A DNA stretch of 64,000 bases from contig CATNEN010000012.1 of the NCBI GenBank assembly GCA_950097015.1, positions 2,852,001 to 2,916,000 on the forward strand. The letters run 5' to 3'. Shown here piece after piece: positions 1 to 64,000 of the stretch. The first letter of the stretch is position 1. Each line of letters starts with the position of its first letter. The notes under the pieces are model-generated. The model worked only from the letters and a program-made list of their open reading frames with translations, had not been told where the DNA came from and made no database searches. Position numbers and translations under genes: made by a program. Source of the stretch: Macrostomum hystrix. Taxonomy: Eukaryota > Animalia > Platyhelminthes.

Positions 1-3000
1 CCACTCTCCCTCCGATCTCCCCCACTCTCTCTTCGATGTCCCACTCTCCCTCCGATCTCCCCACTCTCCCTCCGATCTCCCCCACTCTCCCTCCGATCTC
101 CCACTCTCCCTCCGATCTCCCCCACTCTCCCTCCGATCTCCCCCACTCTCTCTTCGATGTCCCACTCTCCCTCCGATCTCCCCCACTCTCCCTCCGATCT
201 CACCACTCTCTCTTTGATGTCCCCACTCTCCCTCCGATCTCCCCCACTCTCTCTTCGATGTCCCACTCTCCCTCCGATCTCCCCACTCTCCCTCCGATCT
301 CCCCCACTCTCCCTCCGATCTCCCCCACTCTCTCCGATCTCACCACTCTCCCTCCGATCTCCCCCACTCTCTCTCCAATGTCCCCACTCTCTCTCCGATC
401 TCCCCACTCTCCCTCCGATCTCCCCCACTCTCCCTCCGATCTCCCCCACTCTCTCCGATCTCACCACTCTCCCTCTGATCTCCCCCACTCTCTCTCCAAT
501 GTCCCCACTCTCTCTCCGATCTCACCACTCTCTCTCTCCAATGTCCCCACTCTCCCTCCGATCTCCCCCCACTCTCCCTCCGATCTCCCCCACTCTCCCT
601 CCGATCTCCCCCACTCTCTCCGATCTCACCACTCTCCCTCCGATCTCCCCCACTCTCTCTCCAATGTCCCCACTCTCCCTCCGATCTCCCCCACTCTCCC
701 TCCGATCTCCCCCACTCTCTCCGATCTCACCACTCTCCCTCCGATCTCCCCCACTCTCTCTCCAATGTCCCCACTCTCTCTCCGATCTCACCACTCTCTC
801 TCTCCAATGTCCCCACTCTCCCTCCGATCTCCCCCACTCTCCCTCCGATCTCCCCCACTCTCTCCGATCTCACCACTCTCCCTCCGATCTCCCCCACTCT
901 CTCTCCAATGTCCCCACTCTCTCTCCGATCTCACCACTCTCTCTCTCCAATGTCCCCACTCTCTCTCCGATCTCACCACTCTCTCTCCGATCTCACCACT
1001 CTCTCTCCAATCTCCCCACTCTCCCTCCGATCTCCCCCACTCTCCCTCCGATCTCCCCCACTCTCTCCGATCTCACCACTCTCCCTCCGATCTCCCCCAC
1101 TCTCTCTCCAATGTCCCCACTCTCTCTCCGATCTCACCACTCTCTCTCTCTCCAATGTCCCCACTCTCTCTCCGATCTCACCACTCTCTCTCCGATCTCA
1201 CCACTCTCTCTCCGATCTCACCACTCTCTCTCCGATGTCTCCACTCTCCCTCCGATCTCCCCCACTCTCCCTCCGATCTCCCCCACTCTCCCTCCAATCT
1301 CCCCCACTCTCCCTCTGATCTCCCACTCTCTCCCTCCGATCTCCCCCACTCTCTCTCCAATGTCCCCACTCTCTCTCCGATTTCCCCACTCTCCCTCCGA
1401 TCTCCCCCACTCTCCCTCCGATCTCCCCCACTCTCTCCGATCTCACCACTCTCCCTCCGATCTCCCCCACTCTCTCTTCAATGTCCCCACTCTCTCTCCG
1501 ATCTCACCACTCTCTCTCTCCAATGTCCCCACTCTCCCTCCGATCTCCCCCACTCTCCCTCCGATCTCCCCCACTCTCCCTCCGATCTCCCCCACTCTCT
1601 CCGATCTCACCACTCTCCCTCCGATCACCCCCACTCTCTCTCCAATGTCCCCACTCTCTCTCCGATCTCACCACTCTCTCTCCGATCTCACCACTCTCCC
1701 TCTGATCTCCCACTCTCTCCCTCCGATCTCCCCCACTTTCCCTCCGATCTCCCCCACTCTCTCTCCGATCTCATCACTCTCCCTCATATCTCCCCCACTC
1801 TCCCTCCGATCTCCCCCACTCTCCCTCCGATCTCCCACTCTCCCTCCGATCTCCCCCACTCTCCCTCCGATCTCCCCCACTCTCTCTTCGATGTCCCACT
1901 CTCCCTCCGATCTCCCCCACTCTCCCTCCGATCTCACCACTCTCTCTTTGATGTCCCCACTCTCCCTCCGATCTCCCCCACTCTCTCTTCGATGTCCCAC
2001 TCTCCCTCCGATCTCCCCACTCTCCCTCCGATCTCCCCCACTCTCCCTCCGATCTCCCCCACTCTCTCCGATCTCACCACTCTCCCTCCGATCTCCCCCA
2101 CTCTCCCTCCGATCTCCCCCACTCTCTCCGATCTCACCACTCTCCCTCTGATCTCCCCCACTCTCTCTCCAATGTCCCCACTCTCTCTCCGATCTCACCA
2201 CTCTCTCTCTCCAATGTCCCCACTCTCCCTCCGATCTCCCCCCACTCTCCCTCCGATCTCCCCCACTCTCCCTCCGATCTCCCCCACTCTCTCCGATCTC
2301 ACCACTCTCCCTCCGATCTCCCCCACTCTCTCTCCAATGTCCCCACTCTCCCTCCGATCTCCCCCACTCTCCCTCCGATCTCCCCCACTCTCTCCGATCT
2401 CACCACTCTCCCTCTGATCTCCCCCACTCTCTCTCCAATGTCCCCACTCTCTCTCCGATCTCACCACTCTCTCTCTCCAATGTCCCCACTCTCCCTCCGA
2501 TCTCCCCCCACTCTCCCTCCGATCTCCCCCACTCTCCCTCCGATCTCCCCCACTCTCTCCGATCTCACCACTCTCCCTCCGATCTCCCCCACTCTCTCTC
2601 CAATGTCCCCACTCTCCCTCCGATCTCCCCCACTCTCCCTCCGATCTCCCCCACTCTCTCCGATCTCACCACTCTCCCTCCGATCTCCCCCACTCTCTCT
2701 CCAATGTCCCCACTCTCTCTCCGATCTCACCACTCTCTCTCTCCAATGTCCCCACTCTCCCTCCGATCTCCCCCACTCTCCCTCCGATCTCCCCCACTCT
2801 CTCCGATCTCACCACTCTCCCTCCGATCTCCCCCACTCTCTCTCCAATGTCCCCACTCTCTCTCCGATCTCACCACTCTCTCTCTCCAATGTCCCCACTC
2901 TCTCTCCGATCTCACCACTCTCTCTCCGATCTCACCACTCTCTCTCCGATCTCACCACTTTCTCTCCGATGTCTCCACTCTCCCTCCGATCTCCCCCACT

Positions 3001-3532
3001 CTCCCTCCGATCTCCCCCACTCTCCGTCCGATCTCCCCCACTCTCTCTCCAATGTCCCCACTCTCTCTCCGATCTCCCCACTCTCCCTCCGATCTCCCCC
3101 ACTCTCCCTCCGATCTCCCCCACTCTCTCCGATCTCACCACTCTCCCTCCGATCTCCCCCACTCTCTCTCCAATGTCCCCACTCTCTCTCCGATCTCACC
3201 ACTCTCTCTCTCTCCAATGTCCCCACTCTCTCTCCGATCTCACCACTCTCTCTCCGATCTCACCACTCTCTCTCCGATCTCACCACTCTCTCTCCGATGT
3301 CTCCACTCTCCCTCCGATCTCCCCCACTCTCCCTCCGATCTCCCCCACTCTCCCTCCGATCTCCCCCACTCTCCCTCTGATCTCCCACTCTCTCCCTCCG
3401 ATCTCCCCCACTTTCCCTCCGATCTCCCCCACTCTCTCTCCGATCTCACCACTCTCCCTCATATCTCCCCCACTCTCCCTCCGATCTCCCCCACTCTCCC
3501 TCCGATCTCCCCACTCTCTCTCCGATCTCCCC
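1..3532. repeat. ~21-bp satellite/minisatellite array (CCCCACTCTCCCTCCGATCTC and variants), truncated by the window start
   Basis: Continuous tandem copies with variant units (..CTCCAATGT, ..CTTCGATGT, ..CTCACCA). The LPPISPT/SLRSPPL translations reflect the 7-codon period. Confidence 0.97.
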
Positions 3533-4502
3533 TCTTTTTGCGATATCCCACTCTGCCGCCACTCTCTAATCTCCCCTCAATCTCTCTGATACAGAATGAA
3601 ACGCAAGTTAAAGTACACAGTATGTTTAATCAATGTTTCGCACTGCAAGCGTAGAAACTTTGGCCCTTACCCTGCTTGGTAGGGTACTATAATTAATTGC
3701 AGTTTTCGGTCTCCGAAAGAAATTGGACAATTTCCATTCCAATCTAGGCCACTATTATTATTCCTTTCCAGCATTAGCATCTGGCATACGTAGAGCACCT
3801 TGAGTACCTAACACTGAGGGGTGTCGCCTCCCGCAATATGCAATTTTTAAATGAGCACCCTTTCTTAGAAAACGCGCACCGTCTTCTCTTTGCTTGACTT
3901 ATCGCTGTCCTCGGTCTGAGCCCTTTGGCTTTTTGGATGGGACTGGGGGGTGGGGTGGTGTCACGAATGTTGTGCCTGAGCTGCTGCGGACAATGGGCTA
4001 ACAGAAATGAGCTGCGCGCCTAGAGAGAAACTGACAATATAAAAAAATTGAATAGAAAAGGAAAAAACTCCAAGACACCGCGACTTGAGTCCCCTCTGTT
4101 CATGCTTTCTGTCAAGCGGAGAGAACCCTGATTGTCTCGGACCGCAGCCTCTAAGGACAGCGTTTCGATGCCACTTTCACCGCCTTTAGAAGAAGAAATC
4201 TGGAAATGATGCCCCACAAGCGTGCGTGCAACGATATAAATCATTTTCTTTTCACCTACAACAGCCCCTGCTTCCACTGGGCTCTGTGCTAAATCTTTAG
4301 CAAAAGCATGCTGGCCCTTGTTTTTATTACTTCATTTTCATTCTCCACCTTTTCGCTTCACTGACTCAATTCCATTTTCACCGCCGTCTGCAGTGGTGTC
4401 TTGCTTGGCAGTGGGCACTCTTCATTGCGTTAACCCCATGCAGCCAGACACTATAATGCCGCTTGGGTCAACACATACTGTCTGTAACAACAATAGACAG
4501 AG

Positions 4503-4918
<416 letters not shown>

Positions 4919-6128
4919 ATGATTCGTTTGTCACCCAGTTTGTGGTCAGGTGTTTGGCAACATCTGGCCAGCGAACCTGGCTATTTTCAAACAATGGAAT
5001 TAGTTCACAGCTCGGCTAAATTCGAGTCAAATCGAAATTAGTTTTTTCCACCACTCTTGCCTTTAGCGTTGACGCATTGCATTATTCCCAATCTGGTCTC
5101 CATGCATTTCTGAATGTCATTTATTTTCCTTCCTGGAACCTTTGTTTTTTATTTCTGTATTTTAGTTCAGAAAACGATATATTCGATTATCTTATTCTGT
5201 TTTCTAAACCGTATGATTAATTAGTTTTGCCATGAATAATAATGTGGCAGTTTCTATAGCGTACGATATATTGCAAAAAATAGATCATTAATATTATTTG
5301 ACTTCAAGTTCGATCGAAATATCAAATCGAGCCCACTTCGCAACAGTTATGGCCATAGACGATATTGGCTTCGAAGAATAATAAAAGATTTAGATAGTAA
5401 ACATTTTGACTGGCAAACAAAGGGCATGAATAAATTATTCTTATTTCGTTGATCTGATTGTAACTTTTTTTTCACAACTTTTTACTAAAACTATTTTTTT
5501 CTAGGTCCACGGTTAAAGCAAAAGTAAGGTTCCATTTTTCTGTGTTTCCTGGAATGTCTATGGCCGAAACCTTCAGCTATATAACATACTCTCATATTCT
5601 TGTTCGCTCCACTTCACATGTGCTTCCGTTATTTGTTTTTGAAAAACAATTATTGCCACCTTTTACGGGCCGCAATATCTACGGTTGAGAAAATTTGCAG
5701 TGTCTATTCGTCTCCTTAAATAGGAGTTACGGACTGTACGGCCCCGCTTCTATGTCTTTAACTCTGCAGGGGGGAGTCGGCAGCGGTAGAGGTGTAGCAA
5801 AGATCTCGCATTTCAGTTATCCCATTCCCAACCTGTTCTATCAATTTCTATGGCCTGCAAGGTGAAAATAATGTATGGTGAAAGATGACACCCAGGCCAG
5901 GGGAACCTCAACTTACAACTGGTTGAGCACAGTTGGAGCTTGATTCGCTAGATAAATCCCCACTACTAACACGCCCACATCCTCAAAGTTTTTAATAATT
6001 TTATTGCAGTTGGAAAAGTCTGCTATGAATAAAATCATTTTAAATCTTGAATGACAACATGTAGGAAGAAAACAGGATTATCTGATAATTAGCTCATCCA
6101 TATGCTTAGATAATCTTTTCGTTTAAGT

Positions 6129-6787
6129 TGACAATCTCATTGGTCCATTTGATAATCTCATAGTTCCATTTGATAATCTCATAGTTCCATTTGATAATCT
6201 TATAGTTCCATTTGATAATCTTATAGTTCCATTTGATAATCTCATAGTTCCATTTGATAATCTTATAGTTCCATTTGATAATCTTATAGTTCCATTTGAT
6301 AATCTCTTAGTTCCATTTGATAATCTCATAGTTCCATTTGATAATCTCACTGTTCGATTTGATAATCTCACTGTTCGATTTGATAATCTCACTGTTCGAT
6401 TTGATAATCTCACTGTTCGATTTGATAATCTCCCTGTTCGATTTGATAATCTCACTGTTCGATTTGATAATCTCCCTGTTCGATTTGATAATCTCACTGT
6501 TCGATTTGATAATCTCCCTGTTCGATTTGATAATCTCCCTGTTCGATTTGATAATCTCACTGTTCGATTTGATAATCTCCCTGTTCGATTTGATAATCTC
6601 ACTGTTCGATTTGATAATCTCCCTGTTCGATTTGATAATCTCACTGTTCGATTTGATAATCTCCCTGTTCGATTTGATAATCTCACTGTTCGATTTGATA
6701 ATCTCACTGTTCGATTTGATAATCTCACTGTGCAATTTGATAATCTCACTGTGCAATTTGATAATCTCATCGTTCGATTTGATAATT
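6129..6787. repeat. 21-bp minisatellite (ATTTGATAATCTCACTGTTCG; left part ATTTGATAATCTCATAGTTCC)
   Basis: About 31 tandem units with two variant blocks. Confidence 0.96.
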
Positions 6788-7356
6788 TCGTCCTGATTTG
6801 TAATAGACCAATTTGTACAATTATCGCAAACAAATTTACAGCCGGCATTGTCTACTGGTCTATAAGTGGAGTTCCCATAAACCTATTTGCGTCTGCAAAG
6901 TCAAGCCAACCAAATTAGCCAATGAAACGCCTGATTAGGTTTAGTAATAGAGCGAGTAAAAAGTCATGAAATTAGATTGCCTCAAAATCTGCCTGTTTTC
7001 AAGCAGCTGCGTCTGTCTGGCAACTGCCGGGTGAAAATCTAGCTTTGATCGGGATGTGTCAGTTCTTTTGAGTCGCTGGGATATTGCCAAATAACCAACC
7101 GTTACTAAACAGGCCCGCAACCTGCTCACTACCGCGCTTAATCCCGTTGACACATGCCGACGAACGGGCGCATCTGAAAAGTCAAATCATTTAACATCGA
7201 CGCAAAGGAGACTCTGGCGAGTAGCCCGCATTTCTACCTGATTGCATTCAGAAATTTAATATTGCGCCACCGCTGGTCTGCTCAAAAGCTGAGCTATCGG
7301 TCTAATTCTTTGAATCTGAAATTTGCGGATTTCCGGAAGACAGTATAGAAAAATTT

Positions 7357-8017
7357 AGTGGGAGAGAATGGGAGTGAGAAAGAGTGGGAGAGAGAGTGGG
7401 AGTGAGTAGGAGAGAGTGGGAGAGTGGGAGAGAGTGGGAGAGTGGGAGAGAGAGTGAGAGATTGAGAGAGTGGGAGAGAATGAGAGAGTGGGAGAGATTG
7501 AGAGAGTGGGAGAGAGAGTGAGAGAGAATAGGAGAGAGTGGGAGAGTGGGAGAGATTGAGAGAGTGGGAGAGATTGAGAGAGTGGGAGAGATTGAGAGAG
7601 TGGGAGAGAGAGTGGGAGAGAGTGGGAGAGTGAGAGAGAATAGGAGAGAGTGGGAGAGTGGGAGAGTGGGAGAGATTGAGAGAGTGGGAGAGAATGGGAG
7701 AGGGTGGGAGAGAGTGGGAGAGAGTAGGAGAGAGTGGGAGAGTGAGAGAGAATGGGAGAGAGTGGGAGAGTGAGAGAGAATGGGAGAGAGTGGGAGAGTG
7801 AGAGAGAATGGGAGAGAGTGGGAGAGTGAGAGAGAATGGGAGAGGGTGGGAGAGAGTGGGAGAGAGTGGGAGAGAATAGGAGAGGGTGGGAGAGAGTGGG
7901 AGAGAATGGGAAAGGGTGGGAGAGAATGGGAGAGAATGGGAGAGTGGGAGAGAGGGAGAAAGGGAGAGAGAGCGGGAGAGTGGGAGAGAATGAGAGACTG
8001 GGAGAGATTGAGAGAGA
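7357..8017. repeat. GA-rich low-complexity repeat (GGGAGAGAGT-like units)
   Basis: Nearly pure purine + strand with irregular 8-12 nt units. Confidence 0.93.
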
Positions 8018-9344
8018 GTTTGGACATAAATTTCAGGGGAAAGGGCAGTTGATATGTCCAACATTTCCTGTTCCAGCAAGCTTTCCCAAGAACACATCCG
8101 TCCGCATTTTTTGACTCTCTCCTGAAAGGAATCTAATGCTCGACAAGCGATGCGACTTCCTCTTTTTTCATGTAAAATTTCATAAACGTACAAGTAGCGA
8201 AGTTGATAAAACTGACCGACTCAAACTATTGGTAGTCTCTGTCTCAAGGTGGTCTCGCAAACTCTCCCACTGCCACTTCTTCCTCCTCAAAATTCACTAA
8301 AAAATCCCCATTTTAGCCACGCCCCACATTTCCCTGGCGTCAGTCAGCCGTCAACAATTCTGACGTTTTCCTTCCGAAACGAATTTTCTAGCCAAACTCT
8401 TCATAAGAGAGAAAGAGAGAAACAGGGGAGACCAGTGACTTCTGCGTGGCGTCGTGTGGATAGGTCCGAGAACTCCCTAGATAGGTCTAGAACAGTTCGA
8501 CAACCGGCTATTTCTCGGACCATTTCACTCAAATCTGGTCACTCAACCTGCAACTGCGACGCCATGCGCGGTTTAGTTTGGATATGAATGAAATTTGATT
8601 ATTAATTGACTAAATATAGGATTCAGTAGTGAAGAGACAGTGATTTGGTGTCTATTCTGTAAACACCCCGAACACTCTCGTGCTACACACAAAATCCCTC
8701 CAATCATTATTGGGGCCCATCACCTGTCAAACACTGGATTCAACATTTAACACGCCAAGTTATTTTTGACATCTCACCGTCTACTTAATCAATGAATTCC
8801 CAATAGACCCTGTGGCTTCATAAGCAGATACGAGATGTAATAAATCTATTGTGCTTCCTGATTTTCTATGCCAAAGCAAGCCAAAACATGCTTTCACACA
8901 CTGGCACATCTGAGGACACTGAATTCACAGGTAAAACCGTATTTTCACCCTTAAGGCTAGTAACTTATTCAACACACTCTTGCGTGTGTCTGCAAGTGTA
9001 ATACCCCCTTTTCTGCATATTGTTTTCTTTTCTTGAAATGTTTTTTTGCTTGCGGGCAGGTAAGAGAAGAAAAAGATTTTTTTGAGCTCACTTTGAGCTG
9101 TCTTCGCATCACGTATTCCTTGTGCAACAATTGCCAAACACCGCCCACTTGTGAATTGCCGCTAATTTGTTTGTAAGAAATGCGGGGCCTCAGGGCTTGC
9201 TTAACGGAAAACTTCAGCGGCAGTGAATAAAACAGAGAAATTATGCAGAGTTGTTGTCTTCAAACTCTTTTTAGAAGCAAAAGCCGGAAATGCAAATATT
9301 GTAGAAACAATGCGAACACGAATTGCAAACACTTTGGCTGTAAT

Positions 9345-11133
9345 TAAGCTCTGCCACCCCCCATAGACTGTCATTGAGCTCTGTCACTCCCATAGACTGT
9401 CATTGAGCTCTGTCACTCCCATAGACTGTCATTGAGCTCTGTCACTCCCATAGACTGTCATTGAGCTCTGTCACTCCCATAGACTGTCATTGAGCTCTGT
9501 CACTCCCATAGACTGTCATTGAGCTCTGTCACTCCCATAGACTGTCATTAAGCTCTGCCACCCCCCATAGACTGTCATTGAGCTCTGTCACTCCCATAGA
9601 CTGTCATTGAGCTCTGTCACTCCCATAGACTGTCATTGAGCTCTGTCACTCCCATAGACTGTCATTGAGCTCTGTCACTCCTATAGACTGTCATTGAGCT
9701 CTGTCACTCCCATAGACTGTCATTGAGCTCTGTCACTCCCATAGACTGTCATTGAGCTCTGTCACTCCCATAGACTGTCATTGAGCTCTGTCACTCCTAT
9801 AGACTGTCATTGAGCTCTGTCACTCCCATAGACTGTCATTGAGCTCTGTCACTCCCATAGACTGTCATTAAGCTCTGTCACTCCCATAGACTGTCATTGA
9901 GCTCTGTCACTCCCATAGACTGTCATTGAGCTCTGCCAACCCCCATAGACTGTCATTGAGCTCTGTCACTCCCATAGACTGTCATTGAGCTCTGTCACTC
10001 CCATAGACTGTCATTAAGCTCTGCCACCCCCCATAGACTGTCATTGAGCTCTGTCACTCCCATAGACTGTCATTGAGCTCTGTCACTCCCATAGACTGTC
10101 ATTGAGCTCTGTCACTCCTATAGACTGTCATTGAGCTCTGTCACTCCCATAGACTGTCATTGAGCTCTGCCAACCCCCATAGACTGTCATTGAGCTCTGT
10201 CACTCCCATAGACTGTCATTGAGCTCTGTCACTCCCATAGACTGTCATTAAGCTCTGCCACCCCCCATAGACTGTCATTGAGCTCTGTCACTCCCATAGA
10301 CTGTCATTGAGCTCTGTCACTCCCATAGACTGTCATTGAGCTCTGTCACTCCCATAGACTGTCATTGAGCTCTGTCACTCCCATAGACTGTCATTGAGCT
10401 CTGTCACTCCCATAGACTGTCATTGAGCTCTGTCACTCCCATAGACTGTCATTGAGCTCTGTCACTCCCATAGACTGTCATTAAGCTCTGCCACCCCCCA
10501 TAGACTGTCATTGAGCTCTGTCACTCCCATAGACTGTCATTGAGCTCTGTCACTCCCATAGACTGTCATTGAGCTCTGTCACTCCTACAGACTGTCATTG
10601 AGCTCTGTCACTCCCATAGACTGTCATTGAGCTCTGCCAACCCCCATAGACTGTCATTGAGCTCTGTCACTCCCATAGACTGTCATTGAGCTCTGTCACT
10701 CCCATAGACTGTCATTAAGCTCTGCCACCCCCCATAGACTGTCATTGAGCTCTGTCACTCCCATAGACTGTCATTGAGCTCTGTCACTCCCATAGACTGT
10801 CATTGAGCTCTGTCACTCCTATAGACTGTCATTGAGCTCTGTCACTCCCATAGACTGTCATTGAGCTCTGTCACTCCCTAGACTGTCATTGAGCTCTGTC
10901 ACTCCCATAGACTGTCATTGAGCTCTGTCACTCCCATAGACTGTCATTGAGCTCTGTCACTCCCATAGACTGTCATTGAGCTCTGTCACTCCCATAGACT
11001 GTCATTGAGCTCTGTCACTCCCATAGACTGTCATTGAGCTCTGTCACTCCCATAGACTGTCATTGAGCTCTGTCACTCCCATAGACTGTCATTGAGCTCT
11101 GTCACTCCCATAGACTGTCATTGAGCTCTGTCA
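9345..11133. repeat. 29-bp minisatellite (CTCTGTCACTCCCATAGACTGTCATTGAG), ~61 copies
   Basis: Highly homogeneous direct tandem units with no spacers. Confidence 0.98.
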
Positions 11134-13044
11134 CTACCAACTACAGAATCTCGAGAATGTTATTCCCGCCCATAAACGTGCTGTTATAATTATTATAAAT
11201 TCAGTTTTTCTCAATTCTTGCAGCTCTATTCTTTATCCACAAAGGCTTTTCATCGTGCAACCCTCTGCTCCTTCCTTGGAGACGGTTGCTGCTTAGCTGC
11301 TTGTTAACTTGGCGACTAAAGCTAACTCATATTATTAGGGCGGGGAAAATGGGCGGAGAGCTGGGTCCTGGCAGATCCCTGTTTTCCAGCCGCAACCATC
11401 GGTCTTCCGCTTCCGGAAAGAAGCCGGAGGCAGACGGACCCAGCGGCAAATTTGCATTGCTCTTATTTTTTTCGTCTTGGAGAAAAGAATGAGAAAGAAG
11501 ACTCGGAGAATCTTTGAATCGGAACTCAAGGTAGGCGGAGTTTGATGGTAAATTTTCTATGGACTCAAAGCCAGCGGTGAATGAATGTGAATTATTTTCA
11601 ATGGTGTAACAGACAACCCACAATAGGGACACCCCGACCGAGAGCAGTATTTGGACAACAAGATAAGCTTTTAGAAGAACTTCATTGTAGTCTCAGAGAT
11701 GCTATTGTCCAAGAATATGCTGCAAAAGCTGCAAGCCAGAAATTAGCCAGAGGTGAATTTCTTCTCGATTGAAAAGAGGGAAATTATAAACATGCAGAAA
11801 TGCGCGAGACGAAAGCCTCGTTGAGACTTGCAACTCTCTTTCTTTTCTTCCCGACAATCCGGCAAAGCGGATGCTCTCAGTCCTGAAGCTGTCGGACCTC
11901 TGTCGGCTGTCACAATAGAGACAGTGCGGGCAGATACTGCTCAAAAGAGGATATTGGGATGAGGCGCCCTTTTCTTAGTTTAGAGAAGTTTTGCCCGCCG
12001 TCCTATTGAAGCTCTCAGCCAAAGTTAAGCCAAGCGAGTTGCAAGAAGTTTGCATTGCAGTTGAACAATTAGTCATTGTCACAAGAGAGCCGGGGGGGTG
12101 GCTGGGAGGCTAACTAGAATTGGGAACAGCTATAAGCGCCTATTTGTTCCCCCCGCAAGGATCAGACCAGGCTTGGAGAAGGATTTAATCTCTCTATATG
12201 GGGGATATGAGATCTGCCACTACACTTATTGCGCAGATAGCAGTTGCTGCCTCTGCCGCTGCTGCTGCTGCAATGAGAGCCGACTGGGGAGGCGGAGTTG
12301 GGGTTGGTCGGTCGGTAAACTCACTTATTTTGCAACAAAATAATCAAATACATTTCATAGAGACAGAGAGAGACAGAGAGAGACAGAGAGAGACAGAAGA
12401 CCTGCTGTGACAGGTGACACACACGGACCGCCAAAATGCTTCTGAGGGGAGTGGGGTCGGGTGCCTCTCCCGCGTGGAGTTTAACTTTAAGTCGGCGGCT
12501 TGATAGATAAGGGACCCCGACTGCTCAGCCGGGGGGGGGGAATGCGGGACTCATGGGATCATGAGGGTGGGGATTAGCCTGCCCGCTTGGCCGCCGCCGA
12601 GTTCACGGGGGCTGAAAGTGAGAAATCATTTTATATATTTCCTCTCTCTCCGCTGCAGAAATTGCGAAACAAAAAAGCCAACAATTGGCTTCTGCCTTCT
12701 CAGAAACATGCTCACGTGGGACGGAAAAACGGGGAAAAGTTAGGAAAGAATCCCAAATCCCGAGACTAAACCACGACAGCGCATTATGCCAGCTCCTTTA
12801 TATAATAAAATAATCCCCAGAACAGCTGGAGACAGGGCCGAAAGTAAATGGGATATTTTAGTCTTTCAAAAAGAAGAGAACAGGTGCAGCCCTTTCTGCT
12901 TTGATTTTTCCTTCTTTTTGTCTGCTCAATTTCCCCTGCGTACGGGAAAGGAACAAGAAGGCTTGGCGATTTAAACGAAATTGCTAGGAACCATCTTTCG
13001 ATGACAATACATATATACAATTATATTACTAATTAGTTTAATGT

Positions 13045-13300
13045 GGTCGGAGGTTCGATTCCCGACTCCACTGGAACAATTTGTGTCCTTTTAGCAAGAC
13101 ACTTAACTCTGCATTGCTTCAGTTCACCCAGCTGTTAAATGGGAACCAGCATCAGCTGGGCTAATTGAGGGTGGGTGTGGCGTCCCCCCAGTCCATGGAC
13201 TGAACAGCCGTATGCAGTCTTCAGGTGCGCCGCGCAAAAGATGCGGCTGTGCCTGTCGGCTGCACATCTGGCCCCATTGGGGCAGGTGTAATCAATAATA
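13045..13300 (+). mobile_element. tRNA-derived SINE family A (CORE-like), 5'-truncated copy
   Basis: B-box GGTTCGATTCC at the start; the body is highly similar to the reverse complement of 52701-53000; it ends GGGGCAGGTGTAATCA followed by an AT-rich tail. Confidence 0.87.
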
Positions 13301-14384
13301 TATTCAATGTTACTTTTATTTTTAAATCGAAAGAAAAAACTGAATATTGTTATTTAGATCCAATTTGCTCATGCGCAAATACTCATATTTTCAACTTCTA
13401 TATTTGGGTTGGTAGTTTCAAGGCTTCTAGAGAAGGCTTCATTGTTTAAGAGCTTCGTTATGTACAGACATGACAGTAGTTCAGTCTCTGAGCTAGTCAT
13501 TGTAGGCTATTATTTATATCAGCGCACACATTCAAACAAATATTATTAGAACAGGCCATCAATTTCAACAGTCGCCGGGGCAGATTAAAAAATAACAGAT
13601 TAAAGTCCCGGTTCGTCAAGGATTATAGTATTGGATCAATAGAAAAAAATCAATTAAAAATTTACAAATTATTGTTTAAAAAATTGTTTTTTTAATTACT
13701 GTGTTTTAACAAAGTGTCATTTTAGCATCTAGATAAGTTTCGGATTTGGATTAAAACTGTGAACTAAGAAAATTTAACTTCAATTGTGTAGACTTTATTC
13801 GTCAGAAAAATAGATTTTGTACAATAAAATTTGACCAAATTATCCAAATTAACAATTAACAATGGCTTTGTTTAACAAAAGCGAAGGCAGAGAAGAGTAT
13901 AAGGCCTATTAGACTATTCTTTTAATAATCTCTGTTTAGAAAAATTTAAGACAAGCTTGCAGCAATCAGATCTAGCAGAGAGTTACAGAAAAAGAACATT
14001 GCCATTTAGGGAGAGCTGTTGCTAGGTTCAGGCTGTTTCAGAAGGAATGGTTCAAAAATTTGAAACACTAAAAAAGGACAAAAGAAAAACTAGAAGCTGC
14101 TTGACAAATGATGACACAACTAATGCTTCACCTAGGAACTTTTAGTTTGTAGATGACAACAAGAACAGTATTATATAAGCTAACAAAAGAAATGCAACAA
14201 CAGCAACAATAACACTGAAAAGAAGCGAGCGCGGAAATAAGATAACAAATATACTATCCAGTTTTGTGTTAATGAATTAGCCATGATTTTGTGAAAGTTT
14301 CCTCTTAGCAATCAGTCAGTCTATAGTTCAGGGTTCCATTTTTGAGGACGGGGTCTGTCAAAGCTCTGTCAGCACTCATACAGC

Positions 14385-16017
14385 TCAGTGCTCGGCTACA
14401 TCGGCATCGGCTTCGGCCACTTCTCCGTCTTCGTCGTTGTAGTCTTCGTTGTTGACTTCGCCATCCTCATCTGCGTCGTCAGCCGCGGCGGCTGCGTCCT
14501 CTTCCATGATGTCGTAGGGCTCCTGGCAGCGGAACTCGATGCTGTCCCGGCTGTCCAGGCTATTATCCGTGACGATGGAGTTGAGGATGGAGTTCAGGTC
14601 CGTCGCCAGTTCGCTGCCGAAGCAGGCGCCGGAGCGCCAGTGGGTCTTGAGGCCGCTGGCGCTGATGTACTTCTTGCAGCACTTCGGACACTCGAAGGGT
14701 CGCTCGTTGGTGTGCAGCCGCTTGTGCAGCTTCAAATGGACGAACTGGGTGAACTTGGCAGGGCAGATCTTGCAACTGAATGGCTTCTCGCCGCTGTGCA
14801 GTCGCATGTGGGTCTTCAAGTTGCTGGTGCTGCTGAACCGTTTGTGGCACACGTAGCAGGCGTGCGGCTTCTCGCCAGTGTGCACCAGGTTGTGCTTCTG
14901 CAGGTGGGCCAGCTGGGTGAAGCCCTTGTCGCACAGCTCGCATTTAAATGGCCTCTCGCCGGTGTGAGTGCGCAGGTGCACCTTCAGATTGGACAGCTGG
15001 CCGAAGCTCTTGAAGCAGACGTTGCACTCGTAGTGCATCTTGCCGTCCTTCTTGCGCAGCGGATAGGGCAGAGCGTGGCTGCCCCGACAGCCGCCGCCGC
15101 CTCCCGCTGAACTGTCCTCTGCGTTGGACGCAGAATCGCTAACAATCTCGCGGCGCCGTTGTCGGGGCCGACTGATGATCGGCGGGGACGACTCTTCGTG
15201 CTGTAGCTGCAGACCGGGAGGAGGCAGCGTCGGCGGAGCCCCAGACGATGCCGATGATGTGGACGCTGCGGCTCTTGGCGGACTGGACAGGACGGGGCGG
15301 CGGTGCGGGCTGTCGCCGTGCGCGGGAGGCGGTGGCAGATGCGGCGCTGGGATTGAATTCGCCAGCGAATGCGGCAACAGCGGCAGCGGCAGATGCGGAG
15401 GCGGCGGCGGCGGATGTGAAGGCGGACCCGGCGGCATCGGCGGCGCTTGCTGATTCGTTCGCGTCAAGCCGGTTGGCGTTGGAGGCGGCGGAAAGAACGG
15501 AAAGTTGAGGAGGCCCATGCTGGCGTACAGCTGGGACAGCAGCGGCAACGTCAGCGGCAGCGGCGGCCGCCCGCACGGGAACAGCGCCGCCGGGTCAGGG
15601 AAGTGCCTCGGCGGAAACTGAGGTGGTGGCGGCGGCGGCGGCGGCTGCGCAGGCTGCGGGTGTCCAGGCGGATGGCCGAACTCGCGGCAGTGCTCAGCCG
15701 CTGCCGCCGCCACTGCAGCTGCGGCAGTTGCCTGGAACAGCGGCGAATGTTGGCCTCCGAACATCGGCTGCTGCTGCTGATGCTGCTGATGATGATTTTG
15801 TGAATTCAACTCGCCGTATGGCCAGTTCAGCATGGCTTTGTGCGGTGGCAGGTGAGGCGGCATCGGCGGCCGCGGAAGTGACAGCGGAGATCTATGATGG
15901 TGCAGGGGGTGATGATACAGCGGCAGAGAAGAAGGCGCGAAGTTCGCTGCGGCAGCCGAAAGTGCCGATGCTAAGCTCGGATCGTTCGTCAGACGTTCTA
16001 TTGAGAATGGCAGTGCC

Positions 16018-16050
<33 letters not shown>

Positions 16051-19000
16051 GGCTCCTGCTTGATGCTGCTGGCTTGTTGTTGCTGTTTTGTTGCAAGTCT
16101 GTCAGCTCGTTGACCATGCGAGTCTGCTGAATGGATAAATCGATACAAAATTCTCATTTGTGCATTGCAGTCGCATTGTCTCTACTTTAACAAAGACCAG
16201 GTAATAAAATCCGGTTTAGCCCCGTCTCTGCTTTGTTATTCTACTCAAACGGATAGGGGGAATCCAGCTGAGCTTTATCTCAAATATGAAATCATCCGTA
16301 CCCCCCGTCCGCCGCCTCCGCCTCGGTGTTATCTGATGCAGACGGCTGTCTCATCTCGGAACAATGGGATCCGATAGGAGGGAAGTTTACAAAAGAAGGG
16401 GCCGTTTTGCAAAGAACCGAAGATTCTGCGTGATTCTGCGATGTTCAATTTTTGTTATCCCTATACTATTGATCCCTATCTAAGTTATCCCAACCAAAGT
16501 TATTCCAAATGTGAGTTATCCTTATCAAGCAATCCCTCTGTGATAATTCGCAGTCGAATCCCAAATCCTCACCCTCCAGGTTCAGGCGTCGCGCGTCGGA
16601 GTTCAGCAGCAGCTGCAGATCGGCGCCGTACCAGGCCACCAGCTCCATGTCGCAGGCCACAGTGTCGATGGTGTAAAAGTACAAGTCATCGCCGCGCATG
16701 GAGGCCACCAAATTGTAGTCTGTGGGCGATTGGCGCACGCAGGCCAACCAGTTGCACCGTCTCGGTGAGGTCACGTCGTAGTAGCTGACGTCACCCGACC
16801 CCGGACTGTACTGCTGCTGCTGAGGTGAGCTGCCTGACCGGAGTACCCTCCAGCACCTGTCCGTAGCAACCGTTACTATGGGCGCTTTCAGCGGACCGAA
16901 TCTGGTGCCTTTAGGAATTGCGTCGCGACTCCAAACAGTTGCGGCCTGAGGATTTAGAGGACAAAGAATTTTTTTTGGTTTTTTACCTCGTAGTTACTGA
17001 ATTCTACTGATCGGTCTGCCCGCATCCGCATATACCCTGGTCTCCGAGGATATTACACAATATCCTATTCTCAACTAAATGCGCCTAGTAACTGGGCAAA
17101 ATATTAGAATGCGTGCAAATAAGGAATGCTGATTTATGTTCGATGCCACCAAAAATCTGTTCCGACATTGCTGCGAAGCAGCTAATGTTAAGTGGCCCAC
17201 AAGCACTGAACCGGATGAGCACACGGATGCTCACGGAATGGCAGCAAAATGCGTGACAAGGCAGTGAGAGAAAGCATCACCGATGGGGCACAATGACCAT
17301 AGCTTTTTTAGTAGACTGGTGGGACTAATTTTTGGGATATTTCATCTCATCTTCTCATCCCACTCATTCTTCCTCACTAGCTTCCCGTTTTCTCCCCTCG
17401 GGTTGCTCGCCACTCCAGCCTCGCACTTCCTCCCTCATCTTGCTGTCCCCAAAAATTAATCCCCAATAAACTGAATCAACCCCGGGATTGGGATAATATC
17501 CCACAGCATCATCTGTCACACATCCCCCACCCCGATTGAGTCCACCTTTTTCTCCCCAATAATTTTTGCCTTTCACCTTGACGAGCGAGCTGGCCCCGCA
17601 CGCACTCGGCACTTGAACTTTTAATTAGGATTCGTAACTTTGATTGCGGAATCTAGACTAGCCAAAATTAGTCCCATATATTACGAAATCCCTTCAGGTT
17701 TCGGATAATTATCCAAGTAAAGGCTCGAAATTTTGACACATCCGCCAGTTTTCAACTATTTAGGAGGAACAGTAGAGTGTGATATTGGCCCCGCATTTCT
17801 GTTTGTTTGTGTGTGTTTCCTAGAATCTATCGCTATAACCGTGTTTTGATTGTGCAACCGCAGGATGACGTACTCTTTGTTCAACAGTTTGGCCCCCGAT
17901 TCAATATTGAACAATAAAAATTCCGGAGGCCAATATTAAATCAACGGTTATAGAACTGTAAGACCGTTGGAGTTCAACTTTGATTTCCCAAGCTAAAGGT
18001 CAGTGTTTTCATTTCTCACAGGTATAGCCAGCCCAGACCATCGCCTTATTGGTTATAGAGAAAATTCATTTTAACAGAGGTCAGGAATCTTTAGGGGCTT
18101 ATTTAAATTCATTGCTTTCGGGTGTGTGTGCGAGTGAGTGTTACGAGGGCTATACTAGGTGCCACTAAGCAAACAGAACCAAACCCGGCCCACTTTACTC
18201 ATCATATTAGTGTTTATTCTCTTCTTTCGCTGCCGAGAAGAACAGAAAACACAGCAACGATTTTCTTAGAGGCTGAAACTAAAATCTCATTCAGACAGCA
18301 GTGAAAGCAGTGGCAAAGCGAGAGCTGCTTCTAGGCTTTGAGCACACTGCTGCCAATCCGTTTGAGATTGGTCTCTTAGTGAGATTTTTCTCCTAGAAAA
18401 AGTAACAATAAGTGAGTCGAAGTTGATTGCCTACTCAAATTTGCACAAAAGCTTCTAGTAGCAGCAGCAAATTGGCACAAAGATTTTTCGAACTTGGGCG
18501 CTAAGGCTTCTCAAAGGTTGAGCATACAATGCTTTAGCCTAAGCCCCTGTCTCTAAGCACACACTAGCTAGTTAGGTGTGAGTGTGCAAGTGTTTCGAGC
18601 TGAGCTATCCATTGACTGACAGTGTCTATAAAATAGGTGTGGAAATGAATTTTTGGAATAGCATTTTCACTGTTCGCAGTTACTGCGAGTAAATCATGCG
18701 CTAGGATGCATGCAGTGCTTGAGAAAGAAACTACAGAAGCAAAATGTTGATAGACCTAGCTCATAAAAGGGATCCATCCATACGATGAAAGCTGGGAAGA
18801 AAATTGGTTTTATAAACTAAACAGCAGAAAATTGAGATCCTTGAAGCTGACGAGGATAGATGGAATTGAAGGCTAAAATGAAAAGCCAACTATTGACAAG
18901 TCTTCTGCCCGCCACCTACCCCCGCTGTCCTAGGTCATTTAATCTGCTCCAACGGTTCAAGTATAATGGGCAAACTGGCTTCAACTCTAAACTGTACCCG

Positions 19001-22000
19001 ACCTAACCCGACACACTGGGGGATTTGAAGGCAATGCAAAGATTTCTGACTATATAGCAAACTTGCAGATTGTGGCAATGATTATGACTGACAGAAATGA
19101 CAGTTTTGACTGTCGTAAAACACCACACAATTTGGCAGTGCTTTTGATGAAGAAGGAAATCCAATCTGTTGAAAATTTTCTTGGCATTCTCCTAACTAAT
19201 GACACGCCTGGTCATTCATTGTTTGAATTCGGAGAAAAAACATTATTTTGAATTCAAAATTGTTTTAAATAGCTTCAGTGGTGTCACTTGCCATTGAGTT
19301 TGTCATGTTTTTCTATTTCTAGTGGATAAAAACATGCAGTCAGAACACACAGAATGCCAGATCATTTTGTATTGATGCATTGAAAGTCCTGCATCAGCTG
19401 AGAATGGTAGATTTATGCTAGGCATGATAGAGGCAGCAGACTCTACGCATTCAGGTGTTTTGTTGCAAACGCATTGTTCCCCGTGTCATCTACAAGCCGG
19501 CGGCACTTCAGCCTCCCTGCAGTTTCCCTTATATTCTGTTTCCCATTCTCCGCAATGGATGGAGACACAAAAAACTATCAGCGATCCGTGGCGGCAGTCG
19601 GCCAAACCACCTGGGGGGTGGGAGAAAAATATTAATGGGATTTGAGCTGCGACACTGCCGGAGAGTGTCGCTGTGTTTGAAAGAAATAGAGTAGACAAGA
19701 GGACGCCGTGAAAGAAGACTAATAGAGAGAAGGCGAGGTGTGAAAACGATGAGGAATCTGCCGCAGCAGGCAGGGGAATGACCGGCCGGTGCTTAAAGAC
19801 TTTCCCCTGCCCACTGGCCTGGCAAACTGTGAGCTTCTTCACTCTCCCTGCCTTTGAGTTCTCCTTTTCAAATTCACCTGAATTGTGACCCTAGAGAGCT
19901 CGCTGAAGCGTGTCACTTCGCCCAGACATCCTGGATGCAGTTGTAGTGAGTGGCTGCTCAAAGCCTGGCCAAATGACGTCTGTGCTCAATAATTCTGTAC
20001 TAAATTTGCCAGTCAAAACTTTCAGTGCTGATGGCGGTGAAATTTAAGAATTTTTATCAGAAAATTAGACGGAGGGTCGGTGGCAGAGCGGTTAACGCAT
20101 TTGCCTCTCGCACCAAGGTCCCTGAGCTCGATTCCGCGGCGAGGCCACATTCATTTAGGGCGCGGCCGCGGAGAGAAGGCTTAGGGGCTTGTCGTGCAAT
20201 TTACGCCATTGAGGGCCAACCTGCAAGGCACAGTGAAGTGTACACTGCCTGACGATGAGAAAGTCAGGGCAGATGTACACACCTGTGTGAGCGAGTGCCT
20301 GAGTACAGTATCCGTGTGCGTGTGTGCTCAGGAGCCAGCGAAATGGGCAGAATTGCCTCCTCGCTGGCTGCGGGTCTAGTGTCACCAAATGATGTGCCAC
20401 TGCCCGCAGCCCTCCTGCAATTATTATTACATTATTATCAGACATTTCAGAAAGTTTTGGACAGCGCCACATGTATTTAGTGAGAGTGGATTGAAGTGAT
20501 GGAGACCTTGCAGAAGGGAGAGAAAGCTTTAGCGATTGCTGCTCAGTGGGATGAAATTTGACCGCGGAAACTAAAAAGAAATTCACAAGAGAGAGAGAGA
20601 GAGAAAAACAGAGAGAGAAGCAACGGAGAAACGTTTCTGCGTGCCAATTTCAGGTCTGCCAGCCGGCATTTCAGCAGCCATTCAGTGCCGTGAGAAGGAT
20701 GGCCGCCCCGCTGTGCCACTGCCCGCCATGGCAGCAACGGCAGCAGCAGGAAACTCAGAGACAACAATCAGAATAATTAAGCACTTTCACTTGAGTATCC
20801 AAGAGTAGCTGCGCTTGGTAAGAAGAGCAAAGAAATGGAGAGTTTCAGGGCCATTGTTTGCAGGTCCTACCCACCTACAACTGGTTTCTAAGTTCCCCAA
20901 TTTTGTGATAGAGAAATGTCTACAACAGTGAGCATGCAAATGGATGTTGCATCGGCTGGACAGACACTGAGAACTGCAATTATAGTAGCTGCTTGGCTGC
21001 TGTGTTGGCCGCTAGCATTTCGGGTGATGCAACAATAGTCAAGGTGCATCGAGCATGGCGTATAATTACTATAATAAATCCAGCAAGTATTTTATCAGTA
21101 GTTGGACATCTTTCACTAATAAGGTGTTCTCAGACCGAAGGCATGTGGGCTGCGGTTTTCGCTTGAATTACCAATTTTGATTAACGTAAAGCTATGGTGT
21201 CTGTCAGAATTAAAGAAATTTTTAGAAATGGATTCTAAAACTACAGCTAGAAAGAATTGAAATGCAGTTTCACCAGCCATTCAATTGTTATATATTGTTA
21301 TAGATACGTATCCATATAAATTAGACAGCTAAGAGAATCTGAGAAAGAACAATCGCTATCTGCTTCTTCTGTCACGGCTTTTGCAACTTACATCTAAAGA
21401 AACTTAGAAAATATGCGCGCGGCGCAGCCATATAGTGCGAGAAATTTTAGCCAAATGTGGCAACTTTCAATTCACAAGCGAGCAGTTCTATTCGCACAGA
21501 ATAAACTGGCTCGCTTAGATACACTATAGACTGAATTGAGATTCCTTTCAAGCGGAAAGCAGACAATAAATAAATGAGGTCTCTCTCTCTCTTCTCCACT
21601 ATAGGCGCTGCTTAGGTGGGAAATCTGAGACATTGTGTCGCTTCTAGTGTTAAATGACAACTGAAATCGGCAAGTGGTTGGCTCTGTGCTTGGACAATGG
21701 GAGACAATGTATCTTTTTACATATACAAGCTAGCTAACTATAAAAATTTTCGAAAGCCAGATTTTTTGTTTGTTTAATTATAATCTGAAATATATATGAC
21801 GCGTCGTAAAAATTGTAGTTTTGTATTGTAGAATGCGGCAGAGACGACAATAAGCTTATTCTACTCGTATACTCAACAAGTGAATGTTGTTGAGATTAAT
21901 GCATATTCCTATATAGGATGCGTTTGAGCAAGCCGCAGAAAAACTGACTCATATCAGGTCTGATATCAAACAGCAGGTGGGTACCAGCCTCCCTAACTGC

Positions 22001-22748
22001 AGATAATGATGATGCGGATGAGGATGGGATCATAGGTCAGTTTTGGCACTGTGGGATTTCATTTCCCAGTCAGTTTTTTAAGGCTTACCCAGTGGTGGTA
22101 GAGATGATGGAATGGACCGGCTATTGTTATTCAGCTTTGGGCTTTAATGCGTCACCACCGACTCCTAACAATTTATGATGCGGAGTCAGCAGTGCAAGGC
22201 AACTCCAAGGCAAGTTTAATTGATTGACTATGCGATGAAAATAATATTGATAACGCCGAAAACTAACTGGGTGCGTTGGATTGAGAGAGGCATAGCAACA
22301 ACAATGCTAAAACATTATTGCCATGAGAATGACCTCAAATTTGTTGAAAACAAACCCCAATGCACCCAATTTTCCTCATCTGTTGATAAGGTTATGGGGA
22401 TGAACCTTTTCACACTCTTTGAACTCACCTGCCGGCCATTGATGAAGCATTGCCGCACAGTCAGGTTGCGCGGCAATCCGACAGCATTGGAGGCAGGCGA
22501 TGCCGCCCGATTGTGCACAATGTAGGTGGCCGTCCGCTCCAGCTCTTCGCTAGATGTCGACTCGACCGACGATGCGACGGTGAGGACGGATGCTGGTGGC
22601 GGAGAGGTCGGATGTGTCTTCAGCTGCTTGGACGAAGGCGATGACGTCGAATCGCTAGGACTGCTATCTGGCAGCGACAGTGCTGATTGGGACAGCTGCT
22701 GGTGTTGCTGCTGCTGCTGCTGGGGACTAGACAGCTGTTGCTGGGAGG
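14385..22748 (-). CDS. PRDM1: PR/SET-domain zinc-finger transcription factor Blimp-1/PRDM1. Exons ~22748-22429, 16945-16573 and 16126(or 16123)-14385; first coding exon not located
   Basis: Spliced phases are compatible (0, then 1). [16 protein letters not shown], then [36 protein letters not shown], form the PR domain. Five C2H2 fingers follow [12 protein letters not shown], starting [29 protein letters not shown], the Blimp-1 signature. A Pro/Gln-rich middle region lies between. Confidence 0.95.
20071..20438 (+). mobile_element. tRNA-derived SINE family B, full-length copy in a PRDM1 intron (antisense to the gene)
   Basis: A-box TGGCAGAGCGG and degenerate B-box GAGCTCGATTCC; body shared with 53057-53437 (-) and 54024-54276 (+); (TTA)n-like tail. 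Confidence 0.85.
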
Positions 22749-23479
22749 CTGCGAGGACGGAGGACGTGAAGTTGATTACTTTCAATTTTAAAAGCGAATT
22801 TCTCAAAAATATTTTCTAAGTCTCCAAGTTCAATGCAATATGAGGTAGTTAAACTTTGGTAGCTTAGCTCACAATGTCTGCCAGGATTTGTACAGCACCA
22901 CCGCAGCTGTTGATTCAACTAGCATAACAACCCGAAACCAAACATAGCAAAGCAGTGGAGAAGGCAGGTGTTTAGGTCCTACAGTTCCATTTAGAAAGAT
23001 TGAAAAAAACTTAGAGATCAGTGGAAAGAAACTAAGGAAGAAGTTTATACAAATGGCTCCCATTTTTTATATTTACAGACAAACACAATTGTACATACAT
23101 ACACGAACTAACGGGGAGACACTTTGTGAATTTAACAGCCATAAAAGAATATACAAATAAGAATTGCGTCCCACTGCTTACACTTACAGAGACAGTAAGA
23201 TCCTAGACCGACAACCATTTAGTGAGTGTGTTCGGAGCAACAATATTGTTTGATAATGGAATCTGTTTCAGAGTGAAATATTGCTTCAAATCGCAGCCAT
23301 TTTCTATGTAAATAGTTATTCTAGTCTCTAAAAATTAGATAGATTGCGGCTTCGGTGATAGTGGCGACTATTTAGCCAAATTTCTAATGCTTCTTGAGCA
23401 CACTGCAGGTGGCGCGGCCTGGGGTGGTCGGCCGACTGCTTTCTCCCAACATTTTCTCCCTTTCTCCTCTCTGACCAAG

Positions 23480-23670
23480 CCCGCGCCACCCCCATTGGCT
23501 GGGGCCGGCCCTACTCAGTGACAGTTCTCGCTGCTCATTGGCCAGAGTTTGGCCCCTGCTCGGGAGACTACCCCAGTCTGCTATTCTCACTCTTGATTTC
23601 CTTTGAGCAGGCGGGGGTGGAAGTGTCCGGGTTTTTTGAGTCGGGGCGATTGTCCACCAACGGCCAATCG
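23480..23670 (-). promoter_or_regulatory. Possible PRDM1 promoter-proximal region
   Basis: GC-rich island ~0.7-0.9 kb upstream of the first identified PRDM1 exon, with three CCAAT/ATTGG boxes (23494, 23537, 23664). No transcript evidence. Confidence 0.25.
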
Positions 23671-24952
23671 TTAAGCAAGACCGTTTCTATCATGGAATTA
23701 GATTTTGAGCATTTGCAGTCACCTGTACTTACTACTTGAAGTCGCATGTCACTTTGAAAATCAGTTTTCTTCAGTCTTAGGGCAGACTTTTTATCTACGA
23801 GCAATATTAAAATTGATTAACAATGGCTTTATTTAAAACCGATTTCTTGACTTTGAACTAAATAAATGCCAAATTAGGGATGCTATATTCAGGGTTATAT
23901 TAAAAAAATCAGTGAAACAGCCGCAGGGAAATCTTCCCAAATCCCGAATCCCAATTCCCAATTCTCAAGATCTCGATCTATAGTGAGTCGTGTTCTATTT
24001 GAAGCAAAAAGATTTCCTATTCATCTATCAAACAGTTCCAGGACTTTTTCATTCTCAGATTTATTCCTACATTCCCCCATGAAAGGGTTTTGTGCTCTAG
24101 CTGTGCTCAAACAATTTTCAGTTCCACCATTGTCCTGCCTTGTCAAATACTTTCTTACCCATCACCGAGACCGCTTTAAAATCGCTTAGATTTTTTCCTC
24201 ATTGAATTTCTAGACACCTGCGCCCCCACTCACAAGTGAACAATGGGACAGATCTAGATGCTCACAGATCGAATCGAACCCCACCCGGAACCGAGAGACT
24301 GGGAACGGAGCCATCAATTTCGTTGGGGATTGTGAACACCGTTGCATGCTTCATTGGTGAAAGGCTGGAACTATAATGATCAGTTCAATCCCGAAACGGC
24401 CTTTCACCCGTCGAATTGAGATGCCTCAGTAAGATAGGACTTCAAAAAGAATTTTCAAATTGTTAAGAATAGAGAATTATGACCGTAAAAAATTTGGAAC
24501 ATTTTTGCATTTAAGTTGAACTCATTATGATTGATTTTAAAATTGAGCATAAAAAATACCTGATCGGAACAATGCAAGTGAAGTGATGGAGCTAAGAGTC
24601 ACATTATAAGCTATCTTTTTTCACTGTTATCCCAATTGGGATCTGATAATTTAGAGCTCATTTTGATAGAGAGAAAGAAATGAGCACTTATCAGAATTTG
24701 AATGGATATAGGGCTCTTGTTGTCAACTTGGCAAAATCAGTTTTCTGTTTGACGCGCACTTGTAACCTAGTCTGCATTTCTAGTGGTGCTTTGTTAATTT
24801 GTCATTTCCCCCCTTTTTCAGAACGAAAATTATTAATTGATGTTGATTGTAACTGCAAAATTGTCATAAATTTAAGTCTGCGAACGGCAATACTTTATTC
24901 GTTAAATTCTTGAACTTTAGTGTTGCATTTTTTATTTGCTTGAATTTACGGA

Positions 24953-25650
24953 TATTGCAGCTTTTCGGGTTTATTGCAGTTTCGGGTTTATCACAGTTTC
25001 GGGTTTATTGCAGTTTCAGGTTTATTGCAGTTTCGGGTTTATTGCAGTTTCGAGTTTATCACAGTTTCGGGTTTGTCACAGTTTCGGATTTATCACAGTT
25101 TCGGGTTTATTGCAGTTTCGGGTTTATCACAGTTTCGGGTTTATCACAGTTTCGGGTTTATCACAGTTTCGGGTTTATCACAGTTTCGGGTTTTTCACAG
25201 TTTCGTGTTTATTGCAGTTTCGGGTTTATCACAGTTTCGGGTTTTTCACAGTTTCGGGTTTATTGCAGTTTCGGGTTTATTGCAGTTTCGGGTTTATTGC
25301 AGTTTCGGGTTTATCACAGTTTCGGGTTTTTCACAGTTTCGTGTTTATTGCAGTTTCGGGTTTATCACAGTTTCGGGTTTTTCACAGTTTCGGGTTTATT
25401 GCAGTTTCGGGTTTATTGCAGTTTCGGGTTTATTGCAGTTTCGGGTTTATTGCAGTTTCGGGTTTATTGCAGTTTCGGGTTTATTGCAGTTTCGGGTTTA
25501 TTGCAGTTTCGGGTTTATTGCAGTTTCGGGTTTATTGCAGTTTCGGGTTTATTGCAGTTTCGGGTTTATTGCAGTTTCGGGTTTATTGCAGTTTCGGGTT
25601 TATTGTTGTTTCGGGTTTATTGCAGTTTCGGGTTTATTGCAGTTTCGGGT
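24953..25650. repeat. 17-bp minisatellite (CAGTTTCGGGTTTATTG)
   Basis: About 41 tandem units; left half heterogeneous (TCACAG/TTGCAG), right half homogeneous. Confidence 0.96.
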
Positions 25651-26234
25651 TGTTTAACGCTATCCTACGCTTTCCCACCTTCAGTTCTATGCGGGAGTGC
25701 AAATGTCGCACGCAGCTCTTATCTCTAAGATGTGGTCTCACTGATAACGGGGCCCGATTTCACGGGAGTGAAAGGCCCTTTTATTTCCCCATAATAATTA
25801 TAATCTAGCCAAACTAGCGCCCATTCTATCAAACAGGCCTTGGACAATAATAATAGCTCATAGATTGTTTGACATTATAAAACCATAGTAAGAGACCAGA
25901 GCTATAAGTTCAAAGTGTCCTCACATGTCCGGAGTCAAAACAGATTCTATTTCACTCGCAAAAATATTACTATTTTGTTATATTATGCCATGCTATATTA
26001 AAATAAATGTAGGATTGTTTTGTTTACCGGGGCTTGTCTGCCAAATTGTCTCTGCAGGCAGGTTAAGATTGAAAAGTGCAGAGCACAGTGATATTATTGT
26101 AATCATTATTGATACTATTAGCCTGTTTATCTAGTCTGAATGCTTGCAATGTACTGTACACTTCATGACTCTCAATGGCATCTTCAACGAAATTCGTTCA
26201 ATGCGCTAATTTTAATAAACATTAAAAGCTCCAC

Positions 26235-26939
26235 TGAACTCCCAATATCCTGAAATCCCAAGATCTTGAAATCCCAAGATCCTGAAATCCCAAGATCCTA
26301 AAATCCCAAGATCCTAAAATCCCAATATCATGAAATCCCAAGATCCTGAAATCCCAAGATCTTGAAATCCCAAGATCCTGAAATCCCAATATCCTAAAAT
26401 CCCAAGATCTTAAAATCCCAAGATCCTGAACTCCCAAGATCCTGAAACCCATATATCCTAAAATCCCAAGATCCTGAAATCCCAAGATCCTGAACTCCCA
26501 AGATCCTAGAATCCCAAGATCCTGAAATCCCAAGATCCTGAAATCCCAAGATCCTGAAATCCCAAGATCCTAAAATCCCAATATCCTGAACTCCCGAAAT
26601 CCTGCAATCCCAAGATCTTGAAATCCCAAGATCATGAAATCCCAAGATCCTAAAATCCAAAGATCCTAAAATCCCAAGATCCTAAAATCCCAAGATCCTA
26701 AAATCCCAAGATCCTGCAATCCCAATATCCTAAAATCCCAAGATCCTGAACTCCCAAGATTCTGAACTGCCAAGATCCTGAACTCCCAAGATCCTGAACT
26801 CCCAAGATCCTAAAATCCCAAGATCCTAAAATCCCAAGATCCTGAACTCCCAAGATCCTGAACTCCCAAGATCCTGAAATCCCAATATCATGAAATCCCA
26901 ATATCATGAAATCCCAAGATCCTGACATCCCAAGATCCA
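26235..26939. repeat. 16-bp minisatellite (AATCCCAAGATCCTGA)
   Basis: About 44 tandem units. Confidence 0.96.
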
Positions 26940-27874
26940 GAAATTCCAGGATGAAAAAATCCCAATATCATAAAATCCGCATTGTCCCAACATCCTCAAA
27001 TAGGCATTTTTATCTCTAAATTCTCTAATATCTAAATCGGAAATGCCATAAAACGTTACAAACTTTTCAAAATTAGCTCGTAAGTCAATGGAAAGCTCGA
27101 TTTTCTCAGATTTCTATAAAACGCACCTAGCATTGAACACACTACCCAATTAAACTGCCTAGCATCTACGCTGGTTTTAGGCTCAATTTCTCACTAGTTT
27201 CCCGGTGGCAACCAAATCGTTGGGATCAAGGATGCGTTACAGGAAAAGGCTAATTGTTTTCCACTTGGCTACCGAATAGAAAACTACTCGAAATTCGAGG
27301 GAGACAATCATTTTTTACAAAAACTTCTCCCTGTCTCACCGCCATTCGTCGATATCGAACGAGGATCTGTGGAACTGTGAGTACGCGTTAATAGGGGAAC
27401 AAGGACTCCACACACTCCAAGGCTAATTGGCATCGAGTGGAGTTGGGTCTGGCATGCAGGAGTCTGTGAGTGTGAGATCAGCTCAAGTGATCGGCCTGAA
27501 GTGTGCGCTCTTGTGTGTCGGACGGTTGAACAAATTGGCTCCTCCGAACACTGAAGGTGCCATTCCTACCTTAGAGACGGTTGAAAAGTGTTTTTTTCTA
27601 ATTTCATACACGCGTAAGCTTTCCGAAGGCGCTTTTTGAAGATATCTTCGACCTTGATGGGACCAAAAAATAGGACGGGGCTCCTAAGCAACTACGCCCG
27701 CTCAGTAAAGCAACTGAGTAGCTACGAGTACTTGTACTTACTGATCGGCAGGTGGTCTGACACTAATGAGGCATTAAGTAGGTTAGAAATAGGAAATTAT
27801 AATAGAAGGCTTGTACGAAGAGTGAGAGGAAGACAGGTAGCTTGGGATAAGGAGAGGTAGATTGTGATGGGAGG

Positions 27875-28290
27875 TGTAGAGTGAGAGGAGAGGTGGAGTG
27901 AGAGGAGAGATAGTGAGATTGAGAGGAAGTTTAGAGTGAGAGTAAGAGATGTAGAGTGAGAGTAAGAGATGTAGAGTGAGAGTAGGAGATGTAGAGTGAG
28001 AGTAAGATATGTAGAGTGAGAGTAGGAGATGTAGAGTGAGAGTAAGATATGTAGAGTGAGAGTAGGAGATGTAGAGTGAGAGTAGGAGATGTAGAGTGAG
28101 AGTAGGAGATGTAGAGTGAGAGTAGCAGATGTAGAGTGAGAGTAGCAGATGTAGAGTGAGAGTAGGAGATTTAGAGTGAGAGTAGCAGATGTAGAGTGAG
28201 AGTAGGAGATGTAGAGTGAGAGTAGCAGATGTAGAGTGAGAGTAGGAGATGTAGAGTGAGAGTAGGAGATGTAGAGTGAGAGTAAGAGAT
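27875..28290. repeat. 20-bp minisatellite (GTAGAGTGAGAGTAGGAGAT)
   Basis: About 20 tandem units. Confidence 0.95.
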
Positions 28291-29506
28291 GTGAGGATGG
28301 GATGAGGGAACATAAATTAATTTTTCACGTGGCACTGTTAAAGTTTGTAACGCGTATTTTGCCGACAGCAGTATGTTCCGTACATCATCCATAAAGAGCA
28401 GAAATAAATATTCTGTTCAAGCGCTGAAATGAAATGAGGAAGTCGCATATACTTTCCCTAGCTCTCCCCTCCCTGTTGTCTTTTCGTTGGCCTGGAGCTG
28501 GTATTGCGGAGAAACAGAATCATTACTTATATATACTAGCTATTGTTATAATGTTTCAGTTCATTCTATAGCAATAATAGGCGATCGCAGGGTAGGCTAT
28601 CCATAATATGCAATATCATCTGGGGGGTGGGTGGGTGGTTACAGCCGGCCAGAAGAGGATCCACCAGTTATTTTCTAATATCATTTTTTATGAAAAGGGG
28701 AAGTTTATAGGCGCGGACAATGGCCGTGGCGGTGGCGGCGGCGTCAGTTGAATAGGGAGAGAAAGCGGGATCTCTTCTAGAGGAAAAATGGTGAGTGAGT
28801 GTGTGTTTGCGGGAACAAGGCAGCGAGTGAGGGGAGAAAATGGTAAAGCTATACCAGCATGCTACTCTTGGTCGCTTTGAGCTGGCATTTTTACGCCTGA
28901 ATTATTAGGCTATATTGCAGCCTTAAAACTGCAGGTTCAACTTTGTTGAGGATTTAAGACTTGAAAAAAATGGGAAGCAAATTGACTTGCTGGCTGGATG
29001 CGGGCTTCCATGAGACAAATGCGAACTCCGATTGCAAAGCTTTTTTTACGCCCAGTCGTCAGAACTGTCAGATCCCATAATATATAAATATATCAATAGA
29101 TATAGCGATCTATTTCTGTCACAGCTAAACATAAAACTAGCTTTTAAAACTTGAATCCGCTATTGGTTGTTATCCATCAGCTGTATAGGAGGGGAAATAT
29201 ATTTTTATGGTTTGTGATCGGACTGGCAAATGATCATCACGGATGGAGAAATATATTTTTTGTTGCGTTTTTTTTTCTAATCAATTTGGGGATATTTCTG
29301 CCACCTGACCAGCACAGCTCTGGCAACACCTCTCCAATTTGGTTAATTACCAGCAACTGGTGCTGGTCCATTGCTGCTAGCTGAGACTGGGATACAGATG
29401 AGTCAACTCATCACATTTTCCTCACTTGCAATTCTTCACTTTATTAGGTGTAGTAAATCCACTAAATAAGCTTTTGTACTGGGTAGCAGAGCCAACCCTG
29501 CGACGG

Positions 29507-29973
29507 GGAGAGAGTGAACTGCCTAGGAGTGACCCACTGGAGAGAGTGAACTGCCAAGGAGTGACCCAGTGGAGAGAGTGAACTGCCAAGTAGTGACCCA
29601 CTGGAGAGAGTAAACTGCCAAGGAGTGACCCAGTGGAGAGAGTGAACTGCCTAGGAGTGACCCACTGGAGAGAGTAAACTGCCAAGGAGTGACCCACTGG
29701 AGAGAGTGAACTGCCGAAGAGTGACACCCACTGGAGAGAGTGAACTGCCAAGGAGTGACCCACTGGAGAGAGTGAACTGCCAAGTAGTGACCCACTGGAG
29801 AGAGTGAACTGCCAAGGAGTGACCCAGTGGAGAGAGTGAACTGCCAAGGAGTGACCCAGTGGAGAGAGTGAACTGCCGAAGAGTGACCCAGTGGAGAGAG
29901 TGAACTGCCGAAGAGTGACCCAGTGGAGAGAGTGAACTGCCGAAGAGTGACAGCCACTGGAGAGAGTGAACTG
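29507..29973. repeat. 32-bp minisatellite (GTGACCCACTGGAGAGAGTGAACTGCCAAGGA)
   Basis: About 14 tandem units. Confidence 0.95.
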
Positions 29974-30586
29974 ACTCCCTCCCAAGTCTAAGATAGTGAA
30001 CTTAGCACTGGAAAAGTTTTTTCAATTTGCAAAGATTTTGTTGCAAGCTGAACAGCCCAGGACCAGAACATCCTTGTTAGTGCGCGATAAGTAAATTATT
30101 TTCACTGGTGGCCCACAGCGGTGTCCGAGTATAAAATCAGAGTAAATGACTAAATAGATTCTATTTGCTGCAGAAAAGGGTATGAATGAAACGGTTCTCA
30201 ACTCAATTAGTTGTCATGCCTTATCAGTGAAGTTCTTCAGCCAGCTAGAAAACAAAACTACCCAAGATAACTGAGCAGGCCAAAGCAGGTGCTTTTATTT
30301 CCCTTTTTCTTATCTCGCGTCCTCAGTGTTTTGCTACTACTAGCTAACTTCAGATTCCTAGCAAGTGAAGTGGCCGTGAGTTTACTTCCACCGGCACAAC
30401 TTTTCAGGGGGGCGTATGCCTTTTTATCGAATTCGCATAAGGGAAGTTATAGAAAAAGTTTGCCTTATCATGCAGCAAAGTGTTTCTGCGTGTAGAAATC
30501 TCAAAATCAACGGTCTGCCCCGTCCTGCTTGAGAATTTTTTCTTAACTTCCCATTTTTAGATTTCCTTCAAATTCGAAGTTCGGAC

Positions 30587-30880
30587 ATTTGTACAGTTTT
30601 GGGTTTTGTACAGTTTAGGGTTTGTACAGTTTTGGGTTTTGTACAGTTTTGGGTTTGTACAGTTTAGGGTTTGTACAGTTTTGGGTTTTGTACAGTTTTG
30701 GGTTTGTACAGTATCGGATTTGTACAATTTCGGGTTTGTACAATTTCGGGTTTGAAGATATTCGGATTTGTACAGTTTTGTGTTTGTACAGTTTTGTGTT
30801 TGTACAGTTTTGTGTTTGTACAGTTTTGTGTTTGTACAGTTTTGGGTTTTTCAGTTTTGGGTTTGTGTAGTTTCGGGTTT
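30587..30880. repeat. 16-17-bp minisatellite (TTTGTACAGTTTTGGG)
   Basis: About 18 tandem units. Confidence 0.93.
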
Positions 30881-31317
30881 GCTGAGATGAGATTCGGGTT
30901 TTTTAATTAGGTTTTGTAGACTTCCGTATTTTCTTCTGCAATTCCTGAATGTTTTAGATTAGTTTAAGCCATTGCACTGTCTCTCTCTGTAAGTGAAACA
31001 AAAAGCAACGAAAAAAACCGCGCGAGAACGCACAGCCCGCTAGTGGAAGAAGATTGTATTGAGTAAGTATAACTTTTTACGTTGCAGGTATTTTTACTCA
31101 CGACAAAAGCCGCAGTGGCTTATCTTATCTCTAGTCTGAGCTCGATTCTCTCAGCGACCTGGCTGAGAGTTCCCGCTAAAATCACAGCCCAGGCAAATTT
31201 CACGAATAGAAAGCCTGTGTCTGACTTCATATTCGAAAACTTTTGACTCACCACTAGAGACATTGCTTCGTGTACAACTTCACCTAGCCCATTCACACAG
31301 TTCTAAGCCTAGGTGAT

Positions 31318-32070
31318 TAAGGAAGTGGATTAAGAGAGAGAGAAGGAAGCGGATTAAGAGGGAGAGAAGGAAGTGGATTAAGTGGGAGAGAAGGAAGTGG
31401 ATTAAGAGAGAGAGAAGGAAGCGGATTAAGAGGGAGAGAAGGAAGTGGACTAAGAGAGAGAGAAGGAAGTGGATTAAGTGGGAGAGAAGGAAGTGGATTA
31501 AGTGGGAGAGAAGGAAGCGGATTTAAGAGAGAGAGAAGGAAGCGGATTAAGTGGGAGAGTAGGAAGCGGATTAAGTGGGAGAGAAGGAAGCGGATTTAAG
31601 AGAGAGAGAAGGAAGCGGATTAAGTGGGAGAGAAGGAAGTGGATTAAGTGGGAGAGAAGGAAGCGGATTAAGTGGGAGAGAAGGAAGCGGATTTAAGAGA
31701 GAGAGAAGGAAGCGGATTAAGTGGGAGAGTAGGAAGCGGATTAAGAGAGAGAGAAGGAAGTGGATTAAGAGGGAGAGAAGGAAGTGGATTAAGAGAGAGA
31801 GAAGGAAGCGGACTAAGAGAGAGAGAAGGAAGTGGATTAAGTGGGAGAGAAGGAAGTGGATTAAGTGGGAGAGTAGGAAGCGGATTAAGAGAGAGAGAAG
31901 GAAGTGGATTAAGTGGGAGAGAAGGAAGCGGATTAAGAGGGAGAGAAGGAAGCGAATTAAGAGGGAGAGAAGGAAGCGGATTAAAAGGGAGAGAAGGAAG
32001 CGGATTAAGAGGGAGAGAAGGAAGCGAATTAAGAGGGAGAGAAGGAAGCGGATTAAAAGGGAGAGAAGTT
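31318..32070. repeat. 24-bp purine-rich minisatellite (AAGAGGGAGAGAAGGAAGCGGATT)
   Basis: About 31 tandem units. Confidence 0.95.
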
Positions 32071-33384
32071 AGTGGATTTGGGGGATTTGGGAGAGAGGAA
32101 GAATTGGACTAAGTGGGGTTTAGGAACCGTATTAAGAGGGATTTGGGAAGAGAGGGAAGGAAGTGGTGAAGGATTGGAATTTGGGGTTTATGAGCTTAGT
32201 GGCTACTTTGAGCTTATAAAAAGCTTTAAGTTATTTTTCAAGGCCCGAAAAAAGCAAAAAAACTCACAGATGCCGTGCAGCAGCTCAGACCTGACTGCCG
32301 TGTCACAATGAATGTCGGGTGACTCTCGATGATCACTAACTGCCGGCTGCATGTTTTTCGCTCTCTCGCTTCTCTCCTTGTTGTGTGGCCGGGGTGTCCT
32401 CTCTTATAAGCTTAGTGAGAGAGAGAGAATGAGCAATCTGGTGCAGATAATAAGGCGGTCCATATGAGCAACAAACGGTTGTGGTGGAGTGGGCCAATAA
32501 ATAAAGCCGAAACAAGCGCGCCGTGCTGATAAGAAGAGAAATTTGGAGCCCAGAGACCCTTGCTGCTCCCAGGTCTTCCCCTAGAGCGGGAGAAACCCGT
32601 GCGTGCACCTATAGTTCGCTGTTCCTCTACTTCCCAATTGAAGCAGAGCAAGTTAATTAAAGCCATAGAGTGAGTCGAAAATAAAAAATCGACCGAGTGA
32701 GAACCAGCTCCGGCCTTATCAGTGCAAATATTTGTTGAAACTGTTGGGTGACTTTCGCAGTAACTCCCGCCCCAATCTCAAACTCTTCCAACGACCAGCC
32801 GCCGCGAGCTGCGTCTCAAACGGATGTTTCTAGCACAGATGACGAGTAAATGGACAGAAAAGAGAAACAGTGCCACAGTGGCCGGACCCCCCGCCATACA
32901 GCCTTATCTACAAATTGGGATTTGCTTAACTGTCGGCAAATTTCGTGCCGAGAGATAAGGGGCCGGAGTTTTTTGATATATTGCTTCAAATTGTGAGCTG
33001 GCCGAGTAAAAGGGCTCGTTGTGCAAATATGGGAAAATCTGATCGAAATCCTCGCTGGCCCCAAATAAAATCCTCATTCGTATCTCTGCTTAGCTCTCTG
33101 TTGCAGTTTAAGCATAGAAAATACTTCCAATAGAATCAAATCCCAAAGCGGCGATAACCTTTTAAACAACAGAAATAGCTAATGATTGATTTGCTATTTG
33201 ACCTCTGCGGCTACGTTGGCATTTGTAGCATGCAGGTATGACTAGAATTAATGTCACACTGACTCAAATACTGTCAAGAATAGCCGACAGAGAAATTATA
33301 TTCGACGATTGAATTTAATGGGGTAAAAATGTAAAAATGATAACTTAAAAATATAATGAGCCATCAAGAGAGGATGATAAAGGG

Positions 33385-34605
33385 AAGAGAGAATGAGAAG
33401 GGAAGGAGGGGGTGAGAAGGGAAGGAGGGGATGAGAAGGGAGGGAGGGGATGAGAAGGGAAGGAGGGGATGAGAAGGGAAGGAGGGGGTGAGAAGGGAAG
33501 GAGGGGATGAGAAGGGAGGGAGGGGGTGAGAAGGGAAGGAGGGGATGAGAAGGGAGGGAGGGGATGAGAAGGGAAGGAGGGGATGAGAATGGAAAGTGAC
33601 AATGAGAAGGGAAGGAGGGGATGAGAAGGGAAGGAGGGGGTGAGAAGGGAAGGAGGGGATGAGAAGGGAGGGAGGGGATGAGAAGGGAAGGAGGGGATGA
33701 GAAGGGAAAGAGGGGATGAGAAGGGAAAGAGGGGATGAGAAGGGAAGGAGGGGATGAGAATGGAAAGTGACAATGAGAAGGGAAAGAGGGGTTGAGAAGG
33801 GAAAGAGGGGATGAGAAGGGAAAGAGGGGATGAGAAGGGAAGGAGGGGATGAGAATGGAAAGTGACAATGAGAAGGGAAGGAGGGGATGAGAATGGAAAG
33901 TGACAATGAGAAGGGAAGGAGGGGATGAGAATGGAAAGTGACAATGAGAAGGGAAGGAGGGGATGAGAATGGAAGGAGGGGATGAGAAGAGAAAGAGGGG
34001 ATGAGAAGGGAAGGAGGGGATGAGAATGGAAGGTGACAATGAGAAGGGAAGGAGGGGATGAGAAGGGAAGGAGGGGATGAGAAGGGAAGGATGGGATGAG
34101 AAGGGAAGGAGGGGATGAGAAGGGAAAGAGGGGATGAGAAGGGAAGGAGGGGATGAGAAGGGAAAGAGGGGATGAGAAGGGAAAGAGGGGATGCGAAGGG
34201 AGGGAGGGGATGAGAAGGGAAGGAGGGGATGAGAAGGGAAAGAGGGGATGAGAAGGGAAGGAGGGGATGAGAAGGGAAGGATGGGATTAGAAGGGAGGGA
34301 GGTGATGAGAAGGGAAGGAGGGGATGAGAAGGGAAGGAGGGGATGAGAATGGAAGGAGGGGATGAGAAGGGAAGGAGGGGATGAGAAGGGAGGGAGGGGA
34401 TGAGAAGGGAAGGAGGGGATGAGAAGGAAGGAGGGGATGAGAAGGGAAGGAGGGGATGAGAAGGGAAGGAGGGGATGAGAAGGGAAGGAGGGGATGAGAA
34501 GGGAAGGAGGGGATGAGAAGGGAAGGAGGGGATGAGAAGGGAGGGAGGTGATGAGAAGGGAAGGAGGGGATGAGAAGGGAAGGAGGGGATGAGAAGGGAA
34601 GGAGG
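33385..34605. repeat. 19-bp purine-rich minisatellite (GGGGATGAGAAGGGAAGGA)
   Basis: About 60 units, with a recurrent GGAAAGTGACAATGAGAA variant in the left half. Confidence 0.96.
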
Positions 34606-35480
34606 GTATTTGTTAGATTTGTATTTTAGATTTCAGGAAAAGTTAACCAGCTGATGTCGGCCTACTAGGTTTAAAAGAAGAAAAGCAAAGAACAATATCA
34701 GAATCTACTGCAGCATTTGCGTCATTGACCCATTGAAGACGAGACGGGCACTTGCAAAAGAAGATCTCTTATCTCTTCAGATATTGTGTTATATTAGCAT
34801 CTTGCATTGTTCATTCTCTTTCACCTTCTCTTTTCTGCTATTTTTAAGAACAACAGAGCCTCACAAGTCTGTGGCACAACCCCCCGGTAATACAGCTACA
34901 GAATCTGCATTAGAAATCTCATTTAGTTTGTCAAGTGGCCATGCTTCACCTGTTGCCCATTCCGACAATGCGCCAGTGCCTTATAGCCAATATAATAGAA
35001 AATTAAAAATGCAGTTCTATAGAAAGAGAAAATTGGCAAACGAAACTGTCAATTTGCGACGACCTCCCGCTGAGAAAATTTACTCATTATCTAACAGGTA
35101 GGAATGACCCGCTGCTGCATGGTCTAGTTGCTAGCCGCTATTCCTCTCCTGATGAATGCTGCTCATTTAGCAAGCTACTTTGCTTTTCAGATGCTAAGTC
35201 GGTATTATGGTAATGGTGTATGCAGTAAAAGAGAAAATGAGAAAATGCTTCGCAAACACTTCTAAATGAAGCATCTAGTGCTATTGGTGAATTTAGGAAT
35301 TTTAATCGGCAATTGTTCCAATTAGAGATGTAGAAAATACTGACCAAACGTCACTCAATCTAATAAGTTGCAAAACATTAGGCGATCGTGCTGTCACGGA
35401 CACGGTAGTCTATAATAACACTTGTACTGAAATTCCAAAATATTCCTCTGATGGAAAATTTTTATATGGAGGCAGCATTA

Positions 35481-36510
35481 CGAGGGGCATTCAAAAAGTT
35501 TTGGCAACTGGTCTACTATTCAAAAACAGTAACTGCAAAAAACAACTGAACATGTTACAATCCTTCAATGTAGTCTCCCCCTCTCTCAATGCACTTTTGG
35601 TGCCGCCGAATCCATGCTTCGAATGCGCCACGGTACTACCGGAGTAGAAGCTAGCGTTCACATTCTGGTCCATTAGGCACCATTATGACGGCCACGGGCC
35701 CAGATGTGCTGATGAAGAGGACGAACATCTCCTTCCGGGACCGAAAGCTGGACCGCAGGACAGTCGGCCTCGCGTCTCCAGAGCCCACCCAGGCCTTGTT
35801 CTGCATCTTCTGGGGCACTTGAAAATAAAAAAACCATTTCTCATCACCTGTAACGACGTCGGAAAGCCTCTGGCTGCCTCCTGGACCGAAGTTGCGCAGG
35901 AATTCCTGGCTGCACCGCACCCTCTCCATCTTCTGCTCTTCTGTCAGGAGGTGGGGCACCCAGCGGGCGGTGACCTTGCGGAGGCCCAGGTGGCTGTGCA
36001 GGATGATGTGCGCACTGCCATCGGAAATACCGACAGTCTCGCTAATCACAGCGACGGTAATGTTTGGATCCTCGTCCACCAGAGTCCTGACAGCAGCGAT
36101 GTTGGCTTCGGTCACAGCTGTGCTGGGTCGTCCAGACCGGGGGTCTTCGTTCAAGGAGTTTCGTCCGGCGTTGATGGACTCTATCCACCTGGCGACCGTG
36201 CGATAGGAAGGGGCTTGGTCCCCGACTACCTGGACCAGGTCTGCATGGATTTTGACCGCGCTTTCTCCGAGTCGTGAGCGCATGAAAACGTAGAATCGCC
36301 ACTGGTCTGGTTGCACTGGCTCCATTTTTGACAGAGTGTAAAACACCACCTTGCGTTGGCCACGCGGAAGTATAACACATTCGAGTGGAGAAAGTCATAC
36401 TCTATGGTTAAAACCAATATGTCTGCGATTTCGTAAAAAAATTAAACGCTTTGTGATGTGTACTTTTGGAGATATTGGGTCAGTTGCCAAAACTTTTTGA
36501 ATGCCCCTCG
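35481..36510 (-). mobile_element. Tc1/mariner DNA transposon (mariner family, probably irritans-like), internally deleted and non-autonomous
   Basis: Perfect 30-bp TIRs CGAGGGGCATTCAAAAAGTTTTGGCAACTG (35481-35510 and 36481-36510), each flanked by TA (target duplication). Length is 1030 bp versus ~1.3 kb for typical mariners. Confidence 0.96.
35651..36325 (-). pseudogene. Truncated mariner transposase (224 aa)
   Basis: HTH region, DPRSGRP, WVPHLL and the first catalytic Asp (VTGDEKW) are present. A frameshift follows VIMVP. NVNASFYS is joined almost directly to the C-terminal AFEAWIRRHQKCIERGGDYIEGL, so the second and third Asp regions (HDNA/YSPDL) are deleted. Confidence 0.9.
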
Positions 36511-37234
36511 TATCTATTCATCAAGTAGACTATATAGCTACACTATTTTATAAGAAAATCAACTTTCTACATTGACACCGAGAAATTTGTCAAAGCAATC
36601 TACTTTTAGGCACCCATATACGACTAAGTCTACTGTGAGTAGCAGATTGTAGGCTTGTGTTAATAATTTATCTTAAAATGCATTAATTATCTAAAGAAGA
36701 AGACAGTCGATGGTTTGCAAAGTTTAAAGAATGAGCAGCAGAATCTTATTGTTGACTGAAATTCGGAATTAAAGTTTCCGAAAATTACAGACTCCACTCC
36801 CGGCCTTCCTGTTTTGGCACTGTACACCCGAGCAGTCATCGTACACTGAAAGCGCTCAAATTGAATGTACATTCACGACCCCCCACGCGGTTGAATGTAC
36901 GCATGAGCAAAGGAAAATGGGGTTGTTGGTGGAGAGAGGATGGATTTTTCTCTCCCGTGCCGCCGTCCCGGCCAAGGCCGTGCTCGCCTTGGCTTTAATA
37001 GTATGGCATCTACTGTTCCATTTATAGCTTTACATTCCTTCCTAGGTTTAGTTAGAATAAAGAAATGGTCTCAATATTTAGTTCAACCATTATCTTCCCT
37101 TAGCGCATAGGGTTAGTGAGCGCTGCATTGCCTTAGAAGACATAAAATAGACTAATGAGTGTCAGAGGTTAAAGCAAATCTGAGCCATTGAAAGTAGATT
37201 GAAAGTAGCCTGCAGGCAACAATCCAAGAAGAAC

Positions 37235-40200
37235 ATGACGACAACCAGGGCTAGAAAGGCCACACCGGCGTCTAAGGAGTTGAAAATTTTGCACTTTAAC
37301 GATGTCTACAACATAGAATCAGCCGGACACATCGGCGGCGCGGCTAGATTTGTCACAGCGCTGAGGTCGTACTCAACCGATGTGCAACCCTTGGTGCTAT
37401 TCTCTGGCGACGTGTTCAGCCCGTCCACCATTAGCACTGTTACACGCGGCCAGCACCTAGTTCAGGTGTTGAAAGCATGCAAAATTGACGCCGCCTGTTT
37501 TGGCAATCACGACTTCGACTTCGGCGTAGACAATCTGGTTCAGTGCAGCCAGGCCACGGGTTTTCCCTGGCTCCTGTCCAACATTATCGACAGGGAGACA
37601 GGGGCACCCCTAGCCGACGGCAAGGAGAGCGTCTGCATCGACCACGCGGCCTCCGGACTGCGCGTCGGCATCATCGGCTTGGTGGAGATGGAATGGGTCG
37701 ACACCCTGTCCACAGTGGACCCGGAGGACATTCGATTCTTTGACTTCTGTACTAGAGGCGACCAGCTCGCCAGCAAGTTGAAGTCTGAGCAGGGCTGCGA
37801 CCTGGTGCTGGCGCTGACTCACATGCGCTGGCCCAACGACAGGAAGCTGGCTAGAGCTACCAAACACATCGATATCATACTCGGTAAGGGCGAGACAGAG
37901 ACAGCGCTAATCTATTACTTATTAGATGACGAGGCTTTCAACTATAAGAACAAGGCTATATTTACTCCCGCTGTTTGTCTAAGGGCCTGTGAAATGACTA
38001 GCACTCGTTTCTGAAGCGCAAGTCAAAAGTTTGTTTTTATACATTTTCTATTTGTAGAGTTATCTTTCCATAATAGTCCCCCCTATAGTTCTCAATGTGG
38101 AGAGTTATCCACCTATTATCTTTGTTAATTGGGAGAATTATCCTCCTTTAATATTCCCGATTGGGAGAATTATCCTCCTTTAATATTCCCAATTGGGAGA
38201 ATTATCCTCCTTTAATATTCCCGATTGGGAGAATTATCCTCCTTTAATATTCCCGATTGGGAGAATTATCCTCCTTTAATATTCCCAATTGGGAGAATTA
38301 TCCTCCTTTAATATTCCCGATTGGGAGAATTATCCTCCTTTAATATTCCCAATTGGGAGAATTATCCTCCTTTAATATTCCCAATTGGGAGAATTATCCT
38401 CATTTAATATTCCCAATTGGGAGAATTATCCTCCTTTAATATTCCCAATTGGGAGAATTATCCTCATTTAATATTCCCAATTGGGAGAATTATCCTCCTT
38501 TAATATTCCCAATTGGGAGAATTATCCTCCTAATATTCTCAACTGGTAGAATCATCATCGTTTACTATTCTCAATAGGGAGAATTATCCTTATTTAATAT
38601 TCCCAATTGGGAGAATTATCCTGCTTTTAATATTCCCAATCGGGAGAATTATCCTCCTAATATTCTCAACTGGTAGAATCATCATCGTTTACTATTCTCA
38701 ATCAGGAGAATTATCCTCATTTAATATTCCCGATTTGGATAATTATCCTCCTTTGATATTCCCGATTGGGAGAATTTCCCATATCCCTATTTTGCAGAAT
38801 TAGATTCTCCTGTCAAATACCCAATCATTGGAATTATCCTACAATCATATATTCTCCATTAGGATAAATATCCTCCTATATATAATACCCTGAGCATTGC
38901 ACCCAATATCCTAATAAAAAACCGACCCAGGCGGACACGATCACAACTACGGCATCGAGTTCATCAACAATCGAGCCATAGTTAAAAGCGGTACAGATTT
39001 TCGTCAGTTCAGCGCCATCACCCTCACAATAGCCGCCGGCGCGCCGATGGAAGTCAAGATTGAAACTGTCGATGTGGACGCTACCCGGTTCAGCGAGGAC
39101 CCCGATGTGGCCAAAGCTGTCGAGGTGCTTAACTGGCTGTTTGGCCACAGTAACATTTTCTAGCCCTTTTCCACTTCTGCCTTACCTGTCCTCGGCTGTC
39201 TGTTCTTAACTGTCTCTCTTTACCTGTCTCTCGTCACCTGTATCTCGTCACCTGTCCGTTCTTATCTGTCTGTTTTTACCTGCCTGTTCTCACCTATCTG
39301 TTCTCACCTGTCTGTTATCGCCTGTCTGATCTCACCTATCTGTTCTCGCCTGTCTATTCTCGCCTGTCTGTTATCGCCTGTCTGTTATCGCCTGTCTGTT
39401 ATTGCCCGTCTGTTCTCACCTGTCTGTTCTCGCCTGTCTGTTCTCGCATGTCTGTTCTCGCCTGTCTGGTATCGCCTGTCTGTTCTCACCTGTCTGTTCC
39501 CGCCTGTCGGGTATCGCCTGTCTGTTCTCGCCTGTCTGTTCTCACCTGTCTTTTCTCGCCTGTCTGTTCTCGCCTGTCGGGTATCGCCTGTCTGTTCTCG
39601 CCTGTCGGGTATCGCCTGTCTGTTCTCTCATTTCCGTCCTCGCTCTCACCTGTCGTGTTCACTTATCCGTGCCGACTGAAAGTGACTCTGCTGCCCCTTT
39701 TCTCGACCCTGTCCCATAGAGCCACGTTGAGAACCTGGAGAAGAGCATGAAGCGAGTGCTGGGCCAGATCGACTGTCCCATGGAGTGCCGCTTCGATCAC
39801 ATTCGCACTCAGGAGACCAACCTGGGCAACTTCATGTGTGACATTGTGCTCACTGCTCTGCAAGCGGACTTTGTACTGGTGAACTCGGGCTCGTTCAGGG
39901 CCGACTGCATCATACCGGCTGGCGACTTCCGGCTGGGCGACCTCAGCCGACTGTTTCCTATGCTGGATCCGCTGGTTGTGCTGGGCATCGACGGCCGCAC
40001 CCTGCTGGCCGCGCTGGAAAATGGAGTCTCTATGTGGCCCGCACTGGAGGGACGCTTTCCACAGGTTCGTTTCCACCCCTTCATCATCCGCCCTTTCATC
40101 ATCCGCCCTTCATCATCCACCCCTTCATCATCCGCCCCTTCATCATCCGCCCTTCATCAGCCGCCCCTTCATCATCCGCCCTTCATCATCCGCCCTTCAA

Positions 40201-41147
40201 CATCCGCCTCTTCATCATCCACCCTTCATCATCCGCCCTTCATCATCCGCCCTTCATCATCCGCCCCTTCATCATCCGCCCTTCATCATCCGCCCTTCAT
40301 CATCCGCCCTTTCATCGTCCGCCCCTTAATCATCCGCCCCTTCATCATCCGCCCATTCATTATGCGCCACTACATCATCCGCCCCCTTCATTATCCACCC
40401 CTTCATTATCCGCCCCTTCATTATCCATCGCTTTATTTGCCGCCCTCCATCATCCACCCCTTCATCATTCGCTCCGGCATCATCCGCCGCTTCATTACCC
40501 GCCCCTTCATCATTCACTCCTTCATCATCCGCCTCATCCTCATGCGCCCAATCACGCAGGTGTCGGGCCTGCGTTTCCGCTTTGATGGCTCGCGCCCGCC
40601 TGGCAACCGGGTCGACCCGGCCAGCGTGCGCATTGGCGACCGGACATTGGTCCTCGACGCCCAGTATCGCATGGCAACTAAATACTATCTATTCTGCGGC
40701 CGCGACGGCTACGACATGCTGCCCAGCTGCCAACTCCTAGTCGACGACGAGGACGGGCCGGTGTGGAGTGTGGCGGTGCAGAACTATTTCACAGCCAGCG
40801 GGGTGCTCCGCGGCTGGCTTAGGCTGAAGAATCAGCACAGGTGCCGGCTCAGGCCAATGAGCCGCCGCCGGTCCTGCGTGGCCGAGCCGGAGGAACCGGA
40901 GATGCCGCCAGCTTCAAAGCGGCCGCGTAGAAGCAAAAATTCGAAAGATAATTGGGACACTGTGCGTCGCGAGTTCGCGCCCTGCTCAACAAAAGAGGAG
41001 GCGGCTTTTGCAGCGCCAAGGCCAACGGTTGAGGGCCGCATTGTCGAGACATCGGCGCTGGCAGCTGCGACTGCCGAGGCAGCGACCGAGACGGATAAGG
41101 GAGGGGAGACAGCGGAAGGAGTGGTCGAAGGGGATAAATTAGATTGA
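37235..41147 (+). CDS. 5'-nucleotidase/apyrase-family metallophosphoesterase, ~591 aa. Exons 37235-37883, 38931-39124, 39720-40064, 40560-41147
   Basis: Motifs ILHFNDVY, FSGDVFSPS, GNHDFDFG, LTHMRW and IILG|GHDH (spliced, phase 1). The C-terminal 5'-nucleotidase domain contains RTQETNLGNF..NSGSFRAD..LENGVS..EGRFPQ|VSGLRFRFD..MATKYYLFCGRDGYDML. All three introns are GT-AG with compatible phases. Confidence 0.92.
38127..38777. repeat. 32-bp intronic minisatellite (TTGGGAGAATTATCCTCCTTTAATATTCCCAA)
   Basis: Tandem units in intron 1 of the nucleotidase, decaying at the right end. Confidence 0.94.
39215..39625. repeat. 14-bp intronic minisatellite (TCGCCTGTCTGTTC)
   Basis: Tandem units in nucleotidase intron 2. 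Confidence 0.93.
40072..40545. repeat. ~15-bp intronic minisatellite (CTTCATCATCCGCCC)
   Basis: Degenerate tandem units filling nucleotidase intron 3. Confidence 0.92.
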
Positions 41148-41201
41148 AGGGGATTTTCGTTTTTTACTTGCTCTCTCTTTTGAGGCAGCAGATTTTAAGC
41201 A

Positions 41202-41805
41202 GTTGCAATTCAGGTGAGATTTGAGTTGCAATTCAGGGGAGATTTGAGTTGCAATTCAGGGGAGATTTGAGTTGCAATTCAGGGGAGATTTGAGTTGCAA
41301 TTCAGGTGAGATTTGAGATTTAATTCGGGTGTGATTTGAGATCTAATTCGGGTGTGATTTGAGATCTAATTCGGGTGTGATTTGAGATCTAATTCGGGTG
41401 AGATTTGAGATCTAATTCGGGTGTGATTTGAGATCTAATTCGGGTGAGATTTGAGATCTAATTCGTGTGTGATTTGAGATCTAATTCAGATGAGATTTGA
41501 GATCTAATTCGGGTGTGATTTGAGATCTAATTCAGATGAGATTGGAGATCTAATTCGGGTGTGATTTGAGATCTAATTCGGGTGAGATTTGAGATCTAAT
41601 TCGGGTGAGATTTGAGATCTAATTCGGGTGAGATTTGAGATCTAATTCGGGTGTGATTTGAGATCTAATTCGGGTGAGATTTGAGATCTAATTCGGGTGA
41701 GATTTGAGATCTAATTCGGGTGAGATTTGAGATCTAATTCGGGTGAGATTTGAGATCTAATTCGGGGGAGATTTGAGATATAATTCAGATGAGATTTGAG
41801 ATCTA
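41202..41805. repeat. 23-bp compound minisatellite (GTTGCAATTCAGGGGAGATTTGA, then TCTAATTCGGGTGAGATTTGAGA)
   Basis: About 5 units of type 1 followed by about 21 units of type 2, just 3' of the nucleotidase stop. Confidence 0.95.
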
Positions 41806-42262
41806 CAAGTAATTAGAACCATTAGATTATTGATAAGAGACTGCAAGTAAATGTTTGCGAAGGTTTTCGAAAGTCTAGAACATTGAGTTACTGTACTCAT
41901 GAACTCATAACAATTTATAGATAGAAAATACTAAATGTCAATGAAATTATTCAAATTAATCTGGTGCTTTTTGTATGTTCTTCTGCGAGCTGCACAAAGC
42001 ATCTTTTAATTGATCACATCTATTGATTTTTCTGATCTTCACATTTAACAAGAAACGAAAAAAGCAATCCTAACAAATTAGAAATATATTAATTTTTATT
42101 TCTAGCAAGTGTATTCGTATTTTTTCTTTTTTTCTGCATATCACAAAATATAACACTTAAATACTAATCAGAAATGAAGTAAAAGAGACACCTGGTTCAA
42201 AGATTGCTTCTGCTGTTTTTCTGCTTTTCTGATGAAAATTCTATAAGAGTTTAAGATTATCT

Positions 42263-43742
42263 GCCTTCCCTAATGTCAACCTTCCCTAATGTCCGCCTTT
42301 CCTAATTCTCTCTTCCCTAATGTCAACCTTCCCTAATGTCAACCTTCCCTAATGTCAACCTTCCCTAATGTCAACCTTCCCTAATGTCAACCTTCCCTAA
42401 TGTCAACCTTCCCTAATGTCAACCTTCCCTAATGTCAACCTTCCCTAATGTCCGCCTTCCCTAAAGTCAACCTTCCCTAATGTCAACCTTCCCTAATGTC
42501 AACCTTCCTTAATGTCAACCTTCCCGAATGTCCGCCTTCCCTAATTCTCTCTTCCCTAATGTCAACCTTCCCTAATGTCTTCCTTCCCTAATGTCAACCT
42601 TCCCTAATGTCAACCTTCCCTAATGTCTTCCTTCCCTAATGTCAACCTTCCCTAATGTCAACCTTTCCTAATGTCTATCTTCCCTAATGTCCGCCTTCCC
42701 TAAAGTCAACCTTCCCTAATGTCAACCTTCCCTAATGTCCGCCTTCCCTAATGTCAACCTTCCCTAGTGTCAACCTTCCCTAATGTCAACCTTCCCTAAT
42801 GTCAACCTTCCCTAATGTCAACCTTCCCTAGTGTCAACCTTCCCTAATGTCAACCTTCCCTAGTGTCAACCTTCCCTAATGTCCGCCTTCCCTAATGTCA
42901 ACCTTCCCTAATGTCAACCTTCCCTAGTGTCAACCTTCCCTAATGTCAACCTTCCCTAGTGTCAACCTTCCCTAATGTCCGCCTTCCCTAATGTCAACCT
43001 TCCCTAATGTCCGCCTTCCCTAATGTCAACCTTCCCTAATGTCCGCCTTCCCTAATGTCAACCTTCCCTAATGTCTATCTTCCCTAATGTCAACCTTCCC
43101 TAATGTCAACCTTCCCTAGTGTCAACCTTCCCTAGTGTCAACCTTCCCTAATGTCAACCTTCCCTAATGTCCGCCTTCCCTAATGTCAACCTTCCCTAAT
43201 GTCCGCCTTCCCTAATGTCAACCTTCCCTAATGTCAACCTTCCCTAGTGTCAACCTTCCCTAATGTCAACCTTCCCTAGTGTCAACCTTCCCTAATGTCC
43301 GCCTTCCCTAATGTCAACCTTCCCTAATGTCAACCTTCCCTAGTGTCAACCTTCCCTAATGTCAACCTTCCCTAATGTCAACCTTCCCTAATGTCCGCCT
43401 TCCCTAATGTCAACCTTCCCTAATGTCAACCTTCCCTAGTGTCAACCTTCCCTAGTGTCAACCTTCCCTAATGTCAACCTTCCCTAATGTCCGCCTTCCC
43501 TAATGTCAACCTTCCCTAATGTCCGCCTTCCCTAATGTCAACCTTCCCTAATGTCTATCTTCCCTAATGTCAACCTTCCCTAATGTCTACCTTCCCTAAT
43601 GTCTACCTTCCCTAATGTCTACCTTCCCTAATGTCTACCTTCCCTAATGTCAACCTTCCCTAATGTCTACCTTCCCTAATGTCTAACTTCCTTTGTGTAT
43701 TGTGTCCGCCTTTCCTAATACTCTCTTCCCTAATGTCTATCT
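42263..43742. repeat. 16-bp minisatellite (CTTCCCTAATGTCAAC), ~90 copies
   Basis: Direct tandem units with TCCGC/TCTAC/TAGTG variants. Confidence 0.97.
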
Positions 43743-44205
43743 TTCTTAAATCACAAGCAACAATGTACCATGACCTTGAGTTGTCCAGCTTAATAAAACT
43801 GTTAAAAAATTGAAACCACAGTGGATTTAACTGTCCACCTGAATTCCACAAATTCTAAACACCAACAGAATATACAGAATTGTTTGGCTTTGACGTTGCT
43901 AATAAGTTATTTCAGTTTATTAGCGCCATTTGAAACTGTATTTGAAGCTCGTAAACAATTCAATGTAGCCCGGTCTGCATGCCTGTCTTTCAGTTCAACC
44001 CCATTGCAAAGCTAATTAATTAAGTTCTCTCACCTATACAAGCGTACACGAAATCAGGTACTAGTACACTCAGCTGTACAATGGAGGCTAGCGGGGGTAG
44101 AGAATGGACAGACGCAGAGCGGAAAATGCACTGTATATATAGCGCCTGCGACCAGCACAAGCAATTAGGTTGCTCTCTCTCTCTCTGCCCGTCCGCCTGT
44201 TCTGC

Positions 44206-47185
44206 ATGCCGCTCCGCCAGCCGTTGGATTTGCGCACAGGTCTGCACCGAGTGCGGGCCAGGTATCCGTCCACCTGGGCCATCCTGGGCCGCAAGCTGCA
44301 GCAGGCCGAGGCCTGGCAGTGGCTGGTGCAGGACTACGTCGACTCCGACGGACGACATCTGTCGGCCGACCAGTCGCAGGGCATTAGCGGAGCCGCGGAT
44401 GCTCTGCTACTGTGGGAGCGCGGATGCAATCTTGGCGACTTGCTTGAGGTGCTACATAGTCGGCAACTCTTCGACGCGGAGGGTTTTCTGCGATCCAATC
44501 TCCTCAATCAGACCGATTTTCTGCCACCGCAACCTGCGCCGCCTCCGCCACCTCCGCCGCCTCCTCCTCCGCCTCAACCAACTGCGCCGCCGCCTCAGCC
44601 AATCATCGAAGACTCGGCTGTTCTCGAGTTCCGAGCTGAGGAGCTTCAGAGTGCACTCACAGTCGGCAGGTGGATTGGAACCGGCGGATTCGCTGATGTC
44701 TACCTAGCTCCGATCGCCACGGATAACGGTAGACAGGTGGGTCACGCCGTGAAGGTCTACCGGCCAGACATCGGTGACAACGTGCGTCGGGCCATTCTTA
44801 AATCGATCAACGCAATGAGCCGACTGAGGCACCATTGCATTGCGGCTCTGGTTGGCTACAGCTTCGCGTCAGAGAATAGCCGGATGTACACAGTGTTCGA
44901 GCACTACCCCAACGGCGATCTCCGTCGCCTTCTAGAACGTTTCGCCGACCTCGACAACTGGTTGTCGTCGGCTGACGCGGCGGCAAGTCGATTCCACCTG
45001 GGCGGGACGCGGCTGCGCATGGCAACGGAGATTGCGTCGGCGATCAAGTTTCTGCACTCGGCGGAGGACTTTTCTCTAGCAGCGAACGGCCAGGATTATC
45101 TGGCATTCCGATTCGTGCACAAGGATGTGAAGCCCAGCAACATCCTGCTGGACGGCCATTGGCGCTGCCGACTTGCCGACTTGGACTTTCTGGACCTGAC
45201 AACCAGCGGCTGCGGCGAGACGATTCATGGCGAACAGAGAATGGAACATGTGAGCCAGTTGCTCATTGGTGCATGCCTTCAATGACTTTTAGCACTGATT
45301 TCTCCCCTATCTCATCTCTCCCGTGTCTCATCTCTCCCGTATCTCATCTCTCCCGTGTCTCATCTCTCCCGTGTCTCATCTCTCCCGTGACTCATATCTC
45401 CCGTGTCTCATCTCTCCCGTGTCTCATCTCTCCCGTGTCTCATCTCTCCCGTGTCTCATCTCTCCCGTGTCTCATCTCTCCCGTGTCTCATATCTCCCGT
45501 GTCTCATCTCTCCCGTGTCTCATCTCTCCCGTGTCTCATCTCTCCCGTGTCTCATCTCTCCCGTGTCTCATCTCTCCCGTGTCTCATCTCTCCCGTGTCT
45601 CATCTCTCCCGTGTCTCATCTCTCCCGTGTCTCATCTCTCCCGTGTCTCATCAGGTGGAGCGGGTGCACACCCTGGGCTATCGGCCGCCAGAGGATCGAG
45701 TCACCTGCAAGTGGGACGTATTCAGTGCCGGCGTCACCCTCCTGGAGCTGTTCACGGGCCTGTCTGGCCAGCCGCTCAGTAGGGACCAGCCCGCCGAGTC
45801 CTGGCTGTGCCGAGCCCTAGCAGCGGGTCAGCGAGGCCCGCCTCCGCCGCAGCCGGGACTGCGCCTGTCGCCCGGTCTGCACGCCAGAGTCTGCCACGAA
45901 GCCCTAGCACCATGCCTGCTGGAAGACTTCAGCGCACGATGTACAGCGGCTGACCTACTGCTCAGACTGGAGCACCTGCTGACCGACGCCAGGGCCGAAG
46001 ACGACGCCAACGAGAACAGCGACGACGTCGCCTGGCTGGAAGAGTTCGACTGGGCACAGTTGGACGCCGCGATTCGTCAGGCCCGCCAGCCAATCGGAGC
46101 CGGGGGCTTCGGCAGCGTGTACAGAGTCAGTTTGCCAGGCAGGCAGGTGGCGGTCAAGCGGCTGCTGCCAAATTCAGCCACGGATTTCCCGCTGGAGTCG
46201 CTTCAACGGCAGGCGGGCCTGCGGCACCCGCGGCTTCTGCAGCTGCTGGGCTTCGCCCAGGGCCCGAGCCTCCTGCTGGTCTACGAGCTGTGCGAGGCAG
46301 GCAACCTGCGCAGCCTCATTGACGCCTTCCAGGCTGGACGGGCGCCGTCGGCCTGCGAATTCCAGCTGGCTGGAGTTCGAATCCGGATGGCGCAAGAGTT
46401 GGCTAGCGCCGTGGCCTACCTGCACAGCCGGATGGAGCCGGAGTTGGCGGCAGGCGGCGACTTTCGCTACTATGGCCTGGCGCACCAGGATGTCAAGAGC
46501 AGCAACGTACTGCTCACTGCCGACTGGCACTGCAAGCTGGGCGACCTGGACACCATTCAGGTACACACGCACATCCTGTGCGCCTCATCAGAAATTATCC
46601 CATCCAATCAGAAACACTCCATCCAATCAGAAACACTCCATCCAATCAGAAAACACCCCATCCAATCAGAAACACTCCATCCAATCAGAAAACACCCCCA
46701 TCCAATCAGAAACACTCCATCCAATCAGAAACACTCCATCCAATCAGAAAACCATAATTCGCTTCAAGAACTTCTCATTCCAGGTCGCCACGCCGGGCGC
46801 AGGCGTCACTCGGCCGGAGCAACGGCCCAGTTGCACGCAGGCGGGCAGCTGTCGTTATGTCACACCCGGATATCACGTGCCAGGCGAGGCCTGGTCCTGC
46901 AAGGTGGATGTGTACGCCCTTGGTGTCACTCTGCTGGAGTTGTTTACTGGCCTTCCAGCCTCGGCTGGCGACACTGAGCTGCGGCTGAGCCTAGTCGGGT
47001 CGCCGCCGCCTTCGCAGGCCGGCCTCCTAATCAGCGACGGCTGCTATCGGGACCTGCTCGTCAGCGTGTTCGAGCCCTGCCTCAACCTGGACCCGGTCAG
47101 GCGGCCGGACTCTGCCGCGGTGCTGCGGGAGCTGGATAGACTGTACCGCTGCTGCGGCCCTGTTGAGGAGCTGGACTCAATGTGA
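44206..47185 (+). CDS. Death-domain protein with two tandem IRAK/Pelle-like kinase domains, ~783 aa. Exons 44206-45249, 45655-46560, 46784-47185
   Basis: The N-terminal helical segment (..ADALLLWERGCNLGDLLEVLHSRQLFDAEGFL) resembles Pelle/IRAK4 death domains and is followed by a poly-Pro linker. Kinase 1: IGTGGFADVY, HAVKV, HKDVKPSNILLD, LADLD, TLGYRPPE, WDVFSAGVTLLELFTG. Kinase 2: IGAGGFGSVY, VAVKRL, HQDVKSSNVLL, LGDLD, VDVYALGVTLLELFTG. Both introns are phase-0 GT-AG. The upstream polypyrimidine/CAG could alternatively be an acceptor for a further 5' exon. Confidence 0.87.
45308..45652. repeat. 16-bp intronic minisatellite (TCTCCCGTGTCTCATC)
   Basis: Tandem units running directly into the AG acceptor at 45653-45654. 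Confidence 0.95.
46598..46750. repeat. 19-bp intronic minisatellite (CCATCCAATCAGAAACACT)
   Basis: About 8 units in kinase intron 2. Confidence 0.92.
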
Positions 47186-47314
47186 TGTCCGTGTTCGAGC
47201 CCTGCCTCAACCTGGACCCGGTCAGGCGGCCGGACTCTGCCGCGGTGCTGCGGGAGCTGGATAGACTGTACCGCTGCTGCGGCCCTGTTGAGGAGCTGGA
47301 CTCAATGTGATGTC
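47065..47314 (+). repeat. Perfect 125-bp tandem duplication spanning the kinase stop codon
   Basis: 47065-47189 is identical to 47190-47314. Confidence 0.93.
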
Positions 47315-47319
47315 TGATT

Positions 47320-47325
47320 AATAAA
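47320..47325 (+). promoter_or_regulatory. Polyadenylation signal AATAAA of the tandem-kinase gene
   Basis: AATAAA immediately after the duplicated 3' end, followed by AT-rich DNA. Confidence 0.55.
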
Positions 47326-47582
47326 TGAATATTATATTACTATATAATTGCTTAGTAACTACAATCGCCATTACTAATTCCTGTAAAGGAATAAAAATGT
47401 TCTAGCAATATATACATACTTCACAATTTAAGTCTTGCACTATTTTAAGAGCCTTAAAAGTTGCAACCCGAAATAGTATTGCTTCTTATTAATGAGGGAC
47501 ACTTTTTTAAAACATGCGCTTTTTCCAACTCAAAGTAAAAACACAGTTCTAAGCACCACATCGTTTTGCCTTTCTTTGCCTT

Positions 47583-48214
47583 TAGTCGATTCCTCAGCCG
47601 CATTCAGTCGATTCCTCAGCCCCATTCAGTCGATTCCTCAGCCGCATTCAATCGATTCCGCAGCCCCGTTCAGTCGATTCCTCAGACCTCATTCAGTCGA
47701 TTCCTCAGACCTCATTCAGTCGATTCCTCAGACCTCATTCAGTCGATTCCTCAGCCCCATTCAGTCGATTCCTCAGACCTCATTCAGTCGATTCCTCAGA
47801 CCTCATTCAGTCGATTCCTCAGACCTCATTCAGTCGATTCCTCAGACCTCATTCAGTCGATTCCTCAGACCTCATTCAGTCGATTCCTCAGACCCCATTC
47901 AATCGATTCCTCAGCCCCATTCAGTCGATTCCGCAGCCGCGTTCAGTCGATTCCTCAGACCTCATTCAGTCGATTCCTCAGACCTCATTCAGTCGATTCC
48001 TCAGACCTCATTCAGTCGATTCCTCAGCCCCGTTCAGTCGATTCCTCAGACCTCATTCAGTCGATTCCTCAGACCTCATTCAGTCGATTCCTCAGACCTC
48101 ATTCAGTCGATTCCTCAGACCTCATTCAGTCGATTCCTCAGACCTCATTCAGTCGATTCCTCAGACCTCATTCAGTCGATTCCTCAGACCTCATTCAGTC
48201 GATTCCTCAGACCC
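47583..48214. repeat. 23-bp minisatellite (TTCAGTCGATTCCTCAGACCTCA)
   Basis: About 27 units between two convergent genes. Confidence 0.96.
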
Positions 48215-48426
48215 CATTAATTAAAAATTAAGTTTCAATGAAAATGGATTTGTCTGTAACAATGCCACGCATAAGGAGTATAGTTTAGAATGCGTCAATG
48301 TATTAAATAAACGGTTCACAATAACAATTTTAACAATAAACTATACTCTACCTCGCATTAACGAAGTTCTGACCAACCGTTTCAATAAACAAATAGAAAT
48401 CAATGCGATAAAATCGTTTATCGTGG

Positions 48427-51400
48427 CTAAAACTGATCAAATTCTTCGCTAAACTGATCAAACTGGTCGCAGCCAATGTCCTCATAATGGACCTCCGTCT
48501 CCTGGTAAATTGAGATTTCTCGACTTGGGCGGTATTCCGGTTGACAAGAACGATTAAACAGGCTGTAAAAGCTGCGATGAAAAAGTACAAAGAGATCGAT
48601 ATTTTACAGGTTCACAATCTGTTTAAATTGGTTAACAGGATAGAGAATAATACTAGTCAACATCAGAGCTCATAGCAACACTGGCTGCTCATAGCAACAC
48701 TGACTGCTCATAGCAAAACTTTCTGCTCATAGCAACACTGACTGCTCATAGCAAAACTGGCTGCTCATAGCAACACTGGCTGCTCATAGCAACACTGACT
48801 GAGAGCTCATTGCAACACAAACTGCTCATAGCAACACTGACTGAGAGCTCATTGCAACACAAACTGCTCATAGCAACACTGACTGCTCAAAGCAACACAA
48901 ACTGCTCATGGCAACACTGACTGCTCAAAGCAACACAAACTGCTCATAGCAACACTGACTGCTCAAAGCAACACAAACTGCTCATAGCAACACTGACTGC
49001 TCAAAGCAACACAAACTGCTCATAGCAACACTGACTGCTCAAAGCAACACAAACTGCTCATAGCAACACTGACTGCTCAAAGCAACACAAACTGCTCATG
49101 GCAACACTGACTGCTCGAAGCAACACTGACTGCTCATAGCAACACTGACTACTCATAGCAACACTGACTCATAGCAACACTGACTAATAGCAACACTAAC
49201 TACTCAAAGCAAGGCTGACTGCATCAGAGCTCATAGCAACACTGACTGCTCATAGCAACACTGACTACTCATAGCAACACTGACTAATAGCAACACTGAC
49301 TACTCAAAGCAAGGCTGACTGCATCAGAGCTCATAGCAACACTGACTGCTCATAGCAACACAGACTACTCAAAGCAAGGCTGACTGCATCAAAGCTCATA
49401 GCAACACTAGACAATACTCTAGCATTAGAGCACTTCGAGTGTCTTAATGACTCACCAGATATTTAAAAAGAAAATGTGATTGCGGAGCTCATTGACTCCT
49501 GCTCGGCCGCAGCCAAGGCGCTGGCCAGGTTGGACATTGGTCAGTCCGCTGATGACCTCGGTCAGATGCTGAAGCTGCCGATCGCCTGTCGTTCTCGAGT
49601 TTTTCTGCTGCTGCTGCTGTTGCTGCAGTTGCATGAGCTGCCTTTCCGCTTTACCTAACTTGATGGCCCTCCGTTTGAGCTCCTGCGAATAGCGAATGAG
49701 GCCAGCCCGGGACTGTCCAATGTTGTACATCGGCTGGCCTGTAGCCATTTCAAACATGAGCTGGCCCAGTGCCCAGTAGTCCACGGAGTTTGAATAGCCG
49801 CTGTACGGATGAAATCTAGCTGCAATTTCAAAATAATAGTCAATATCAAATCCAGTTCATTGTTTATTTGCAAAGACTGGCGCAATTTAAAGTGAAATTA
49901 CTGCAGCCCTCCATTGACTCATTGGAGGAGATGCGAAGCAGGCAGTGCAGCATCTCGGGCGCCATCACATCCGGGCAGCCAACCAGAGAATAGGCGCGAC
50001 CGTCTAGTGTTAGGGCGAGTAGGAGATTTTGAGAATAAGGTTAGAAAAACACTTAGGGACAGTACTTCAGGAACCATTGGGACAGTACTTCAGGAACCAT
50101 TGGGACAGTACTTCAGGAACCATTGGGACAGTACTTCCGGAACCATTGGGACAGTACTTCAGGAACCATTGGGACAGTACTTCAGGAACCATTGGGACAG
50201 TACTTCAGGAACCATTGGGACAGTACTTCAGGAACCATTGGGACAGTACTTCAGGAACCATTGGGACAGTACTTCAGGAACCATTGGGACAGTACTTCAG
50301 GAACCATTGGGACAGTACTTCAGGAACCATTGGGACAGTACTTCAGGACACATTGGGACAATGCCTCAGCACTGTACACAAGAATCTGCGACTGATTCAT
50401 CATTCTAGCTAGGTCACCTTGGAGCCGTTTGGCACAGCTGAGGTCAGTAAGGCACACGTAGCCGTTGTAGTCAAACTGAACATTTTCACTCCTGATGTCA
50501 CGATGCGCAATGCGCAAATTTTCCAGATACTCCAACGCCAGGACCAGCTGAGCAGACACGAATCGAATCTCCGACGCACTGAAACAGGATCCAATATTGA
50601 CGCCCGACTCGCCGAACTCCTTCGCCGAACGCGGCATGCTGAATTGGGAGCCTCCAGCAGCTTCTACCATCAGGCGCACTCGCATCGCAATGTGCTGACG
50701 CAGATTTCCAGCCCTGCTGTCCGGCTTCACAAAGTACAAATTGCAGTGGTCCTTGAAGCTGTCAATCAGGCGGCAGATGAACGGACAGCGCAAGGCCGTC
50801 TGCAGACGCTTGGCCTCCAGGAGGTTTCCGATGAGATTTACACCGGACCGTCGGCACTTTTCAACCAGGTGGGCCTAAGCGGCATTGGGATAAAGGAGTG
50901 TGAGATATCGATTCTGGCCTCATTCGAACCCTACCTCTGGCCTTATTCAGGTCCTACCTTAGGCCTTATTCAGGTCCTACCTTAGGCCTTATTCAGGTCC
51001 TGCCTCTGGCCTCATTCAGGTCCTACCTTAGGCCTCATTCAGGTCCTGCCTCTGGCCTCATTCAGGTCCTGCCTCAGGCCTCATTCAGGTCCTGCCTCTG
51101 GCCTCATTCAGGTCCTACCTCTGGCCTCATTCAGGTCCTGCCTCTGGCCTCATTCAGGTCCTGCCTCTGGCCTCATTCAGGTCCTACCTCTGGCCTCATT
51201 CAGGTCCTGCCTCTGGCCTCATTCAGGTCCTACTTCGGGACTTTGAAGAGTTCATAATGTCCTAACAATAACGGCAAGCGTTACCTTGCGTGCCACCTCC
51301 AATGTATATATCGGCAGATGTCTGCGCTCGCTCACGTCGTCGAGTTTTAAATTACCCGCGCCCACAGCCGCCGCCGTCGCCGCTTGTGTGGCGGCGATCA

Positions 51401-51755
51401 TTGAAGCCGCCGCCGGCTTGTCGTACTCTGAAGCGATTTCAGAATCATGCGAGTCTGATTCTTGACTAAAAGCGGCCTCCATGCCTGGCATCCATTCCAG
51501 TGGGTTGGCTCGGTCGCCTGACAAGTAAAACTTTGGCCTAGCCACGCAGAATACAAAGCAGCTATTCTCAGACAGCTTCTCGGTGACAATGTACTGACCG
51601 AGCTTCTCCGAGCGTTGACGGGCGAATGAGTAGCGGCCAGGGAAGACGCGGCGCTCGTGGCGCAGCCAAGCCTTGTAGCTGTGCGCGTTCTCAACTAGCC
51701 AATTGGTCATGCTGCCGCTGCTGCTGTTGCTGATTCTAATGGCAGAACTTCTCAT
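48427..51755 (-). CDS. PKA-catalytic-subunit-like (AGC) pseudokinase, ~512 aa. Exons 51755-51285, 50874-50418, 50003-49902, 49819-49456, 48571-48427
   Basis: The spliced product is colinear with PKA-C: LGQYIVTEKL, YTLEVARK, PFICRLIDSFKDHCNLYFV, IRFVSAQLVLALEYLE, HRDIRSEN, GYVCLTDLSCAKRL, RAYSLVGCPDVMAPE, GYSNSVDYWALG..FEMATGQP, QRLG..GVNELRNHIFF, and a terminal hydrophobic motif EEFDQF*. Four GT-AG introns have compatible phases (0,1,1,2). The start ATG is a best guess. Confidence 0.87.
48660..49410. repeat. 19-bp intronic minisatellite (CTGCTCATAGCAACACTGA)
   Basis: Tandem units with a longer repeating block (AAAGCAAGGCTGACTGCATC..) at the right end, in pseudokinase intron 4. Confidence 0.94.
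50056..50360. repeat. 23-bp intronic minisatellite (GGGACAGTACTTCAGGAACCATT)
   Basis: About 13 near-identical units in pseudokinase intron 2. Confidence 0.96.
50915..51232. repeat. 23-bp intronic minisatellite (GGCCTCATTCAGGTCCTGCCTCT)
   Basis: About 14 units in pseudokinase intron 1. Confidence 0.95.
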
Positions 51756-52030
51756 CAATTGCACTCAAAATGAAATATTATAGCAGCGTTTGAACAGCCG
51801 GCTTTTCAATTTACGAGCGTGAAACGCCAGAGCCACTTGAATCCAACGCTGTCTATGGCCAAATTTGTAAAAAAACCTCGGGATTTTAGTTTCAACAGCG
51901 GGCACAAAATGAACCTTTACGTGACTGCTTTAGCTATGGCTCACTCCCATTCCCGACGGCCAAGGTAAAACGAACTGTGTTTTTGCTAAAGAAGTGGCTG
52001 AAAATGCACAGCAAACTAAAGACACAAAGA

Positions 52031-52217
52031 CTGCGTACAGCTGTTCAGTCCATGGACTGGGGGGACGCCACACCCACCTTCAATTATCCCAGTATGCTAG
52101 TACCCATTTAACAGCTGGGTGAACTGAATCAATGCAGAGTTAAGTGTCTTGCTAAAGGACACAAATTGTTTCAGTGGAGTCGGGAATCGAACCCCCGACC
52201 TTGAAGTCGTGAGTCCG
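52031..52217 (-). mobile_element. SINE family A, partial copy
   Basis: Near-identical to part of 52701-53000, including the B-box and CORE-like segment; truncated at both ends. Confidence 0.87.
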
Positions 52218-52700
52218 TCGTCACAAAGACACAAAAAGGAATTAAAAAGAGTCGCTTGTGCTTCCCGAAGGGGGGCTAAAATTTCAAGCACGCAACTGAC
52301 TCCTGTTGTAACTTCTCAAAGAAGAACATTGCTTCTTAAATAGCCATTGTCAAGTGCTCCTGACAATTGCATCCCGGCATTATTGCAAATAAAACTGAGC
52401 AAATTAATTTTTTTATTCATTTCCTAGAATACGAGCGTATCTATGAGCTCTTTTCCGCTGCCTCCCGCCCCGCTGGTGCAGCTCACGACCTTGATGCTAA
52501 ACAGCCAATTATTTGAAGCTCTGATCGGAGAAACACACTGTCAATAGGTTTGCGTTGCAGGAGAGACAGGAGCTATTGTTTGGAATTTTCCTACAGGAAA
52601 ACAAAGCAAAAAAGTACAGAAAACAGTTGAAAGGACTATGCGAGTTTCGATAGCGTTAAAAACTTTTTTTCCCGATAATAAAGAGGGAAAAAACCGTAAT

Positions 52701-53000
52701 AATTGAATTGATTACACCTGCCCCAATTGGGCCAGATCTGCAGCCGACAGCACAGCCGCAGCTATTGCGCGGCGCATCTGAAGGCTGCGTACAGCTGTTC
52801 AGTCCATGGACTGGGGGGACGCCACACCCACCTTCAATTATCCCAGCTGATGCTGGTACCCATTTAACAGCTGGGTGAACTGAAGCAATGCAGAGTTAAG
52901 TGCCTTGCTAAAGGACACAAATTGTTTCAGTGGAGTCGGGAATCGAACCCCCGACCTTCAAGTCGTTAGTCCGACGCCCTAACCACTAGGCTACAACCCC
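52701..53000 (-). mobile_element. tRNA-derived SINE family A (CORE-like), full-length copy
   Basis: The - strand reads GGGGTTG TAGCCTAGTGG (A-box) ... GGTTCGATTCC (B-box), then TGTGTCCTTTAGCAAGGCACTTAACTCTGCATTGCTTCAGTTCACCCAGCTGTTAAATGGG, then a GC-rich 3' part and an AT-rich tail. Confidence 0.9.
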
Positions 53001-53056
53001 GTTTCCTAAAGACTGTGTGAAACTATATTTCTTTATTGATTCAGTGGGTTCGAAAG

Positions 53057-53437
53057 ATAATAATAATAGTATATATATATAATAATATAATTGCAAGAGG
53101 GCTGCGGGCAGTGGCACAGCATTTGGTGACACTAGACCCGCAGCCAGCGAGGAGGCAATTCTGCCCATTTCGCTGACTCCTGAGCACCACGCACACGGAT
53201 GCCGTACGCAGGCACACACTCACACAGGTGTGTACATCTGCCCTGACTTTCTCATTGTCAGGCAGTGTACACTTTCACTGTGCCTTGTAGGTTGGCCCTC
53301 AAGGGCGTAAATGCACGACAAGCCCGCAAGCCTTCTCTCCGCGGCTGCGCCCCAAATGAATGTGGCCTCACCGCGGAATCGAACTGAGAACATTGGTGCG
53401 AGAGGCAAACGCGTTGACTGCTCTGCCACCGACCCCC
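53057..53437 (-). mobile_element. tRNA-derived SINE family B, full-length copy
   Basis: The - strand has A-box TGGCAGAGCAG, B-box AGTTCGATTCC and a body matching 20071-20438, with a TTA/TA tail. Confidence 0.88.
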
Positions 53438-54023
53438 GGGTTCTAAGGATTTTCATGGGAATCTTTCCTAAGATATTATAGTGATTTTTAAACTTAAGCG
53501 CTTTTTAACATATTGTAATTTGTGTAACACTCAGTTTCCGATCCACTCTAACGGACTTCAATAAAGGATTTGAATTTTTTTGTGAGAAATGAACGATTTG
53601 TAGTTCTATACACACACACCGCAATCAGAAAAGGCCTATATATTTAACATGGTTTACTAAATTAGCGTTGAAACTAACTGACAACTTATGTTGTCGCAGT
53701 TGGGTGTTGAGTTAGTGGCAAACTATGGACTTTTATCAAATCACCTTAGATCAATAGTTACTCATAGTTGGCAGATGTTTGAGACAGGAGACACGATAAC
53801 ACAGGCTGTCTAATGCAAATAGAAGATTTGTGTATATCAGAGGCGAAATAGCAGTAAAATTGCCAAAACACAGGAACGTTATTGTTGCATTATAACGTTG
53901 CAACAAAATAAAGTGATCTAAAACCATGGTCAAACCTTATGCACTCTGAGTTGATTAAAATAAGAGCACTTCATATCTGGGACGAACGAAAAAAACTAGA
54001 GAGACGATTACCCTATCTTCGCT

Positions 54024-54276
54024 GGGGCGCAGCCGCGGAGAGAAGGCTTGGGGGCTTGTCGTGCAATTTACGCCGTTGAGGGCCAACCTCCAAGGCACAG
54101 TGAAGTGTACACTGCCTGACGATGAGAAAGTGTGAGTATGTGCCTGTGTACGGTATCTGTGTGCGTGTGTGCTCAGGAGTCAGCGAAATGGGCAGAATTA
54201 CATCCTCGCTGGCTGCGGGTCTAGTGTCACCAAATGATGTGCCACTGCCCGCAGCCCTCCTGCAATTATTTTTTTT
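54024..54276 (+). mobile_element. SINE family B, 5'-truncated copy with a 22-nt internal deletion
   Basis: Matches the family B body and 3' end; lacks the tRNA head and TCAGGGCAGATGTACACACCTG. Confidence 0.86.
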
Positions 54277-54336
54277 AGAAACCATACCCACCCAGATGTC
54301 TATTGGCTGAACCAATTAGCAACCGTTGCTATGGCA

Positions 54337-55575
54337 CTAGTCGAAAGGACTAACGCATTGGCACAGGGCGTAGTGATTCTCTGTTTCAGTCTTGTCGTTG
54401 AAGACAATATTCTGCTTCTCCAGCACGATGCGGTTCTGGTTGACATCGTTGTCGGGATCGTCGGCATCCCACAGTGAGCGGCTCATGTTTACCTGATGCC
54501 CGGAGCCAAGCCACAGCCAGCCCTGGTCTGGCTCAACACTGCCAGGAGCCTGCAGGGTGTTCAGCCAGGCCTGGTCAGCCCACGGGTAGGTACTGGTTGT
54601 GGTAGCGTGGTTCATTGTTTCCCGGTCGGGTAGTTCGGCTAGGCGCGACAGGCCGCCAATCGACTGGCAATGGGCCTTGGAATGGACCAATTTCAGCGTT
54701 GGTTTGAGAAACTATGAAAGATGGGTACCAAATTATCCTCTCTATAAGTTGGTGCAATCCCCCTAAAACAACTAAATTACCCCTCCCCCCGAGGTAGGCG
54801 TATATAGATATAGACAATGACAAAAATAAATATAATTGAAAATTATACATTGTTATACGTATATATGAATAAAATGTCGCTCTAGTTCATAAACTAAAGT
54901 TTAGTTGACCACATTCAAGGAATAGCTTAGTCAGACATTTTTGTCTATGGTAGGAAGTGCCCACACCCCCTTCTTATTCTGCCCCTAGCGGTAAATACCC
55001 ATAGACTAAGGCAATGTTTTTTGCTATGGTTTTTCGGCGAAAACCAGCCTCAAAAACGTTTTCTAAGAAAAACACAATTCTACTCGCAGAGTCAGCTACA
55101 CGTTTCAGCTCACCAAAGCTGCTTGCCAATTGAAGCTAGTCTTCACTAGCTGGTACTTGGTGCCATGTAGATCGTTTCCGAAGCCTGCACCGCAGAGGCC
55201 GCCCGGGCGGACCACGCCGGCTAGGTCGCGTACAAACACTTCGCCAGAGCTGCCAGTTGAACAACCCGACCGGCGGACTCGACGACTAAAGGGGCCGAAT
55301 GTGAATCTGCGACACACAATGGGCGGCAGCGTCAGTAGGGCGAAGGCGAGGCAGTTGGGCACCGAGGAGCAGGCGATGGCGCAGGACTGGGCGTCGCGAA
55401 CTCCCCAAAGGTCCGGCATGATGAAGCTGGAGTCGATGCAGTCCAGAGTCTGCGTTGCCAGGCGGGTGAAAGCCAGCTGACCAATTTTACACCCTGCGAC
55501 TGGACCGCAGAACAGCAGCGGCAGCAGCAGCAGCAGGAGCAGCGGCGGCGGCGGCGGCGGCGGCACAGACTCCAT
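54337..55575 (-). CDS. Secreted PAN/apple-domain + C-type-lectin-domain protein, ~266 aa. Exons 55575-55114 and 54675-54337
   Basis: Poly-Leu signal peptide ending PVAG. PAN-like SCAIACSSVPNCLAF..C. The CTLD runs LCGAGF..KYQLVKTSFNWQAAL|AHCQSIGGLSRLAE..AWL..WLW..W..DPDN..FND..ALCQ. Phase-0 GT-AG intron. Confidence 0.82.
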
Positions 55576-56409
55576 AATTGAAGCAGGTTAAGCGTCAGTG
55601 TCATTCATTCCAAAATAGGCAGAGTAAAATAGGCAGAGATGGAGGTGAGAAATGCCTCGGGCGAAGCACCTACAGAAAGCTGTCCAATCGTAGCTCTTCA
55701 TGCACATAATTTTCTACGTGTTGCTTAGAAACTAGGGAGACTGTTTTATAGACAGACAGCAAACCTGTTAATGTCTCATTTCTTATTTGTTTTCAGTTGA
55801 GCTTATGACACTCATGATGATAGAGGAAAATAATATACTTACGCACTCACAGGGCAACACTAATTTATAATAAGGCTGTCTAACATGAACTTTTACTAAC
55901 AGCGCAGATCATTGAGTAACACAGTCTATGTGCACAGCACACACACACCATTGATTCCAATTATAGGCTGTTTAGCTTTCATTAAACCAAACTCACCGGG
56001 GCATCGGGGAGGCGAGGAAGTGAGCTAGGAAGGAGGGAGAGCATGAGAAAGCAGAGTAGTTTACTAATACCCTTAAACTATCCTAACTATTCAAACCCAA
56101 CTACTTCATAGTTCAAGGCAATAGTGAGCCATAGTTAACAAGCAACGGCCACCTAAAGAGAATGTCTCCACACAATTCTACAGTGTGTCCATCTCTACCC
56201 AGTCCAGTTCTATTCCCAATTAAATTGCATTCTCAACTGGTGAATTATTTATTGAATTCTTCATTGCGTTGCAAAAACTACGTAGAGCAGAAAATTGTGT
56301 TTACGTTTTTTGCTGCAACTGCACCAAGGGAGCTGTATTTTTTAACATGAGAGATAAGACTACAACAGATAGATAAGCTCGTAGAGAAAGATAGAAAATT
56401 GAGGAGGGT

Positions 56410-57000
56410 GACAGCCTGAAGGTTGGAGGATGAAGGACAGGAAGGTTGGAGAATGAAAGCTATGAAGAGCCTGAAGGTTGGAGGATGAAGAGCGGAAAGG
56501 GCCTGAAGGGTGGAAGATAAAGGGCGGTAAGGACCTGAAGGGTGGAGGATAAAGGGCGGAAAGGGCCTGAAGGGTGGAAGATGAAGGGCGGTAAGGACCT
56601 GAAGGGGAAAGGATGAAGGACGTTAAGAGCCTGAAGGGTGGAGGATGAAGAACGGTAAGGACCTGAAGGGGGGAGGATGAAGGACGGTAAGAGCCTGAAG
56701 GGTGGAGGATGAAGAACGGTAAGGACCTGAAGGGTGGAAGATGAAGGGCGGTAAGGGCCTGAAGGGTGGAGGATGAAGGGCGGTAAGGGCCTGAAGGTTG
56801 GAGGATGAAGGGCGGTGAGGACCTGAAGGGTGGAGGATAAAGGGCGGAAAGGGCCTGAAGGGTGGAAGATGAAGGGCGGTAAGGGCCAGAAGGGTGGAGG
56901 ATGAAGGGCGGTAAGGGCCTGAAGGTTGGAGGATGAAGGGCGGTAAGGGCCTGAAGGGTGGAGGATGAAGGGCGGTAAGGGCCTGAATGTGGTCCTTACC
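56410..57000. repeat. 32-bp purine-rich minisatellite (GGGCCTGAAGGGTGGAGGATGAAGGGCGGTAA)
   Basis: About 18 tandem units. Confidence 0.94.
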
Positions 57001-58645
57001 ATGGTAAGGACAGTTTAAGGACTGGAAAGGCCTGAAGATTAGAGAATAAAGGGCCTGAAAGGCTTGGGTTGCAATGAAAAAGCTGTGAAGTTTGGCGCAA
57101 ATAGTACATTATGTTACCCAGAGCGCTTTGATTCGTTTCTTACATTGTTCATCTGACTCGCTGAGAAATATTGCTTCGATCAGACCCATACTCTGACGAC
57201 ATCATATCTGCTAGTAATCTTCACCTTCATCTGCATGGTGAGTTTGTTGTGAGAAAAAAACTGCCTAAACCCAAGAAGAAAATTAATTATCGGAGACTCA
57301 TCAACCGGTAGCGTTTTCGAAAAAAAGCAATATTTCTAATCGCAGCAAATACACAATACGAATGTTCAGACATTGTATTTCAGAAAGAAAAAAAACAACA
57401 ATATACAGCAAATAGTAATAAAAATATTCTAAAAGTTTTATCTGGGATCTGAGAGAGAACGAATATGCATGGACGGAAGTGCAAGCGCCCAATCAAGGTG
57501 TTGTGTACATACCAGCTAATCCGTTAACAGTGGATATTTCAGATATCCACATTTTTGTGTATCTCATAAGTGTTTCTACCAATCGGCATGAAAATCCTGA
57601 ACTCGTGCAAAATTTTCTCGCGATATTTTATGAAACATCTTCCAGAATCACGAAACATCGGCATCGTCAAGATGTTAAACGATAAAGAGCAACGTCAGCT
57701 GTCCTTGTCACCAGGGTCTTCAACAAGAATCGCTGAATATCTTGACGATGCTGACTCGGACGGTTTTTGAAAAGTTTGTTCATCGTAGAGGGCGGAAAAT
57801 TTTAATCCATCTGTTGGACTTTCACGAAAATAGGTCATTCGGTTTTCGAGTGATCGTGAAGTAGGTAGTTGGTATTTGAACTACTATTTGAATGACGGGG
57901 GCTGCCCAAACAGGCAAGGGATTGAACAAAAATATCAAAACTAACAACCCTGTAAAATATTCGTCTGCTTCTTCGGCGGGTTATTATGTGCAAAATAGGA
58001 GTGGAATCTACCAAAATCCCCCCTATCTCGCAAGAGTTAAAGAAACCACCCAGGAAGCAGCCGATGTAACCGTAAATTGTGCGGAAACCGCCGAAGAATC
58101 ACCCGAACCAGTGGCCCATGGGACAACCAGAGAATTATTTACGGGCGATTCCTCGGCGGTTTCTGAGCCATGGAATCTTCCGAACTGGAGGATTCTTTGG
58201 GTGATTCCATTTCGCCACCAAGATTAAGAAGCACCGAGAAAACGCCCAGTTGGGTAGATTCTAAGCATGGAATCATCCGATTGGTATGTTTCCAGCGTTC
58301 GGCTGTTTGTTTTTCTGGAAACACCGCATATTCCAACTGGAATCACCCAAATAAACATTCCTATTTTTTAGCGGGAATAAGGGTTCGCGTAAAAATCTGA
58401 GTAACATTGGCCCCTTAGCTTTTGTGTCCTCACTTTCAAATGTTGCTGATTTCGAATATATAAATGTATAGTGTAAAAACGGCCCTTTTTAGGTCAAGCA
58501 TCTTTATTATAGAGTAAAAAACGTGAAAGAAAAGTGTTAATAGGATATCACATCTAACTGGTGTGCTTTAACAAAGCACGAACTACAAGTTTCACAACTA
58601 TCACGGAATTGGAACGGCCTCTATCGCACTGTCTGTTTTAATAGT

Positions 58646-60734
58646 CTAGTACAAATCGTTCCACCAGTCGCTGGAGTGCAGGAAGTCGCGAATAGTGTGC
58701 AGGCTGTGATGTTTAGGATAGCGCAGCGCATCCGGATTGCCTCGATGCCTGGCCACGTGCTGGCGAAGCACCGAAGCCGGCACCAGGTAGTCCGGTATGG
58801 AGGCCGGGCTAATGAACTCCGCTGCAGCCTTTGGCGGCTCAGGCGGATCCGGGGGCTTCTTGACGCACGCCTGACGCAGGTGATAATTCTTTGGCGGCTG
58901 AAATAGCGATGCGGCGCCGGCGCTAGGCGCACGGTGAATAGCCAGACGGCTGAATTCGTCCGATATGTAGACTGGCTCGGACAGATCTGCGGTGGCCGGC
59001 CTGTCTGTGGCAAATAGACTGAAGTCTGTGCTGGCTAATGTAGGGTCAGCCGCTTTGTACTTGTTGAATAGCCTGCAATTCAGGCAATTACTTATTTTAT
59101 ATTTGGTTGGCGAAATTAAATATTATTTAACTCATTGTCTTTTTAACCATTACTTTGTCTTAATTCATTTTCAAGCTATATTTAAATGTCGTCATTTAAA
59201 TATAGTATAATAACAACGATTGGTTATAACTTCGATGAAACGATCGCACGTTAAGCCAATAGTTGGTTATAATATTCTTAGGTTGAATCACAGCAACATT
59301 CTTCAAATCTTATTTGCTGATCATGGCTTCATTCTGCAATTCTTATTTGCTGATCATGGCTTCATTCTGCATTTCTTATTTGCTGATCATGGATACATTC
59401 TGCAATTCTTATTTGCTGATCATGACTACATTCTGCAATTCTTATTTGCTGATCATGGATACATTCTGCAATTCTTATTTGCTGATCATGGATACATTCT
59501 GCAATTCTTATTTGCTGATCATGACTACATTCTGCAATTCTTATTTGCTGATCATGGATACATTCTGCAATTCTTATTTGCTGATCATGACTACATTCTG
59601 CAATTCTTATTTGCTGATCATGGCTACATTCTGCAATTCTTATTTGCTGATCATGGCTACATTCTGCAATTCTTATTTGCTGATCATGGCTTCATTCTGC
59701 AATTCTTATTTGCTGATCATGGCTACATTCTGCAATTCTTATTTGCTGATCATGGCTTCATCCTGTAATTCTTATTTGCTGGTCATGGCTTCATTTTGCA
59801 ATTCTTATTTGCTGATCATGGCTACATTCTGCAATTCTTATTTGCTGATCAAGGCTTCATTCTGCAATTCTTATTTGCTGATCATGGCTTCATCCTGCAA
59901 TTCTTATTTGCTGGTCATGGCTTCATTTTGCAATTCTTATTTGCTGATCATGGCTACATTCTGCAATTCTTATTTGCTGATCATGGCTTCATCCTGCAAT
60001 TCTTATTTGCTGGTCATGGCTTCGTTTTGCAATTCTTATTTGCTGATCATGACAACATTCTGCAATTCTTTTTTGCTGGTCATGGCTTCATTTTGCAATT
60101 TTTTTTTTTGCTGATCATGGCTTCATTCTTCAATTCTTATTTGCTGATCATGGATACATTCTGCAATTCTTTTTTGTAGGTAATGGCTTCATTGAATTTC
60201 AAAGTGCTGGACTGGCTTTTTTGTTTTAGTTTCGTTGGTTGGATTTTTGACTATAATTTAAGTATAAAAGTAGGTAGAAAAGCGATATGTAGTGATACAT
60301 AAAATTACTAAATTAATAAACATTTTTTAATTACCGGCGCTGCATTCTAGGAAATCGGATCTGATCGGCCGTGACAAAAATGCCGTGATCTTTGCGGACA
60401 AAAAAGTAACGATGCCCTCTGAACAGGCCGTCCGTGTAGCCAGCTGAAATTTTACATCAAAATACGATCATTACATTACATAAAATTACATTAGAATACT
60501 TAAAAAATATGGCGTGCATCGCACTACTATTAGTAGGGAGCAAAAAAGTTAAATGAATTAATCGAGAGAACAAACAATCGCAAAAAACTCACCTGGCTCG
60601 TACAATTCAAGGCCAACCCAATCGCCTTTCATGGAGTTCAAGCCGCCCTTGTAGCGCACCTTGGCCGGATACAGATCATTAAGGTGTTTGACTTCAATAT
60701 TCTGTCCAACGGTGATGTTATCAAATAGCACCAT
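58646..60734 (-). CDS. Small CAP-Gly-domain protein, ~225 aa (not in the ORF track). Exons 60734-60593, 60443-60335, 59072-58646
   Basis: The spliced reading MVLFDNITVGQNIEV..AKVRYKGGLNSMKGDWVGLELYEP|AGYTDGLFRGHRYFFVRKDHGIFV is a CAP-Gly pattern (VRYxG..GxWVGxEL..G..DG...G.RYF....HGIFV). Phases 1 and 2 fit. The last exon is a 141-codon stop-free GC-rich frame ending WWNDLY*. Confidence 0.86.
59310..60172. repeat. 33-bp intronic minisatellite (TTCATTCTGCAATTCTTATTTGCTGATCATGGC)
   Basis: About 26 units in CAP-Gly intron 2. Confidence 0.96.
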
Positions 60735-61586
60735 TGTCCGAGCTTGGCAGAAAATATAGCTGAAATCAATTACTTTAAGGAGTTAAACATTGGCAAACAC
60801 AACGAATCTACTAGAGAACAGTAGCAACTTACGCATATCGCGCGAAAAAACTATGTAGCATGAGCAAAATAAAAGAAAAAACCGAATCGCTTCATCCAAT
60901 TTATTAAAGCGATTGACTTGGCTTACTTTTTATTAACTAGCAATCGCGCAAAACAGATATTTTAATAAGCATACAGATTTCTAAGGATGAGGAAACAGCC
61001 AGGAGGAGTCAGAAAGAAAAAATTTAGGGGGAAACTAACACGTCAACAGGTTTGGGAAAGCTTGAGCCAACAGGAAGTGCCAGGGTTAGGGCCATAGGGA
61101 TGCGAGGATTCGAAGATTGCAACACCAAGATTTAGCTAGTTTATATTTAGCTTTAATAGTGCAACATCAAATGTAAATTAACCAAGCGGTGTGCGCTGCA
61201 ACACTCCTCATGGTGTCTCTAGTGAGCGCCGCCAATACAAGTTAAAAAAACAAGCAAAGCAACTAACAATTAATTTTATTTCGCTGAAACCCACTAATTA
61301 AAATAACAACATAAACACAGAGTGAAGACAACACAAAGAGGGGAAAATAATCAACAAGAACAATAATTGAATAGTGCAGAAGGTGAAATGTTAATGATAC
61401 AGATTAACTTAATAGCGTAAGTTAATTAAGCTTTGCAACTCAGAGGCACACGAATCGAGTCATCACATTAACTATTAAAGAGTGTCGAAATGAAAACTAA
61501 CAACACGAGTCGAATAATGATTTCATTTCTGCTTCCATCGCCAACAGACAGCGGCAGAACAGAAAGTTGGCATAAAATTGGCGCAA

Positions 61587-62445
61587 CCCGACCCCCATTA
61601 TCTGTCCCGCTTAACACACCCCGACCCCCATTATCTGACCCGCTTAACACACCCCGACCCCCATTATCTGACCCGCTTAATACACCCCGACCCCCATTAT
61701 CTGACATTATCTGTCCCGCTTAACACACCCCGACCCCCATTATCTGTCCCCTTAACACACCCCGACCCCCATTATCTGACATTATCTGTCCCGCTTAACA
61801 CACCCCGACCCCCATTATCTGACCCGCTTAATACACCCCGACCCCCATTATCTGACCCGCTTAACACACCCCGACCCCCATTATCTGACCCGCTTAACAC
61901 ACCCCGACCCCCATTATCTGACCCGCTTAATACACCCCGACCCCCATTATCTGACCCGCTTAACACACCTCGACCCCCATTATCCGACCCGCTTAACACA
62001 CCCCGACCCCCATTATCTGACCCGCTTAACACACCCCGACCCCCATTATCTGACCCGCTTAACACACCCCGACCCCCATTATCTGTCCCCTTAACACACC
62101 CCGACCCCCATTATCTGACATTATCTGTCCCGCTTAACACACCCCGACCCCCATTATCTGACCCGCTTAATACACCCCGACCCCCATTATCTGACCCGCT
62201 TAACACACCCCGACCCCCATTATCTGACCCGCTTAACACACCCCGACCCCCATTATCTGACCCGCTTAATACACCCCGACCCCCATTATCTGACCCGCTT
62301 AACACACCTCGACCCCCATTATCCGACCCGCTTAACACACCCCGACCCCCATTATCTGACCCGCTTAACACACCCCGACCCCCATTATCTGACCCGCTTA
62401 ACACACCCCGACCCCCATTATCTGTCCCACTTAACACACCCACCA
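61587..62445. repeat. 33-bp minisatellite (CCCCATTATCTGACCCGCTTAACACACCCCGAC)
   Basis: About 26 units. Confidence 0.96.
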
Positions 62446-63036
62446 CCTATTAGGGATTTATGCCAAATCAAGAAATAATATAATTAAACTGAATGGTGAA
62501 AAAGACAAAAGGACATTTAAAAAACTGCTAAATCTAAAGCAATGTATTGTCTGTAAGACAGAAACAAACCAGAAGACGCCGATGCAGCCAGAGGATCAAT
62601 ACACCTGAAGCAATTTTAAAATCCAAGCCAAGTTAATTCACCGAACAAAGCTTGAGACGGGGAAGAGACAGTTAAGTAAAAGAAAATAGTACAAGAATTG
62701 ATCTTATAATAACTTATATAAGATTGAACTAGTCATATTGTAACTCGTGGCACATATATCTCGACCGAAATAAATCTGAAATGTGAAGACATACATATAG
62801 ATAGATAATAACATAAATTAATAAATGACAATGAACAGCAAATAACTAGAAAGTCTTTCAAAACAGAAACACACACACACACTTAAAAATGTAGATGTAG
62901 TTGTTGCTCTTATCAAATAACTAACCATAAATGACTTAAACTACCTCAAAAGCTTAGCTAAAAAAGACACTCCATTATGTGCTTATCTATCATCCAATCA
63001 TGAAACAGATACTCGAAGTTAGTTTCTAAATGTTAA

Positions 63037-63556
63037 TTAGACAACACGGCGGACTTCAAAGAAGCGTTTCAGATAGAAGACCTGACCAACAGTCATGGCG
63101 ATGAGGACCAGTGCTTCGAAGAATGACCAAAGTACAACTCGACTGTTGGTGTTGTCGTTGACTGAAAGTTAATTAACGGGGTAGATGTGCAGTAAAAAAC
63201 ACGCTTCCCAAGTAGCTACACTGTGCAAAAGTAGCTAGTTGAAGACACTTACTAGATCGATGGATTCGCTCGCGAACCTCCATGTACTCCTGCTCATGCT
63301 TGACGACAGTAAGGGAAGTTGACAGTTGGTTAATCATCTCCTCGAGCTTGTTGTGATGCTCATCCGCACTCATGTCCTTGCTGTCCTTGGGTTTCTCGCC
63401 AATGTCCATGGAGAATAGCACAATCTTTGGCGTCATTGTGCTCATCTTGTTAGAGAAGCAGTACTTGTACATGCCATCCATATGAGCAGCGAATGTGTAC
63501 TTGCCATTGGACTCTCGGTCACCGCTGTACACAACTTTGTTGTCAGGGCCATAGAG
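63037..63556 (-). CDS. TMED2: p24-beta cargo receptor TMED2, 3' exons 63556-63253 and 63161-63037; 5' exons not found in the window
   Basis: GOLD end ([33 protein letters not shown]), coiled coil ([25 protein letters not shown]|[10 protein letters not shown]), TM helix and the TMED2-type tail [12 protein letters not shown]. Phase-1 GT-AG intron. Confidence 0.93.
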
Positions 63557-64000
63557 CTAGGTGAATGCAAATTAAACAGGTTTGATTAAATAAGTATAAA
63601 GAAAACCTTCTAAGCAAACAATAGATTTGATTAGATTTGAGAGACTAGAGATTTGATTTCATTGAAGATCAGGTCTTTATATTTTTCAAAACATAAAGGC
63701 AATTATAATAAAAACAAAAAAGCTAGCTGATATAAAACTTAAAACTCTTTTTTTGCAAAATATTAAACTATCTATATCTTATAGCCTATCTAACCAAACA
63801 TATAGCCAATAGATTTACAGAATAAACATTGAAAAAACTAAACAAGTATGCTATAAAACATGTGGAAGTTTTTCTTACCTATGCCTTAGAACAACTTTAA
63901 ATTTGCTAGCAATAAAATAAAAGCAGAAAAGGAGACAACAATTAGATTTTTCCTTACCTTAAAATGTCCACTCAATTTTATATAATTTTGCAATGTCATA

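What the first reader, a model, noticed from the sequence alone, without database searches (positions are those of the whole stretch)
44206..47185. Death domain plus tandem IRAK/Pelle-like kinases with DLD motifs: a possible animal counterpart of plant tandem-kinase immune proteins
Canonical IRAK/Pelle proteins have a death domain and one kinase; here two kinases follow. Both keep the beta3 Lys, catalytic Asp/Asn and Mg-binding Asp. Both also share unusual changes: non-RD (HKD, HQD), DLD for DFG, and Ser at the alphaC-Glu position (SINAMSRLRH, SLQRQAGLRH). Each has a phase-0 intron in the activation segment and a GVTLLELFTG alphaF. This implies internal duplication of an already atypical kinase. 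Kinase 2 also lacks the APE Glu (GYHVPG). Tandem RLK/Pelle-family kinases such as barley Rpg1 and wheat Yr15/WTK1 are known immune proteins in plants. I know of no characterised animal death-domain tandem-IRAK architecture, so this is a candidate new innate-immune or cell-death signalling module. The function is inference.
Basis: partly seen in the sequence, partly recalled or inferred. Interest (0 to 1): 0.8.

Follow-up and report, generated by a model that had tools for sequence, protein, structure and literature searches.

The report
Flatworm death-domain protein with two IRAK-like kinases
A Macrostomum flatworm expresses one gene that joins an IRAK4/Pelle-type death domain to two IRAK-like kinase domains made by an internal duplication. 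I found this layout in no other organism, and its role in a phylum reported to lack Toll-like receptors is untested.

Summary
Window 44206-47185 (+) is a three-exon gene with GT..AG, phase-0 introns, encoding 783 aa. The order is an N-terminal six-helix domain, a poly-proline linker, then two protein kinase domains.

- **Kinases:** Pfam finds both (E 1e-14 to 1e-17). Their nearest relatives are plant RLK/Pelle kinases and IRAK4.
- **Death domain:** Pfam misses it. An AlphaFold model (pLDDT 83) matches IRAK4, Tube and Pelle death domains best (Z 11.7-8.7, other death-fold domains 8.0 or less).
- **One transcript:** intron-less contigs from two public runs join exon 2 to exon 3, and exon 2 alone spans the junction between the kinases.
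- **Conservation:** a 64-70% identical copy in Macrostomum lignano (GenBank PAA94098.1, truncated "hypothetical protein") keeps all three domains. dN/dS is 0.18-0.29.
- **Duplication:** K1 and K2 form a 100/99-supported clade and share DLD for DFG, Ser at the alphaC-Glu position, non-RD loops and an 11-12-residue insertion.
- **Distribution:** an exhaustive search of 1.84 billion proteins found no close relative outside Macrostomum.

The two introns are not at homologous positions, and intron 1 is absent in M. lignano. Kinase 2 keeps a Glu next to the APE position.

Immune or cell-death function, and any likeness to plant tandem kinases, remain inference. I rate it a new variant of the IRAK/Pelle kind, of moderate interest.

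The parts
44206..44520 (+). N-terminal death domain (aa 1-105), IRAK4/Pelle/Tube-like six-helix bundle
   Evidence: AF2 model has pLDDT 82.7 and pTM 0.72. Foldseek's top 8 hits are all IRAK4, Pelle or Tube death domains (E 0.014, TM 0.67-0.70). VIA Z is 11.7, 11.3 and 11.1, against 8.0 or less for other death-fold domains. The only PDB sequence hit is the IRAK-M death domain, E 0.52. ESM-atlas neighbours are all Death clusters. hhalign against an IRAK death-domain profile gives P 0.0014 over helices 4-6. Pfam Death gives no hit. dN/dS against M. lignano is 0.18.
44521..44625 (+). Proline-rich linker (aa 106-140, [26 protein letters not shown])
   Evidence: Read directly from the sequence. It lies between the death domain and the kinase, where IRAK1 has its ProST region (from my own knowledge). 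The M. lignano assembly changes frame within this linker.
44626..45249 (+). Kinase 1, N-lobe to early activation segment (aa 141-348), end of exon 1
   Evidence: Pfam PK_Tyr_Ser-Thr 2.2e-16 and Pkinase 3.8e-14. Aligns to the FLS2 kinase. Key residues: K183, S200 at the alphaC-Glu position, F231 gatekeeper, HKD307, N312, DLD 325-327.
45250..45654 (+). Intron 1 (phase 0, GT..AG), mostly a 16-bp minisatellite x22
   Evidence: Intron-less contigs start exon 2 exactly at 45655 (records 13 and 16). This intron is absent from the M. lignano copy.
45655..46020 (+). Kinase 1 C-lobe (aa 349-470), first part of exon 2
   Evidence: Second HMMER stretch to CERK1 covers GYRPPE...DVFSAGVTLLELFTG. Pfam gives 2 stretches in this exon.
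46021..46560 (+). Kinase 2, N-terminal extension and N-lobe to DLD (aa 471-650), rest of exon 2
   Evidence: Pfam Pkinase 6.7e-17. CERK1 alignment E 3e-15. Key residues: K516, S530, Y558 gatekeeper, HQD627, N632, DLD 645-647. One exon holds the end of K1 and the start of K2.
46561..46783 (+). Intron 2 (phase 0, GT..AG) with a 19-bp minisatellite
   Evidence: It is skipped exactly in contigs X2 record 13 and X5 record 20. An intron at the same place exists in M. lignano.
46784..47185 (+). Kinase 2 C-lobe and stop codon (aa 651-783)
   Evidence: Pfam Pkinase 1.1e-3 on this piece alone. It is 57% identical to M. lignano exon 3. Contains GYHVPGE and GVTLLELFTG.
47186..47314 (+). 3' UTR start: an exact second copy of a 125-bp unit that repeats the last 40 codons plus the stop
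   Evidence: TRF finds 2.0 copies at 100% identity over 47065-47314. The junction is present in contigs X2 record 15 and X5 record 22.

Best explanation
This is a real, expressed, single gene of a Macrostomum flatworm. It encodes a cytoplasmic signalling protein with an IRAK4/Pelle-type death domain, a proline-rich linker and two tandem kinase domains of the IRAK / RLK-Pelle family.

**Shown**
- The two kinases come from an internal duplication that predates the split between this species and M. lignano.
- Both kinases keep the beta3 Lys, the catalytic Asp and Asn, and the metal-binding Asp.
- Both also share an atypical core: non-RD loop, DLD for DFG, Ser for the alphaC Glu, and an 11-12-aa insertion before the catalytic loop.
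- All three domains are under purifying selection.

**Inferred mechanism**
- The death domain recruits the protein into a helical death-domain oligomer of the Myddosome or Pelle-Tube type, nucleated by an adaptor not yet identified.
- Clustering brings the non-RD kinases together. Such kinases do not need activation-loop priming.
- They then phosphorylate each other or downstream substrates. The second kinase acts as a second catalytic unit or as a regulator of the first.
- The upstream receptor cannot be a canonical Toll-like receptor, since these are reported absent from M. lignano and other flatworms.
For: **Gene model and motifs:**

**Two kinase domains:**. Nearest relatives are plant RLK/Pelle kinases and IRAK4, by sequence and by structure (IRAK4 kinase TM 0.73-0.80).

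**Death-domain fold:**

**Single transcript:** exon 2 is one open reading frame across the K1/K2 junction. Contig X2 record 13 (2322 nt) runs exon 3, then exon 2, then 1105 further nt. That length fits exon 1 (1044 nt) plus a short 5' UTR. X5 records 16 and 20 show the same joints. X1 holds the unspliced genomic form.

**M. lignano copy:** it has an uninterrupted K1-K2 reading frame and the same N-terminal domain upstream.

**Selection:** dN/dS is 0.18 for the death domain and 0.26-0.29 for the kinases, at dS 0.6-0.97.

**Duplication:** the K1+K2 clade has 100/99 support, with each K1 pair and K2 pair also starred.

**Toll-like receptors absent from M. lignano and other flatworms:** PMC8609888.
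Against: - Pfam's Death model does not match at E<=1. Sequence-level support for the death domain is weak: E 0.52 and hhalign probability 17%.
- The fold evidence rests on a model built from only two sequences. Helical bundles can reach Z of about 13 by chance, per the tool's own note.
- The runs with spliced contigs are not on record as RNA.
- Loss of the alphaC Glu and Gly-to-Asp in the DFG motif could mean that one or both domains are catalytically weak or dead.
- No partner, substrate or phenotype is known. No MyD88- or Tube-like adaptor was looked for in this genome.
- The predicted arrangement of the two kinases is unreliable (pTM 0.54).
- The M. lignano assembly has a frame change in the linker.
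Confidence: 0.65

Rival explanations
1. It is a scaffold with no catalytic role. Both domains are pseudokinases in practice, as IRAK2, IRAK3 and Drosophila Tube are non-catalytic members of death-domain complexes. The protein would only nucleate or regulate a death-domain signalling complex.
For: The alphaC Glu is replaced by Ser in both domains. DFG is DLD, so the conserved Gly is lost. Both are non-RD. K1 has an imperfect Gly-loop, GTGGFA. Pseudokinase scaffolds are common in the IRAK family (PMC13519141).
Against: The Lys, the catalytic Asp and Asn, and the metal-binding Asp are kept in both domains and in both species at dS of about 0.6-0.97. That is unexpected if catalysis or nucleotide binding did not matter. 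The usual Lys/Asp/Asp criterion classes both as kinases.
Confidence: 0.25
2. It is an animal analogue of plant tandem kinase proteins. One kinase would serve as a bait for pathogen effectors, and the other, together with the death domain, would trigger defence or cell death.
For: The layout is two RLK/Pelle-IRAK-type kinases in tandem. Non-RD kinases are linked to innate immune recognition (from my own knowledge: Dardick and Ronald 2006). The plant proteins work this way (PMC8761531; PMC6170490). A death-fold domain could provide the output. Flatworms are reported to lack Toll-like receptors, so other sensors are needed.
Against: There is no sign of diversifying selection: dN/dS is 0.26-0.29 in both kinases. 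The family is a single 50%-identity cluster, not an expanded or polymorphic one. Neither kinase has degenerated into an obvious decoy. The two-kinase layout arose independently of the plant proteins. No infection or expression data exist.
Confidence: 0.1
3. The N-terminal domain is not a death domain but an unrelated small helical bundle. The protein would then be simply a lineage-specific cytoplasmic tandem TKL kinase with an orphan N-terminus.
For: No Pfam Death hit. No word-search hit for the domain among proteins of 191-609 aa. hhalign probability is only 17%. Foldseek E-values are above 0.001. The tool warns about chance matches for helical bundles.
Against: Four partly independent tests point to death domains, and specifically to IRAK, Pelle or Tube. 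The sole PDB sequence hit is the IRAK-M death domain. Language-model neighbours are all Death clusters, led by a 'pelle family' cluster. Foldseek's top 8 and VIA's top 5 are IRAK4, Tube and Pelle death domains, standing about 3 Z above other death-fold domains. The domain sits N-terminal to an IRAK-type kinase, as in every IRAK.
Confidence: 0.12
4. It is an annotation or assembly artefact: two or three neighbouring genes, or a pseudogene, read together.
For: The public M. lignano model is truncated, and that assembly has a frame change in the linker. The library kind of the runs with spliced contigs is not on record.
Against: One exon spans the K1/K2 junction with no stop codon. Spliced contigs from two runs join the exons in frame. 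The same order is found in a second species. Purifying selection acts on all parts. A stop lies just upstream of the ATG, and conservation begins exactly at Met1.
Confidence: 0.04

Closest known systems
IRAK4 / Pelle (animal IRAK family, TKL group)
   Same: N-terminal death domain whose model is closest to IRAK4, Tube and Pelle death domains. A Pro-rich spacer follows, then a kinase whose nearest solved structures are IRAK4 and whose sequence sits in the IRAK / RLK-Pelle group. Both kinases have the N-terminal F-x-x-x-L extension before the Gly-loop. K2 has a Tyr gatekeeper.
   Different: There are two kinase domains instead of one. Both are non-RD with DLD for DFG and Ser for the alphaC Glu, and both carry an 11-12-aa insertion before the catalytic loop. 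K1 has a Phe gatekeeper. The kinases sit on a very long branch and group with neither the IRAK1 nor the IRAK4/Pelle clade. Pfam's Death model does not match. The host phylum is reported to lack Toll-like receptors.
Plant tandem kinase proteins (RPG1, WTK1/Yr15, WTK2, WTK3)
   Same: Two RLK/Pelle-IRAK-type kinase domains in one cytoplasmic protein. They arose by duplication, as proposed for RPG1 (PMC8761531). WTK2 likewise keeps two potentially active kinases.
   Different: This is an animal protein of independent origin. It carries a death domain that the plant proteins lack. Neither domain is a clear pseudokinase. There is no family expansion and no evidence of a role in immunity.
Janus kinases (JH2 pseudokinase - JH1 kinase)
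   Same: An animal protein with two adjacent kinase-fold domains. JAK and TYK2 two-domain structures are the top whole-model Foldseek hits.
   Different: The match reflects only the presence of two domains (rmsd 17-24 A). JAKs are tyrosine kinases with FERM-SH2 domains and no death domain, and JH2 is a pseudokinase of a different family.
RIPK1 and other kinases with a death domain (DAPK)
   Same: A kinase combined with a death domain for assembly into cell-death or inflammatory complexes.
   Different: In RIPK1 the death domain is C-terminal and there is one kinase. RIPK1's death domain is a weaker structural match (Z 7.9, against 11.7 for IRAK4).
Macrostomum kinase-prodomain caspase (PMC11463336; scan note s1-346763)
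   Same: Same genus. Kinase-like domains are fused to a cell-death module. The earlier scan note describes two tandem dead kinases in front of a caspase.
   Different: The output domain there is a caspase, not a death domain, and its kinases are reported as inactive. Whether they are relatives of K1/K2 was not tested here.

Membership tests
IRAK/Pelle family | N-terminal death domain | tested here: met
   Met at the fold level. The AF2 model (pLDDT 82.7) is closest to IRAK4, Tube and Pelle death domains (Foldseek TM 0.67-0.70, VIA Z 11.7-8.7). Sequence support is weak, and Pfam PF00531 gives no hit.
IRAK/Pelle family | Kinase domain belonging to the IRAK / RLK-Pelle group of TKL kinases | tested here: met
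   The best PDB sequence hits are CERK1, LYK, FLS2 and BRI1, then IRAK4. The best single-domain structural hits are IRAK4. The tree places K1+K2 inside the IRAK / RLK-Pelle set relative to two outgroup kinases, but unresolved within it.
IRAK/Pelle family | One kinase domain per protein | tested here: not met
   Two complete kinase domains lie in one reading frame and one transcript.
IRAK/Pelle family | Tyrosine gatekeeper (an IRAK hallmark, from my own knowledge) | tested here: inconclusive
   K2 has Y558, aligned to the Tyr of CERK1. K1 has F231. The same holds in M. lignano.
IRAK/Pelle family | Recruitment by a MyD88- or Tube-type adaptor downstream of Toll/IL-1 receptors | not testable with these tools
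   No genome-wide search of this animal was possible. Toll-like receptors are reported absent from M. lignano (PMC8609888).
Death domain (Pfam PF00531, death-fold superfamily) | Match to the family profile above its cut-off | tested here: not met
   No hit at E<=1. The same profile detects the IRAK death domains used as controls at 1e-5 to 1e-11.
Death domain (Pfam PF00531, death-fold superfamily) | Six-helix antiparallel bundle of about 90 residues | tested here: met
   Helices at 13-33 (broken at residue 20), 37-42, 54-58, 63-73, 76-85 and 89-99. All 30 matches at Z 4.9 or above are death, DED, PYD or CARD domains.
Active protein kinase (Lys / catalytic Asp / metal-binding Asp criterion) | beta3 Lys, catalytic-loop Asp and Asn, and the Asp of DFG are present | tested here: met
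   K183, D307, N312 and D325 in K1; K516, D627, N632 and D645 in K2. All are conserved in M. lignano.
Active protein kinase (Lys / catalytic Asp / metal-binding Asp criterion) | alphaC Glu that pairs with the beta3 Lys, and an intact DFG Gly | tested here: not met
   S200 and S530 align to the alphaC Glu of FLS2 and CERK1. Both domains have DLD. Actual activity is not testable here.
Plant tandem kinase proteins | Two kinase or pseudokinase domains of RLK/Pelle origin in tandem | tested here: met
   This is an architectural likeness only.
Plant tandem kinase proteins | Common descent with plant TKP lineages, and a role in pathogen resistance | tested here: not met
   K1 and K2 are each other's closest relatives and lie apart from all plant kinases sampled. 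Function was not tested.

The most novel reading that the evidence does not exclude
In a phylum reported to have lost Toll-like receptors, Macrostomum built a new innate-immune or cell-death switch. A death-domain-nucleated tandem IRAK would have one kinase sensing or regulating and the other signalling. That would be an independent animal invention of the logic used by plant tandem kinase resistance proteins. It might belong to a wider Macrostomum toolkit that fuses tandem kinase-like domains to death-pathway modules, such as the reported kinase-caspase.
Probability: 0.12. Interest if true: 0.8.

Novelty: new variant of a known kind. Interest (0 to 1): 0.5.

Why it matters
IRAK/Pelle kinases are the conserved relay between death-domain adaptors and NF-kB in animals. 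Their plant cousins include tandem-kinase resistance proteins.

An animal IRAK-type protein with a duplicated, atypical but conserved kinase pair raises two questions. What does the death domain dock to in a flatworm lineage reported to lack Toll-like receptors? Why are two non-RD, DLD-type kinases both kept?

Macrostomum lignano is a laboratory model with RNAi and transgenesis, so these questions can be tested directly. The result would bear on how innate signalling is rewired after receptor loss. It would also show whether tandem kinases are a recurrent solution in immunity. If the gene turns out to be a housekeeping oddity of one genus, its importance is modest.

Tried and rejected
- **Pfam on the N-terminal domain:** no Death hit.
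- **Word-index search with the death-domain region (aa 1-105):** nothing among proteins of 191-609 aa. Longer proteins were outside that search's length range.
- **Read laying on the whole gene:** As the tool advised, only 45600-47330 was laid.
- **Death domains in front of the best remote tandem-kinase hits:** the N-termini of 100 of the top 150 hits carry mostly malectin, LRR and lectin domains. Death was not among the 25 commonest families, but single-member families were not listed, so this is not exhaustive. The eight top hits scanned in full have none.
- **Literature searches** for an animal death-domain tandem-IRAK protein, a Macrostomum IRAK or MyD88, and flatworm kinomes found nothing relevant. 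The Reveguk et al. 2025 tandem-kinase paper is not held.
- **Shared intron as evidence of duplication:** rejected.
- **TRAF6-binding motifs:** one C-terminal match (PVEELD) is not conserved in M. lignano, so I treat it as chance.
- **Two-kinase AF2 model:** the inter-domain geometry is unreliable (pTM 0.54), and I drew no mechanism from it.
- **Full-length protein:** the spliced window protein has no reference, so it was never submitted to the search or fold tools. The pieces, the read-through ORF 45403-46974 and M. lignano P0118 were used instead.
Full report
**1. What is in the sequence**

The stretch 44206-47185 on the + strand is GC-rich coding sequence (59%, against about 42-45% around it). 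It is interrupted by two short blocks of minisatellite.
- Joining 44206-45249, 45655-46560 and 46784-47185 at canonical GT..AG sites, both in phase 0, gives an open frame of 783 codons.
- The ATG at 44206 is preceded within 36 nt by a stop in the same frame. Similarity to the Macrostomum lignano copy begins exactly at this Met.

**2. Organism and nearest relative**

The only close protein in 5.8 billion clusters is M. lignano PAA94098.1, BOX15_Mlig022961g1, a "hypothetical protein" of 564 aa with 70% identity over exon 2.
- It is a truncated model starting inside kinase 1. UniProt holds a 617-aa version, P0118.
- Its genomic locus, L001 (NIVC01000016.1), also encodes the N-terminal domain at 66% identity just upstream. 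A frame change inside the proline-rich linker separates it from the kinases and explains the truncated model.
- No identical protein exists in the collection, and dS to M. lignano is 0.6-0.97. The window therefore most likely comes from another Macrostomum species, or from an old paralogue. Earlier notes of this scan also call the genome a Macrostomum flatworm.

**3. One gene or several**

Three lines of evidence point to one gene.
- Exon 2 is a single open frame holding the C-lobe of kinase 1 and the N-lobe of kinase 2.
- In M. lignano, kinase 1 and kinase 2 up to the DLD motif are one uninterrupted ORF (L001 9782-11611).
- Public runs contain intron-less contigs.
  - X2 record 13 (2322 nt) maps as 47094-46781, then 46557-45655, and continues for 1105 nt beyond the laid stretch. 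That matches exon 1 (1044 nt) plus a short 5' UTR.
  - X5 record 20 makes the same intron-2 joint. X5 record 16 begins exon 2 exactly at 45655, with 415 nt lying elsewhere.
  - Run X1 carries the unspliced genomic form (record 2).

Caveats: the library kind of X2 and X5 is not on record. Even so, "two separate genes" is very unlikely.

**4. The kinases**

Pfam detects a kinase domain in exon 1 (2.2e-16), two stretches in exon 2 (6.7e-17) and the C-lobe in exon 3.
- *Family placement.* Against solved structures, the best sequence matches are the plant RLK/Pelle kinases CERK1, LYK3, FLS2 and BRI1, followed by IRAK4. A two-domain AlphaFold model of the M. lignano protein has pLDDT 72. Its best single-domain structural neighbours are IRAK4 kinase domains, at TM 0.73-0.80.
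- *alphaC position.* HMMER alignments confirm that the alphaC Glu column holds Ser in both domains, S200 and S530.
- *Shared insertion.* Both domains carry an 11-12-residue insertion between helix E and the catalytic loop.
- *Catalytic residues.* Both keep the beta3 Lys (K183, K516), the catalytic Asp and Asn (D307/N312, D627/N632) and the metal-binding Asp (D325, D645).
- *Atypical features.* Both are non-RD (HKD, HQD) and have DLD for DFG.
- *Conservation.* All of these states are identical in the M. lignano copy.
The motif is GYHVPGE, with Glu at the next position, and M. lignano has GYFVPGE.
- *Gatekeeper.* K2 has the Tyr typical of IRAK/RLK kinases, and K1 has Phe.

**5. Internal duplication**

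K1 and K2 are 37% identical, against 67-70% between species for the same domain.
- In a maximum-likelihood tree with animal IRAK1-like and IRAK4/Pelle-like kinases, plant RLKs and RLCKs and two outgroups, K1 and K2 form a clade with 100/99 support. The two K1s and the two K2s pair inside it.
- The duplication is therefore older than the split of the two copies. It is specific to this lineage as far as sampled.
- The clade sits on a long branch (1.63), and its position within the IRAK / RLK-Pelle polytomy is unresolved. Long-branch attraction cannot be fully excluded, but the shared insertion and motifs argue independently for common origin.
- The identical GVTLLELFTG decapeptides differ at 6 of 30 nucleotides. 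They reflect constraint, not recent gene conversion.
- The intron argument fails. The two introns lie 18 alignment columns apart, and intron 1 is absent from M. lignano.

**6. The N-terminal domain**

Sequence-level evidence is weak.
- Pfam's Death model gives no hit at E<=1. The same model finds the death domains of nine control IRAKs at 1e-5 to 1e-11.
- A word-based search found no relatives of 191-609 aa.
- The single PDB sequence hit out of 177,635 sequences is the IRAK-M death domain, at E 0.52.
- hhalign against a profile of 15 IRAK death domains aligns helices 4-6 with P 0.0014 but a probability of only 17%.
- Language-model neighbours are all Death-domain clusters, led by a "pelle family" cluster at score 0.89.

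Fold-level evidence is stronger.
- An AlphaFold model from the two-sequence alignment is confident (pLDDT 82.7, pTM 0.72) and forms a six-helix bundle.
- Foldseek's eight best PDB matches are all IRAK4, Pelle or Tube death domains (E 0.014, TM 0.67-0.70).
- VIA-align gives Z 11.7 (IRAK4 2a9i, rmsd 2.6 A over 92 residues), 11.3 (Tube), 11.1 (IRAK4 in the Myddosome) and 8.7 (Pelle). Other death, DED, PYD and CARD domains score 8.0 or less.

I accept a death domain of the IRAK4/Pelle/Tube type with roughly 85% confidence. It is the most conserved part of the protein (dN/dS 0.18).

**7. Distribution**

An exhaustive phmmer search of 1.84 billion representatives with the M. lignano tandem kinase drops from 1284 bits (its own cluster) to 140 bits.
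- The next hits are multi-kinase proteins, mostly plant receptor kinases and protist proteins. Their N-termini carry malectin, LRR and lectin domains. None of the eight scanned in full has a death domain.
- The DLD motif at the DFG position occurs only in the Macrostomum proteins among the roughly 390 proteins fetched.
- The family thus appears confined to Macrostomum and is not expanded: one 50%-identity cluster, whose 90% cluster has five near-identical members.

**8. Context and mechanism**

Toll-like receptors were reported absent from M. lignano and other flatworm genomes (PMC8609888).

By analogy with IRAK4, IRAK2 and Pelle, the likeliest mechanism is as follows.
- The death domain is recruited into a helical oligomer.
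- Proximity then drives signalling by the kinases.
- Non-RD kinases do not depend on activation-loop phosphorylation. The two conserved catalytic cores suggest that both bind nucleotide.

All of this is inference. The adaptor, the receptor and the output are unknown. A pure scaffold role, as for IRAK2, IRAK3 and Tube, is the main rival.

The plant tandem-kinase analogy (PMC8761531, PMC6170490) rests on architecture only. I found no sign of decoy-like degeneration, diversifying selection or family expansion.

An M. lignano caspase with a kinase-like prodomain has been published (PMC11463336). An earlier scan note describes a tandem pseudokinase-caspase in this genome. Whether those kinase-like domains are relatives of K1/K2 is an open and testable lead.

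**9. Verdict**

This is a new variant of the IRAK/Pelle kind: a death domain followed by an internally duplicated, atypical kinase pair. It is real, expressed and conserved within a flatworm genus, and its function is untested. I score interest at 0.5.

Noticed in passing
window 47065-47314: An exact 125-bp tandem duplication (2.0 copies, 100% identity) repeats the last 40 codons, the stop and 4 further nt. The 3' UTR therefore begins with a second silent copy of the C-terminus. The junction between copies is present in the spliced contigs of two runs.
   Followed up: partly
window 45250-45654 (intron 1) versus L001 9782-11611: Intron 1 is about 87% one 16-bp minisatellite (22 copies). It is absent from the M. 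lignano copy, where kinase 1 is uninterrupted, so this is an intron gain or loss. Arrays of the same 16-mer are extremely abundant in the DNA contigs (word depth about 1.6e7 in X1).
   Followed up: partly
L001 9689-9713: The M. lignano assembly changes reading frame inside the proline-rich linker between the death domain and kinase 1. This explains the truncated GenBank and UniProt models. Whether it is a sequencing error or a real lesion is not resolved.
   Followed up: no
L001 11248-11592: In M. lignano, intron 2 begins with an 11-copy 32-bp minisatellite. Its unit contains the exon-2 end plus the GT donor (CTGCAG|GTGTGT), so the donor site is repeated many times.
   Followed up: no
window 47159-47176 (aa 776-781): The C-terminal PVEELD fits the TRAF6-binding consensus P-x-E-x-x-(acidic/aromatic). 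It is not conserved in the M. lignano protein and is probably chance.
   Followed up: yes
window 42264-43691, 47584-48218, 41207-41805, 48668-49387, 50056-50360, 50913-51231: The gene is flanked on both sides by long minisatellite arrays of 16-23-bp units, up to 89 copies. Such arrays fill much of the intergenic and intronic space in this window.
   Followed up: no
window 37199-41147 (+) and 14385-16157 (-): Neighbouring ORFs are a 5'-nucleotidase-type gene (a Metallophos domain and a 5_nucleotid_C domain, with an internal 15-bp repeat giving an extensin-like Pro-rich stretch) and a 590-aa C2H2 zinc-finger protein.
   Followed up: partly
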